This document shows positions 1 through 64,000 of a DNA stretch of 64,000 nt, one piece after another. The position numbers were made by a program, and so were the translations under genes. A model generated the notes under the pieces. That model made no database searches. It had not been told where the DNA came from and saw only the letters and a list, made by a program, of their open reading frames with translations. Source of the DNA: Plasmodiophora brassicae (Eukaryota); the NCBI GenBank assembly GCA_036867785.1, contig CP145409.1, positions 1,922,001 through 1,986,000 on the forward strand. Direction: 5' to 3'. Within the stretch, counting starts at the first letter, position 1. The number at the start of each line of letters is the position of its first letter.

Positions 1-2
1 TC

Positions 3-953
3 GATTCCGTCACCGCACTTCGAATTGTCACCGGCAACGGCGCTGTTCACGATGTCGGCCCAGACGACGACCTGTTCCGAGCGGCGTTAGGCGGCCTGGG
101 TCAGTTCGGCGTCATCCTTCGCGTTCGGCTTCGCGTTGCACCTCGACCGGCCCGCGCCCGCCTTCATCGCTGCGTCACCACGCTGGACGGGTACCTTCGT
201 GCCGACTACTCATCGGCGACGCTGCACAACGTGCAGACGTTCCCGCGCCTGAATCAACCCGGGACGTTCGTTAATCTGGAATCCGCATTCGCTGACTTCC
301 CTCATGATCGATATCCGGACGCCTGGCTCTTCCTACACGAGTACGTCTCGTTCTACAACGATGGTGCGGGCAATGACGGTGCCGGGACAGTGCTCCGGGA
401 CGAAGACGTTCTCGCCAAGTACGTTCGCGACGTGTCATACGACGAATGGGTGTTCCGCCTCGACGACAAGTTCGGCCGCCGGGCACCGCACGTTGACGAG
501 ACGCCACTGTATCGGCCGTGGTTCGAGGCGTTCATCGGGGGCCAGGATGCCGTCGAGTTTATCGATCGGGAAGTGCTTCGCAACGTCACCGCCGACGATA
601 ACCCATCGGGGTCGCTGATGATCACTTACCCAGTATCGTCGATGAGGTCGGTGAACAGCGACTCCATCTCGTTCCCGGATGGGTTCTCGTCGGGTATCTA
701 CTTCGGATGGCTTCGCGTGACGCCCGACAAAGAGCAAGCGAAGCGGTTCCGACTGCAGGACGATGCCCGGCGCGTGAGGTTCCAGGAGCGATCGCGCGGG
801 TACCTGAGCAGCGCCATGCCGCGTTCCGTTGAACAATGGCGCCTGTACCTGGGCGAAGACCGTCTCGTGCGTCTGCGTCTCTTGGCTGATCGCCACGACG
901 CCCGTCATCGGTTCTCCTGGCGAATGTTTAAAGGACAAGACATACGGGACTGA
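3..953 (+). CDS. Cytokinin dehydrogenase-like FAD-linked oxidase (5' truncated by window edge)
   Basis: Open frame from base 3 reads DSVTALRIVTGNG...DLFRAALGGLGQFGVILRVRL, the FAD-binding_4 C-terminal motif as in CKX (LF.AVLGGLGQFGIITRARI). Then RPWFEAFI, GSLMITYP and QWRLYLG...DRHDARH, which parallel the CKX substrate-binding domain (HPWLNLF, GP.LVYP, W..HFG...YDP). Confidence 0.7.
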   Translation, partial: DSVTALRIVTGNGAVHDVGPDDDLFRAALGGLGQFGVILRVRLRVAPRPARARLHRCVTTLDGYLRADYSSATLHNVQTFPRLNQPGTFVNLESAFADFPHDRYPDAWLFLHEYVSFYNDGAGNDGAGTVLRDEDVLAKYVRDVSYDEWVFRLDDKFGRRAPHVDETPLYRPWFEAFIGGQDAVEFIDREVLRNVTADDNPSGSLMITYPVSSMRSVNSDSISFPDGFSSGIYFGWLRVTPDKEQAKRFRLQDDARRVRFQERSRGYLSSAMPRSVEQWRLYLGEDRLVRLRLLADRHDARHRFSWRMFKGQDIRD

Positions 954-1658
954 CGGGATCTCTGCTGGGTCATATTTGAAATAACGAGGGTTCATGGCAA
1001 TACATGGCTATTGTCCTTCGATTACCGCGTCGTCGCAGGCTTGTTGGCTCCCGGCACAGGTCGTCGAGCGTGTACGTCGGAGTGGCAATCGAATTGAACA
1101 GATCCGCAGACGGCGCAGGATGCCTCTGCACAGGTGCTACAGGTTGGGTGAGATCAGCAAAGGGGGTCACTAGGCGGCATTCCTGTGGCCCGCCCGGCTG
1201 CTGAACGTGGCGCGTGCAAAGGCTCGAGTAGCGACTGGGTCCCATTCGGAAGTAATGCCGGCGAAATTGCCAAATTCTTGGACAGCGATGGAGGGCCACT
1301 GGCGGGTGGCTGCCGTCGACGCCCCCGACAATGAAGCAGACAGAACGGAAAATGCGTCTTCGAACGCTGGTTCGATGGGCGCCTGCCGCAGCCCACGATT
1401 ACGTACAGCAGGGGAGTTTAGCGGCACGACCATACCGCTGGGTTGGCCTCGTGCATGGAAGACAGCTATTTGTTGCGTTGCTTATTGTATCTACATACAG
1501 CAGAGCTACCCGTATGATATCTGAACAACGCAGACATGTGGATTAGGGCACACAACTGTTGCATTTATTAGAGGAGCAGGCCGAGGAACCGGGAAAAAAA
1601 GATGGCCTAGCTCATGGGGATTTTCTTTGGACAATAAACGAGGTGGAGGCGAACGCAA

Positions 1659-3118
<1,460 letters not shown>

Positions 3119-3648
3119 GGCTGTTAGTAGCGATGTCGGGGCGCGCTGGTTCTAACGTTGGCGGACGCGAGCGGCGGCTGTCCTCTCCGACGACGACCAC
3201 GAGCGCGGAAATAACACAATGAGATTGTGACTGGCGGCGCCGGATCACCGTGGGGCGACCTGTGGTACGCCCCCGACCTCGGATAATCCTCGGACATGGC
3301 GGCGTACCGGGGAGAAATTGCCCGCGGCGAAATCCAGGGCGTCAGCAGCGCACTGACGGGGTGTGCCGCGGGGGTTGCGCTGCGGACACCGTGGGCCGCG
3401 CGCGCGCGCTTTTCCCAAGGGCGCGCCAACCAAATATGGTTTGAGTCGTCCCCCCCGCCGGTCTTTCCGCCCCCCGCTCCGCCTCTGCAGCGCCACACCA
3501 CCCGTCGCAGTGATGCTCTCGATTCCCGTGGTCCATGGCTGACTGGCCAGTGTACATTTGATAAACGTGACGACTGGGGGAACAAACAAATCGGATTTTA
3601 TGGGTCGTATTGGTGGCTGGTGGGACTTTGTTGCAGGGAATATGACAA

Positions 3649-5105
3649 TCAGGCGTCTTCCTCTTCGGCATCTTCGTCTTCGAATTCCTCTTCCTCGGCT
3701 GTTGCGTCCTGGTACTGCTGGTACTCGGACACCAGGTCGTTCATGTTGGATTCGGCTTCGGTCTGCGAAATTCCATCGTTACATTTTTCACCATCACCGA
3801 ATAAAACTGAACGCATCTTACGAATTCCATTTCGTCCATGCCTTCACCCGTATACCAGTGAAGAAACGCCTTGCGCCGAAACATAGATGTAAATTGCTCA
3901 GCAACGCGTTTGAACATTTCTTGGATGGCGGTCGAGTTGCCGATGAACGTCGTGGACATCTTCAGCCCCTTCGGCGGGATGTCGCATACCGACGACTTGA
4001 TGTTGTTCGGGATCCACTCGACGAAGTACGACGAGTTCTTGTTCTGAACGTTCAGCATCTGCTCATCGACCTCCTTGGTGGACATACGCCCACGGAACAT
4101 GGCCGAACAAGTCAGGTATCGCCCATGGCGTGGATCAACGGCACACATCATGTTCTTCGAGTCGAACATCTGCTGCGTCAGCTCGGGGACGGTCAGAGCC
4201 CGGTACTGCTGCGATCCACGCGACGTCAGCGGGGCGAAACCGATCATGAAGAAGTGCAGACGGGGGAACGGGATCAGGTTGACGGCCAGCTTGCGCAGGT
4301 CGGCGTTCAGCTGACCAGGGAAACGCAGGCAGCAGGTGATACCGGACATGGCGGCCGAGACCAGGTGGTTCAAATCACCGTACGTGGGCGTCGTCAACTT
4401 CAGGGTTCGGAAGCAGATGTCGTACAGAGCTTCGTTGTCAATGACGAACGACTCATCGGAGTTCTCGACGAGCTGATGGACGGACAGGGTGGCGTTGTAC
4501 GGCTCAACGACGGTGTCGGAGACCTTGGGGGATGGGAACACGGAGAACGTGGCCATCATGCGGTCGGGGTATTCCTCTCGGATCTTGGAGATGAGCAGGG
4601 TGCCCATGCCGGAGCCGGTTCCTCCACCCAGCGAATGCGTAATCTGGAACCCTTGCAGGCAATCGCAGCCTTCCGCCTCCTTGCGAACAGTGTCCAGGAC
4701 AGAATCGATCAGTTCAGCGCCTTCGGTGTAATGGCCCTTGGCCCAGTTGTTGCCGGCACCGCTCTGGCCGAAGACAAAGTTGTCGGGGCGGAACAGCTGT
4801 CCGAACGGCCCGGCGCGAACCGAATCCATCGTGCCGGGCTCCAGGTCGAGCAGGATGGCGCGCGGGACGTATCGGCCACCGGTCGCCTCATTAAAGTAGA
4901 CGTTGATGCGCTCGAGCTGGAGGTCGGAGTCCCCGTGGTACGAGCCGGTCGGATCGATGCCATGCTCGTCGGAGATGACCTCCCAGAACTTTGACCCGAT
5001 CTGGTTGCCACACTGCATACCGAGGGCTGTCAGCATTGCGGGCGCATGACTGGCAAGTGACGCGACACATACCTGGCCGGCCTGGATATGGACGATTTCA
5101 CGCAT
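3649..5105 (-). CDS. TUBB: Beta-tubulin, copy 2 (introns 5013-5072 and 3763-3821)
   Basis: Same motifs and same two intron positions as copy 1; only a few amino-acid differences. Confidence 0.98.
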
Positions 5106-5445
5106 GACTAGCTGCTATAACTCTGGCGACGTGCTCTTAACCGAACGGTAGATGGCTGGTGGCACTGGATCGATCTCGTCTTATGAGACGAGAGAACGTC
5201 GATCGAGCACCTCACCCTCACAATATCTCGCTCTCGGACACGACTCGGATTCAGTAAGATCCCCAGGAAATCACCAGCACCCACCGCATGCCATCCCGAT
5301 CGACTCATATCTTTCAGATATTTCTAGAAATGTCAGCACAATTATCTGGCGCAGTACCTTTCGTCGAAATGCCCATAAAATCTGGGTACACTGGAACCTC
5401 GACTGGGTAAAGCGCTGAACGTAATTTAAGGCTTTAGTTCCAAGA

Positions 5446-6797
5446 CTAGAACTTGAAAACGTTCTCCGCGCTGTAGCCAATAGACTGGAGAACTCCTGAT
5501 AATTCGCCTTGTGAGAAATCCTTCGCCTTCTCGCCCGAAATGGCTTTCATCATTGGAGGTGGACCTACGAAACATAGACAATGTAATGTCCACACCTGTC
5601 GAATATCAAAACTAAGAACTAACCGCAAACAAGAATCTGCGATTTGGGATCTGGACCAGGAAGGTACTTCTCAATGAGTTCCTTCGTCACATGCCCAACA
5701 TCGCCTTCCCATTCGCCTTCCGCCTACAGTACGACTATGAATTGGTTGCGACTCCTTTACATGAATACTATGGGGCACCTTGTCGACAACGTAATGAAGG
5801 GTGAATCGTTCTCGGAACAATATGGACATGCGGTCCAGGCGGTCTTTCAAAAGAATGTCTTCCTTTGACTTGTTCGCGAATATCAGCACAAACTTCGTAT
5901 GATCGTTCGCGCAATTCGTGAGAGCATGATCCAGGATCTGAAGCATTGGCGTGATGCCAGTGCCTCCTGCGATCATACCAATTTCTTTGTACTTGTTCGG
6001 CTTATATTCGAATTTGACAATGGGGCCCTTGACTTCGATAAACTCGTGGGGTTTCATGGTGCTGACGTGCTTGCTGATCTTGCCCTCAGGATAGCTCTGG
6101 ATGAAATCTGTCAGAAGCGCGTACTGTACAGCTTCACAGGCAGCAATGCCAACCTTGATCATCAAATCGAAATGCCCGTGCGTCCTATTCGTCGAAATTG
6201 GCGTATACGGCCGTACGACATCTTTGCCATTCACATTGGTTCTGCCGATTCAGTCGGTCGATCAGGCACGTTACACATGCGTGGATTGCACGTCAGACCG
6301 AAGCAGAATAAAGCTAGCAACAGGAAGGTTCAGAGGCGTGTTGGATTTCTCCAAATTGAACCGGTAAATGTTCGTATCGTGGTTCACTGGCAGGACCTGC
6401 GCTAGTTTGAACGGACGGAATTCTGAGGGCGACAAACTCGCCGACGAGAGCGGCGCGCCTTCGTTATCGATATCTTGCATGCCCACATACTTTCGCATGA
6501 GGAAGAACTGGAAACCCGGCATGGTTAGAGAGTTGACGATGGTCAAGCTCCGAGTTCACCGCTTACACATGCAATCCCGGACGCAATAATGAACGCGTGC
6601 GCCTTGTTGGCTGATCGACGAACAGCATCCTCGATCGCGGCTTTGCGCGACTGTTGCTCGGTGATGTCTGCGGTAGTCAGCGCGCGAGGCGCCTGCTCCG
6701 CAAACAGCCGGCGGCCGACGGCAAGACGCACACGCGCCGCCCCAATCGCGGACAGGGTTCCGGCTCCACCCGACCCGCCGCGCCACAAGCGCAACAT
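5446..6797 (-). CDS. NADH-cytochrome b5 reductase (mitochondrial MCR1-like), multi-exon
   Basis: VVRPYTP, YPEGKIS, GMIAGGTGITPMLQ, FANKSKEDILL, VGPPPMMKAISGEK, QGELSGVL...VFKF*. Arg-rich N-terminal presequence MLRLWRGG. Start codon approximate. Confidence 0.9.
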
Positions 6798-7491
6798 CTC
6801 CCTGTCGCCGCTGCTACCCCAACCCACTACACTACGGAAATGACGGGCCACGGCGCCGGTCCCCCCAATTTAAAAAATTCCACATGTACCTACAAAACAG
6901 GACGGACGAATTCGTCAACGCGTTTGACAAATTCTCTTCATATCGTTCCATCGATCAGTGCGTCTTCTGGTGACCACGTTGAGTGACAGGGCGCGACGCC
7001 AACAGCTGCTTGGCCGTGTCGACGTGGGTCGGGGGACGCTGTGGAACCAGCCACGACAGGATACCTGCCAGTTTCTGTTTCGACGACGACCCGGACTGCA
7101 GCATGTTCAGAGACATGTGACAGAGCGGCCCGACGTACAGGCCTAACCCCATAAGGATATGCCGGCGTGGAGTTTCTGTCGCCTTCCATCAGCGGCTGAC
7201 CTTCGGCGTCGCCATCTCGGGCGGGCGCAGACCGACCGCTCCAGAATGCACGATCTGCGAAATCTGCCATTGCATCGCGTTGTCAGCAACCGATATCAGT
7301 GATCGGGCCGAATGTGCAGGAACTTACGGAAGAATCCCTCGCCGCCTTTCATACTTGCAGCAGCCTCAACCTCGTCGGCCGCAATGCTGTACGCCGCAGC
7401 ACAGTACGTGCTCGATCGGCTGATATCGAACAGGTACCAATTGATCGGATCGTATCTCAGACTGAATTCTGGGGACAGAAGGTGACGTCGG

Positions 7492-8601
7492 CTATATATT
7501 CCTTAGCGAGACTTTCTTCCACATGAGGTTCGTTATCTTGTCCGATCGCAGAAAGCATACCTAACCTGTCGTGAGTCTCAGCGGCAGGCGGGAAAATCGC
7601 ACGAACCTCCTTTGGTCCCAATACAGGTGATGAGAAGCTCGGGCCAGGGGCGTATGGGTACTTGCACTTAAATGCGGTTTCCAGGGTCTTGACCGGCTGC
7701 CAGTCCTTGTCGACCATTTCATGAACCAGATTCCACGAGCCTGCAGATTCAAGTGTAAGACCGACGTGGCGCAAGTAGGGACACGCAAAGTACCTCCATT
7801 AGCACCGTCCGTCCGGTCTAGGTACAACTGAAGGCGCACAGACTTCCGGTCAGGTTGGGTTCGTACGATGAATTTCATGCCAATGAAACTGTCAGTGAAA
7901 TCCTTCTTGTTGACGGCAACCCCTCGCTTGGACGCGCTCTATAACGTGTTCTCGTCAGCGATCGATGCTGCTTTGCGGAAGCGACTGACGACAGGTGACA
8001 TATATGGCAGATCCTTGGCGAGTATGGCAGAACTCCTTCTGGAACGCAACCTGGCCCGTTCCGAAATACAATCTGCAGTAGTAACCGTGCGCTGAACATG
8101 GATCCTCCTTGTATCCTGCTTCACTTAACGTCGACGGTAATGCGATGCTGTTTGTGGACGCGTACGATGGTGGTTCGTTCTTGCGACAAGCGTAATCCCG
8201 CTGTATGATACACCTTCGTCAGCGCCAGCATTCCTTGCGTAAGCAGTGAACTCGACATCCTCCCACAGCGTCTTCTTGCTGTGGATGTAGTACCTCGGGG
8301 ACCCTATCTGGAATTCGTTATTTGCTCGAAAGCGCGCGTGCACGCATCGTGACCTTGCATTGTGAGCATGCCATTCGCAATCGACATAGTGCCGCTGCCT
8401 CGCATACTGCCAAGTTCGTATCCCGAATCCGTCCCCGTTTTCTTCAGGACCCTCGACTTTGCCCATGCCGTGTCAGACCAGAACTCGCCGCCTCGCGATG
8501 ACGTCGGGAACAGCTGCGCTATCCCATCGCGGCCCTGGCAGTCATCTGTCACCCGTCGCACAACCCCAGTTCAACCACGACACCCGTACTGTTAGAGGCA
8601 T
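7492..8601 (-). CDS. Uncharacterised prokaryote-like beta-strand-rich protein (possible carbohydrate-active/polysaccharide-lyase-like fold), about 7 exons
   Basis: Manual GT-AG splicing (e.g. introns 8304-8353 and 8116-8165) gives a continuous frame: GRDGIAQLFPTSSRGGEFW...SPRYY...WEDVEFTAY...ARTNHHRYKEDPCSAHGYYCRLY...FQKEFCH...FIGMKFIV...VRLQLYLD...WNLVHEMVD...FLRSD...WKKVSLRNI*. Start (MPLT) is tentative. Confidence 0.7.
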
Positions 8602-9356
8602 CGCTGGGCAATGAACATCATCACGCAACGCACATGAATGTTTGACCACACAGCACGTGGCAAAACGGAACACGAAAATGTGAATGCGGCTGATCGGTTT
8701 TACGAGTTGACGTGCCGGCGAGAGTATTCGGTTTGTCTGCCACTGCAACCTTGGCGCCGTAGGCCTATTTCCTGTACCACAGCACAGGGCAGTCATGTGT
8801 TGCCAGGTGGTTGCCAGCTTTCGTGGCGCTACACACCGACACACCTTGGTACGACACCTTTGCCAGCACACTTATCCGGTTCAAGCGCCAGGACGTCCGC
8901 TTACAGGTACCACAGGTCGGGTGAAGAATGGTCTCAGTGACAGTATGAGACTGACTTGCTGTTGATATGGCGTGTCCGAATGCAGGATTGATCAGTGTGC
9001 AAGACCACCCTGGACGTCCGCCGTCTAGCCTACCGACCGGCGGCCATCTGCCATTTAACATACAGAATGTCTGGTTGATGACATCGGCAGTCGCCAATGT
9101 CTGATTTCGCAGTCTCCCTCCTTTAGTGCGATTCGTCACTATTTTACAAGGACTAGTTGCGAAATGCTCTGTTCATCCTTATCTGCAGCGGCTTGTCGCT
9201 CTGCATCAACACTTGAGCAAGTCGGTGACGCTATCAACGGCTTGCCCCAGAATCGACGGGGGCCTCACGTTGCTGTAGGAAGATGTAACAGTTCGCACGA
9301 ACCTGTATGCATTGGCGACAATGAAACCAGATATTTACGTCTAGTATCTTCCACCC

Positions 9357-9911
9357 ATGTCGTTGCTACCAGAGCTTGTGGAAGACCAGTTACCACTGAC
9401 GATGGAACTTATGTACCCGCCATCGGACTGGCCCTTGCCAAGCTCTGGCGGTATTGCTGCAGCCGGACGGACCACTCTGGTCTCGTACTCGCATCGAGCG
9501 CACCCGCAAAGCTGGATGACTCAGGCATCAACCAGTTCGGTGTTACGAGAGAAGCTAGCGGCTGTGCAACGCGTTCAGCAACACGAAATGGAGGCACTGC
9601 TGACGGATTTCACTTCAACCGCTGAGGACTGGCTATCACTAGCTGCAAAACACCAATCGGAAGCGGTCACAACGCTCGCTGCCCTGGAGGGCGGTGATGA
9701 GGCAGCTGCCCTTGACGTTCTCACGCGAATCCTAACGCCAGAACGCGCCGCAGCACCCGCAAGCACGACGGATGTCGCCGAACGCCAACGCCAGCGTGCT
9801 GCATGGTCCCGAATCCGGCAGGCTCGGATGCAGAGAGTCGCTAGGACTACCAGTGATGATGCTGCACAATCGGCAACAGAAATGCCAAATAGTAGTACTG
9901 TACAACATTAA
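9357..9911 (+). CDS. Hypothetical coiled-coil protein (may have upstream exons from about 9164)
   Basis: 184-aa ORF with a helical heptad-like segment (LREKLAAVQRVQQHEMEALL). No recognised domain. Confidence 0.45.
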   Translation: MSLLPELVEDQLPLTMELMYPPSDWPLPSSGGIAAAGRTTLVSYSHRAHPQSWMTQASTSSVLREKLAAVQRVQQHEMEALLTDFTSTAEDWLSLAAKHQSEAVTTLAALEGGDEAAALDVLTRILTPERAAAPASTTDVAERQRQRAAWSRIRQARMQRVARTTSDDAAQSATEMPNSSTVQH

Positions 9912-9961
9912 CAGCGGATGCCCTCCTACAAGGAATGGGTAGCCGAATAAAAAATAAGAAC

Positions 9962-10032
9962 TGCGCCTGCCGGGAATCGAACCCGGACCAAGTCGTTGGC
10001 AACGACCCATTGTACCATTCAACCACAGGCGC
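9962..10032 (-). tRNA. tRNA-Gly (GCC)
   Basis: Minus strand GCGCCTG...TGGT...GGTCG-TTGCCAA-CGACT...GGTTCGATTCC...CAGGCGC-A. The 7-bp acceptor stem pairs, the T-loop is GTTCGA, and a T-rich Pol III terminator follows. Confidence 0.95.
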
Positions 10033-10191
10033 AACCTGTGCTGTCATCCGCTGGATGTAGAGGATTCTGATTCGTAATCTTCGACACGTCAGGTGCCCTT
10101 TGCCTCGCGAGCGAGTTTGTTTGCGTATTGTTACTGCCCGTTCAGAGGACGAAATTCATGTTCACGTATATTAACGTGGTCTAACGTTACG

Positions 10192-12693
10192 TCAAGTTGT
10201 AGGGATGCTGGTTATGACTGGAAGGCCGGTCTCCAGCGAGCAAGCGGTGATGAAGGCGGGTAGGCTCTGCGTCCTCCTCTGGCTCATGTCGTCATCCATA
10301 AGATCATTGGGCTCCGTGGACACCGGCTCGACAACGATTCTCGCGGTCTGTGGCGTCTGCAAAGATTGGGGAATGGGCCGGATCCTGTTCTGGGAGCGGA
10401 TCGGTGCCAGATATGGGTTAACAGGCGCCGGCAGATGTGTTAACAGATCCACAACCTGTTCCTTCCTTGAACGACCATCGACCCGCCCTGGTGTTGCCCA
10501 GTACGATAACGCTTTCGCACGACTGATCAATTGGGCTGTGGCCATTTCAACATCGGGCGTCGATGGGTGCCTGCACAATTCCCTCGACACGTTGCCCTCA
10601 TCCGTTCGCATTTTCTCCCTGACGGAACCGTAAGACTCGAATAGTCAATGAGATGAACGCCGCCGACCTGTAATCCTGTCCAGCAAATCGCACCGGGCCC
10701 TTGACGTGTTCCAGCGCCTGCAGCACCGCTCTCGTGGCGATCCGCAGCAAGGACTGAAGTGACGCTCGCGTTGACATCTCGCGAAGACGGACGTCTGACG
10801 TTCCAAGAAACAGTCTCCAGGGATCCGACCCCACTGTCTCGAATAGCGCCAGCTCCACCAGCAGGTCCTCCCTCATCGCAATCCATATGGCGCACTGTTA
10901 ATCACCCGTCATCAACAGGTTCCCAGCAATTTCGCCCGACCGCGTACCTCTTCCCACTGGCGCAGGATGACGTTGAGCAGGTCAGGTCTGACCGATGTGC
11001 CCAAGTACGTTTTGGACAGCAGCTGTCGGTCTTCATCGCTCGCCTGCAGGATTCCACAGAGGCGATCGACTCGCGCTTCAGGCGTGGGCAACTCTTCAGC
11101 GACAAGTTGCCTATATCGATCAGGTTGGTAGCGCTGCAGGAACACGTTCCGTTGTCGTAACGCGGACGGTTGCACCGCGGGCGATCTGCCTTCTCCCGCT
11201 GGTTTCCATGCCGGCCAGGACAATGTCGGTAACTTGACCGTTGGGCTGATATCCACGATTTCGGCAGGCGCAGACGCAGGCGCTGAAGCCATCGGCGTTC
11301 GGGATTGTTCCGGTGCTGTTACTGAAACGTCTTCTGGTGTGGGACGGGGCCGAGGCGCACGAGTCGTATCCGTTGTCACCTTCACAGAACGGGTCTGAAC
11401 TGGTACGTCAAACAAGCCCGGGGTTGAAACTACCTTGGCTGCTGTAGAAGAATTCAACAACTCCCGCGACACCCTATCAACGTTTGAACCCGTCCGCCGA
11501 TGACGGAGACGGAGACGTCGCCGGGCGCGCTCCAATAACATCCTCCCGAACTTCAGCGCCAAGGCCTGAGCAGACGCCAGCATGGGCACATCTTCGAAGT
11601 CTACAACAACGAAGTCAGTTAACGCAGCACGCAACATTGACGTAAGCGCCACCGTTATCGTCGTCGACGCGTTGTCGTGTGCGACGAACGGTAGCAGGTT
11701 TGAGGATGGTGGGCGCCCACTTCCAGAACTGCTGGTCGAACGACGCCTTGGGGTAGTCTTGGGTGATTTCCCCGACTAGGTCGTCGTTTGTCATCAGCAG
11801 GTAGTCGTTCCAGGCCCTATCCGAGCTCGACAAATTATCTTTGTCGCCATCAATGCCGTCCCCGGCTGCAAGGTCCCTGTCAACCGCTCCATCAGTACTA
11901 TCGCCAAACTGCTTTCGGACGACGAGAAAGACATTGGCAGAACTGCGGGTGTTGGTTCGTCACGAAGACCCTCGATGAACGTCTTCCGGATCTCGTAAGG
12001 TGGTACAGCTAGTTTGACTTCAGGTGGCGACATGATCAGCGACCCATCGAAGACGAGCGCGCTGCAGCGTAATGGTTCGTCGGCTGTCACTCAAGCGGTC
12101 AGCTACAATGTAATGCAATGAAAATAAAGGGCACAGACCGAAATTCCAAACAGGGAGAGAAGCACAGTCGGGCAGGACAGCAACGTTCTGAAACTTTTCG
12201 ATCTCCCTGATATGAGCCAGAGTTCGTGACCGCTCATGTTTGTTCTCGGGGTGGTCCACATCGGCAACAGTGTCTTCGTCGTCCGGTTTACAACCAATGT
12301 TGTAGTGCGCTGATGATGGGTTGTCTTCGGCGGTAGCGAACATGGGTTCCAGGTCTATGGATTCTTTGCTTGCTTGGCGAAACTGGCGACCCGTCGAGCG
12401 CGATTGCCGTTTCGGCCGCTTTTCACTGGTCCGATCCTCCAGCTGGGCGAGCAGCGCATCGTTCTACACGCGTAGTGGACTCAGTAACCTCCAACGGTGC
12501 GCACAGACGCCGCAGACCGAGGCATTTGTCGCAGACGAACGGCGCGAGCTTTTCGACATGCACAGGCGGCACTGTACGGTCGGTGTGCGCATGGCCCAAG
12601 ATATCTCGCCTACATAGTTCTTCGCCGTCAACCTGGCAGCGAATCGGCCTGGCAGCCCCTGTAACAACGAAGGTACGGATACTCAGTTCCATG
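10192..12693 (-). CDS. Hypothetical multi-exon protein with an N-terminal Cys/His cluster
   Basis: A run of consecutive minus-strand coding-like ORFs (10192-10611, 10598-10876, 10912-11652, 11615-11833, 11794-12090, 12020-12343, 12423-12693). The N-terminus has C..C..H.H..CDKC. Exon structure not fully resolved. Confidence 0.5.
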
Positions 12694-12854
12694 GCATCCG
12701 GTTGGAGTGCAGTCAGCAATGGCTCGTTCTGTCACTATTTTTAGGCCAGTGCGGCGCGAGCTACGGGGTTACCTGCCTACCGTACCCACCACTCCACGTT
12801 GCGGGGTAGCTGTCGTGGTGCCATTCGGCAATTGGTCATGTACTGGGATGACCG

Positions 12855-15734
12855 ATGATGCGGTTCGTGGTCGGTCGCGCGTGGGCGAGCACGGCCGCGG
12901 AAGCCGGCCGCCTGACCGTCCCGCATTGCCGATCGATACTGCAGGACGTGGTGAAGGCCGGGCGGTACGTGTCCGACGATCTCCGGGCGGCCCTGCACGC
13001 CGTCACCGATCAGCTGCCAGGACTCCTCAAAGCCGATGCCGATCATCCTGGCAGGAAACATTTGCCGAACATCGCTCTACTGATTGCGAAACTCTCCGGT
13101 GGCAGAATCTGTCGGTCGTATACTCCCCGATTGCGTCTGCGTGCCACTGAACGTTGACCGGATGTAGATCGGGAACAGTCTCAACGCTTGCTGAAGGACA
13201 TAAGCGATTGCATCGGAAGCAATCTGAGGCCATTAAACGGCAAGGACCTATCGAACCTGTTCTTGGCGTTTGCCAAATCGGGGTTCTACGACCGCGACGT
13301 GTTCGACCGGATCCTTCACCGGGCGCTGGAGTCCAGCCAGTTCCTCGATGAACGCGCCATCTCCGATGCCATTTACGCTGTTGCGCGATCTGGCTTCCAG
13401 GACGATCGCCTGAACAGCGCTGTTACGCAGCTGGCCCTCGAAGGGTTGCCAAAGTTCCAGACCAGGTGTCTTTCGAACGTGGCATGGGCTTTGGCCACTC
13501 TGGGCATTCGAGACGTTAACCTGTTCAGCCACATCGCGGAACGATTCGTTCTGATCCTGGATGAATGCGACTCCCAGAGCGCGGCGTTGACGGCTTGGGC
13601 GTTCGCCAGCGTTAACATCAGGCATAACGCGCTGCTGGCTGCCATCGCCCATCGTACAATGACCAATATGAACGCATACGACACGCGAAGCATCAGCATG
13701 ATTGCTTGGGCGTTTGCGACCCTCGGTGTCCGACATGCCGATCTGTTCAAGGCGATCGAGGTGAGAGTCCTGACAGGCATCTCCTTGTTTAACGCCCAGA
13801 ACGTGTCCAAAGTTGCATGGGCGTTCGCAAAGCTCGACCTCGTCCAGCGCGATCTGTTCGTCGTCGTTGCACAGCATGTCGTTCAGTTTATTCGCGAGTT
13901 CGCCCCGATGGACCTGGCGAATATCTCCTGGGCGTTCGCATCCAAGGGCACATATCATGTTGGGCTGTTCGCCGCAGTCGGCCAGCACGCCGTTCACACC
14001 ATCGATTCGTTCACATGTGGGACGCTGGGCATTCTGGCCAGTTCGTTCGCCAAGATCGGCGTGAAGAATGGCGTTCTGTTCCGGGAGATCGCGAGGCGTG
14101 CTGGCGACATTGCTGAGATCATGCCGGCACGAGACATTGCCAGCATCTCATGGGCGATGGCGGCAGTCAGCGATACCAATCGAACTCTGTTCCCGTTGCT
14201 CGCGGAAAGAGTGTCCTCTGCCATTGACGAGTTCAACGCGGTAGACCTGGCCATGACAGCATGGGCCTTCGCTACCAAGGACGAGTTAACGCACTGGAAT
14301 ATGTCTGCTGTCATTGCTCGTCGTGCGGCCGCTATTATGAACGACTTCAATGCGCAGGACATCAGCAACCTGACCTGGGCGTTCGCGAAGGCAGGCAGCA
14401 CACCAACACCGTCCCTCTTCAGAAAGGCAGGGCGTCGAGCAATAGCAATCATGGGCACGTTCAACGCGCAAAGCCTATCGATAACGGCATGGGCGTTTGC
14501 GACCTGCGGTATTCGTGACCAGGACCTAATCAGCGCGATCGCTAAGCACGCATTGGAGATCATGGACACTTTCGACGATCAGAACCTGGCGAACCTCGTC
14601 TGGGCGCTGACCAAGCTGGAGATTCATGATAACAACCTGTTCCAGGCGATCGCGAAACGTTCCATTGCCGTCATGGGGACCTTCACTGCACAAGGCGTTG
14701 CCAGCCTGGCGTCGTCATTTGCAACGATGGACGTGTTCGACGAGGACTTGTTCACCGCGATCTCCCTGCATTCTATTGACGTCATGAATGGGTTCACATC
14801 GACGAGCCTCGGTAACCTGGTCGATGCGTTCACGAAGCTGGGCATCCAGAACAGGCACCTGCTGCGGGCCGCCGCCCAACAAGTGATCCCCAAGGTCGAA
14901 TCGTTCAAGGACATGGACCTGGCGCATCTCGTGTGGACGTTCGCCAAGAATCGGATGGCGGATAGGCGGCTGTTCCTGGCGGCCCGACAGCGTGTTCTGC
15001 AGAACGACGCACAAGGGTTTACGATCCCTACCCTGACCCATCTATCAGCCGCGTTCATCTTGACGAACGATGCAACGATTGACGACGGATACTTTGATAT
15101 CGTCATGAAGCGAGTGATGGGCGAGATGGACGCGGTCGATATCGATGCACTGACGACGGTGGCCTGGGCGTTTGCCGTCGCCGGGCACCCGGTTCCCGAT
15201 GAATTCGCACTCGCCGTCATCGACTGCGTCATGCGCGGTCTACCGTTCGCCGGCGAACAGCAGCTCCGACTGTCGGAATGGCATTCTTCGATTCGCGGGA
15301 CCGACCTGATCGGCCTCGTTCCTCGCCTGACCCTTGACAGGATTGCTGTTGCGAACGCATTCAACGCTCTATCGCGTCATCGACCACGCCGGCCGCCATC
15401 GTCGGCGTACGACGACGTGTGCAAGCGGATACGCGCCATGCAGACGAATTTCGTCGCGGATGTCCGATGCGAACGAACAGGATACTGGCTGGCGCTGGCT
15501 ATTCCCGAGCTGGACATCGGCGTGGAAGTCTTCGACGGTTCCCATTTCGTCGAAGATGTCGCGACCGGCGAGGTCTGCCTGGACGCGAACACGACCAGGA
15601 AGCAACGAACGCTGGAGCGGGCCGGCTGGAGTATGGTCTACGTCAACCTCCTCGAGTGGTCCAAGCTCGCATCCGAGGCGGACAGAGAGCTGTTCCTGCT
15701 GGCCTGCCTGACGAATAACTGCACAGCGCACTAA
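12855..15734 (+). CDS. RAP-domain protein with about 18 tandem 37-aa helical repeats (HPR/OPR/FASTK-like organellar RNA-binding protein)
   Basis: Repeats of the form F.AQ.LS..AWAFA.LG....LF..IA recur with about 37-aa spacing. The C-terminal RAP domain reads GYW...IGVEVFDGSHF...TTRKQRTLERAGWSMVYV...EW. N-terminal presequence-like MMRFVVGRAWAST. One probable intron at about 13110-13168. Confidence 0.88.
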
Positions 15735-16237
15735 CTGCAACAAGTGCAGCTCCGGCTCACTCGCTGACGTGGAGAACTGCAAGACATATTAGCTTCGTAG
15801 ACGTTGCGCCTACAATAGGCGACTCGTCATTTGTCTGGCGTCCTTGTCTCCTGCAACGACGGTCTTCCGGAATGTGACGATCCGTACGGTGGGCTGGCGA
15901 CGCGCGACGCCCACGCCGGGTGTTGCGATGGTTCGCCTCAGGTGGAGGGCGACACCGCGGGTTTACGTAAACGTCCATAGCGACGCGGGGTACGTTGTTG
16001 GAACGGTGCTGGGCACCGTTGAGGCCGGTTTCCTGTCCTAGCAAGCGGCAACTATGCCTGGGTGGCCCTGTGCTGGGAATGCGTCCAGTGCTGGGTCGCG
16101 ACAACGGCCACATCGACCACCGTCACCCACATACCACTTACCAGGACGGCTGCAAGCGGATTCGCGGCACGCAGACTGAACCCGACAGCGAGACCAGTTG
16201 GATCGCCTGATCACGAACAGCTGCAATCCTTTATTAC

Positions 16238-17656
16238 TCATTGACGGGCGTTCGGGTTGACCCATGGGTTGACTTGAATAGCAGCTGGATGCTGCAACGT
16301 GGCCGTCGGGCCAGGGGTCACGAAGCCCGCTTGCCGCATAATGTCACCTGACATCGTGTCCGGCACAGCCATCTGCATCGGCACGATATTCTCGGCAAAT
16401 TTCGCCCAGACGCGGCATCCCTTGTTTGAACTCTTGAACCGCGCCAGGGAGTTGACCTGCATGAGGGCCAACATCTGCTCCGCCGCCGCGTCGAACATGC
16501 TGGCGTGTACGTAGTCATCTTGGCCGGCGACGTCTGCTTCGACGAACACGCTCCGGAAGTGGCGGAACGATTCCCCAGGCAGGTTAATCTGTAGAGGCGC
16601 GTCGGGTGCCAGGAAGCCGTCGTAGATGGATCGGGCGGCGACTGCCCCGGTCCCCTTCGTGAACTCGCGCTTAAACTTGCGCGCCGCCGCCCAGAACAGC
16701 AACGATTCGACGGCGAATTCTGTCTGCAAGTGCGCCTTGAACGCTGCGAACCCCTCGAGCGTTTCCAGGAACTGTCTGAACGCGTTCAGGTTGCGCTCGA
16801 GTCTCGACATATGGGGTATTTCCGCCTCAGGCAACGCTTTGTAAGTGTCCAGCAGCGGGCGGCCCAACATCAACCACAGAGCGACATTGGAAGCGAGAAT
16901 CGCAATAATCGATGGAAGATCCAGCGTTGATACGGACGCATGGACCTCGCTTGCTGTCGTCAGCAGGGTCACCCCGACCAACCCCGACAGGCCCGCCAGA
17001 CCCGCCAGACCCACCTTCTTCAGCATGTCCACCGTCCCGAACGCGTCCGACACGCCACGTAGCAGGCCGGTGACGACAACGGCAACGAGCATGGTGACGA
17101 TGCAGCGAAAGAAGGCGATGTTGAGGAACATGGCGGCGGTCGGGTCGCGCTGGCCGTCAGAGTAGGGCATTTGCCACAGGTGCGGGTAATTCGAAAGGTA
17201 CACGACCTGGATGACGAACACAACCAGGACCTGGACAGCGACCCACAGCAGCGCGACTCGATCCTTCAGTACCCAGGTCGAGATTGTGATCCACCGACGG
17301 GTCGTGCGGGTCGCCGTTCCCGGCGAATCGCTGCCAACTTTGACCTGGATCGTTGTCCGGCGATAGGCGACGTACAGCGAGAAGCAGAAGAACGTGAACA
17401 TCTCCATGGCGGTTACGAGTAGGCATCCGGTGACGATCCCGTAGACCGCGACCGTGATCTGTTGGCGAACAATAGGGACAGCGCATGTCCAAAGGTCGAA
17501 CAGGACGATCATGCAGACGCTTGACATCAGCAGGGCCGGGCGCCGGCTGCGGATCGGCTCCAGATGCCGCCGGAACCACATTTGGGCTGAGGGGATCGTC
17601 CACAGGCAGTTCACCGCCAGAATGACGCTCCATATGCCAGCTGCCACCGAGCCCAT
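16238..17656 (-). CDS. 7TM-RGS protein (GPCR-like seven-transmembrane + regulator of G-protein signalling), paralogue 1
   Basis: Seven hydrophobic segments and RRHLEPIRSRRP after TM1. RGS box F..FL.T.EGF.AFKAHLQTEFAVESLLFW...IYDGFLAPDAPLQINL. Intronless; likely start MGSV at 17656. Confidence 0.9.
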   Translation of the reverse strand: MGSVAAGIWSVILAVNCLWTIPSAQMWFRRHLEPIRSRRPALLMSSVCMIVLFDLWTCAVPIVRQQITVAVYGIVTGCLLVTAMEMFTFFCFSLYVAYRRTTIQVKVGSDSPGTATRTTRRWITISTWVLKDRVALLWVAVQVLVVFVIQVVYLSNYPHLWQMPYSDGQRDPTAAMFLNIAFFRCIVTMLVAVVVTGLLRGVSDAFGTVDMLKKVGLAGLAGLSGLVGVTLLTTASEVHASVSTLDLPSIIAILASNVALWLMLGRPLLDTYKALPEAEIPHMSRLERNLNAFRQFLETLEGFAAFKAHLQTEFAVESLLFWAAARKFKREFTKGTGAVAARSIYDGFLAPDAPLQINLPGESFRHFRSVFVEADVAGQDDYVHASMFDAAAEQMLALMQVNSLARFKSSNKGCRVWAKFAENIVPMQMAVPDTMSGDIMRQAGFVTPGPTATLQHPAAIQVNPWVNPNARQ

Positions 17657-18536
17657 CTCGACCAAGCGCTTCGATATATAATCGCCGGGCGACTTGGGTC
17701 TCTCAAGCCAACCCAGGTACGGGTTGGTACGGTCGGCGCCGAGATTCAATCGGCTCTGATCGCACGGGCCTGCTTCAGCGCGTCTGAATTACCTAAACCG
17801 TCCAGAACGGGTTCGATACGCCGCGTAGCAATGGCGACAGCTGTAGACGATTCCCTGTCGCAGGCAGAGATACCAAGAATAGAATCAATGGAAAGGTAGC
17901 CCTACGATCAAGAAGACGTCCGTCGAGATGAAACATCTTGGAACAGGTAGAAGGAATCTGGAGGGACCGAGGTCTGGAACGAGGAGGCGTCGACGTTCTA
18001 GTAGTAACTCGACCTACACAGCAACGAGCATTGCGACCATGCAGAACTTGGAATCATCGAGCCGGGTGTCTGAACGACAAGAATAAACAGGTCCCCCGGG
18101 CAGAGAAACCCACAGTAGAGCGCGAACCCGGTCCTTCGGCGGCTGCATCGAGGCCGAGACCCGCGGTCGATCGGGCCATATCTATATTCTCCATTCCTTG
18201 TCCGGCTGCCCTGGCGAATCCCAGCGACCGTACATTTAATCCACAGAGCTGTCTGCAAGGTCCCGATCGATAATGGCTGGCCGGTCTACCTAGGCTTGTT
18301 CGCCCGAGGTACGTGCGCAACATCGTCGCGAGACAATCTGACAAGGCAAGTCGGCAACGGGGACCTCGCGCGACATCGCCGACGTTGCCGACGACGACGA
18401 CGCCGGCACGTCGTTGTTTGGCGTTCACATGCATCTGCGACAAATTGCGGTTCGCCCAGCCACGATGCTGCCATCGACAGCGACGACGTTTAGGACTGAA
18501 ATATGGAGACTGTATGCAACCAGCGGCGATTGCCGT

Positions 18537-19625
18537 TCACATATACCCTCCACAGCGCTCCAGCGCCGCCATAACCGACCCCTGCCTGGTGTTGAAAGCC
18601 AACGTGTAAGGCGTGAGCCCATTCCCGTCTCGCTTGTTGAGGTCGATCGAGACGCCACGGTTAACCTTCGCATCCAGCAGCACATCGACAATAGCGGCGT
18701 GCCCGTATTGCACGGCGTAATGTAGAGGCGTCCACAGGAGGGCGTCCTGCAAGTCGGCGACGATGCCGGGCCAGCCGACCAGCAGGTTGACCACGCCCAG
18801 ATGCCCATTCATTGCAGAGCAGTGTAGCAGCGTCCGGTTGCCGGTTCCGGCGTCGATATGGTCGTTGACGCCGACCCCGGGGAGATCGAGCAGCACCTCG
18901 AGGATGAATTCTTCGCCATGACCGGCGGCGTACTCCAGAACGTTTGCCCAGTTGAGGAACGGTTTCGCAATGATGCGGTCAGCGGTGCCTCTGACGACCA
19001 GGACACGACAAATGTCTCGTACGAGCTTTGTCAACTCCCGAATGCCGGTAGCCAACCAGTGAAGCCGGACAATGCCGGCGACGAAATGATAGGGCCGCTC
19101 TCGTTGGCGAATCGAAACCCAATAGTCGTCCGACGGCGCGGCCCCATAATATTCATCATTCCGCGAATGCCATGCGATCGACACGGTCAGGGCGCGGATC
19201 TTGATATAAGCGGCCATCTCCACCAGCTGCTCCATTGTATACCCAAACGTATCGATCATGTCGTTTACCCATTGGACTGCCCACGTAATCTGTGGTGGGA
19301 CCACCGGTCATCACCTGTGGACTGGAGCACGCAAGCCACTGCGCTGTCGTACCGTATACTGATCCAGTTTCCAGATGAAGCGGCAGATCTTGTCAAGCTG
19401 GCCCGTGGTGATATTCAGGCGAACGACGCCGTCGACGCTGAACTGCGGATCCGTGACGATGCGGTTTACCTCGTCCGAGTGCGAGGCCAGAGCTGTGATA
19501 TAATCGACGTCGCCGTGGACCTCACCACCGTCGCTGCAGACGATCAGCGTGGCAGCGCCGACTTCAAGGACGTAGAGAGCCATCAACACGCCCGCAACGA
19601 TGCGGGCGCGATTTCCGATGGGCAT
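18537..19625 (-). CDS. Secreted SKP1/BTB-like + ankyrin-repeat protein A (intron 19290-19352)
   Basis: Signal peptide MPIGNRARIVAGVLMALYVLEVGA. SKP1-like LIVCSDG...LASHSDEV...LVEMAAYIKIRAL. Ankyrin repeats TLLHCSAMNGH, WTPLHYAVQYGH, GLTPYTLA. Confidence 0.85.
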
Positions 19626-19974
19626 TGCAGCGGATCGGCCGGCCGGCGTACGACCTTCGGTACCCATTCTGGATGCAAACCGGGCTGGAGACGTCGGCGC
19701 AGACACAAGAGACAGGACGGCAAGCAGAGTGCAAAGTGCGCAGTTGGCGGGCCTGGCCCGGGGTCCACGGGGAGCGCGCCCCGCACCGCGAACCCAGGAA
19801 GGTAGGGGCACGCACGCACCATGGCAGCTGGTAGCACAACCGGGAGGCCGAGCACCCTGCCTGGACATGCCGCCGTCTCGTCCCGGGCAGCAGGACTCGT
19901 GTCGGGACACAGTACATCGTGGCCCGGCAACGAAACAACGGAGACTGTATTGGCAGCGTGACGATCGCTGCACC

Positions 19975-21081
19975 CTAAACCGCCACGTAGAGCGTGTCCA
20001 TCAGGGATGCAACGGCCGACTGACCATACGCCCTGGCCAACTGAAGCGGCGTACGCGCTTGATGGTCTTGCGGGCACCTATCGACCCTAGCGAGAGTCTG
20101 ACCTAGCAGCGCCTGGACGACGCCGGTATGCCCAGAGAACGCGGCCCAGTGCAACGGAGTCCATCCTTGGGAATCCTTCAAATTGGCATCGATCCCGGGG
20201 CGCTTCAGCAGCGCCACGACGAGGTCAGCCTGGTCTCCCACCGCGGCGAAGTGGAGTGCGGTCCAGGAGCCCGCTCCAAGGACAGCATTGATGCCGAACC
20301 CGGGGATGTCCAGCAGCACCTCGAGAATGAATTCTTCGCCATGATGAGCGGCCCACACCAGAACGTTTGCGCTGCCACAAAACGGGGTCTCGGCGATGAC
20401 CTTGGGGAACGAATCGGAGACCCTCACAACGATACGTTCAGATATCTCCAGAGCTAGCAGGGTGCACATCACGCGCTCAGAAATGTCGCGAAGCCGGACA
20501 ATGCCCGCAATGAAATGGTACGTCTGCGGGTGCGGACGGATCGCATCCCAACTCAACAGGGTCCGGGACCGGTACCACGAGTACGTAGAGCTGTCCGGAG
20601 CCATCGCCCAGGCGACAGCGACGGTGAGCGAGCGCATCCTGAAGTAGGCGGCGGTTTCAATGAAGTCCCCCAGCGTGTGCCCATTAGCGACCTTGTCCTG
20701 GATCCACTCGGTGGTACAAAGAACCTGTGGTGAGGACACTCTTCAGCCGCGCACAGGAGCATGCTACCGACGGCGCGGGCGTACCGAATATTCAAACAAC
20801 GACGGAAACGTGCTGACGAAGTCAATGGCGGTCTGTACCTGCACATTGTCGATTTCCAGGCTGACGTCGCGGGGCTGGGACCAGAACCTGGGGTCATATC
20901 CAACACGCTCCGCAATCGTCTCTGAATGGGCGATGAAAGATGCGATTTCGTGGACGTCGTGTCCATGGCCGTCGCTGGAAACGAGGCGTACAGCGTCAGC
21001 GCTTCCATCGTGGAGCCGGGCGGCAATCGCCACCACGATCAGCCAGAGCGCATTGGAACAGACGCGATTGCCGATGGACAT
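19975..21081 (-). CDS. Secreted SKP1/BTB-like + ankyrin-repeat protein B (intron 20725-20784)
   Basis: Signal peptide MSIGNRVCSNALWLIVVAIAA. VRLVSSDG...IAHSETIAERV...FIETAAYFRMRSL. Ankyrins WTALHFAA, WTPLHWAAFSGH, RTPLQLA. Confidence 0.87.
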
Positions 21082-21549
21082 TGGGGCGGATCGGGGGGCA
21101 GCAATTCGATTCTCGATGTGAACCTTCCGGGGGACGACGACGCCACAGACGCAGACTGCCGACCGCGGTTCGACGACGAGTGCGAAACGCAGTCCGACGA
21201 CGAACAGCGCCCCCCGTTCGCCAAGTCCGAACGGGAAGTCGCCGATCTGCTGGCGCAGGAGGCAGGCCTCAGCACCGGGGGGGAATGGCCAGGGACGTCG
21301 GCTCTGAATCGGTGGTCGTCGACGTCCCGGACGACAATGCAAGTGCCTGTATCTGTTCCTCCACATCCCCGTTGACGTCGACGATATGATATCGGCCACT
21401 GCCATTGGTCAGCACGCATGCTACTGCCATAGTGCACGTCCTTGTGGATCCCGGATGCCCTCCACGCCAGCCCTGCTCGGGCCTTCGTTGATTCTGGGGC
21501 ATCGACCCTATTCATGCGTCGAGCATTCGCCAGGCGTCATGGCGCGCCG

Positions 21550-21838
21550 GTGCTGCCACTACATCGCGCCATTGACCCACGATACCGTCCTGTTGGACCT
21601 GACCGTCGGCGGTATTCGTTTCCGATCGCATTTGTTCATCATCGAGGAAGCACAACATGGGCACCTCGTTCTCCCGCCAGATCAACCCGATCATAGGACG
21701 ATCTCGTTCATCGCGACCAGAGCTTAGGGATCCAAGTTGACGCACACAACGTCGTTGCTGCAGACGAGCGTGACAGCTTCGATCCTGCCAACGCAAAGAA
21801 GGACGACCATAAGACCATGGACCATGCCCGTTGACGAC
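21550..21838 (-). pseudogene. Degenerate relic of the SP-SKP1-like gene family
   Basis: Minus strand reads MSSTGMVHGLMVVLLCVGRIEAVTLVCSNDVVCVNLDP*ALVAMNEIVL* and later TVSWVNGAM*. These echo gene A (ATLIVCSDG; AVQWVNDMI) but carry in-frame stops. Confidence 0.5.
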
Positions 21839-22010
21839 ATCGTCCTGGCGGGTGATACCTTGGCCGTGCCCGCATGCCCAGTCGCCGGCCGTCAGTCATT
21901 CGGTGCAAATGTCACCAGCGACAGGAGGGCGCCGTCGTGTCGATACAGCACATCGGGGCCCGGCAACGAAACACTGGAGACTGTACTCAAAACTTGGCGA
22001 TCGCCTACCC

Positions 22011-23100
22011 CTAAACCGTGACCCCACGATTCTTCATCAGGGATTCGACGGCCGAGTGACCATACGTACTGGCCCACAGGAGCGGCGTATTCCCGTGTCT
22101 GTCTCGCGGGCTCGTATCGACTAAGGTGGAATTCTGGTCTAGCAGCGCCTGGACGACGCCGGTATGCCCACAGAACGCGGCGCAGTGCAACGGAGTCCAT
22201 CCTTGGGAATCCTTCAAATTGGCATCGATCCCGGGGCGCTTCAGCAGCGCCACGACAAGGTTAGCCTGGCCTCCCATCGCGGCGTAGTGAAGTGCGGTCC
22301 AGGAGCCCGTTCCAAGGACAGCATTGGTGCCGAACCCGGGGAGGTCCAGCAGCACCTCGAGAATGAGTACTTCGCCATGATGAGCGGCCCACACCAGAAC
22401 GTTTGTGCAGCCGCAAAACCGGGTCTCGGCGATGACTTTGATGTTCGCATCTGGGACTCTCACAACGATACGTTCAGAAATGCACAGAGCTAACTGGGTG
22501 AACCCGTGGTGGTCAGAAATGTCACGAAGCCGGGCAATGCCCGCAATGAAATGGTACGGGTACGGAAGAATCGCATCAAACGTCTTCGGGATCCGGAGGC
22601 GATACACGTCGTCCGGGGGCACCGCCCAGGCGACAGCAACGGTGAGCGAGCGCATCCTGAAGTCGGCGGCGGTTTCCATGAAGTGCTCCAGCCTCTGCCC
22701 ATTAGCGACCTTGTCCTGGATCCACTCGGTGGCGCCAATAATCTGTTGCAAGACGACGTGTCATCACCCGCGGGAAGGGGGCCATACGACTGGGATGTCG
22801 TACCGTATATTCGAACAACGTCGGGAACCTGCTGACGAAGTCAATGGCGGTCTGTACCTTCACATTGCCGATTTCCAGACTAACGTCGCGGAGCTGGGAC
22901 CAGATCGTGGGGTCATATCCGACACGCTCCGCAATCGTCTCCGAGTGGGCGATGAACGATGCGATATTGGAGACGTCGTATCCATGGCCGTCGCTGGAAA
23001 CGAGGCGTACAGCGTCAGCACTTCCATCGTGGAGACGGGCGGCAATCGCCACCACGATCAGCCAGAGCGCATTGGAACAGACGCGATTGCCGATGGACAT
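22011..23100 (-). CDS. Secreted SKP1/BTB-like + ankyrin-repeat protein C (intron 22743-22803)
   Basis: Close paralogue of gene B with identical signal peptide and same intron position. Ankyrins WTALHYAA, WTPLHCAAFCGH, NTPLLWAS. Confidence 0.87.
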
Positions 23101-23279
23101 TGGGGCGGATCGTGGGCAGCAATTCGATTCTCTTGCTGGGGACGGCGACGCCGCAAACGCAGACTGGATCGCGGTTCGACGAGTGCGAAGGTAGTCCGAC
23201 GACGAACTTCGCGCCCGTTCGCCAAGTCCGAAGGCCGACGGACAGGCGCGTCTTTCCGCGGCAGTCCAGTCGGACATCG

Positions 23280-23510
23280 CCAGCCCTCTGTAATGCAGAT
23301 GTCGTATAAGATACCGCCGTTGCATAGGAGCGGGACGTAGACAGCGCCGGCCCCACCAACGCAGAGCACCATCAACATGACCGCCCATGCCGCAGCGATG
23401 CGGGCGCGATTCCCGATGACCAACGGGAATGCCGGCCGGCAGATCCCCTGCAATGCCACTCATCCTGGATGCAAACCGCGCTGGAGACGTCGGCGCAGAC
23501 ACAGGCGACA
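23280..23510 (-). pseudogene. 5' fragment (upstream region + signal peptide) homologous to gene A
   Basis: 23398-23510 aligns to 19600-19712 (atgcgggcgcgatt.ccgatg...ctggatgcaaaccg.gctggagacgtcggcgcagacaca). It reads LVIGNRARIAAAWAVMLMVLCVGGAGAVYVPLLCNGG, lacks the homologous ATG, and has no ankyrin exon. Confidence 0.6.
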
Positions 23511-23744
23511 TCGTAATTCGTCTCGAGCGTCCAGGACGCGTTCGCCATTGGGACGCAGCGTGCCCTGAGCGTACAGGTTGACGGTGCCGACATTCACGTA
23601 GTTATTCGTCACGTGCTCGGGCACGTCTTATCGCATTAGTCGGCGAATCGCCGATGGTGTACGTAAACTCTCTTATTCATTAGGCGCTTCGCGTATACCC
23701 AATAACCGTACTTGCGATCCAGAGGATCTGTATAGGAGGTGGCG

Positions 23745-25109
23745 ATGGAGGCACAGGTCGTCGCCACATGGAGCGTTATCCTGGCGTTGAACTGCCTTTG
23801 GGTGATTCCCGCGGTTCATATGTGGAACCGACGGCACCTGGAGCCGATTCGCAGCCGGCGCCCGCGCTTGCTGCTGGCTACCGCGTACCTGACTTGCATG
23901 TTCGTTATATGGGAATGCGTTGTGCCCATCTTTCGAGACCGGATCACAGTCGCCGCCTACGGGTTCGTCACCGGGTTCTTCCTCGCGGCGTGCATCGAAA
24001 CGTTCACGTTCTTCTGCTTCTCATTGTACGTCGCCTACCGCCGCACGCTGAACCAGATCAGGTTTGGCGGCGAATCGTCAGACGCGAAAAGTCGTCAATG
24101 GCTCCTGGTGTCGAACTGGCTCCTGCAAGATCGCGTCGCCCTCATGTGGGTCACCGCACAATCCCTGGTCCTGTTCGCCATTCAGCTCGCCTACCTGTCC
24201 CACTACCCAAAACTATGGAATATGTCTGTTCGTGCAGGCGAGGAGGACCCGATCGCCAGCGGCAGCAGCGCGTTCCGTAACATCGCTGTCTTCCGCGTCA
24301 TGGCCACAATCGTCATCGCTATCGTTGTTTCCGTCCTGTTACGTGGCGTCCGGGACGCCTTCGGTACGGTTGAAATGATGAAGAAGGCGGGCCTGTCAGG
24401 AGTGGTCGGCTTAGGCCTATTCGCTGCGTTTGGAAAAATCCTGGCGCAAATCACAACGCTGGATATCCCGTCGATGATAACCGTCGTTACGATTAACTCG
24501 TCTCTTTGGTGGATCCTGGCCCGTCCGGTTATGGATACGCGCCGTGTGATCGGGGCAACAACTTCCCATACTTCGAGAATTGAACGCAACAAGGAGGCGT
24601 TTGAGAAGTTTCTGACGACGCCCGAAGGGTTCACAGCGTTTAAGGCTCATTTGCAGACAGAGTTCTCTGTTGAGTCCTTATTGTTCTGGGCGGCCGTGCG
24701 CAAGTTCAGGAGCGAATTCACGAAAGAAAACGGGTTGTCGGCTGCCCGATCCATCTACAACGACTTCCTGGCTCTCGATGCTCCGTTGCAGATTAACGTC
24801 TCCGGGTCGTCGTTGAACCATTTCAAGGGCATATTCGAAAAAGCGGGCAGCGACCAGGCCGTCAACGCCAACATGTTCGATAACGCGTCGGACCAGATGA
24901 TTGACCTCATGGAAGCCAACTCCCTTGCACGGTTCAGGAACTCAAATCAGGGCCGCCTGTGGACAAAATTCAAGGAGAAGCACGTGCCGATGCAAGTTGT
25001 TCTGTCCGAGGCGGCGACAGAAGAGCTCATCCGACACCCTAGCAGCGTTCCGCCTGCAGGTATCAGCACGAGTACCCTGCAGCCGGCCGTTGTCCAAGCC
25101 AAACAGTGA
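23745..25109 (+). CDS. 7TM-RGS protein, paralogue 2
   Basis: Clear paralogue of 16238-17656 (WSVILALNCLW, RRHLEPIRSRRP, FTFFCFSLYVAYRRT, AFKAHLQTEFSVESLLFW). Intronless. Confidence 0.9.
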   Translation: MEAQVVATWSVILALNCLWVIPAVHMWNRRHLEPIRSRRPRLLLATAYLTCMFVIWECVVPIFRDRITVAAYGFVTGFFLAACIETFTFFCFSLYVAYRRTLNQIRFGGESSDAKSRQWLLVSNWLLQDRVALMWVTAQSLVLFAIQLAYLSHYPKLWNMSVRAGEEDPIASGSSAFRNIAVFRVMATIVIAIVVSVLLRGVRDAFGTVEMMKKAGLSGVVGLGLFAAFGKILAQITTLDIPSMITVVTINSSLWWILARPVMDTRRVIGATTSHTSRIERNKEAFEKFLTTPEGFTAFKAHLQTEFSVESLLFWAAVRKFRSEFTKENGLSAARSIYNDFLALDAPLQINVSGSSLNHFKGIFEKAGSDQAVNANMFDNASDQMIDLMEANSLARFRNSNQGRLWTKFKEKHVPMQVVLSEAATEELIRHPSSVPPAGISTSTLQPAVVQAKQ

Positions 25110-25306
25110 TTCCAAACGCGTTAATGAATCCTCGACTGTGTCGGTGTTACTGGTGTTGAGGCAGGCCAGCAGGACATGCACGCGTAGGATTGACAGCAGC
25201 TGACGATCCGCAAGGTATTACCCGTTGGCTGAAAGGCGCCGCGCAGGCAAAGTCCGTGGTTGCAGCTCACCGTGCGTCTGGTGGTCGTGCGGTCAGGCCG
25301 GACGTC

Positions 25307-25749
25307 ATGGCGAAGCACCATCCCGACCTGATCATGTGCCGGAAGCAGCCGGGCATCGCCATCGGGCGCCTGTGCTCGAAGTGCGATGGCAAATGCGTGA
25401 TATGCGACTCGTACGTGAAGCCGAACACGCTCGTCCGCATCTGCGACGAATGCAACTACGGCAGCTTCCAAGGCCGGTGCGTGATCTGTGGAGGCCAGGG
25501 CATCAGTGACGCCTACTACTGCACCGAATGTACGCTGCAGGAGAAGGACAGAGATGGTTTGCTAATTCCGACGTTTGCCGTTGGTACGCATCTGACTGTC
25601 TGCCCGCCAGGTTGTCCAAAGATTGTCAATTTAGGATCAGCGAAAACAGATTTATTCTACGAAAGAAAGAGTATGTCCAGACGCTGGCATTGAGGAACAA
25701 CGTGCATTGACGTGTGGTCTGTGCAGAATACGGGTTCAAACCACAATAA
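25307..25749 (+). CDS. PHF5A: PHD finger-like splicing factor PHF5A/Rds3 (introns 25557-25610 and 25671-25726)
   Basis: [23 protein letters not shown]...[32 protein letters not shown]. Confidence 0.97.
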
Positions 25750-26138
25750 CCCTGGTGCGGTGGCATTTCGACGTGTCCGGCGAATGCCACCGGGCCATTA
25801 TTCCATCATATGTTTGAAACGATCAGCAATACGGCCCTTCGGTCAATACACCACATGCTGTTGATGCTACGGTATCAGGTCTGCTTCGCGAACTCAAAAT
25901 TATCTGTCGTACGCCCGTTCCGGTAAGATGGCTTGTAGTTGATCTGTAAGCTTCTTCCAAAGAAGTGTCAATGTACTTGCGATTTAATGCGGAATGTTAG
26001 CTGACGCGATCAGGATGCAGCCACCCGCTCGCGCGATCGGCGTTAAGCCACCGGAAACGGGAGCTGCAGCCAGTGCAGCTGCGAGCTGTGGTAGGAAGTC
26101 CGTACGGGTCGAGCCCGTCAAAACGCATCGCGTGCACC

Positions 26139-26400
26139 ATGCAGAAGGCGGCTCAGATTGAGGACAACCCGGACAAGAGCCTCGGCGAGCGCATCCGTCG
26201 CCCGTTTCTGGACCTGCATCACAAGTACTTTGGGCATCCGGTGCTGCGCGCCCTGCACCTGCGCCTGCTGCGGAACGCCGCCCTGTTCGCTGGCTCCATC
26301 GTTGTACGCCCATCGTCCGTAGCGATGTTCGGCGAGTCCCAACTGATACGTGTTCTGTTAGGTATTCCGCCAATACGGCGAGCTCCTTCTTGCTGAATAA
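26139..26400 (+). CDS. TOM5-like small mitochondrial outer-membrane translocase subunit (intron 26304-26361)
   Basis: Spliced C-terminus LRLLRNAALFAGSIV|VFRQYGELLLAE* resembles the plant TOM5 tail (KLLRA.G.FAG...LMR.YGDLM). Confidence 0.6.
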
Positions 26401-26680
26401 ACTACCCGGATAGTTTTGTTTGAAGCAGTCCTGACACCCAACTTCCTACATCAGATATCTGAAATGGTGTATTGCGCGATCAATTAATGGACGTGACGAA
26501 GACGGCCGCACGTCGCTTCAGAGGTTTGTAAAACCCCACTTTGGAATCTTGTGGTGGTGTTTGTGAGACACCGAGAGACAGAAGATATGCGGTTGATCCC
26601 GGGTTAGACTGTGGGCGGGATACCAGGAGATTGCCTATGGGGATAAAGCTACAAGACTGGAAGAAACAAAAGGTGATGAG

Positions 26681-27877
26681 CTACGCTTGGAAGAAGTGGG
26701 ACATGATGCCAGCATCATCCAGATCGAAATTCAGCAGCACATTACCGCTGCTTCGAGATTTGCCTGCAGATCGTTCTGGGGCACATGAAGATGTAGACGA
26801 TGATGGCAACGGGGAATTCAACAGAGAAGACTTCGCCTGAAGGCGTTGCACGGATCCGGTCATGGATCCACTCAAGGCCATGCTTGCTGCAAGTTCGTTC
26901 GGATCGGCACATGCCGTTGAATGGACGCCAAACAGCCGCTCGTTGGCCTCGAACATCTCCTCAGCCGACCACGATCCGATATGGTATCCGAAGGTGTCGA
27001 AATCAGACGGATTCCGACCACGATTCGAATCAACGTCGATGAAGGAACTCTTGATCCGCCGCTGATGCGCCTGCTGAATCATCGGGGAAGGTTTCGTCTC
27101 GCGCCGTCTCCTTGATTTCGAGGACGGTGCAGAGTGACACCGGCGATCCAGCACGCCCGTATCATCGAACCGCGACTTATTAGCCAGGTGCCGGTGCCTC
27201 GATATCCACGTCCGCAACTTGTGGATGAACGGCGCCACGTTCCAGAACTTCGTGTCCGACGATTCGCCCAGCGAATCTACACGAAACCATCGGATATCGC
27301 TGATCTCCTTCCTGGTCTGCGTCACGAACTCGACGTTTGAAGGCACGTTTGGAGCGATAAACAGCGACATCGACGTGCCCCTTACGGACGCCTGAATGAC
27401 GTGCTGGTCGGATACGAGGTCAGCGATGCTGACGCCAGTCTCCTCGAGGACTTCGCGGACGGCGCAGTCGATCAGGGCCTCGCCCTGGTTGATCTTACCC
27501 TTCGGGAAGCCCCACGACTTTCCCGTCCATCCTTTGACGAGAACGCAGGACGTCATCGATTCGTCGAGCATGATGGCGCCACAGACGGGTACTTTCAGCA
27601 GGTACTCGCGGAACTTGGCGAAATGCGTCTCGAAGTTCGGGACGTGCGGTCGCAGCGCGGGCGCATGCTCGAACAAGCACATGCAGAAATCCTTGAACGA
27701 GAACTTTGGAAGCACTCTCGGATTCCGATCGTGGTAGAAATCCTCATAGAACCACCAGGCTTGCTCGAGCTGGAAGAACAGACGCTCGAACGTGGAGAGC
27801 TCCTCGGCGGGCAGGTTCAGGAAGAACCGCGACGACAGATCATCGAGCGCGACGGCGAGCTCGGTCGATACCGTCAT
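26681..27877 (-). CDS. DCP2: mRNA-decapping enzyme DCP2
   Basis: Box A LDDLSSRFFLNLP...FQLEQAWWFYEDF, VPVCGAI, and Nudix box WGFPKGKINQGE...CAVREVLEETG. Confidence 0.95.
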   Translation of the reverse strand: MTVSTELAVALDDLSSRFFLNLPAEELSTFERLFFQLEQAWWFYEDFYHDRNPRVLPKFSFKDFCMCLFEHAPALRPHVPNFETHFAKFREYLLKVPVCGAIMLDESMTSCVLVKGWTGKSWGFPKGKINQGEALIDCAVREVLEETGVSIADLVSDQHVIQASVRGTSMSLFIAPNVPSNVEFVTQTRKEISDIRWFRVDSLGESSDTKFWNVAPFIHKLRTWISRHRHLANKSRFDDTGVLDRRCHSAPSSKSRRRRETKPSPMIQQAHQRRIKSSFIDVDSNRGRNPSDFDTFGYHIGSWSAEEMFEANERLFGVHSTACADPNELAASMALSGSMTGSVQRLQAKSSLLNSPLPSSSTSSCAPERSAGKSRSSGNVLLNFDLDDAGIMSHFFQA

Positions 27878-28390
27878 GCGGGCGGCGCGCGGGCTGGTGG
27901 ACGGGCGGGCGGCGCCGGCTCCGGCGTGATATGATGCGGCACGCAGCACGGCGACGAATACTCGACCCGTGACGGGTACGCGGGCCACGGTCTATGTGCG
28001 CCTGTTCTGTGGCGTGCCCTGCGTGTCGGCTGCGACGCCCCTTGCAGGCAGTCAACAACCGCAACCAAAAAAAAAAAAATATCGCGGCCTCGTCCCCACG
28101 TTGCACGCACGCAACCCTGCTGGAAAAGGCACGCCCAAAAAAATCCGCGCGGTCAGCCTGTTCCGGAAATGGCATCGTCGCTGTCTGGAACGTCTCTGGA
28201 GCGGCACTCTCCGATCGGGACGTCATGCTGAGGCATAGCACAACCTGCATTCTGAACGCCACTGCAGGAATACGCACGTACAATTAAATTGCCAATGTTA
28301 AATGTTTACACCGTGCTATGCGACATTTGAAAAACGTCAGAGTGAGACGTCGGCCTGTCGACGAGGGAGACTGCGTGCCGACGAGTTGGG

Positions 28391-30984
28391 ATGCGCGCGG
28401 TTCGCGCAGGATGGCGACGGCATCGGCTGCTGTCGACGGCGGCGGCAGGCGGGTCGGTTGTAGGGCGAGCGGATTTATCTGTGGTCACTGGGATGGTGAC
28501 GGGTAAGGTGTGTGCCGGTGGCGGGTACCTGGGTGGCTGACTGGGCCCGGGCGGCAGACCCTGATCTCGACCCGACACGTATTCGTTCGTTTTGCATTAT
28601 CGCCCATGTCGACCATGGAAAGTCGACCCTGGCAGACAGGTTGCTCGAAGCCACGGTCTGTTCGTCAGTGTGATTGCTGCCGCGGCACTGCCAGGATCTG
28701 AACTGGCTTGTAGGGGAATATCCCCAAGATAACACCTGGGCAAGAGGTTCGATGCCAGGTTGATGATGACATCGCTGTTTTCATTCGCGACGAGATCTCA
28801 TGTTTGTCGACAGGTTTTAGATACCCTGCAGGTCGAACGGGAACGTGGGATTACGGTCAAAGCTCAGCACGCCTCAATGGCCTATAAGGGCTTGCTCCTT
28901 CAGCTGATCGACACTGTTGGGTACCGTATTTATGTTGCATTCATGTGGGGCTAACTCGTTTATAGCCAGGCCACGTCGACTTCAGCCATGAAGTCCTTCG
29001 ATCTGTTTCAGTATGTCAATGCCTCGCCGCCGCATCGCTTGCTGATACAAACACTGCCCGCAGGCGTGCGAAGGGGCCGTACTCGCTGTCGACAGTGCAC
29101 AAGGCCTGCAAGCGCAAACGCTGGCAGTATGCAATCTGGCCAAGTCTGCTGGTTTGGATTTAATTCCCGTCTTGACGAAATGCGATCTGCCAACGTCCCA
29201 GCCGTCGCGAGTTATTGAGCAAATGTTCAATGCGTTCGACATAGATCCCGACGCAGGTACTGAGGTTCTGTTCTCAATTCGACGTCGTGACTCGGTGTGT
29301 CATGCATTCAGTCATTCAAACATCTGCGAAGACTGGGATGGGCGTCGCTGACGTTCTTGATGCCGTTGTCGGACATGTTCGGTCACCGGTACCACATGTG
29401 CCTACGCGGGAAAGCGGGGGGCGAGCGCTCATCGTCGACTCGTGGTTTGACGTTTACAGAGGCGCGGTGCGTAATGGTGCATCCATCCTTAACGGCTAAT
29501 GTGACTGAACACTGTGTTCAGATATGCCTCGTGAAGATAGATTGCGGACAGATATCGGTGGGCGACAGGATAGCGATATACCATGCACGGTCGGCGTACG
29601 AAGTTCAGGAAGTCGGCATTGTAGGAGTGGTAGTGTAATTGTACTGGCTCCTGCTTTAATGGGTACCATTTATGTAGGTCACACCATCAGCCGTATCAAC
29701 AGGAGTTCTTCGTGCGGGCCAAGTCGGCTACATCATCGCCGGCGTGAAGGACCTGAATCACCTTGGGCTGGGCGATACTGTCTTCACCGTAGAAGATAGC
29801 CAGGTGAAAGCGTCGCGTGTGTCGACAACTGTCCCCGAGTCCACGTTCAACAGCGTTGTTCCCCTGCCGGGATTCTCCAGACCCAAATCGATGGTCTGGG
29901 CATCAGTCTACCCAGTTGACTCTGACGACTTTGATGCACTCCAGGACGCGTTCAGTAAGCTGACTATGAATGACATCAGCCTGCATGTGAAAAAGGAGAT
30001 CTCACTGGCGCTTGGTACCGGATTCAGATGCGGGCTGCTGGGAGGTTTGGGATTATCGAATGTCGTTATTGTCGAAGCTCACTCTCACGTACAGTTTTGC
30101 ACCTGGAAGTTCTCAAGGATCGGTTGCAAACTGAGTTCGGCATTGACACAATCGTGACAGCGCCAATTGTCCCGTATACCGCCATCATGAACAGCGGCGA
30201 CGAAATCATCGTCTCGACGCCGAGTGATTTCCCCGACCCTGCCAAAGTTCGCGAATACTTCGAACCGTTCATTATGGCGACAATCATCTGTCCTGAACAA
30301 TATATGGGACGAGTCCAAGAGCTTTGCAAGGACAGGCGTGGCGTTCACCAGTCAGTCCAGTTCCTGGATAATGCTTCCGTCCTGCTCAAGTATCGCATTC
30401 CCATGAGCGAGATTGTCAACGACTTCTACTCTCAAATCAAGTCACTCTCTGCCGGATACGCCAGTTTCGATTACGAGGACGCTGGATTGGACAAGGCAGA
30501 CCTCGTCATGCTCGACATTCTGCTCAATGGAAAGCCTGTCGATGCGCTCTCAACTGTCTGCGTTCGGGATAACAGCCACGAAGTCGGAAAAGGTACGGGG
30601 CAGGTCTTCTGCCGACGTCCTTGATTTCTCTGATGGAGAACCTCTGTAGGAATCGCATCGAGGCTGAAGGCAAACATCAAGAGGCAGTCATTCGAAGTCG
30701 TTATTCAGGTAATGGTGGCGTTCTGATCTTGATCTTTGTCCCTCACCGAGGATCGCTTGCAGGCTGCGATAGGGAGCAAGATCGTTGCTCGTGAGCGTAT
30801 ACCGCCGTTTAGGAAGGACGTGTTGACGAAGTCAGGGAAGACGGTGGGAGGCGGCGACAAGACGCGGAAAATGAAACTCCTGCAGAAGCAGAAGGAAGGC
30901 AAGAAGAAAATGAAGACCATCGGCAACATTGAGGTGCCACAAGCCGCGTTTCTATCCGTCCTTTCGTCCAAGGATCCTTCATAA
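28391..30984 (+). CDS. GUF1: Mitochondrial translation factor GUF1/EF-4 (LepA), multi-exon
   Basis: [79 protein letters not shown]. Start approximate. Confidence 0.95.
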
Positions 30985-31039
30985 CGTGGGGACGGTAAAC
31001 AACCTGTAGATCTCATTCAACCTGCGTCCTGATTTATTG

Positions 31040-32124
31040 TCACGGCCGCAAACGTTTCCTCCAGCTCTGCTTGGGCAAGTAGGCCGTATGCGGATTGTCG
31101 ATCGAATGGTACTGGTTCCAAACGTAAACGAACACGCATGCTGCTACAACGCCGGTGCCAAACGCGACTGCTGCCACCGTCATGAGGTCCCGCTGGCTGA
31201 CGTTGAAAACGAAGTCTGGTTGAAGATCGGCAAGACCGCCAGACGGAACGTATTCGCCTCCCTGCACGCATGACGTTACCTCGACTAGGCTCGGCGCATT
31301 CCCAGGTCGACGACCTCAACAAGCGAAATCAGGAGGGCTACCGGCAAGGCCACCCGAAGGAGACGGCGCATGATCTACCAAACGCGGTCGCTGATCCCGA
31401 CGTTCCGTTGCTCGATGAGTGCGACGTCTGGCGCTATGGATGGTCCATTGTGCAGGCAGTCAGTGTGTACAACCTCCATGCGGCGTTTCCTTGGATTCGG
31501 AAGAGACGGGGACAATACAGCAACGTCTGCGGACGTGAAACCGAATGCGTCGCTCGCGAAGACCCATTCCGCTGCGGTTGGAGGACGGGCCCACGAACTA
31601 GACGGTTTCCATTTAATCGTGTCATGACGACTCAATGTCGCTCCATGGCATGCGTGTACAGCGCAACGTCATCAGGCCGAGATGCTTCGGCTGCAGGTTA
31701 TCCAACCTTAATACACTCAATTCCAATGCAATGCCAGACTCGTTGTCGATGTTACTCGACCGACCTGGACCCGTGCCAGACGGTCACTGAGGCGTGATAG
31801 CCAACCCGGTCCTATACGAAGAGCACGACCATAGTAGGACACGTGATGAGTGAAAGCTGCGTGTTGACTGCCGAACGTCGTCGGTGGTTCAAATACGTCG
31901 TCGCCATGCTCGCAAACAATCGCGAGCGCACGTATGGCGGGTGAACCGCAACTTTCGTCAAGGTGCAACCATGCCATGGCCTCAAGAGTAGAAGCGTCCA
32001 GCGCAACCTCCGGACACACGTTCCGGAGACGTTCGAAGTCGCACAGCGGAACTGGCCCACGTCCTGCAGTGTCGCTGTTAAGATGCGCGCCAGTCCCAGT
32101 CCTGTCGCCACACCGGGACATAAA
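31040..32124 (-). CDS. Hypothetical multi-exon protein with a C-terminal transmembrane helix
   Basis: Successive minus-strand ORFs 31717-32175, 31375-31635 and 31040-31267. The last has the TM segment LMTVAAVAFGTGVVAACVFVYVW. Exon joins not verified. Confidence 0.4.
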
Positions 32125-32208
32125 TTGTGCGTCACTGTTGCTCAGTGGCGCATTTTGAACGTCGGCCACGCCCACGTCTACCGGCTACGTCTTGTCCAAA
32201 CGGGAAAA

Positions 32209-33051
32209 ATGGTGATGGAGAAAGGGACGACGGACGCGAAGGCCATGACCTTCATCGTCGGGCGCACGATGGTGGAAGACCCGGTGCTTGCTGAGTGCCG
32301 GGACTATACCCAGTCGGCGTTGAACAAGGCAAGCCCGATGCTACTGTCCCCCGATGTCGGCCAGTTCCTGAAAACTGTGGCCGCACTGACGAACGCCAAG
32401 GTAGCCAATGCGAACCACAGCAGCACGAGTGCGGCCTTCCACCGGTAACAATTTTACAGAACGTGATTGAGATTGGAACGTTCACGGGCTATTCGACACT
32501 GGCCATGGCTCAAGCACTTCCTGACGACGGCCGTGTATGAGCCCGTCGATTTGCTTTGGCGTCCGTATACTGATTGCTTTACATTCAGATTGTTGCTATG
32601 GATGTTTCGAAGGAGTTCACCGATGTCGGAAAGCGCTTCTGGAAGAAAGCCAAGGTCGACCACAAGATCAGTTAGGGTCACCCGCTCTTCCGTTGCTCGG
32701 GCAAACGCTGATTATATTTGCTGTACAGATCTCGTTCTGGGTCCTGCGTTAGACACGCTCCGCGAGCTGAATGCCGACCCGAAGAACGCGGGTGCGTTCG
32801 ACCTGGCGTTTATCGATGCGGACAAGGTCAACTACCCGAACTACTACGAGGCACTACTGCCGCTGCTCTGCAAACGCGGCACGATCATCTGCGACAACAT
32901 GATGTGGAGCATGAAGGTTGCCAACCCCGCCATCACCGACCCGGACACGAACGGCATCCGCGCCCTGCACGACCGGATCGTCAAGGACCCGCGCGTCGTC
33001 GCCTCCACCCTCAACTTCTCCGATGGCATCACCATGATTGTCAAACTGTAA
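32209..33051 (+). CDS. Class I cation-dependent O-methyltransferase (caffeoyl-CoA OMT/COMT-like), 4 exons
   Basis: SPDVGQFL, VIEIGTFTGYSTLAMA, GPALDTL, FDLAFIDADKVNYPNYYE, DNMMW, DGITMI. Confidence 0.92.
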
Positions 33052-33256
33052 GAGGCGGGCTACATTCCGATAAACGGGCAGCACACAGAGCGCTCCGAAC
33101 GGTCCACTACTATTCATTAAGCCTCAAATGTGCGCCGGCCACGGAGTCCGTGACGGTGCAGTTTCGTGATCGTTGGTGCGTCGAGCGTCGATACGTGTCG
33201 TAGACAGCATCGGGTCGCGTACCTCGCTCGACCGCGTTAATCGTACGGGGGCGGGC

Positions 33257-35058
33257 ATGATTGACGTGATGGGCGGGCCCGTCACCGACGCCGACCCGGC
33301 GCCTGCGGAGCAGGCCCCGCAGCCGCCGCTGATCATGACGGGCAAACGGACGCGCCGCCCGGTGAATAAGAGCGCCGATTTCCTGTACGCCCTGCCGGAA
33401 TCGCCGCCGAAACGCTCCCGCGTTCCAGCGTCGTCACGATCGAAGAAGGACGTGGAGGAGATCACCGCGCGGCGATCCGTTCTCGAGCAGCGTAAAGCCG
33501 AGCTGGAAGCTTACCTGAAGCGGTTGCAAGTTGCTCTGGCCGTCGAGCAGCAGAATTTGCAATCGGGGGCCGGTACGACTGCCGAAGCGGCTCAAACAAC
33601 GAAGAAGAAGTCGGTGACGGGCGGTGCGAAACGGAAATCATTGCAGCAGCAGCAGCCGCCGCAACAGCAGCACGTGACGGCCGACACGTCGATGGCGTCA
33701 TCATCGGCTATTGTACCAGTCGACGGAGATGCAATGGGGCCATCGGTCAACGCCTGCCTCGACATTGTCGACGAGTTGCTTCGCCATCAGCATGGGCACA
33801 TCTTCGCCCAACCGGTATGAGCGCACCTGTGGGCCCCCGGCGCGGTCGTTTCCCCTGGCTGACAGGGGCTGCGCAGGTGGACTGGGTGACCATGAACCTG
33901 CCGGATTACCCGGAGATCATCAAGAAGCCGATGGATCTGGGCACGATTCGGTCCCGGTTGTCGTCCGGCCACTATGCGACGCTGTCCGGTTTCGCCGACG
34001 ACGTCCAGCTCGTCTGGGACAATGCCAAGCTGTTCAACGGGCCCGATTCGTGGGTAACTGCGGCGACGGTCGCCATGGAGCGTGTCTGGGCCAGGAAACG
34101 CGACCGATTGCTTCGTGAGCGCCGAAGGCGATCGGTGGCGGGTGAAAACGCGGCCGCGTCGCCACATGCAGTCGTCGAAGAGCCCCTGACGTACGAAGAG
34201 AAGCAGAAGCTGCGAGCGGATATGATGCAAATCCCTGAGTCGCAGACGGAAGCCATCGTGGAGGTCGTGCGAGGATCGACACCCGTCACCGCTGGCGCAG
34301 CGATCGAGATCGAACTGGAAAAGCTGCCGACCAGCACCCTGAGGACGTTGCAACGCGTCGTCGCTTCCATACTGCCGAAAGCGCCCAAGGCAACGGGTGG
34401 CGCCGCACGAGGACGTGGGGCGCCCGCCAAGAAACGAAAGGCGCCGAACGCGATTGCGCCTGCTCCCACCAGGCGCTTCGCCAGTGATTCCGATTCATCG
34501 TCTTCCGGCCTGGATACGGACAGCAGTGATGACGAAGTGGCGCCTACGCCATCGGTTCCACAACAGGCATCGACAATGACGCCTGCGACGGCGGATACGT
34601 CGTCTCCTGCGCCGCCAGCTGTGGAGGTCGTGAACGCCGACGCGTGGAAGGTCCTGGAAGCGGCTGAGGAGCCGTCGACAGCGGAAGCCACGCCGGTCGC
34701 CGAAGGCAACCCGGATCCGCTATGGGCAGACTATCAGACCATGAGCGCCGAGGCCATGCAGCGGGAGAAGCAGAGGTAACGATACTGATCGTTGGCCAAC
34801 GTTGCCAACGCTAACGTCTCCCAACTCAGACGAGCTGGTGAAGAGGCGCGACGTGCCGCTCAGGAGCGGATCGCCGCCGAGAGGGCATCTGCCGAAGCAG
34901 AGGCTCGGCGTAAAGCGGAAGAAGCCGAAGCTGAACGTGCGAGACGATTGGAAGCCGAACGAGAGGCAGCCCGCATTGCCCTGGAGCGCGACGGGGACGC
35001 CGACGCCGACGACATGGACGAAGACGGCTCCGACGTCCTGAACATGTTCCGGTCGTGA
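33257..35058 (+). CDS. Bromodomain + extra-terminal (ET) domain protein (BET/GTE-like)
   Basis: HIFAQPV|DW...LPDYPEIIKKPMDLGTI...LVWDNAKLFN. ET domain PLTYEEKQKL...IEIELEKLPTSTLRTL. Serine/acidic tract and a C-terminal E/R/A coiled coil. Confidence 0.9.
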
Positions 35059-35331
35059 TCATGGTCCCGTTGTTCCCTGCTCGGTCGCTGGCTGTCGAGC
35101 AGAGCCCACCGTTCCTGAGCGTTCCCCAAACGGCGGACGTGGCCCCTGCACTTAGCTAGTGTTAATCTTAATTTGATCTCAGTTTAGAAACGTCGATCTG
35201 CTGCCCGTGTGCTCCATAGCGTAACGTTGTAGGTGGCGACCGCGGCCTCCAGCTGGGAAGGACGTCGTGCCGACCGGCTCCTCCCACAGTAGTACTGCTG
35301 AGTCGGAGAGCGTCTCTTCTCCCGCGAGACG

Positions 35332-35610
35332 ATGCAGCGGTCGCTCGACGCCATGGAGCTGGATATTGACTCGATCATCAAGTCGCGGGGCAGATGCGAT
35401 AACGCGTACGTTCGCGTGCTGGGCGTTCTGGCCGCCCTCATTGTCGCCGTCGTCGTCTTCGACTACTTCCTGGCCAGCAAGTCCCACACAGCAATTCTGT
35501 TCGAAACCCGCCAGGAAGGTGTCGCCGACAACGAGGAGGTGGGGGAGACTGTCGTCGACGAAGAAGGTGATGTGTGGGTTCGCCGATCGACGCTAGAACG
35601 CTCAGCCTAA
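35332..35610 (+). CDS. Small hypothetical single-pass membrane protein
   Basis: 92-aa ORF with the TM segment VLGVLAALIVAVVVFDYFL and an acidic C-terminus. Confidence 0.4.
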   Translation: MQRSLDAMELDIDSIIKSRGRCDNAYVRVLGVLAALIVAVVVFDYFLASKSHTAILFETRQEGVADNEEVGETVVDEEGDVWVRRSTLERSA

Positions 35611-37492
35611 TGCGTGTCTGATCTCTGCAGGTCACTTGTCGCACCAGGTCGTCTTCCAGGCACCATCACGAATGGAACGCCAGCTGGACAACCGCTGGAA
35701 GAAGCAGAACTGGATGGACATCGACATTGGCGCGTGACCGGTCCTCTGGCGCTCGCAGACGCGCAATCCTCGATTTACTAATGAACAATAATAATGAACG
35801 GTAAACCGGCGATAAGCTGGCGTCGGCGAATTCGTCGTTGCTTAGTGCCATGGCGTTCAGCATTGGTAAGACTGCCAAGAGGAACGACGCGCGCGGCAAT
35901 GGTTTGGCAAGGTCGAATCAGGCCGGGTCGTGTGTGCAACGGCGACCCTATGTCCGCATCTACTATAATGCCAAAGAGGTTGCGACATCTCATTGTGCTG
36001 TATCAGAGATGCCGACGTGCTGGGCGTGATGACGTCAACGGTGGGCACCGGTGGCGTAACCAGCTGGTGGGACCGTCGCCGACACCGAATAAAGGACGGC
36101 CGATTCCAGCGGCTGCCATTATCCAGGACCGCCATCTCGCATCGTTCGTTGCCGACCGGGATCGTACACTTGAGCGGGATGCCGATCGGGCAGACGTGAT
36201 ATCGGGGGCCAACGCGGTCCCAGAAGGCGCCGCCGTTCCGATGTCGTACGGCCGACCTCGCAGTGGTCCACCTCCTGCAACAGAAGCAAATACTTGGCTG
36301 GATTACAGAGTCGCTGTCCACCTTGGTGTGAGACGATGTCCCTCGGGTAATGCATAGTAGTGGTTGCTATCGGCGCACGTCGATGCCTCGGAATCACCAC
36401 GTCAGCAGCAGTCGCTTGCCCAACCTGGTGCAATCCTCGTTGCCGGAATGCAATACAAACAGGCGGGAACCATTGAATCGCTGGAATTGCTGACAAAAGT
36501 ACCGCCTTCTAGTTACCTACCAAATCTGTCACAGGTACGTTCTGCCATCAACGTAGGTAGGCTAGCTGCAGCTATCGCTGCAACGCCATCTGATGTGCTA
36601 TCCGTTCGTTCGTTGCGTTCCGACGTCCAAACGCTGTAACGCTGGGCGTGCAATCGGCGGTCCCCAAGCTACCAGCGCAGGTCGACACGATGGGCGTGAT
36701 CGGGGCTGGTCGCCGGCTTGAGGCTTGATCTTGCAGAGAAGCTCCGTGGCTCGTGGTGTTCCGATCCGGGTTGAGTTGAGGCTTGATCTGGCCGTTGTTC
36801 CGATCCGGGTTGGTGGGGTGATGCGATGCCGAGTCATGGAACCGCATCTTCGACGAACAGTGACATCGATAAAAGTTTACCCCTATACATACATGCACTA
36901 CAATATTGAACGCGGAGCATCGACTTGGTTTGTGGCCACTGAATCGCGCCGCGCCGCACGTGCGACACGCCGTTGAGCAGTGCCAACCCGGCCTGACGCA
37001 TCTTCGGGAGCAGATCCAGAACCTAACCGCGAGCATCGAGGTTCATGAGACGGGTACGCATACAGCAAGGCAGTTGGCCGCTTCGCATGCGGAAGACACT
37101 GTCGATGAAGATATCGGCGATTAAGATGCCCATGACTAGTACTGTATGCTGAATCCAGCATTGCCACCTCATCGAACGCGAGCGGCGACTGCCACCGGTT
37201 GTCCCACCTGCAACTGTATCGCCCAGGTTACGCGGAGATGAGGCGATGACGGCATGACGCACCGGGCATATCTGCATAAGTCATACAGCTGCGTACCCCC
37301 CCCCCCAACTGCCGCAGCCGGCGTCGCGCCCTGATATCCGGTCGGCATTGTTTTGCAGGAAGGTTCCCGGGGCGTGCAGCTCTACGTGAGCGTTGCGTGC
37401 CAGGAGTGCGGCTGGGGCTAGATTTAGACGACGACGCCGCCACGGACTTGGTGCAGCTGTCAGTCGCGGGCTGCCCTTGCCAGACCAATTCC

Positions 37493-38818
37493 ATGTCGGC
37501 GACGGTCGCCATCGTCATCGTCGTCGCTGGCGTCGTCGTCGTCAGCGGCGGCGTCGTCGATGACGGCGGCGCGCTGCGCGCCCTGAACCCGTATCCGACG
37601 CCGCCCAGGTCGCCGGCCTTGCCGAGTTCCGACGGCGACGTCGCCTCCGGTATGGCGGAAATCCATCTGTCGTCTCTTCCGCCGCCTGGCGACGTTGCCA
37701 GGCCGAGCTACCGTCGAGCTTTAGCGCCACTCGAAGTGATTACCGAATCCGAACCGACGGTCCTGCAAGGCAGGGAGCCGCTGAAGGACAATTTCGTCGC
37801 CATGCAACAGCGTCGAAATTCGCTCGGGGCGCCGAGCTATCCGCCTCCGAACCCGGCGACCTCGATGGGCCCGCAAGGCAGCGCGGCAGCCGTCCTGTTC
37901 CCGATGTATCTGCGACGCGGTAGCGCCGATCGGATACCCGTCGACTGGCCGGTCGACGACAATGTCGATTACGACTCCGACACCGACTCTCTTGACGGCA
38001 ACGACGCCGTCGTCGTTCCCGAACCGGATCATGAGCCAGTGCCAGAGCGGCGACTTAAGCGATCATATTCGGTATACGAAGGCCCGGTGACGAAGCCACT
38101 GCCGAATCCGAAATACGTGCTCGTGCGAACGAGCTCGAGCCCGACGAATCAAGTCCCGGAACCGTTGGTTGAGTTGGCGCCCGCGGTGACCCCATCCGTT
38201 GCAACGCAACGCACCAGGGCGGTGGGACCTGTCAGTAATGTTGTCCCAGAACCCGACGTTCACGTCCCTGAGCAGCCTGCACCTGCGCCGCCGCAGTCAT
38301 CGCCATCGTCGACAGCTGTCCCTGATGATGTCCTTCGCCCGGCACCACCAAAGCCGATGAAGTTGAAGGTCTGGGGGAAACTCTCACACGCAGCCCATCC
38401 AGCGATTGCCGGATCTGTCGCCCTAATAGCGCTCCTGTCCCGTCATCTTCCCGTCCCGAAGGAACCGATTGTGCACCAGCCGCCTGTATCTAAAGTCAGC
38501 GTTGCCGTCGCCGTTGCCGCCGGGGCCTCTGTCGGGTATGCCATTCGGCAACGGGCTGTGTCGTCGAGGAACGTGCGGCACCGGCCGGTCGCGTTCCCAC
38601 AGAAGCACCTGCCGCCGCCGATCAAGGGCAACGGCAACAACCTCGTGATCCTGTGCACCATCTGCGTCGTCTGCGCCGTGCTGGTCTCCATCGTCCTGTT
38701 CTATTTCGTGTCGTGGTCGACCCAGTTCCCCCGGATCAAGGGCGTCCCCCATGACCCGTTCGTGTTCGGGTCGTCCGCGCCGACCGACGAGCCCCCTGCC
38801 GTTATTATCGCCGCATAG
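37493..38818 (+). CDS. Proline-rich signal-peptide protein with C-terminal hydrophobic/TM segments (candidate surface or effector protein)
   Basis: Hydrophobic N-terminus MSATVAIVIVVAGVVVVSG, a long P/E/D/S-rich disordered body, and TM LVILCTICVVCAVLVSIVLFYFV. Confidence 0.7.
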   Translation: MSATVAIVIVVAGVVVVSGGVVDDGGALRALNPYPTPPRSPALPSSDGDVASGMAEIHLSSLPPPGDVARPSYRRALAPLEVITESEPTVLQGREPLKDNFVAMQQRRNSLGAPSYPPPNPATSMGPQGSAAAVLFPMYLRRGSADRIPVDWPVDDNVDYDSDTDSLDGNDAVVVPEPDHEPVPERRLKRSYSVYEGPVTKPLPNPKYVLVRTSSSPTNQVPEPLVELAPAVTPSVATQRTRAVGPVSNVVPEPDVHVPEQPAPAPPQSSPSSTAVPDDVLRPAPPKPMKLKVWGKLSHAAHPAIAGSVALIALLSRHLPVPKEPIVHQPPVSKVSVAVAVAAGASVGYAIRQRAVSSRNVRHRPVAFPQKHLPPPIKGNGNNLVILCTICVVCAVLVSIVLFYFVSWSTQFPRIKGVPHDPFVFGSSAPTDEPPAVIIAA

Positions 38819-38849
38819 CATTTAACATTCCTATAATATACGTCCGCAT

Positions 38850-39085
38850 ATATCGTTGTTGCTACGCGCCGTTGTTGTCTGCACTTTGCGCCCGAGTCGC
38901 TCGCTGCTGATGCGCTGTTGTTGACTGCACCTCCGCATACAATATATCCGTGTTGCTACGCGCTGTTGTTGTCTGCACATGTGCCCGAGCCGATCACTGT
39001 CGACGCGCTGTTGTTGTCTGCACATGTGCCCGAGTCGTTCGCTGCCGCTACGCCACTGTTGACTGCACCTGGGCCAAAGTCGTTG
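38850..39085. repeat. Degenerate minisatellite, about 5 units of about 45 bp
   Basis: The core cgc(g)ctgttgttg(t/a)ctgcac...gcccgag(t/c)cg recurs at about 38864, 38910, 38958, 39003 and 39048. Confidence 0.85.
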
Positions 39086-39168
39086 ACTACCCTGCACCAT
39101 GGCGCCCCCGAGGCGGCGCGCGGAGTTCACGAAGACGGCGTAACGGGGGCGCGACGGTTGCTGCGCCG

Positions 39169-40140
39169 ATGGCGGCGCCATGGATGCGAATGAAGCACGC
39201 GTTCAACGTGTTCATGAAGGATACGAGGAAGCGTGAGTCCGATGACCGTCGGGTACGGTACTGCGCGCGGTGTTGCCTCTGAACGCGCCCGTTAGTCGTC
39301 AAGAACGAGTTCCTGCTGCCGTCCGTCGGCGACCCCGTCGACATGGTCCGGTTCGACACCCAGCGGGATTGCGATCGGTTCCAGATCGTTTGCGATTCGT
39401 CGTTCGGCGGTACGCCACCCCGGATGCGCTTCACAATCGCGTACCTCTGTGACACTGATTGTCAGGAAAGTCGACGGCAACGCTACGACTGGGAGAGGGA
39501 TCGGAACCCGATACGAAAAGCGGTTAGGATTGCGGTGCTCTGGGCGCGATGACGGTTAGCTGAGTGAGTGCAGGCGTTCTGTCCGGGTATCTGTCTGTCG
39601 CCAAGGGGTCCAATGAGGAGCTGATCCGCAGCGGGTACGTCGGCATGTTAACGCCGGCCCAGTTCCCGCCGTGGGATGTATCGGAAACGCCCGATATCGG
39701 TCAGCGGTGCCACGCAGAACAAGGCGGTACCGTTGGCTGACTGTTTGTGAATGCAGAGGTTCGGTGCCGGACCGATGGCGGGTGCTACGCCATCAACGTA
39801 CATTGCCAGCTGTCGTTCAGCAGTGGCCTGCTGTATCAAGGTTACGTTACAATTGGCGCTGACGAGTGGAAGACGCTAAGGCTGCCGCTTCCTGAGTTCC
39901 TGCCAGTCCTTGCTGGGCGGGTGGCGACAGGTTCAGTTATCGCGCGTGTGCGACCTCGGTATACGTTAACCGGTGTGCTCCGCCGCAGGACGCTGGACGC
40001 CCAGCTTAAACCGAATTATCAAGGTCGGCGTTAGCGTCATCGGCAAGCAGGGGCCGTTCAGATTCGAACTTGAATCCATTCGAGCGCTGCCCCCACCAGA
40101 AGGCAAGACTCTGTCGGACTACGAGGACGACGATCTGTAA
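39169..40140 (+). CDS. NDUFAF1: Complex I assembly factor CIA30/NDUFAF1, multi-exon
   Basis: FQIVCDSSFGG, DGGCYAINV, LYQGYV...EWKTLRLP..EFL...GRV, QGPFRFELESIRA. Confidence 0.75.
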
Positions 40141-40159
40141 GATAATTACACCTGTATTC

Positions 40160-40769
40160 TCAATTGCCGAGCAGGTCGTAGTCGTCGAGCTGGTCCGAGT
40201 ACTTCATAATGTGCCGCTTGATCTTTGACGTGTCCGTCCAGGTGACGAAATCCTCTAACGTTCGCGTGATTAGCATGGCCGGGTCGTTGACGACGTTAGG
40301 GCCGACGCGAACGTGGCCCGCCTCGATGAACGTCACCGCTTCACGTAGCGTTTCGGCCATCTTTATGCGAACCATGACAACTGGCAGGCGACGTCGACAG
40401 AATGACGAAGCAGTAATGTTCGCACAAAGCGACAAGCTCTTCTTACTGGTGATCAGACCCATGTTGTACCTAAAACACAGATGCGTCTCAGCAAACCGTA
40501 CCAGGACACACAAGATGATGGGCACACAATTTCTCAAGAAGATGCTCTGTAGTCTTGCACCGGAACGGGTCTCGTGGGTCCAACGCAAGCAGCTGATTGG
40601 ACAGTTTCTTGATGACGCCGCACAGACGGTTATACTTGACATAGTCCTCGCGGTCCTGGATGTGGTACCGTCTCAGGATCGTGATCTCGCGTTGCGACTG
40701 GTCGGTTTTCCATTGCAGGAAGTCGACCTTCTTAAGCAGACGCTGTTCATGATGCTTCAACTGCCGCAT
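40160..40769 (-). CDS. IMP3: U3 snoRNP protein IMP3 (one intron at about 40470-40526)
   Basis: [41 protein letters not shown]...EDFVTW, DDYDLL. Confidence 0.95.
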
Positions 40770-41143
40770 CGGCGAGGTTGTCCTCTGAGGATGGCCACGG
40801 AGGCACGGACTCCGTCACGGACTTGCTGCGGATCTCGCGGACTGGACCGTGGTTCCAACCTGCCGGATGCAGGTACCACTTGTCACTGCTTGCGCTTGCT
40901 TGTGCACAGGTCGAGGTTAACAACAATAAACGGAATGCTGTAGAGCGCCCCTGCAGAATCGGTCTTCCAGAATTAAACCTGCCCGACGCGATATTGCAAT
41001 TGTGGCGGTCTGGTGGTGACGATTCTCAAGCGTTAAGGGGTCTGTGCCCGTTGGGAAAGTGCGATCTCTACAAGACGCATCGGCGATTTGGATACTTTGG
41101 ACGTCGCAATGGAACGGCCGTTTACAATTCCAGGCTCGTCGTA

Positions 41144-43046
41144 TTATGCATTGGGAGGACCCGTTGCAGTAGGTGGGGCGGGCGTCGCCTCCTTATTCTT
41201 GCCCTTGAAGTCGGCAATACGCTGCTCCATCGTCGGCCGGAAATGGCGAATCAGACCTTGAACGGGCCACGCGGCCGCATCGCCAAGGGCGCAGATCGTG
41301 TGCCCTTCGATCTGCTTGGTCACCTCCAGCAGCATGTCGATCTCTTCCAGTTCTGCATCACCTTTCTGCATCCGGGTCATTAACTTGTAGAGCCACGGAG
41401 TACCCTCACGGCAGGGCGTGCACTGCCCACAACTCTCATGCTTGTAGAAGTACGACAGACGTTGGATCGCTTTGATCATGTCGGTCTGCTTGTTCATCAC
41501 CATAACAGCTGCTGTGCCCAACCCCGACTGGACGGCTTTCAGGGCGTCGAAATCCATCCTGTACAACGACGAATAAGATGAACCTCTAGGCGCGGACACG
41601 ACGAATAGGACGCACAGAACCGTCTCGCACGTCTTCTTCGGAATGCAGGGGACGGACGAACCGCCGGGGATAATGGCCAACAGGTTGTCCCAGCCGCCCT
41701 GGACGCCTCCGGCATGTTTCTCGATCAGTTCCCTGAGCGAAACGCTCATGGATTCTAGCGACAGCCGGGTCAGGCAGCACGTCCCGTTCCGCAGGTACAG
41801 CCTCGAACCACACCTTCCACTACGATCGGGTTGTTGACATGGCCTGAGATCGCGAACAGCTTCGTGCCGTGGTTGTTCTTGCGCCCGAACCCGGAGAACC
41901 AAGACGCGCCTCGCCGCAAGATCGTGGGCGACACCGCAACGGTTTCCACGTTCGTCACCGTTGTCGGGCAGCCGTACAGGCCGACGTTCGCGGGAAACGG
42001 CGGCTTCAAACGTGGCTTGCCCGGGTTGCCCTCCAGACTCTCGATCAGCCCTGTTTCTTCGCCTGTTCCCAACCAGTGGTAAATGGGGGGGCGCCACCAA
42101 CCTCAACGCGTACCGACACCCGTACCGCAGATGTAGGCACCCGCTCCTCGATGCACATAGACATCGAAATCGTAACCGGAGCCGCACGCGTTCGCACCCA
42201 GGAATTTCTTGTCATACGCCTGGACGAACGGCAATGACAAACGAGATCCCTCGCTGGTGCAGAGCACGGGGGCGCACCTCGACAACGGCCTGCTCAAGCT
42301 GATTGGCTTCGTAGATGAACTCGCCGCGAACGTAGATGTATGCCGCCTTTGCTCCCATCGCAAACCTGGACGCCCACATGCCGTTACGGTATGCCCTTGA
42401 CCGGACGGATGCGTCCAACGCACCCGGCAATGAGTGCACCCTCGACGAGTTTATGGGGGTCGTTGCGAAGGATCTCCCTGTCCTTGCACGTTCCAGGTTC
42501 ACTCTCGTCGGCGTTGATGACGAGGTACGAGGGACGCCCGTCGGACACCTGAAACGGCGGGCGATCAGCAGCGACCCGGACGTATGGGGCGGCGACAGCA
42601 CGTACCTTGGGCATGAAGGACCACTTGAGACCCGATGGGAATCCGGCACCTCCTCGGCCACGAAGCCCGGACGCTTTAATCTCGTCAATTATCCAGTCCC
42701 GGCCCATCAGGAGCAGGTCCTTCGTCCGGTGCCAATCGCCCTGCGTGCAATCCGGTCAGTGACACACCAGAACCGGCGTTATACCCGATGTGTGAACCCG
42801 TTTGATCGCGCCGTTGACCCCGATGTCATGCTCCCCGTACAGATTCGTGAAGATGCGGTCCGCGTCCGTCAGGTCCCTGTGCACGTACGGCGGCTCCTCT
42901 TTCGGCTTCGGCGCCGCCCCGCTCAGCATGCGCGGCAACCCTGACGACGGCACGCACACACCCATCAAACCCGGGACCCACGGCCGCCCCCTCCCCACAC
43001 CACCGATCGACCGTCGGCCGTGCAGCGCCCGTCGTACGAACGCCAT
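41144..43046 (-). CDS. NDUFV1: NADH dehydrogenase flavoprotein 1 (complex I 51 kDa subunit), multi-exon
   Basis: [81 protein letters not shown]. Confidence 0.97.
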
Positions 43047-43249
43047 CCCCGCCCCACACCCAAACCACAAATGATGCCACTGGCCGCTTCTACGACTGCC
43101 GTCCGTCAGGGCAACCGCCCAAAAACCGATGATGACACGACCTCCAAGGGAGGGGCGCGAGTTTCAACTCTTGTTTTGGTGCCTCGGGGGCCGCCTATGT
43201 ACCAACGAACCTGACCAATACACGCACGAACGAACGCAGGGCAACGGGT

Positions 43250-46200
43250 TCACGATTTAGCAGATCCGATCTCAGGCCAGTAGGTGCTGGCGGACGGGTT
43301 CAGGTGGATCGCCCGCTGGTACGCGATTGTGGACGAACGCGCATCGCCGAGGTTCTTGTGCGCGACGCCCAGCTGAAACCAGGCCGGGGACTGTAGAGGG
43401 GCCGCCCGGCAAGCGCTGGTGAAATCGGCGAGCGCGTCCTCCCACTGGCCGAGCTGTCCGTTAACGAGTCCACGGTTGAACTGGCGAAGTACGACCGCGA
43501 ACGGTGAGCTGGTCGTCAGGGCGGCTTGGTCCAGAAGCTGTTTAGCGCGTTGCCACTTCCGGCCCCGACGAAGAACGATCGCGTAGAGGACGAGGACGTC
43601 ATGCCAATCCGGCCACTGCTCGAGTAGCCGCTCACAAGTCGCCAGAGCCGGCTTGAACCGTTTCGCGAGGTAATCAGCACAACACTGTATGAAATCGCTC
43701 GCCCGTGCTTCTGCCCAAACTGCCGTCAGACGGACCATAACGTGTGTCAATAAAAACCTTACCAATAGACGGGTCATTGCCACGTGAAGCAATGACGCCT
43801 TCCTGTGGTTCTTGCTGGACAACTGCACGAATCGCCTTCGCAGTCGCAACCCGTCGAAGACGACGAGCGACGCCGTCTGACGCAACATCAGCGAGCTGGC
43901 GTTCAGCCATGCACAGCAGGCGCCAGCCATGCTGGTTGAGCGGGTCATCTCGAACCGACAGCTGAGCGGCCTTCAGCGAACCGGCTACGTCGCCGAGGTA
44001 CTGAAGGGCGACGGCTTGCAGAGCGTGGCCAATGCCCTTTGGAAGATGGGCAACCCAAGGCGCCGCTCTATCCGGGCGAGACGAAATATGCCACTGGGCT
44101 AGCTGGACGAGAACGCGACCATCACTCGGGTCGTCACGAACGCACTGCTGTGCGAGACGGATGGCGTCCGAAATCGATTGGGAAGCAAACGCGCGATGGA
44201 GCTTGGCCGGAAGAGAAGGCGTACCCGTCGGTGCAATTGACGTGAGGCTCTCTCCGCGTTCGCGTAGGATCTTGACGCACGATTCAACAAGTTCGTCGGA
44301 AGGCTGACCGCACCCTCCAGCGATGATGCGAATCTTGTCTAGGGTTTGCTGAGACTCAGGAGAATCACGAGCCGACAGGAACGCAAGAGCATCGGAAGCG
44401 TGGCCCGACAGTGCTGCCGCCCATGCCACAGATCGCTCCACTGCACGATCAAATTCGGACGTCTGCGTCAACTGACGAAGGACGCTTACGATGACCTCCG
44501 AGCCATGCCCACTTAGAGCAGATGCCACAGCCATATTGACGTTCGCTGTCGACTGCTGCACAGGGAGCGCAGGCTGGAACACGGTTTGGAGGACGGACAA
44601 GGCGCTGGCCGGATCGCCCGTGGCAGAAAGAGCGCACGCCAGACTGTTCGCAACCGAAAGCGAACCAGGCTGATCTTCGTTCGACCTTCACCGATTCCCA
44701 GGATCAATTAAAACATCGAATTAACGCAGCAGCAATAGCGGACGTACTTTCTAAGGTAGAATAGCCCTTCCCGTGACGTTTGAGAGACAGCCAGGTACGA
44801 TTCGGCCAGGCCAACGCGCGCTGACCGCGTTGGCATAATTTCCACTGAACGAAGGAACGAGTCTGCGACTGCAGAAGGAGACGCACCGGTGTACCGCTGA
44901 ACGAGGGCATATGCACTCCATAGTGACGCACACAGAGGATCGATGCATTGCGCCGAGGCGATGGACGTAACGGCCTTGTCGACGTCGCCGTACTGTAGAG
45001 CGATCAGAGCCGCAATCGACTGCATTTCGCTGTTGGCAGAGAGCGAGATGGCACGTCCCAAACAGTGGCAACGAAGAACACGTTGGCTTTCCGGCAACGT
45101 CATAGCGAGGGCTGACCACGCACGTGCAGACGCCCCGTCTAGACGAATCGCGGCACGGAAACAATGCTGTGCGATCGTCGACGTGCTCGATGCCCCCATA
45201 TCGAACCTATAGCAAGAAGCAACCCGTTTAGTCCCCAGCAATCGGGCGCGTTGCTGGCGGTCAATACCAGGCCGATGACTGCCCAGGTCGTAGGTACGCG
45301 CATCGAGAGTATGCACGTCTTGCAGCCGCTCGATGTTTCCGCAGGAGTTCGATGTCACCCAGCAGCTTGAACTTGGTGAACAAAGGCGATGGCTTGAGGT
45401 CGAGAAGCTGAGACCTCGCGCGACCCAACAGGTCCTGGCCGTGGGCGAATGCGCCAGAGTCGATCAACTCCCGGGCGCGCTCCAGCAACGCACGCGCCAG
45501 CATAATTCCCCAGGCGGTAGACGATGGGTTGCCAGTGCTCAGTAACGATATTGCCTCGCGCGGCATTCCCATGTAGAGTCGAATCTCAGCAAGAGAGTAA
45601 CGAGCACGAGCCGAGTCCTCGGGACACAAATCAATAGCACGTTGTAAGGCCTTCGCAGCGGAATCCAGTTTGCCCATCCGCCGGTACACAAAGCCTAACT
45701 GCGACCAGAGGTCATAGCTGCTTCCAGAAACCTTCAGCAGGGATTGCAGGTCGCCGACCGCGTCTAGCCATTGACTGGAGCGCATGTGGGCCCCGAGCAG
45801 AGCGCGATAGGCCCAGGCAGTATCTTGGACGGGTTGTTGACCCGACACAAACGGCTGGCACACTGAGACGATCTCGGCATCTGGAGGCGACAGCGTTTCG
45901 CAAAGGGCCCGACCGGCGGTGGTATCGGTTGCGTCCAGAGACAGCGCTTTGCGAAAGCATTTCCGAGCTCGTTCGTCGTCACGTTTGAAGGTCTGGTAGT
46001 AGACGCCAAGTTGGGTCCAGGGCCTGCTCCACCTACGACAGCATCGCCCGTTAGCGAATGGATCCACCGGCTTGAACAATAGGATAGGTACCCTGGGTCA
46101 AGTCTCGCCGCTGTCATCAGTGTTTGCAAGCCCTGGGCACCAAGCTGGACGCCAAGCCGGACGTGAAACTCGGCGCATCGACCAGGGTTCACCAACGCCT

Positions 46201-47548
46201 CGGTTGGAGTCAGCGTACCCGTTTTGAACAGGGCAAATTCACGAGCAGAACGTGCCCATTCGTCCTGACTCGAGCCAACCGCAGCGACAACCTCGTCGAA
46301 CCGATTCTCTTCGATCAAGGCGTCGACGAATAGACGTTGCGCTCGAGGAGACGTTGGGCCCAGAACCCGCAGAGCTTCTGACGACTTGAGCGCCGCCGAC
46401 GTGACTTTGAGGTCAGTTTTCACAGCGTCGATCCATTCACGAGGGCCGGGCGCCGTCCCCAGCAGTTGAACGGCCTGTCGCATTCGCGAGCGAGCCTCAG
46501 TAGGGCGAGTGGGTCGCGTTTCCACATGAAGAGCGGCGAATCGTTCAGACGCCTCAACGGCAATAACGAGGGCGGCCGTATCAGATCGGACTGTGCTGAT
46601 GGACGGGTGCAGCAAGGCATACCGCTCCGCTTCGCTCAGCGATGGTGAATCGAAAACGTCGCAGGACGCCATGACAGCGCCAAGCGCCTGCCAGGCCGTT
46701 GGATCCCATGGCCGCAGCCGAGCGTATTTGCAGGCGGGTTTGCCAGCGCTAACGGCGGTTGCGTCCAAACGGTGCACCATCAGTGCAATGGCAACGTGAT
46801 CCACAGAGTCATCGGGGAACTGGCCGAGGACCGATGTGGGGGCAAGGCCACCAGACGTGACGGCGCTCCAATACAGACGCGTACGGTCGGCCATGAGCTC
46901 CGGGTCGACGTCCTTGAGATCGCGGATCTTGTCAAGGATCGGCAGACGCACCTCCCAATCATCACGATGCAATTCACGGTGGAGCTGGGCGACGCGTCGC
47001 AGCGCATGGTCGTCTTCGTCGGCGAAGTCTGCCCATATCGACAGTGACAGACGTTTGCCATCGGCGCCGTACGCGGCGGCCTGGTCGTCGAGATGTTCCG
47101 CAAGCTCGCGTCGCAGACGACGATGCGTCGCGTGATCATCGACTGTCAGCGACAGAAGTCGCTGCATGACGTCACTCAGGGACATCGGGCACACCCAGGA
47201 CGTCGGTTCCGCCAGATGCCCCCGCAGCAGGTTCCGCATGGTTCCCCAGACTAGGAGCACAGTACCGCCATTTAGTGGCTGGGCGCAGGACCCGTTCAGG
47301 AATCCGGAATTACCCTGAATGTTGTCTGGTTCCACCTCCGACGCTCGATGTAGAGCCGTCCACGCGTCGGCATATCGAGGCGGGGACAGCTGCAGGCAGG
47401 CCTGGGCGGCGACCAGCAGCAGGCGCACGTTCGACTTGTCGATACGGAGGCCCGCGCGACAGTGCCTCAGGGCCAGGTCGGCATCCTTCCCATCCAGCGC
47501 CTTGCGCGCATCCTTCAGCGCCAGCGCCGCCGCCTTGGCTGACGACAT
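43250..47548 (-). CDS. SKI3: Superkiller complex TPR protein SKI3/TTC37-like, multi-exon
   Basis: N-terminal ALKDARKAL...ALRHC, LGVYY...DDERARKCFRKALSLDATD..AG, and many TPR units to the C-terminus. The last exon (43250-43720) is assigned by inference. Confidence 0.75.
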
Positions 47549-47910
47549 CGCCCAGAGCCGGCGCTATTCTCGCCAGCGCTCCTCCTGCAACCCAAACGGC
47601 CCCTACGGCAACCCCCGTCGGAAAATGGCCAAGCCTGCCGCCGCCGGCAACAACAATACCGACGCGCGTACAGGCGCCCGTCGCAGTGCACGGGATGAAC
47701 TGATTCACTCATCGCGAATGCGAAGGAAGTTGACGGTTTCTTCGGGACACGTCGGGCCGTGTTCGAGGCGCTTTGTGACGCGAGGCCTGGGTCGGGGCGG
47801 GGAGCCCCGGAAGTGGTTCGAGCGGTTTTTTCGGGGTGTGACTGTGGTGTAGCGGTAGTCGAGGTGTCCGTCCTGGTTGGGAGGAGGAGCGGAGGGGAGG
47901 CGATCCGGCA

Positions 47911-48226
47911 ATGGCGGGGGGCCCGCGTTATGGCATGGTCAAGTGGTGGACCGCGTACCGCCGCACGAACGGCCTGCGGACGGATGTGATCTCGCCGTAC
48001 CACGGCCATCACGTTCGTTCGCTGGCGAAGAACTTCGGGCACAAGGTGCCGCACGGTTTGCCTCGGCGGGGACGACCCGGGTTGGTCTGACCGACGCGCG
48101 TTGCAGATGACGCACAAGGTGACGGATAACTTCGTCGATGCGGCTCCCGGTCTCCTGGGCGCCCTCGCTGTCTACATGTGGGGCGACTACGAGTACCAGC
48201 GCGCGCAAGAAAGCGTCTGGCCGTGA
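47911..48226 (+). CDS. Cytochrome bc1 complex subunit 8 (QCR8/UQCRQ-like) (intron 48046-48106)
   Basis: Not in the ORF track. Splices to MAGGPRYGMVKWW...VISPYHGHHVRSLAKNFGHK|MTHKVTDNFVDAAPGLLGALAVYMWGDYEYQRAQESVWP*, matching the QCR8 pattern (SP[YF]...K..HKV..N, TM helix, Y.WG..EY). Confidence 0.75.
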
Positions 48227-48381
48227 GCATCGATGACGAATGCGAAGGTTGCCTTGTAATACAGGCGTTGGATGGGTTGCCTTCCAGCTCGACACACATC
48301 TCTGGATTTCCGTGACATTTATTGGGAGTTCAGCATGTTATTCGACAGGGATTGGCGCCTTGGAGACGGACGACAACCCGT

Positions 48382-51300
48382 CTATTGGATGAGATCCCCG
48401 ACCGTCTGGGACAAACTGAGGGATGGCGACCGAATAGCGACTTTCAGGGCAATGCCCTTGGACTTGTCCGAAGGTGCCATGAAGCCGGCGCGGGCCAGGA
48501 TCGTTTCGCCTGTAATGAACTTGCCGATCGTGTTGACGGTATGGGTGGACGCATCATGAGCGACCACGTTGGATCCTTCAACAGGTGACAGCGACAGGGT
48601 CTGCAGGACGGCGTCGACGGCGTCTTGGATAGTGGGCACCGTTAAATTCAACCGCTTCAAGAACTCGTCCGCAGGCGTGGACGCGTCCCACAGGCCACGG
48701 AACTCGGCTAGAGAGATAAACTTGTCGTTGGGCGCAATGAAGTCGTTGACACCAATGCTGAGATCCTCAAGCTCGTATTCATCTTCGTAACCCTCTTCAT
48801 CTGGGTCGGCTTCTGCATCCCGAACGGAAAACTTCAGCGTGGCCGGAATCGTCGATGGGCAGGAGTAGACCTGCTCCGGCCGTTGCAAACAGACCCAGAC
48901 AGCGCCAGAGCCTTCAAACGGAATGAGAGGAGCAGAGACGCTCATCTCCTCCGCCCAGTCAACGTTCAAATCAACGGAAACGTTTACGAGAACTTGCCCC
49001 TCCATGTGGTTCGCGATCGTAAACTGCAAAAGGACATGGTTCTCGAACACCAGCTTGACGTAGCTGGTAACGTATTCGGCCTCACTCTCGGTGAGTTCGA
49101 TGGGCCGCGACGCTCTGTACGATTGCGTTCAATACACGATAGCGGTCTACCAGCAGCGTATTACTTGAATAGGGTGCCAAGCGCGGCAAATTCAGGAATG
49201 GAATTCAACTGCTCCAGGTACGGATTGACAGCTTCAGCTACAGAATAGGCAATCGTGCCAGGAGCTATGTGACACGCGCATTAGATGTCGAAGCCACGCT
49301 ACCGAATAAAGCGTCTACCTCCAGGCTGCGCACCAAAGTCGGCGCCAACGTGGGCGGCGGCGCCTGCTTCAGGAGCGGCTGCTGGCGTCGGGACAGCTGC
49401 ATGAACAACATCGTCCAGACTGAATGGCCGATTATGATAGCCCGGCTGGGAAAGGTAAGCTGTCAGCGACTGCTCCAAATCTGCCCACGATATGTTTTCG
49501 ACTGTGCAAAGCGTCAGTGATCAGGAATGCAGAAGTATAACGCCGCTAACCTCGAAGCAGCTCGCTTTGGTGAGATGTCTGCAGGAGGCCAATGCAATAG
49601 ATCGCGCGATCGCGGACCTCATCATCGTTGTCGCGAAGACTCCTAAGCAAAGGTTGGCCTTAAACGGCAACATCCCAATCCACATACGGATCACAACTCA
49701 CCTTTTAAGAAGGACCATGCAACTATCGGTGAGTTTCGGGCAGGCGGCGCCGAACTTGGCCAGGGACTGGACCGCAGCGGCACGCACCGACGGTGTCTCA
49801 AGGATGACCCGATTGAAAATAAAACGAATGTATCGCGCAGGACAGCTGGTCCTTTGCAGGCACAACGTCAGGCCCTGCGTACGCGAGTTGAGCAGACAGA
49901 CTTACTTTGGGCCCTCCTCGCCAAGCACGTGCAAGATTTGGACGGACAGCTTGGGGAATTCACAGTCTTCTATAAACTCGCACAAGTGTTCAAGGCCTGG
50001 TTCCTTCGCATCATCGATCTCGTTCATGAGCGTCAGTATCGTCTTCACAATTGTGGTCTTGTACTCAACACCCCCTATAATACACTCACAAGTGAATACC
50101 GGGCAGTGCAATGTAAAACAAAGAGGCGAGTGATTTACCCTCTTCGCGCAGGACGGATGACAAGAACGCCATCAGCGTGCTATGTTTATGAGGGAACTTC
50201 AGGCACAAGGATCGGAGAGCCTCGACGAGCACAATCCGCAATTCGTCTGTAATTTCAGCCATAAACGAGCTGATCGATTTCATCAGCCTTTCCACGTTGC
50301 TCTCGACGCCAGTTTTCAACTAGCACGGCGTTTGTTAAGCACAGAAATCGCCTTGAATTCATGAACCTACGAGAGTCGTGACCGCAAGCGTTGCGATCGA
50401 TCGATTCTGGTCTTGAATCAGCATTTCAAGGTCGGTGCTGCATGGCGCAACGAACGCTGGGTGCTGGGCTACGACGGAGGAAAGAACCCGAACAGCGGCG
50501 AAGCGTTCAGTAGGTTGAGACGATCCCAGGAATTGCTGGACGGCTAATAAACACGGGTCAGGTAGAGCGTACCTGGACATGGACGCGGACCATACCAGAT
50601 ATGGCCCCTTGAATCTGATGCCTGGCCGCATTAGGCAAATTGCAGATTCCACGAATGGCCTCGAATGCAACCATGGGAGATTTGTTCCTCACGCATGACA
50701 TAAGGAAATCGATCATGGACTGAAGCAAACGTTAGCTAGACACCGTTCTGCAAGCTATGGGACTGACCTGATCGGGGTCCACTCGAACCAATTTCGTGAT
50801 GTACCGAATCAACAAACAATGGGCGAGCGGTGATCTGGGAGGTCGGCGAGCCAACCCTGACACAATCTGAAACGCAGATGCTCAGTGGCCGGACATCAAT
50901 AACGAGCAAGGTGACGATTCGCACCTTCGACAGCGCCAATCTGTCATGCTGCTTGATGAGGCACAGCAGAGCGAAGGCGTGGTACTGCACCATTTTCGAC
51001 TTGCTGTTGACAGCTTCCTGGATCTCATTCTGCCAACGCCGGATAACATCAGGCGCGATGCGAAACAGCTGCTGCCCAGCAATGAGAGCCGCTGACGACA
51101 CTGCGGGATTACGATCAACGATCGCTTGCTTGAGAAAACGATCCATTGTCCCGAGCATGGATGCGTCGATAACTTTGGCAAAGACGCGAATCGCATTCGA
51201 ACGAAACACGTCATTGTTGCTCGTCATGTCTTTGCTAAGGCAGTTGATCACGACGAATACGTTGTCCTGGTCGCGTGCGAGTTCCTTGATCACAAGGTAC

Positions 51301-51671
51301 ACCATTCGACGTAGAGTTGCCTAGAGGACCGAATAAGATCGGGGAAACGAGTCAAATATCACCGAATGTACATTCTGCGATTGGAACAATTTCGTCGTGC
51401 CAAAGAAAACGGACGTCGCTTCATCGCTGGTGAACGTCTCGCCTTGACATAGGAGATACAGTATCTTCGTCAAGACCTTGCAGCAGTTCCTAGGGCTGAT
51501 CTGCGGCTCGCTGAATATCCGAACCTCGTGCATGACAACACCCTTCTGCAGTCCCTCGAACGGGGACCCTTCTATCAGTTCCACAAACCGCACGTCACCG
51601 CCATGATTCCAAACACAGCGCAACGTATCGCATCAACCTTGGCGGTCGCTCTTCTTGGTGGCCATCTCCAT
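48382..51671 (-). CDS. COPG: Coatomer subunit gamma, multi-exon
   Basis: [64 protein letters not shown], appendage [11 protein letters not shown]. Confidence 0.95.
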
Positions 51672-52017
51672 CTGGCCGCCGCTATCGCCGGCGCCGATCG
51701 CCAGGTCGACAGACGGGCGCGCTCGACGGTCGATCAATTTTGAGCGTCAGCAAGGCCCGGACAAAATGTCTGCCATTTCGCTCCTGTTTTTTACGATATT
51801 AATTCAGATTCCCCCACGCCGTCGTCTTGTCTTCCACGTTCCGGCAGGCAACGTTTGACTTCATCGCGTTAGAGCATGTGACGCATCATCAGATCGACCC
51901 GCTGGTACCGCTGAATGCATCGGGCGCGGGTTCGAATGATTGGCCCCTTTGGCGACCTGTGGACATCAGCGCCGGTGCTAAAGAAAAACTGTCGCGTACG
52001 GTCCCATTTTGTTCCAG

Positions 52018-52839
52018 ATGGTCCTGCCAGCGTGCCCGAATCGCGCCGGTGATCAGGACGGCAGTGTTGCATGTGCCGAGTTCCGACGACTGGGAAGGCC
52101 TCTCGGGAGCGTTCCGACAGTGTATTATATCGACAATGTTGTCACCGCCGACGAGGAGGCGACGTTGCTGAAGGAGACCGACGCGTGCTCTTGGATCGAC
52201 CTGAAGCGACGGCGCTTGCAGCAATATGGTGGGCAGCCGGATCCCGAGGGCATGGTGCTGATGGGCTTGCCGGATCATATTCAGGGGATTGTCGACCGCG
52301 TTATGGCAGTGGGCGCTTTTGACCCACATCAGCGTCCCAATCATGTTCTCGTCAATCAGTACAGAAGCGGTGAAGGGTGATGGATGGACGGGTATCGCGG
52401 CCATCCAGAAATGGGTGTTCTGACAAACGAAGTGCTGCAGGATTATGGCCCATACAGATGGCCCTTTGTACACCCCAAACGTGGCCATCCTGTCTTTGGG
52501 ATCGACTTGTCTCATGAGCTTCTACAAATCGGCGCCAGACGCATCTGCCCAAACGCCGGTCCTGCAAGTGTTTCTTCGACCACGAAGCCTGATCGTCTTC
52601 CGTGACGAACTGTATACGTCATACCTGCACCAGATTGAAGAGGTAACTGTGGTGCGCTCGCTCACTCGCCACGTTGCATGGCTTCCTGAACGGCTGCACC
52701 CTACTAGAGTACCATTGACTACGTCGGACCGCTCGTTGTCAATGCTGAAACGACTGGTATCGAGGCGGGGATGAAATTCGAGCGCTCAACGCGAACGTCT
52801 TTCACAATACGGCACGTTCCCAATACGATACAATGGTAA
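52018..52839 (+). CDS. ALKBH6: AlkB homologue 6-like Fe(II)/2-oxoglutarate dioxygenase (2 introns)
   Basis: VYYIDNVVT..EE, RRLQQYGG, NHVLVNQY..GEGIMAHTDGPLY, LRPRSL, YLHQI, RSTRTSFTIRHV. Confidence 0.9.
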
Positions 52840-52844
52840 ATGAT

Positions 52845-53831
52845 CTATTGCTGATCGCATCGGGCAATGCTTGGCGGTAATGACCGCCTCGGAGAGGTGG
52901 ACGAGTCGGAATTGAAAATGCTGCCGTCCTGAAGAAGGTCCAGACATGAAAGGGAGCGCCGTTTCCTCGATCGCGGCGAATCAGTTTGAACGCAGGCGTC
53001 TTGGGTGGAAGGCGATGGATGTGCCGATGACGACCGCGACTCGATCGTGTCCAAGATTTCGGATTGGAACGTGCTTATCATGTGGTCGACTTGCCGGACG
53101 GCATCGCTGACGAAACCTTGGAGCGCGTTCTGCGTCCGTAGGTTCGAGTCGTCGATGGCAGACATGATCCTCTTCTCGAACTCCTCGGACGACCGTGCAG
53201 GCATTGTGCTGGTCTGATTCCGTATTTCTTCGACTGCAACATGAACGGATGTGGCGATTTCGTTCAGTCTGGATTTGACTTCGCTGAGTGTCGTCATCGT
53301 CTGCACCATGAGCGACGGCTCTGTCTGCGGCCCATCCGGTGTGCGGTTGCTGTTCGTTCTGGAGAGGGCGCTAGCGAACGCCTTCGGCGCGTCCATGTAC
53401 CGCCCAATGGTAGTGAGGAAACTACCCGGCAGCGCCTTGTTAGTCGTGGTCATATACGGTTGGGTCTTCGAGGTCACGCTCTGTGCCGCCAAGTAATCCA
53501 GTCAGGCAACGCGATCCCGACTAGAACCGAGGAAACCTGAGCGGTCAACATCGCCGAACTGTCCTGAGAGTACGTCTTGGGCTGCGAAAACTGCTGAACG
53601 TCAGGGCCATGTCAATTTGTCATACGTGGCGCGTACCGAGAAGCCCGTATCCTGCTGCCCGCCCTGCGAACTCGATTGCGCATACGATCTCCCGTAGAGC
53701 GGTATATCGCTTTGGGACCCGCAGCCAACCCTTGCTAGGTCGTCACCGATACGACCTCCCATCGCAGCGGCGCACATGCCCCACCTGTCGATCCATGGCG
53801 ACCCCTTGTCGCCCCGCCCGGCCTTGTTCAT
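52845..53831 (-). CDS. Hypothetical SQ-rich coiled-coil protein, multi-exon
   Basis: N-terminal exons rich in SQ dipeptides (GSQSD, SSSQGG, FSQPKTYSQDS), central coiled coil (LSEVKSRLNEIATSV...), basic RSRKRR near the end. Confidence 0.5.
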
Positions 53832-54084
53832 GACCACGGGCGGCCACCGACTCCAACCCGACCGATTTGTCAAATGGCACACTACTGTAAGCTGCACCCA
53901 GCGGCACCAGTGCCGCGTAACGTATCCTTAGGCGTCGGGGGCTCTCCAAAAGAAGCCAACCAGTTTGAGGGTCAACAACGCGGCTCCGTTCAGCATCGGG
54001 CTTTCGACTACAGTGACGGCATATGACATACGCCAGATTCCAGCTCATATAATTGCTGTATTGCCTAATCCAGTATAGAACATA

Positions 54085-55540
54085 TCAGAAAGTCAAATCG
54101 TCATTCTTCTTGGCCAGAGCTATTCTGGTGTTTTCTGCGAACACGTTAGGACAGTTCCGACGTGGCATCGATCGCGCGTTCCTACCATCATTGTCGTCGT
54201 CGTCGTCGTCTCTTCTACCTTGGACGTCAGGCAGTAAGGGGAGGAACGCCAGTGGGACGAGTTCAAAGACGGCGCAGACGGCGACCATGCTGGGCAGGTT
54301 CCTGAAGCTGGCTGGATGGATTTCGAAGACGTCGGTGAGCAGGCCGCCGCCCAGGTCGCTGATGATTCCGCTGAGGTTCGAAGTGGCGATGATGGCGTTG
54401 TAGACGGACCCTTCGGATCCCTTCGGGGCGATCCTGGCTGCGATGATCGCGATCGGCATGAACGCGATCTGCGCGAAGATCCCGAACGCCAGCGTGCTGG
54501 CCAGCGCTAACACCCAATCGGGAACGAGCAGGAACCGGTTCCAGTTCAGGGCCAGGATCAGGTCTAGGCCCGTCGTAGCGAAATTGCACCATAGCATACG
54601 CCTGAGAAGGTCGGCGAACGTCATGGCGCGCAGCCATCTGCCGAAGACGTAGGATCCGATCAGATACGAGAAGTGACTGGCGATGGTCAACATGGACAGG
54701 AAGTTGGAGGAGAACTTCAAGCGGGACCGCATGAAGAAGAAAACGGTGTTGACCTGGCTGGGCATCGCCGAGAACAACAGGACGAAGGCCGACATGCGGG
54801 CAATTTCCCGATCCTGGAACACGCTCATGAACTGCTCGAACTGGAACGTCACCGTCGCCAGGTGCGGATGCTTGGCGACCTTCTGCTCGGGGATGAACAC
54901 GACGGACAGCAGGCCGCTGACGGCGACCCCCGACGCAATCAGCATGACGTCGTTGGGGCTCAGGCCCCCGTATTCCATGGCGAATCCCGAGACGGCCGCC
55001 GATAGGATCGACCCGATCGCCTGTGCCGTCCAGATGCTCGATGTGAACCTGCCCAGGTCGCCATCGGATTCCTCCTTGACGATCCCGACCACGTAGGCGT
55101 TGATGGCGGCATCGGACACCACCAGGCAGAACGACGAGACAACCAGGCAGGTGGAGAACGCGATTGTGGAGAGCGCCGGGCCGGCGATCGAAACGACGGC
55201 GCAGGCCAGCGAGTGACCGACAAGACCCAAGGCGATGTACGAGACGCGCCTGTACCCGAGCAACGGGTAGTGATCTGACATGAGCGCGTACAGGGGCTTG
55301 GCGATCCATGGGATTGTGGACAGGCCGTTCAGCAGCGCCAGCGTCGACGGTTCGCATTGTAATTCATCCATCAGGATCATCTAGGGCGACCCGGGTCAAT
55401 GCGCGGGGGGCGGGGAGCGTAGAGACGCTCACCTTGATGGGCAGGGCCGGCAGCGTCAGGTTGACGCCCAGGGAGAAGTAGAACCAGTACAGGGCGACCC
55501 TCTGCGCCTGGGCAGAGCGCGCATCGTATTTAACAGACAT
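54085..55540 (-). CDS. BT1-family folate/biopterin MFS transporter (intron 55381-55432)
   Basis: IPWIAKPLYALMSDHYPLLGYRRVSY, about 12 TM segments, FMPIAIIAARIAPKGSEGSVYNAI. Confidence 0.9.
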
Positions 55541-55777
55541 GGGTGGTGTCGGCAGAACGTCGCGGAACCATCCCCTGGCAGGTGGCCGCACCACGCCAAG
55601 TGTTCCCCGCCAAAACGACAATACTACGGCGCAACCTGACGACCTCGCGGCGTGGACGATCATCGCTTCATCATCGCCAGCCGTGTTTCCAATTGCGCCG
55701 ATGGGAATTTTATGATAAGGTTTCGGGATCGACTGAGGGGATGGCTGGGCCAACACGAGAAAACGTCAGCGTGCAAC

Positions 55778-56466
55778 CTATTTCTGTCGCAAGAGGTTCT
55801 CGAATTCCCTGAGCTTGGCCTGGAACTTGGGCAGCGCTTTGCGCACGCCCATACGGGCGCAGTCGTGTTCCTTGTCGTTTTCGGAGGCGGAGACGGAGAC
55901 GGGGAAGTCGTCGTCATCGCAGTCGTCGGCGACCTCGGAGAACTCGATCTTGCCGTTGACCTTCTTGCCGCCCAGCTGCCCGGCCCACTTGACCTCGACG
56001 GACAGGTCAAAGCCGTGACGCTTCTTGCCTCGTACGAAGACGATGGAGGCCTGGGGAACACGATGAGGCGAGCGCGTCGAGCCATAGTTTGATGGGAGGG
56101 ACTTACGTGGCATTTCGGTGTGTCCACAGACGATATCTGAATGGAATCTTCACCGGCGGCCTCGATCGGTACGGCGGAAAGCAGCTCTTTGATGGTATCA
56201 GTTGCCCATCTAGTGAGGTCTCGTTCCTCCCAGGTATTCCCTCTGTTCCAGACGGACGTGCCGTCAGACGGCGCCTCTGGGGCCGCCGCCTGCTTCGCAT
56301 CCACGCGCTGCGGGGCGAACTTCGCCGCCTGCTCCTGCGGCGTACTCTTGAAAAAGTAATACGACGACGGTTGTGATGCCGTGGCCGCTTCGTCCTCGTG
56401 GTCGCTCGCCGTCTCTCGGTCGGCGCTGCTGGCTGGCGGTGGCATCGATGCCGGCACGTCGGCCAT
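55778..56466 (-). CDS. Activator of Hsp90 ATPase, N-terminal-domain protein (AHA1/HCH1-like) (intron 56051-56106)
   Basis: SVWNRGNTWEERDLTRWA, ASIVFVRGKKRHGFDL..EVKW, GKIEFSEV. Confidence 0.85.
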
Positions 56467-57282
56467 GTCTACAGGTGGCAAGGCGCAATTGCCTCTCTGG
56501 CCCAGGCCACTTCCCAAACTCCGTCGACGCCACGCAAAAATCCGTTGGACGGGAAACCGGAACGTTCTCGACGCACCAACCAACCGTGTCGTCCCGACAT
56601 TGCGTGGCGGATAAAAATACCGTTACAGCTATTCTTGCCACTGTACGGGAATTTGGGGGGGGGGGGGGGAGGGGGGGGTTCACTGCTGCTGCTGGTCGAC
56701 GCATGCCCCGCATGCCCCTCTAGTGGCACGCGTTAACATAATCTGCCTGCAAGCTAGCCGCAAGTAATGCTGGTACCTGGATCAAATCGGTGCTTGCATT
56801 GGCTCCTCGCAGAAGCCTGCAGCGAGTATTCTTCCAAATTCGCCTTTTAGTCCCTGAAGACTTACGTCATTGGTGCCAAATGGAGAGGCCGCTGCTGAAC
56901 CTTCAGGTGACGAACTCGACATCGCCCGAAGAGATCACCAACGAATGTCGGGCGCGTTTGAGCGTTCCTAAGACGCAGTCCAGCTGCACGTTGCACATCG
57001 ACATGACGTTTTTCATACTTGCGACTTGCAACCGGCTCATTGATCCACCTGCGTTTCACTCTTGCCAACGGGCGCGGCGTTCTCAGCGCCAGTACGGGTG
57101 CATTGAAGAACGTCGCATCCATCAGACGGGCTCTGCCCGAGTCCGTCGAGGGTCTGCATCAACAGCATACGTTGGCCGATGGCAATTGTGTGCACAGACG
57201 CGAACTATGTTCAGCGTTTACGGCTTCGATCGACATGCCGGCGAATGTATTGTCTGAGGGCTCGAACAGGGTCCCCATGGCA

Positions 57283-57841
57283 TTACAATTCCTTGTCGAG
57301 GTGGTAGAGCAGTCCGGGCAACGCTTCGTACGCCTGGACTTTGGACACCAGCGTCGACATGTTGTCGATCTCATCGGCTTGCAGCAGGTGGAACTCATGC
57401 AGGAACGACACCGTCATCTGGTCGTTGTTCTCCGTTGCCTTTGTCGACATATTCTGCAGGGTGTGCCCAACCTGTACCTCGAGCTGCAGCAGCGTCTTGA
57501 ACACGTCCAGGGCCGACTTCCACTGCGCCGTGTTGACCGCAGGAATTTCAGCGGCGACGGCGACGCCGCCTCTCTTCTGGATGTAGTCGAATATCTTCAA
57601 ACCATGCTGGCGTTCCTCGCTGGACACGGCCACGCAAACGCGTCAGCACACCGGGTCCCCGCGCCCGCGACGACACTTACTCGGCCTCCTTCAGCAGGTA
57701 CGACGAGATGCCGTCAAAGTCGCGGTTCTTGAACCAGAACGACGCCGCCAGGTACGTGTGCGACGCCGACAGCTCCTCGGCCGCCTTCCTGTTGAGCAGC
57801 TCCTCCACGGCGCCGCTCAGTGGCAGCTTGACCGATGCCAT
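57283..57841 (-). CDS. Non-heme ferritin, prokaryotic FtnA-like (intron 57620-57680)
   Basis: LLNRKAAEELSASHTYLAASFWF...EADEERQHGLKIFDYIQKRGG...LEVQV...LQADE...GLLYHLDKEL*. Ferroxidase-type E/E/H/E/Q residues are present. Confidence 0.9.
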
Positions 57842-57909
57842 GTCCGGATTGTGCGCCACGGCGTCGTACGGACGGGCCCCGGCCGGACCCGGTGGCCGGT
57901 ACCGGTGCG

Positions 57910-57993
57910 TGCAGCTGCACTGCGGCACTGCACTGCGGCACTGCACTCATTGCTGTACTGCGGCACTGCAGACTGCACTGTGGCACTGCACTG
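57910..57993. repeat. Tandem degenerate 13-bp repeat (ggcactgcactgc) about 70-150 nt upstream of the ferritin ATG
   Basis: Directly visible. On the ferritin sense strand it yields eight CAGTGC hexamers. Confidence 0.85.
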
Positions 57994-58219
57994 GGGCCCA
58001 CACGGTCAAAACGCACCTGCGAAGCAAGCCGCCAAGGCCCAGAGGCCGATGTTGATACACCAGGCCGCATAGGTGTCGCGACACGGGACTGCTTCGTCGT
58101 AGGGACCCGGCGGAACGCTGTTGAGCAAACGTAGCGCGTCTCCTCGGGCCCGGTAAGGCCTTACCGGTGGATGTGGTTGACCAGTCGCGCACCGTCAGGG
58201 CAGGTGGACACTGTACCGC

Positions 58220-60970
58220 ATGTGGCGCGCGTTTCGTGGATGCTCGACGCGGAACGTGACGCTCCCCGTGAGCGAACAGGTCGCAGGCGTAGAAGTTGCA
58301 GCCACCCTGTCATCCAGGCGTACGCTCGAAGAAGGGCGCGACCTTGATGAGCGACGGGACGCGCACCATGCTCATGGTGTTGTCGATCATCTGCGCGACC
58401 TTCGCAATCGCGACGGTCGAACGGCCTTAATGGTTCCCCGTCACCGTCGCGCTTCGATGGCGCTCCCAAACCGCGTCGGGCCATGGTCGTTCAGGAAGGC
58501 GACCTACTGGCCGTGTTTGACCAATGGAGACGGGTTCACAGTTCGCCATCAATTCGCAACGATGCTGACGCCTTCACGTCGTTTCTACTGGGAGGCAGCG
58601 TGGACTTCGTCAGCGAAGCACGATGTCAACATCCATGAGCGCTGTCTTACGATGGCCGCATAGGAAGCATACGACAGCTGCGATGCTCTGGACGCCATTC
58701 GCGCGTTCCGTGCCCAGATGACGAACGACGATAACGTGACGATCGCCTCACTGAAGTGCGCCCTTCTCCAGTCGAGCACCACCAGGAAGCTCGAAGGCGA
58801 CTTCTTCACGCCAGCGGTCTGGGTCAGACAGGCATACGCGCTCCTGGACGCGCACATCGGTAATCGATCAGTGCAGAACGAATCGCGAAGCGGTATATAA
58901 CAGGGCACTGACCGATAACGGCGGCCACAGCCCCGAGCTGGTACCAGGACCACGTCGTCTGGGACGCGTCATGCGGAACAGCGAACCTTACCCGGCTGCG
59001 AGCGTTCCCCAAACTGCTCCTGTCCACGAAGAACGATCAGGTCGTCGCCCTGGAACGAAACATCGGGGCCGGGCTTACCAATGACGACAGGACCTTCGCG
59101 TTGCGACCCTGCTTGGATACGCCCGGGCACCGTCCGCACAGTGCACGCCGTTCGACTTCCTGGAATCCATGGATGCGCCCGAACCGTTCCTGCCCACGCT
59201 GCAGGCGGCCAACGGGATCGTCTTCCTGAACAACCCGCCGTACAAGACCGCCAACGAGCAGTCGTTCACGACGTCGGTCAAGCGGCACGGGGGCCTGTCG
59301 GCCACCCCCGTCAAACAGGTCTGGGCTCGGCCTGCATGCACACGCCAGTGTGGGGGGACTCAGTTCGCCGTCTCGTCAGGCGATGCGGGACGAGGGCCTA
59401 ACCGCAGGCGGCAACCAGGTACGCTCGGTATCGTCTGCCGCCTCGCCTGGGCGACCTGGCAGTGATTCGTGGGCAGCTGGCGGCCCAGTTCCTCTTCAAG
59501 CTGACGACGATCATGAGGTCGCCAGCGTGCTCGTCGGCGCTGGCAGGCAACGGCGTCTACCTGGCGTCGTACACGCCGGGCAACCTGATCACAGGGCCAG
59601 CCTATTTCCCCTTCATGCGCTACCTGATGACGCACTGGCAGTACGTTGCCGGGTTCACGTTCCCGGCGACCGAATTCCAGGGCGTCGTCGGCCGCTTCTC
59701 CATCGCATTCACGTTGTGGAAGGCGCGCCCACAGTGCGCCCCTGCTGGGCGCGGCCATCGCATCGGCACGTTCCCGATGGCCGCGTTCGAGTATGACGTA
59801 CGTACGAGGCCTGGGGCAGATGACGTTCGGCTAGGACGGCGTAACACGAACATTGCAGGCGGCCACACGCCAACCTAGGCGGGTCGGACAGGTGACGCTT
59901 CGGGCCGTTCCACCGGAGCACCGGATCAACCGCTGGGCGTCGTCGTCGCCTACAAAGCATTGCAGGCCGGCCGTCCCGCTAACGAACCCGGTCAGCGTGT
60001 TGCAGCAGTGCAGGTCGGCAGCGGGCGTTTGGCCAGCTGACGCGCTCGTGCTGAGTGCACTGTTCAGGTACAAAGTGCTGAACGCGCTGCCCGGCGACGC
60101 CCTCGGATACTGCCATTCCAATGGGAACAGCGTCCAGCACAACGACCAGCTCGTCGGGTTGTACTCGTCGGCGTTCGCCGCCGGGCACGGGTTCGCCGTC
60201 CGCCCCGACAACTTCGAGCGAGCGTGCGCGCTCTTCGCCGCCCGGCGCCTCGTGCGCCGCTCAGCGCTAACGTGGCAGGCGGAATACTCGGCGCCGACCT
60301 GCGACCCAGCCGACCCGCGATGGCGCCGGTGGGTCAGGGACGCGGTCGTGTTCGCCCTGTTCGACACCAAGTCCAACCAGTCTGCGTTGCGGGGCCTGCC
60401 TGGCCCGGTACCGTCGCTGTCCAACCCCTGGTTCTGGGCCAGTAAATCGTCGATGCGGGCGCTCGCTGTCGAGGCCGACTTCTCGGACATGGTCGACGAC
60501 ATCGACCGGTGCAGGGCACCCGATCGCCCGTTCGTCGCAGAGTGGCTCCAGAACAACCGCAGTCGACTAGGTCGGTGTGAACGCACTGCAGAACGTGGAA
60601 GGTCTCACAAAGGTCGTCAGGGGACGACGCAAGGCTGCTGTTGGAGTTTGGAGAGCGGATACTTGCGGAAACGATGCCGATGCGCACAGACCTGCCTCAA
60701 CGAGAACGGGCGCTGTTGCACCTTCACGCATGGGACAGCGGATGGTACCAGATCCGACAGGGGCTGAAGCGGCACAGCGAAGGCAAACGCTGGATGCGGG
60801 AATGGGACGAACTGAGGACGCGTCTGGCGGGCCGATTGCGTCCCGGGATCCACGAGTGGGGACTGTTGCCGCAATTCGAGCTGGCGGCGAACAACGATCC
60901 CGGACCCGCCAAACGTCATCGGGACGCAAGTGCAGACGAATGCTCAAAGCGGAACTGTATCAAACATTAA
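58220..60970 (+). CDS. Prokaryote-type (restriction-modification-like, gamma class) amino-DNA methyltransferase with fused specificity-like domain, split by spliceosomal introns
   Basis: Introns 58860-58930, 59041-59090, 59319-59379, 59419-59476, 59798-59858, (60014-60067) and 60571-60620 are all GT-AG and frame-preserving. Motifs: GDFFTP (58796-58813), WDASCGTANL (58960-58989), FDFL, NNPPY (59229-59243), QLAAQFL, EFQGVVGRFSIAFTLW. 5' end uncertain. Confidence 0.78.
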
Positions 60971-61014
60971 CCGGAACATTGAAACGCCCTACCTATGTAG
61001 GTCGGTCGCATTGC

Positions 61015-64000
61015 TCACTCTTCATTCTCAGAGACGTTGCCGAGTTCTGGGTCGGGCCCTTCACCATCGTCGTCAGCGCCGTCGTCAGCATCACCCGGAT
61101 CCCCTTCTTCGTCGCGATCGTCCGACTCGCGACGCTTCCTCTTCTTTTTCGTCTTCTCCGAATCGCGAACCTCGCCCGCAGCCTTGCTGGCATTGAAGCG
61201 GAAGTCGCGGATCGCCGACCGCTTAAAATCGCCCGTAAGCTCGGGCATCTAAAGAGACGACGGTCACGATAGCGCACGAAGAGAATCGGACGTCGCTGTC
61301 CGACCTTGCAAAAGCTTGCGTATTTGATGCACGTTTGCTCGAACTCCTCGAGTTGATAGATCACGTCGGGCAGAACGCGCTTCTCGCGAGCGACGCGCGC
61401 TTTCAGGCTTTTGGGCTTGATCCCGTCACGGGCGTTCTCATCCTGCAGGCGTGTCAATAACGGTGCAAACCACCGACGAACGGAACGAAGGACGTGCCTG
61501 CATGAACTTGAACATGCAATCTGCACCGGCAAACGAACGTTGAGTAATGTAGTCCAGCACGAGCAACGTGCCAGTCTTACACAGAGTAGGCGCAAGGTTG
61601 CCTGCAACGAAGGCGACCAGTTTGCGGAAACGCTTGGAAGGCTCCTCGATTTTCGCGGCAAACATGAACTTCCCGCACGCCACCGCCAGCTTCAGCGAAC
61701 GAATCAGAAGCAGCAGAATCTTGGTCGAGGTGGCCGTATTGGTGTTCTTGATACCAGCCAGCTCTTTGAAGACTTCGAACGACTTGAACAGCTGACTGAA
61801 GACTCCATCAAGAGCGACCATTCGCCTCCTTGCCGGAAGCATACTGGGAAGACCACGACCAGGTGACGCTTTCGCAAGTTTGATGTTCGCCAACAGCCAT
61901 TCCGCATAGGTCAGGTCCGCTTCTATGATGCCAATGATGCGGTCGATCAGCGAAGGGACAGTGATTTCGGACCTGCAGCGTTAAGGTCAGATCGCCGCAT
62001 AGCACGAGAATCGTTCATACTGAGCACGTACACAATACCCAGTTCAGAGCTAGCGGTGGGCATGACCTCGTCGTTGACGTCACCGATCACGGTAATGGAG
62101 TCTTGTGCCAGCACCCGCATGAACTCGTAGGAGCCGCGATAATTCTCCAGGCTCCAGTTGTACACGGCAAGGTCGGCGGCGAGTGTCGGCACAGTGACGG
62201 GAACCGTGCGAAGTTCGAAGAACCACTTGCTGCGGTCCACGAGATGGTCATCGCTGAGAAACGGACGACACACCTTCATCATTGAGAGCACTATCTGCGC
62301 TTCGTCCGGGAACCGCAACGTCCGAACGTTCGCATCGATCGTTTGGTTAAACAGCATCTCCAATAGTTCCACCAACCCAAGAACAGGGTCATACCCATCA
62401 ACAGCGTCCCGTTCGAGAATGGCCTGCACAGCACACGAGTTGACGAAACGCCTGAAACTGTTGCTTCCGAGTTTGGATGTGCAGCTGAGAAGTTCGTTGA
62501 AAGCGGAAAGCGATATTACAGCCGGCGAACTCGACTTCACCGGAGACGCCTTCAACTGACTGTCGAGATCGTCGATAGCTTGCCGCAACATCAATGTTCC
62601 CAGACGACAGCAGTCTTCAACGAAAGTAAGTCTTTCCTCGGAAGAACGTAGGGCCAAGAAGCCCTTAGAGATCGAGGTGATTGCTCCGCGAAGAACATAG
62701 GAGATGAAGGAAGGATTCGCACGAAGAATCGAACGAGCTGCTTCGTCAGGCGCGTTCACGAAAGACGCTCCGGCAGCTTCATCAAGCTACACGTTCAAAA
62801 GTTAGAAACACACGAAACGATGCGACTATACTCCAGCTGACCTCAACCGAGCCATGTAGTGCCGCAAGCACACGCCCGATGAGGACAAAGTTCATGACCT
62901 GACACGCAGGCTGGGCACCCTTGCGGGAGTCGCCAGAGACGGGTTTGCGCTTCTTGGCAGCCCCTTCGGATTTCTCACGAGTCGAAGCCGTTGGGAATAG
63001 GGCGTCCAGTAGCTTGAAGAGTGCTAACACCTATGGGGACGCGTTGGTCACGTTGAAGCGCGGGTAACAGTATCAACAGAGGGGACCTTCGTAAGAGCGG
63101 AAGTGGTGACTCCCTCCGTCATGATTAGAAATCGTACACCGGAATCAATGATATCGACCCACATGCGTGATGACAAACGAAGATTGGGGTCGACTGCAAC
63201 ACTCTGCGACTGCGAAGCTAAGGCAGCAGACCGACCCGTGTCAAAGGCAAAGTCCTCTAGGCGACAGGTTCCCAACTTTCCAAGGACATCCCCAATGAAA
63301 ACAGAGTACTCGACATACAGACGCCGGTCCGCATCAGACTCCTGGCACGCTTCCACGCACTGGCACAAGCATCCAAACAAAGAAGATATCGGCTCGACGA
63401 CAGAACCAGACTGTATGCATCGGTCCAGCTGAAACGGCACGCTGGCGTCCTGTTCGGGATCAATGAAACGAGATAGATGAGATTTCAGGAGGTCAACGAT
63501 GTGCATCCGCAAGGTGGACGACGCCATACGAAATGTCGAATATAGCCTAACGTGGCAGTGTGAACGGACGGCAGCTTGCTGTGTGAGCGCACGCTGTAAC
63601 AATCCATGCACTTCAAGAAAGAATTTGGCGTCGTTCGAAGAGCACGAAGAAGACGAGCTTTGGCTGTTCTGGAAGATATCCGTCGCTTCAGATGACATTC
63701 CGCAGAGCAGGCTCAGGAAGCCATCGACTGTGAAAGGTCGTCAGGTTAGCGCGTGGCACTGCGATTAGACGGGGACGTACTTGCAGACACACGACGTTCC
63801 AGACTTCGCGAAAATATGCTCTTCCGGAGACACACCACCAGGGCACTCGACAAATCATCGCGAAGGCGAAGCAGCGGCATCAGGCAGGTAATGATCTCAC
63901 GAGACCGGCGGAAGTCCATCATCGTCTGATATTGAGTTCACCACTGCACATCGTTCAATCATGGCGCACACGTACGATGTACTCAAAGCTGTTCCGGATT
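61015..64000 (-). CDS. FANCI: Fanconi anemia group I protein (5' part beyond window), multi-exon
   Basis: LEVHGLLQRALTQQAAVR and KARVAREKRVLPDVIYQLEEFE...KRSAIRDFRF match conserved FANCI segments. Basic KKKRKRR tail. Confidence 0.8.

What the first reader, a model, noticed from the sequence alone, without database searches (positions are those of the whole stretch)
58220..60970. Intron-containing bacterial restriction-modification-type DNA methyltransferase domesticated in a eukaryote
Seen: the ORF track shows only fragments, but removing 6-7 short GT-AG introns yields one open frame. Motifs appear in gamma-class order: X (RKLEGDFFTP), I (VVWDASCGTANL), FDFL, IV (FLNNPPY), then QLAAQFL and F.G....IAFTLW. 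About 350 aa follow (LGYCHSNGN...NFERACALFAARR...SNQSALR...NPWFW...WDSGWYQIR...LRPGIHEWGLL). Established: this order with NPPY marks N6-adenine (or N4-cytosine) MTases of Type I/IIG/IIL RM systems, not the eukaryotic MT-A70 or DNMT families. Inference: the gene was acquired horizontally and has since gained introns. The catalytic and SAM-binding motifs are intact and no PD-(D/E)xK nuclease motif is evident to me. It could be a sequence-specific 6mA writer for epigenetic marking, antiviral self-marking or organelle DNA protection. Introns and eukaryotic neighbours (intron-bearing ferritin, FANCI) argue against contamination.
Basis: partly seen in the sequence, partly recalled or inferred. Interest (0 to 1): 0.9.

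Follow-up and report, generated by a model that had tools for sequence, protein, structure and literature searches.

The report
Bacterial-type DNA methylase gene in clubroot parasite
A spliced, transcribed nuclear gene of the clubroot parasite Plasmodiophora brassicae encodes the methylase and C-terminal parts, but not the nuclease part, of a large uncharacterised bacterial and phage family, so it is a plausible but untested DNA adenine methylase.

Summary
Window 58483-60970 (+) is Plasmodiophora brassicae gene PBRA_006996, annotated only as a hypothetical protein (623 aa).

- **Splicing:** RNA-derived contigs show spliced joints for five sense introns. One of these is an unannotated upstream intron that extends the reading frame to an ATG at 58483. 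A sixth intron has weak support at a different acceptor from the annotated one.
- **Family:** the protein has no Pfam, NCBIfam, PADLOC, PHROGs or PDB sequence hit. It nevertheless belongs to a family of 958 proteins found in bacteria, plasmids and phage-like contigs. Most members are about 820 aa, with an N-terminal nuclease-like domain (E..D..ExK..Q...Y), then the methylase, then a conserved C-terminal module.
- **What the parasite keeps:** only the methylase and the C-terminal module. Motifs X, I, III and NPPY are intact, and 40 of 43 highly conserved columns are kept.
- **Methylase class:** profile-profile comparison links the family to HsdM/Eco57I-type adenine DNA methylases (probability 93.5-97.5%). 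It does not link to PrmC/HemK or RNA m2G methylases (2-33%).
- **Relatives:** it sits in a well-supported clade of 10 eukaryote-looking sequences. Four of them keep the nuclease domain and two carry OTU-like protease parts.
- **Not contamination:** ferritin and FANCI flank it, and its GC3 matches host genes.

DNA 6mA activity is inferred, not shown, and no structure could be predicted. This is a new member of a known kind (Iyer et al. 2016).

The parts
58483..58608 (+). Probable first coding exon: 42 aa starting at ATG 58483. It is missing from the annotated model.
   Evidence: One RNA contig of run X1 joins 58608 to 64 across a GT..AG intron, with only 29 nt on the shorter side. The translation is open. 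It has no significant match to the family HMM.
58609..58663 (+). Intron 0 (55 nt, GT..AG), not annotated.
   Evidence: Joint in run X1; splice-site letters checked.
58664..58859 (+). Exon holding the annotated ATG (58718) and motif X, RKLEGDFFTP (58784-58813).
   Evidence: Matches HMM positions 248-301 at E 4.7e-10.
58860..58930 (+). Intron 1 (71 nt).
   Evidence: Spliced joint in X1; annotated model.
58931..59040 (+). Exon with SAM-binding motif I, VVWDASCGTANL (58954-58989), and the STK..DQ stretch.
   Evidence: Matches HMM positions 301-343 at E 7e-12.
59041..59090 (+). Intron 2 (50 nt).
   Evidence: Spliced joint in X1 with 108 nt on the shorter side. The family consensus STL...DL fits the annotated join.
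59091..59318 (+). Exon with motif III (FDFL) and catalytic motif IV, NPPY (59232-59243).
   Evidence: N-P-P is invariant in 53 of 53 rows of alignment A1. Matches HMM positions 344-410 at E 2e-10.
59319..59379 (+). Intron 3 (61 nt), supported by annotation and homology only.
   Evidence: Not seen spliced in any of the 4 runs. If it were retained, the frame would end at a stop.
59380..59418 (+). Mini-exon of 13 aa (AMRDEGLTAGGNQ).
   Evidence: It carries M162, a column conserved in at least 90% of the family. It fills the HMM gap 411-421 between the flanking exon matches.
59419..59476 (+). Intron 4 (58 nt), supported by annotation and homology only.
   Evidence: not seen spliced in the 4 runs.
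59477..59797 (+). Exon with motifs V-VIII (QLAAQFLFKL ... IAFTLW). This is the end of the methylase domain.
   Evidence: Matches HMM positions 422-503 at E 1.3e-18. The hhalign alignment to Eco57I/HsdM-type proteins spans this region.
59798..59858 (+). Intron 5 (61 nt by RNA). The annotated acceptor is at 59834 (37 nt).
   Evidence: A contig of X1 that starts at 59859 carries 12 loose letters identical to 59786-59797. The stretch has GT..AG ends. This is weak, single-contig evidence.
59859..60013 (+). Exon that starts the C-terminal module and contains the family-invariant W314.
60014..60067 (+). Intron 6 (54 nt; in frame and without a stop).
   Evidence: Spliced joints in X1 and X2. X3 has an unspliced contig across it.
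60068..60570 (+). Largest exon: the core of the conserved C-terminal module (LGYCHSNGN ... NFERACALFAARR ... SNQSALR ... NPWFW).
   Evidence: The ORF piece matches HMM positions 521-731 at E 1.4e-51. It is 100% identical to P0001.
60571..60620 (+). Intron 7 (50 nt).
   Evidence: Spliced joints in X1, X2 and X3. X4 has an unspliced contig across it.
60621..60970 (+). Last exon: the WDSGWYQIR motif, a basic C-terminal tail (KRHR) and the stop codon at 60968-60970.
   Evidence: Matches HMM positions 727-814 at E 1.9e-19. Basic tails recur in the eukaryote-like clade.
58000..59713 (-). Spliced antisense RNA over the 5' half of the gene. Its minus-strand introns are 58588-58650, 58844-58912, 59020-59078 and 59332-59402. 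One contig is continuous with the ferritin gene.
   Evidence: CT..AC joints in X2, X3 and X4. The ends are canonical GT..AG on the minus strand, and there is no convincing ORF.

Best explanation
PBRA_006996 is a real, expressed nuclear gene of Plasmodiophora brassicae. It descends from a prokaryotic and mobile-element family of single-chain proteins built as a nuclease-like domain, a gamma-class amino-methyltransferase and a conserved C-terminal module, an architecture like Type IIG/IIB restriction-modification enzymes.

The parasite's copy keeps the methyltransferase (about residues 1-255 of P0001) and the C-terminal module (about 260-600). It has no nuclease domain, so it would act as an orphan enzyme.

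Inferred mechanism:
1. The enzyme binds S-adenosylmethionine through motifs X, I and III.
2. It flips a target adenine into the NPPY pocket.
3. It methylates N6 of that adenine in DNA.
4. The C-terminal module supplies DNA binding or target choice.
5. A basic C-terminal tail (KRHR) may direct the protein to the nucleus.

Shown here: the gene structure, transcription and splicing, family membership, intact motifs and absence of the nuclease domain. Inferred: DNA as the substrate, N6-adenine chemistry, sequence specificity and nuclear location.
For: **Gene and expression**
- The coding sequence is identical to the annotated P. brassicae protein, with 8 exons.
- Sense GT..AG joints appear in contigs of 3 of the 4 runs laid, covering introns 0, 1, 2, 6 and 7, with a loose end for intron 5.
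- Eukaryotic genes flank it, and its GC3 is 0.82 against 0.82 for BT1 and 0.81 for the larger ferritin exon.

**Family**
- The exhaustive search found 958 proteins at E<=1e-3 and 281 at E<=1e-30.
- P0001 aligns to the query-free HMM at positions 260-814 of 825, E 8e-153.

**Methylase class**
- N-P-P is invariant in 53 of 53 rows.
- P0001 keeps 40 of 43 columns that are at least 90% conserved in the other 52 rows.
- The family profile against PDB sequences lists 6 chains at E<=1. The top five are adenine DNA methylases or Type I M subunits (7lo5 at 3.7e-4, 3ufb at 5.4e-4, M.BseCI at 0.054), with motifs X, I and IV aligned.
- hhalign gives 96.9% and 97.5% against 5 Eco57I/HsdM-type proteins, and 95.1% and 93.5% against HsdM-like sets. 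It gives 2.1% and 32.8% against PrmC/HemK-like proteins and 28.9% against UPF0020 RNA methylases.
- Family member P0004 passes the Pfam cut-offs for both N6_Mtase (33.5 bits against 20.4) and Eco57I (28.1 against 25.3).

**DNA context of the family**
- 30 of the 53 aligned rows carry an N-terminal domain. In those rows D, E-x-K, Q and Y are invariant in 30 of 30.
- Four of the 10 closest, eukaryote-like relatives keep that domain.

**C-terminal part as a separable module**
- In 22 of 160 loci it is a separate adjacent ORF, split at HMM position about 500-505.
- A roughly 110-aa unit (HMM 536-648) occurs in tandem copies in P0004 and P0013.
Against: - There is no biochemical or methylome evidence.
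- P0001 itself has no hit in Pfam, NCBIfam, PADLOC, PHROGs or PDB sequences.
- Only 5 of 53 family members touch Pfam Eco57I and 2 of 53 touch N6_Mtase at E<=0.01.
- The known-family profiles used for hhalign were thin (2-5 sequences each).
- The usual acidic residue at the end of motif II is replaced by a conserved S-T, and the second glycine of motif I is alanine in P0001.
- The C-terminal module shows no similarity to HsdS specificity domains (hhalign probability 0.1%). It is unusually conserved for a target-recognition domain.
- The nuclease assignment in relatives rests on a motif pattern only; hhalign against PDDEXK_1 gives 1.1%.
- Introns 3 and 4 were not seen spliced in any of the 4 runs.
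- A more abundant antisense RNA covers the 5' half of the gene.
- No structure could be predicted.
- One clade member is named 'predicted RNA methylase' by its source. This is an automatic name.
Confidence: 0.58

Rival explanations
1. The protein is an RNA adenine methyltransferase. A methylase of restriction-modification origin would have been re-used on mRNA or another RNA, as Iyer et al. propose for PCIF1 and other eukaryotic clades.
For: - Iyer et al. 2016 (PMC4738411, abstract and section 9 read) state that 4-5 of the eukaryotic acquisitions were recruited as RNA methylases.
- The nuclease domain is lost here.
- One clade member carries the automatic name 'predicted RNA methylase'.
- 8 of 10 clade members have NPPF instead of NPPY. 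From recall, both DNA and RNA enzymes can have this motif.
Against: - No RNA-binding domain was found.
- Four of 10 clade relatives keep the nuclease-like domain with its motif residues, which points to DNA.
- hhalign to RNA m2G methylases gives 28.9% over only 19 columns, against 93.5-97.5% for HsdM/Eco57I types.
Confidence: 0.13
2. The gene is a remnant of a selfish restriction-modification-like element or viral insertion. It is still transcribed, but it is catalytically dead or has been re-used for a non-catalytic role such as DNA binding.
For: - The nuclease domain is lost.
- Motif I has A in place of the second G, and three highly conserved columns are changed (L117F, W247F, W406A).
- P0001 has a long end branch in the tree (0.95-1.07).
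- Antisense RNA is dominant over the 5' half in 3 of 4 runs.
Against: - The open frame is maintained across 8-9 exons.
- 40 of 43 highly conserved columns are kept, including NPPY, motif X and motif III.
- Spliced sense RNA exists.
- GC3 is host-like.
- Partial relatives at 53% and 32% identity conserve the C-terminal module.
Confidence: 0.2
3. It methylates N4 of cytosine in DNA rather than N6 of adenine.
For: From recall, gamma- and beta-class amino-methyltransferases include N4-cytosine enzymes with related motifs.
Against: - Motif IV is NPPY, or NPPF in relatives. From recall, N4-cytosine enzymes usually have SPP(Y/F).
- All named PDB matches of the profile are adenine-specific enzymes or Type I M subunits.
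Confidence: 0.05
4. The stretch is bacterial or phage contamination, or a mis-assembly, and not a P. brassicae gene.
For: Nearly all named relatives are bacterial.
Against: - It has eight short GT-AG introns, and spliced contigs are 100% identical to the window in runs from 4 studies.
- Intron-bearing ferritin and FANCI lie within 600 nt on either side.
- The source contig is 337 kb, and GC3 is host-like.
Confidence: 0.01

Closest known systems
Type I HsdM and Eco57I/TaqI-type gamma-class N6-adenine DNA methyltransferases (Pfam N6_Mtase PF02384 and Eco57I PF07669; 'Group 2' of Iyer et al. 2016)
   Same: It has the same motif order (X, I, III, IV = NPPY, then V-VIII). hhalign gives probability 93.5-97.5%. 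The profile matches solved adenine methylases with those motifs aligned.
   Different: P0001 has no direct Pfam hit. Motif II lacks the usual acidic residue. The C-terminal module is unrelated by sequence to HsdS. The family lies outside Pfam, NCBIfam, PADLOC and PHROGs coverage.
Single-chain Type IIG/IIL and Type IIB restriction-modification enzymes (for example the MmeI, Eco57I and BcgI types; architecture recalled, not tested here)
   Same: The long bacterial relatives have the same layout: a nuclease-like N-terminus, a gamma methylase and a C-terminal module in one chain of about 820 aa. They stand alone, with no conserved partner gene; the commonest neighbour cluster occurs in 16 of 160 loci. 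They sit on plasmids and phage-like contigs. In 22 loci the C-terminal part is a separate ORF, like a specificity subunit.
   Different: The P. brassicae protein has no nuclease domain. No family member matches the MmeI-specific Pfam families. Restriction activity is untested in any member.
[quoted passage not shown]
   Same: The host is a rhizarian. The methylase is of the EcoKI/TaqI group and is followed by a C-terminal module. Relatives in the clade keep an N-terminal nuclease-like domain.
   Different: Those clades are described as fused to the MTase-S (HsdS-like) domain, and no such similarity was found here. P. brassicae is not named in that paper's main text (0 occurrences). Their accession lists are in supplements that I could not open, so identity with clade 5 or 6 remains open.
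MT-A70 family 6mA writers of eukaryotes (AMT1/MTA1 complex)
   Same: The proposed product, 6mA in nuclear DNA, would be the same.
   Different: They belong to a different methylase class and have a different motif order. P0001 has no Pfam MT-A70 hit.

Membership tests
Gamma-class N6-adenine DNA methyltransferases (N6_Mtase/Eco57I type) | Motif order X - I - (II) - III - IV - V..VIII, with the recognition part at the C-terminus | tested here: met
   P0001 has RKLEGDFFTP at residues 23-32, VVWDASCGTANL at 56-67, DFL at 106-108, NPPY at 132-135, then QLAAQFL and IAFTLW. The hhalign alignment covers these motifs.
Gamma-class N6-adenine DNA methyltransferases (N6_Mtase/Eco57I type) | Catalytic (N/D)PP(Y/F/W) tetrapeptide | tested here: met
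   NPPY lies at window 59232-59243. N132, P133 and P134 are invariant in 53 of 53 rows. Eight of 10 clade members have NPPF.
Gamma-class N6-adenine DNA methyltransferases (N6_Mtase/Eco57I type) | Significant similarity to the family's sequence models | tested here: inconclusive
   Directly, P0001 has 0 Pfam or NCBIfam hits. Of 53 family members, 5 reach Eco57I and 2 reach N6_Mtase at E<=0.01. At profile level, hhalign gives 93.5-97.5% and the PDB profile hits have E 3.7e-4 and 5.4e-4. Member P0004 passes both Pfam cut-offs.
Gamma-class N6-adenine DNA methyltransferases (N6_Mtase/Eco57I type) | Class I methyltransferase fold with a SAM pocket | not testable with these tools
The protein atlas holds no model.
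Gamma-class N6-adenine DNA methyltransferases (N6_Mtase/Eco57I type) | Transfers methyl to N6 of adenine in DNA | not testable with these tools
   This needs a methylome or an enzyme assay.
Single-chain Type IIG/IIB-like restriction-modification enzyme | Nuclease domain in the same chain | tested here: not met
   P0001 starts at HMM position 260 of 825. No match to HMM positions 1-247 exists anywhere in the 64-kb window at E<=1. In relatives, the E..D..ExK..Q...Y pattern is invariant in 30 of 30 long rows, but hhalign against PDDEXK_1 is not significant (1.1%).
Single-chain Type IIG/IIB-like restriction-modification enzyme | Target-recognition domain or subunit | tested here: inconclusive
   The C-terminal module is separable, being its own ORF in 22 of 160 loci, and it contains a duplicable unit of about 110 aa. 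It shows no similarity to HsdS (0.1%).
Iyer et al. 2016 Group-2 clades 5/6 (rhizarian and basal-fungal methylase fused to MTase-S) | Fusion to an MTase-S (HsdS-like) domain | tested here: inconclusive
   hhalign of the C-terminal part against 6 HsdS proteins gives probability 0.1%. The profile was thin and these domains are variable. A fold test was not possible.
Iyer et al. 2016 Group-2 clades 5/6 (rhizarian and basal-fungal methylase fused to MTase-S) | Sequence identity with the listed members | not testable with these tools
   The accessions are in supplements, which are closed. The main text has no mention of Plasmodiophora.
   hhalign gives 2.1% and 32.8% for the PrmC-like pair and 28.9% over 19 columns for UPF0020, against 93.5-97.5% for HsdM/Eco57I types.

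The most novel reading that the evidence does not exclude
The 10-sequence clade around PBRA_006996 could represent complete single-chain restriction-modification enzymes working in protist nuclei. Four members keep the nuclease-like domain with its motif residues. Two carry OTU-like protease parts, one confirmed by Pfam. Several end in basic, NLS-like tails. On this reading P. brassicae keeps only the methylase half, as an orphan sequence-specific 6mA writer that marks its own nuclear DNA. That would be a eukaryotic self/non-self DNA-marking system inherited from phage or plasmid enzymes.
Probability: 0.15. Interest if true: 0.8.

Novelty: new member of a known kind. Interest (0 to 1): 0.47.

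Why it matters
Whether eukaryotes outside the MT-A70/AMT1 lineages carry real, enzyme-written 6mA is disputed. A rhizarian parasite with an intact, expressed methylase of restriction-modification type gives a direct test: look for motif-linked 6mA in long-read data, or express the cDNA in a methylation-free host.

The work also brings to light a family of about 1000 proteins in bacteria, plasmids and phage-like contigs. They combine a nuclease-like domain, a methylase and a conserved C-terminal module, and none of the four profile libraries used here recognises them. They may be an undescribed type of single-chain restriction-modification enzyme.

For clubroot biology the gene is only a candidate epigenetic factor, and no role in disease is implied.

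Tried and rejected
**Searches with no useful result**
- Pfam on the seven raw ORF pieces gave nothing relevant.
- P0001 had no hit in Pfam, NCBIfam, PDB sequences, PADLOC or PHROGs.
- Ten relatives run against NCBIfam gave only noise-level rows.
- phmmer of the 75-aa NPPY piece, P0004 and P0022 against PDB sequences found nothing.
- The INPHARED phage collection had no match to P0012.
- The metagenome contig scan (25 loci, at most 31% identity over long matches) did not recover the contigs of the eukaryote-like clade.
- The word-index search with the clade profile returned no named eukaryotic relative; 16 proteins were listed and only P0001 carries a name.
- Two protein atlas calls found feature look-alikes only and no structure.

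- No whole genome is held for this window.
- No RNA holder was listed by the look-up of sequencing runs. The runs were typed 'RNA?' by guess, and their spliced contigs are what I used.

**Tests that came out negative**
- C-terminal part against HsdS: hhalign probability 0.1%.
- N-terminal domain of relatives against PDDEXK_1: 1.1%.
- A1 against two Eco57I-like proteins alone: 21.7%, with a poor template alignment.
- The NCLDV capsid family was absent from 5 large IMG/VR records, but the search had no positive control.

**Readings considered and dropped**
- A giant-virus origin is not supported and not excluded.

**Literature**
- 0 papers for PBRA_006996.
- 6 papers for P. brassicae plus N6-methyladenine and 12 for P. 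brassicae plus DNA methyltransferase. By their listings all concern the plant host or unrelated topics.
- 1 paper for 6mA plus Rhizaria plus AMT1, and 10 for the Type IIG/eukaryote terms. None concerns this gene by its listing.
Full report
**What is there.** The + strand between about 58480 and 60970 holds open-frame fragments in all three frames. The 167-aa piece window:60069-60569 is 100% identical to P0001, 'hypothetical protein PBRA_006996 [Plasmodiophora brassicae]'. P0001 is 623 aa and comes from a 337,454-bp contig. It maps back to the window as 8 exons with 7 GT-AG introns of 37-71 nt.

As a test against chance, I built an HMM from the 52 other aligned family members and scanned all 1706 six-frame pieces of the whole window. 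It matched exactly six pieces. All lie on the + strand between 58664 and 60967 and run collinear with HMM positions 248-814, with E-values from 1.4e-51 to 4.7e-10.

**Transcription and splicing.** I laid four public runs on 58000-61200. All laid contigs were identical to the window. The runs are typed 'RNA?' by guess, but their contigs carry spliced joints.
- Sense (GT..AG) joints support intron 0 (58609-58663, X1), intron 1 (58860-58930, X1), intron 2 (59041-59090, X1), intron 6 (60014-60067, X1 and X2) and intron 7 (60571-60620, X1, X2 and X3).
- Intron 0 is not in the annotation. It opens the frame to an ATG at 58483 and adds 42 + 18 residues. The evidence is one contig with 29 nt on the shorter side.
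- A contig of X1 that begins at 59859 carries 12 loose letters identical to the end of exon 5. This suggests intron 5 is 59798-59858 and not the annotated 59798-59834, which would remove eight residues.
- Introns 3 and 4 were not seen spliced. The contigs crossing them are unspliced (X1, X2, X3, X4), as are one X3 contig across intron 6 and one X4 contig across intron 7.
- Introns 3 and 4 therefore rest on the annotation and on homology. The 13-aa mini-exon carries the conserved M162 and fills HMM positions 411-421 between the flanking matches. Retaining intron 3 would run into a stop.

**Not contamination.** Pfam finds ferritin in two minus-strand exons at 57283-57946, FANCI domains on the minus strand from 60993 to beyond 63740, and a BT1 transporter at 54085-55380. 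GC3 of the gene is 0.82, the same as BT1 (0.82) and the larger ferritin exon (0.81).

**Family.** P0001 alone hits nothing in Pfam, NCBIfam, PDB sequences, PADLOC or PHROGs.
- The exhaustive HMMER search found 958 proteins at E<=1e-3, 666 at E<=1e-10 and 281 at E<=1e-30. Many align over residues of about 15-590 at 26-37% identity.
- Relatives are encoded in bacterial and archaeal genomes. Hosts include Clostridium, Bacteroidales, Saccharibacteria, Staphylococcus, Streptococcus and others.
- They occur on 24 plasmid records, where every listed hit with annotation is 'hypothetical protein' (one record has none).
- They occur in IMG/VR contigs, 107 of 164 candidates. They are absent from the isolate-phage collection.
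- No neighbouring gene is conserved. The commonest neighbour cluster occurs in 16 of 160 loci.

**Architecture of the family.**
- Of the 53 rows of alignment A1, 30 have at least 240 residues before motif X. In all 30 a D, an E-x-K, a Q and a Y four residues later are invariant, and an upstream E is present in 28 of 30. This is the pattern of PD-(D/E)xK nucleases. However, a profile comparison with PDDEXK_1 proteins was not significant (1.1%), so the nuclease assignment rests on the motif only.
- In 22 of 160 loci the protein is split at HMM position about 500-505. One ORF holds the N-terminal domain and the methylase, and a separate adjacent ORF holds the C-terminal 300 residues.
- P0004 and P0013 contain tandem copies of a unit of about 110 aa, HMM 536-648.
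- The C-terminal part is thus a separable module, as a specificity subunit would be. It shows no similarity to HsdS (0.1%) and is more conserved than such domains usually are.
- P0001 aligns to HMM positions 260-814 only. No trace of positions 1-247 exists in the window. Ferritin starts about 540 nt upstream of the probable ATG, which leaves no room for a further domain.

**Which methylase class.**
- N-P-P of motif IV is invariant in 53 of 53 rows. P0001 keeps 40 of 43 columns that are at least 90% conserved in the other rows.
- The A1 profile against PDB sequences lists 6 chains at E<=1. The top five are adenine-specific DNA methylases or Type I M subunits, led by 7lo5 (3.7e-4) and 3ufb (5.4e-4), with motifs X, I and IV aligned. 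The sixth is a noise-level ubiquitin-family chain.
- I ran local hhalign against small alignments of proteins picked by Pfam models from five bacterial genomes:

| Compared with | A1 region used | Probability | E-value |
|---|---|---|---|
| 5 Eco57I/HsdM-type proteins | whole A1 | 96.9% | 1.9e-10 |
| 5 Eco57I/HsdM-type proteins | methylase part only | 97.5% | 7.3e-12 |
| HsdM-like set (3 proteins) | whole A1 | 95.1% | 3.4e-8 |
| HsdM-like set (5 proteins) | methylase part only | 93.5% | 2.3e-7 |
| 2 PrmC/HemK-like proteins | whole A1 | 2.1% | 0.023 |
| 2 PrmC/HemK-like proteins | methylase part only | 32.8% | 4.6e-4 |
| 4 UPF0020 RNA methylases | methylase part only | 28.9% (19 columns) | 5.9e-4 |

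- These profiles are thin, so the contrast is indicative rather than decisive.
- Only 5 of 53 members reach Eco57I and 2 of 53 reach N6_Mtase at E<=0.01 in Pfam. P0004 passes both curated cut-offs.
The structural version of the test could not be run.

**Where the gene came from.**
- In a FastTree of 272 rows, P0001 lies in a 10-row clade with support 100. I dropped 34 rows with under 70% of columns filled before building it, and collapsed 10 identical rows.
- IQ-TREE (quick search, LG+G4) on 64 representatives gives the same clade at SH-aLRT 99, with P0001 sister to the other nine at 91.
- None of the nine has a taxon label. They come from contigs of 3-19 kb.
- They look eukaryotic or eukaryote-viral. 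They have basic tails (KRKR-like), serine- or acid-rich low-complexity stretches, and variable ends. One has an N-terminal OTU protease domain found by Pfam (P0015). One has an OTU-like motif after its C-terminal module, seen by eye only (P0006).
- Four of them (P0006, P0015, P0021, P0117) keep the N-terminal domain with the ExK and Q...Y residues.
- Closer partial relatives exist. P0127 is 53% identical over 165 aa, and its ORF ends where P. brassicae intron 7 begins. P0002 is 32% identical over 376 aa.
- The acquisition therefore predates P. brassicae. The donor is not resolved. The nearest outgroups are unlabelled short forms, and five large IMG/VR records with the family lack an NCLDV capsid gene in a search that had no positive control.

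**Comparison with what is known.** I read the abstract and section 9 of Iyer, Zhang and Aravind 2016 (PMC4738411) and searched its text for terms.
[quoted passage not shown] One Reticulomyxa copy keeps an N-terminal restriction endonuclease.
- The present gene fits that picture in kind. P. brassicae is not mentioned in the main text, and the accession lists are in supplements that I could not open. It may be the same clade or a further acquisition.
- No paper in the library mentions PBRA_006996 or P. brassicae's own DNA methylases (listings only).

**Verdict.** The most likely function is an orphan N6-adenine DNA methyltransferase (about 0.58). Rivals are an inactive or re-purposed remnant (0.20), an RNA methylase (0.13) and an N4-cytosine enzyme (0.05).

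Noticed in passing
window 58000-59713, minus strand: A spliced antisense RNA covers the 5' half of the methylase gene. It has four canonical minus-strand introns: 58588-58650, 58844-58912, 59020-59078 and 59332-59402. It was seen in 3 of 4 runs at higher contig depth than the sense-spliced contigs. One contig is continuous with the ferritin gene. It has no convincing ORF. It could be a long spliced ferritin 5' UTR or read-through from FANCI.
   Followed up: partly
window 58483-58717 and 59798-59858: The annotated model PBRA_006996 probably starts too late: an unannotated intron at 58609-58663 opens the frame back to ATG 58483. It also probably uses the wrong acceptor for intron 5 (59834 instead of 59858). 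Each point rests on a single contig.
   Followed up: partly
window 57915-57970: A tandem repeat with a 13-nt unit, CTGCACTGCGGCA, of about 4.4 copies lies in the short spacer between the divergent ferritin and methylase genes.
   Followed up: no
window 60970-61015: The methylase gene (stop at 60968-70) and the convergent FANCI gene (the last minus-strand ORF reaches down to about 60993-61015) end within about 25-45 nt of each other. Their 3' UTRs must overlap.
   Followed up: no
L017, L047, L053, L057, L059-L069, L071-L076, L078 (IMG/VR loci): In 22 viral loci the family protein is naturally split at HMM position about 500-505. One ORF holds the nuclease-like domain and the methylase, and a separate adjacent ORF holds the C-terminal module, as in enzymes with a separate specificity subunit.
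   Followed up: partly
P0004 (1004 aa) and P0013 (777 aa): These proteins hold several tandem, diverged copies of a unit of about 110 aa from the C-terminal module (HMM 536-648). P0004 holds five copies and P0013 holds four full or partial ones. They may be alternative recognition cassettes.
   Followed up: no
L140-L160 (Bacteroidia and other bacterial loci): A distant subgroup has a second, shorter methylase-only paralogue directly downstream of the long gene in 14 loci. Only L150's copy passes E<=1e-10 to the family HMM. The arrangement recalls systems with a bifunctional enzyme plus a separate methylase.
   Followed up: partly
P0015 (1195 aa) and P0006 (1221 aa): These are the closest full-length relatives of the P. 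brassicae protein. P0015 carries an N-terminal OTU cysteine-protease domain (Pfam E 1.5e-6). P0006 carries an OTU-like motif after its C-terminal module, seen by eye only. Both also have lysine-rich tails.
   Followed up: no
plasmid records: L161, L162, L163, L220, L221: Bacterial members often sit on plasmids, some of only 9-13 kb, beside replication or partition genes (RepA, ParM, CopG). Everywhere they are annotated 'hypothetical protein'.
   Followed up: no
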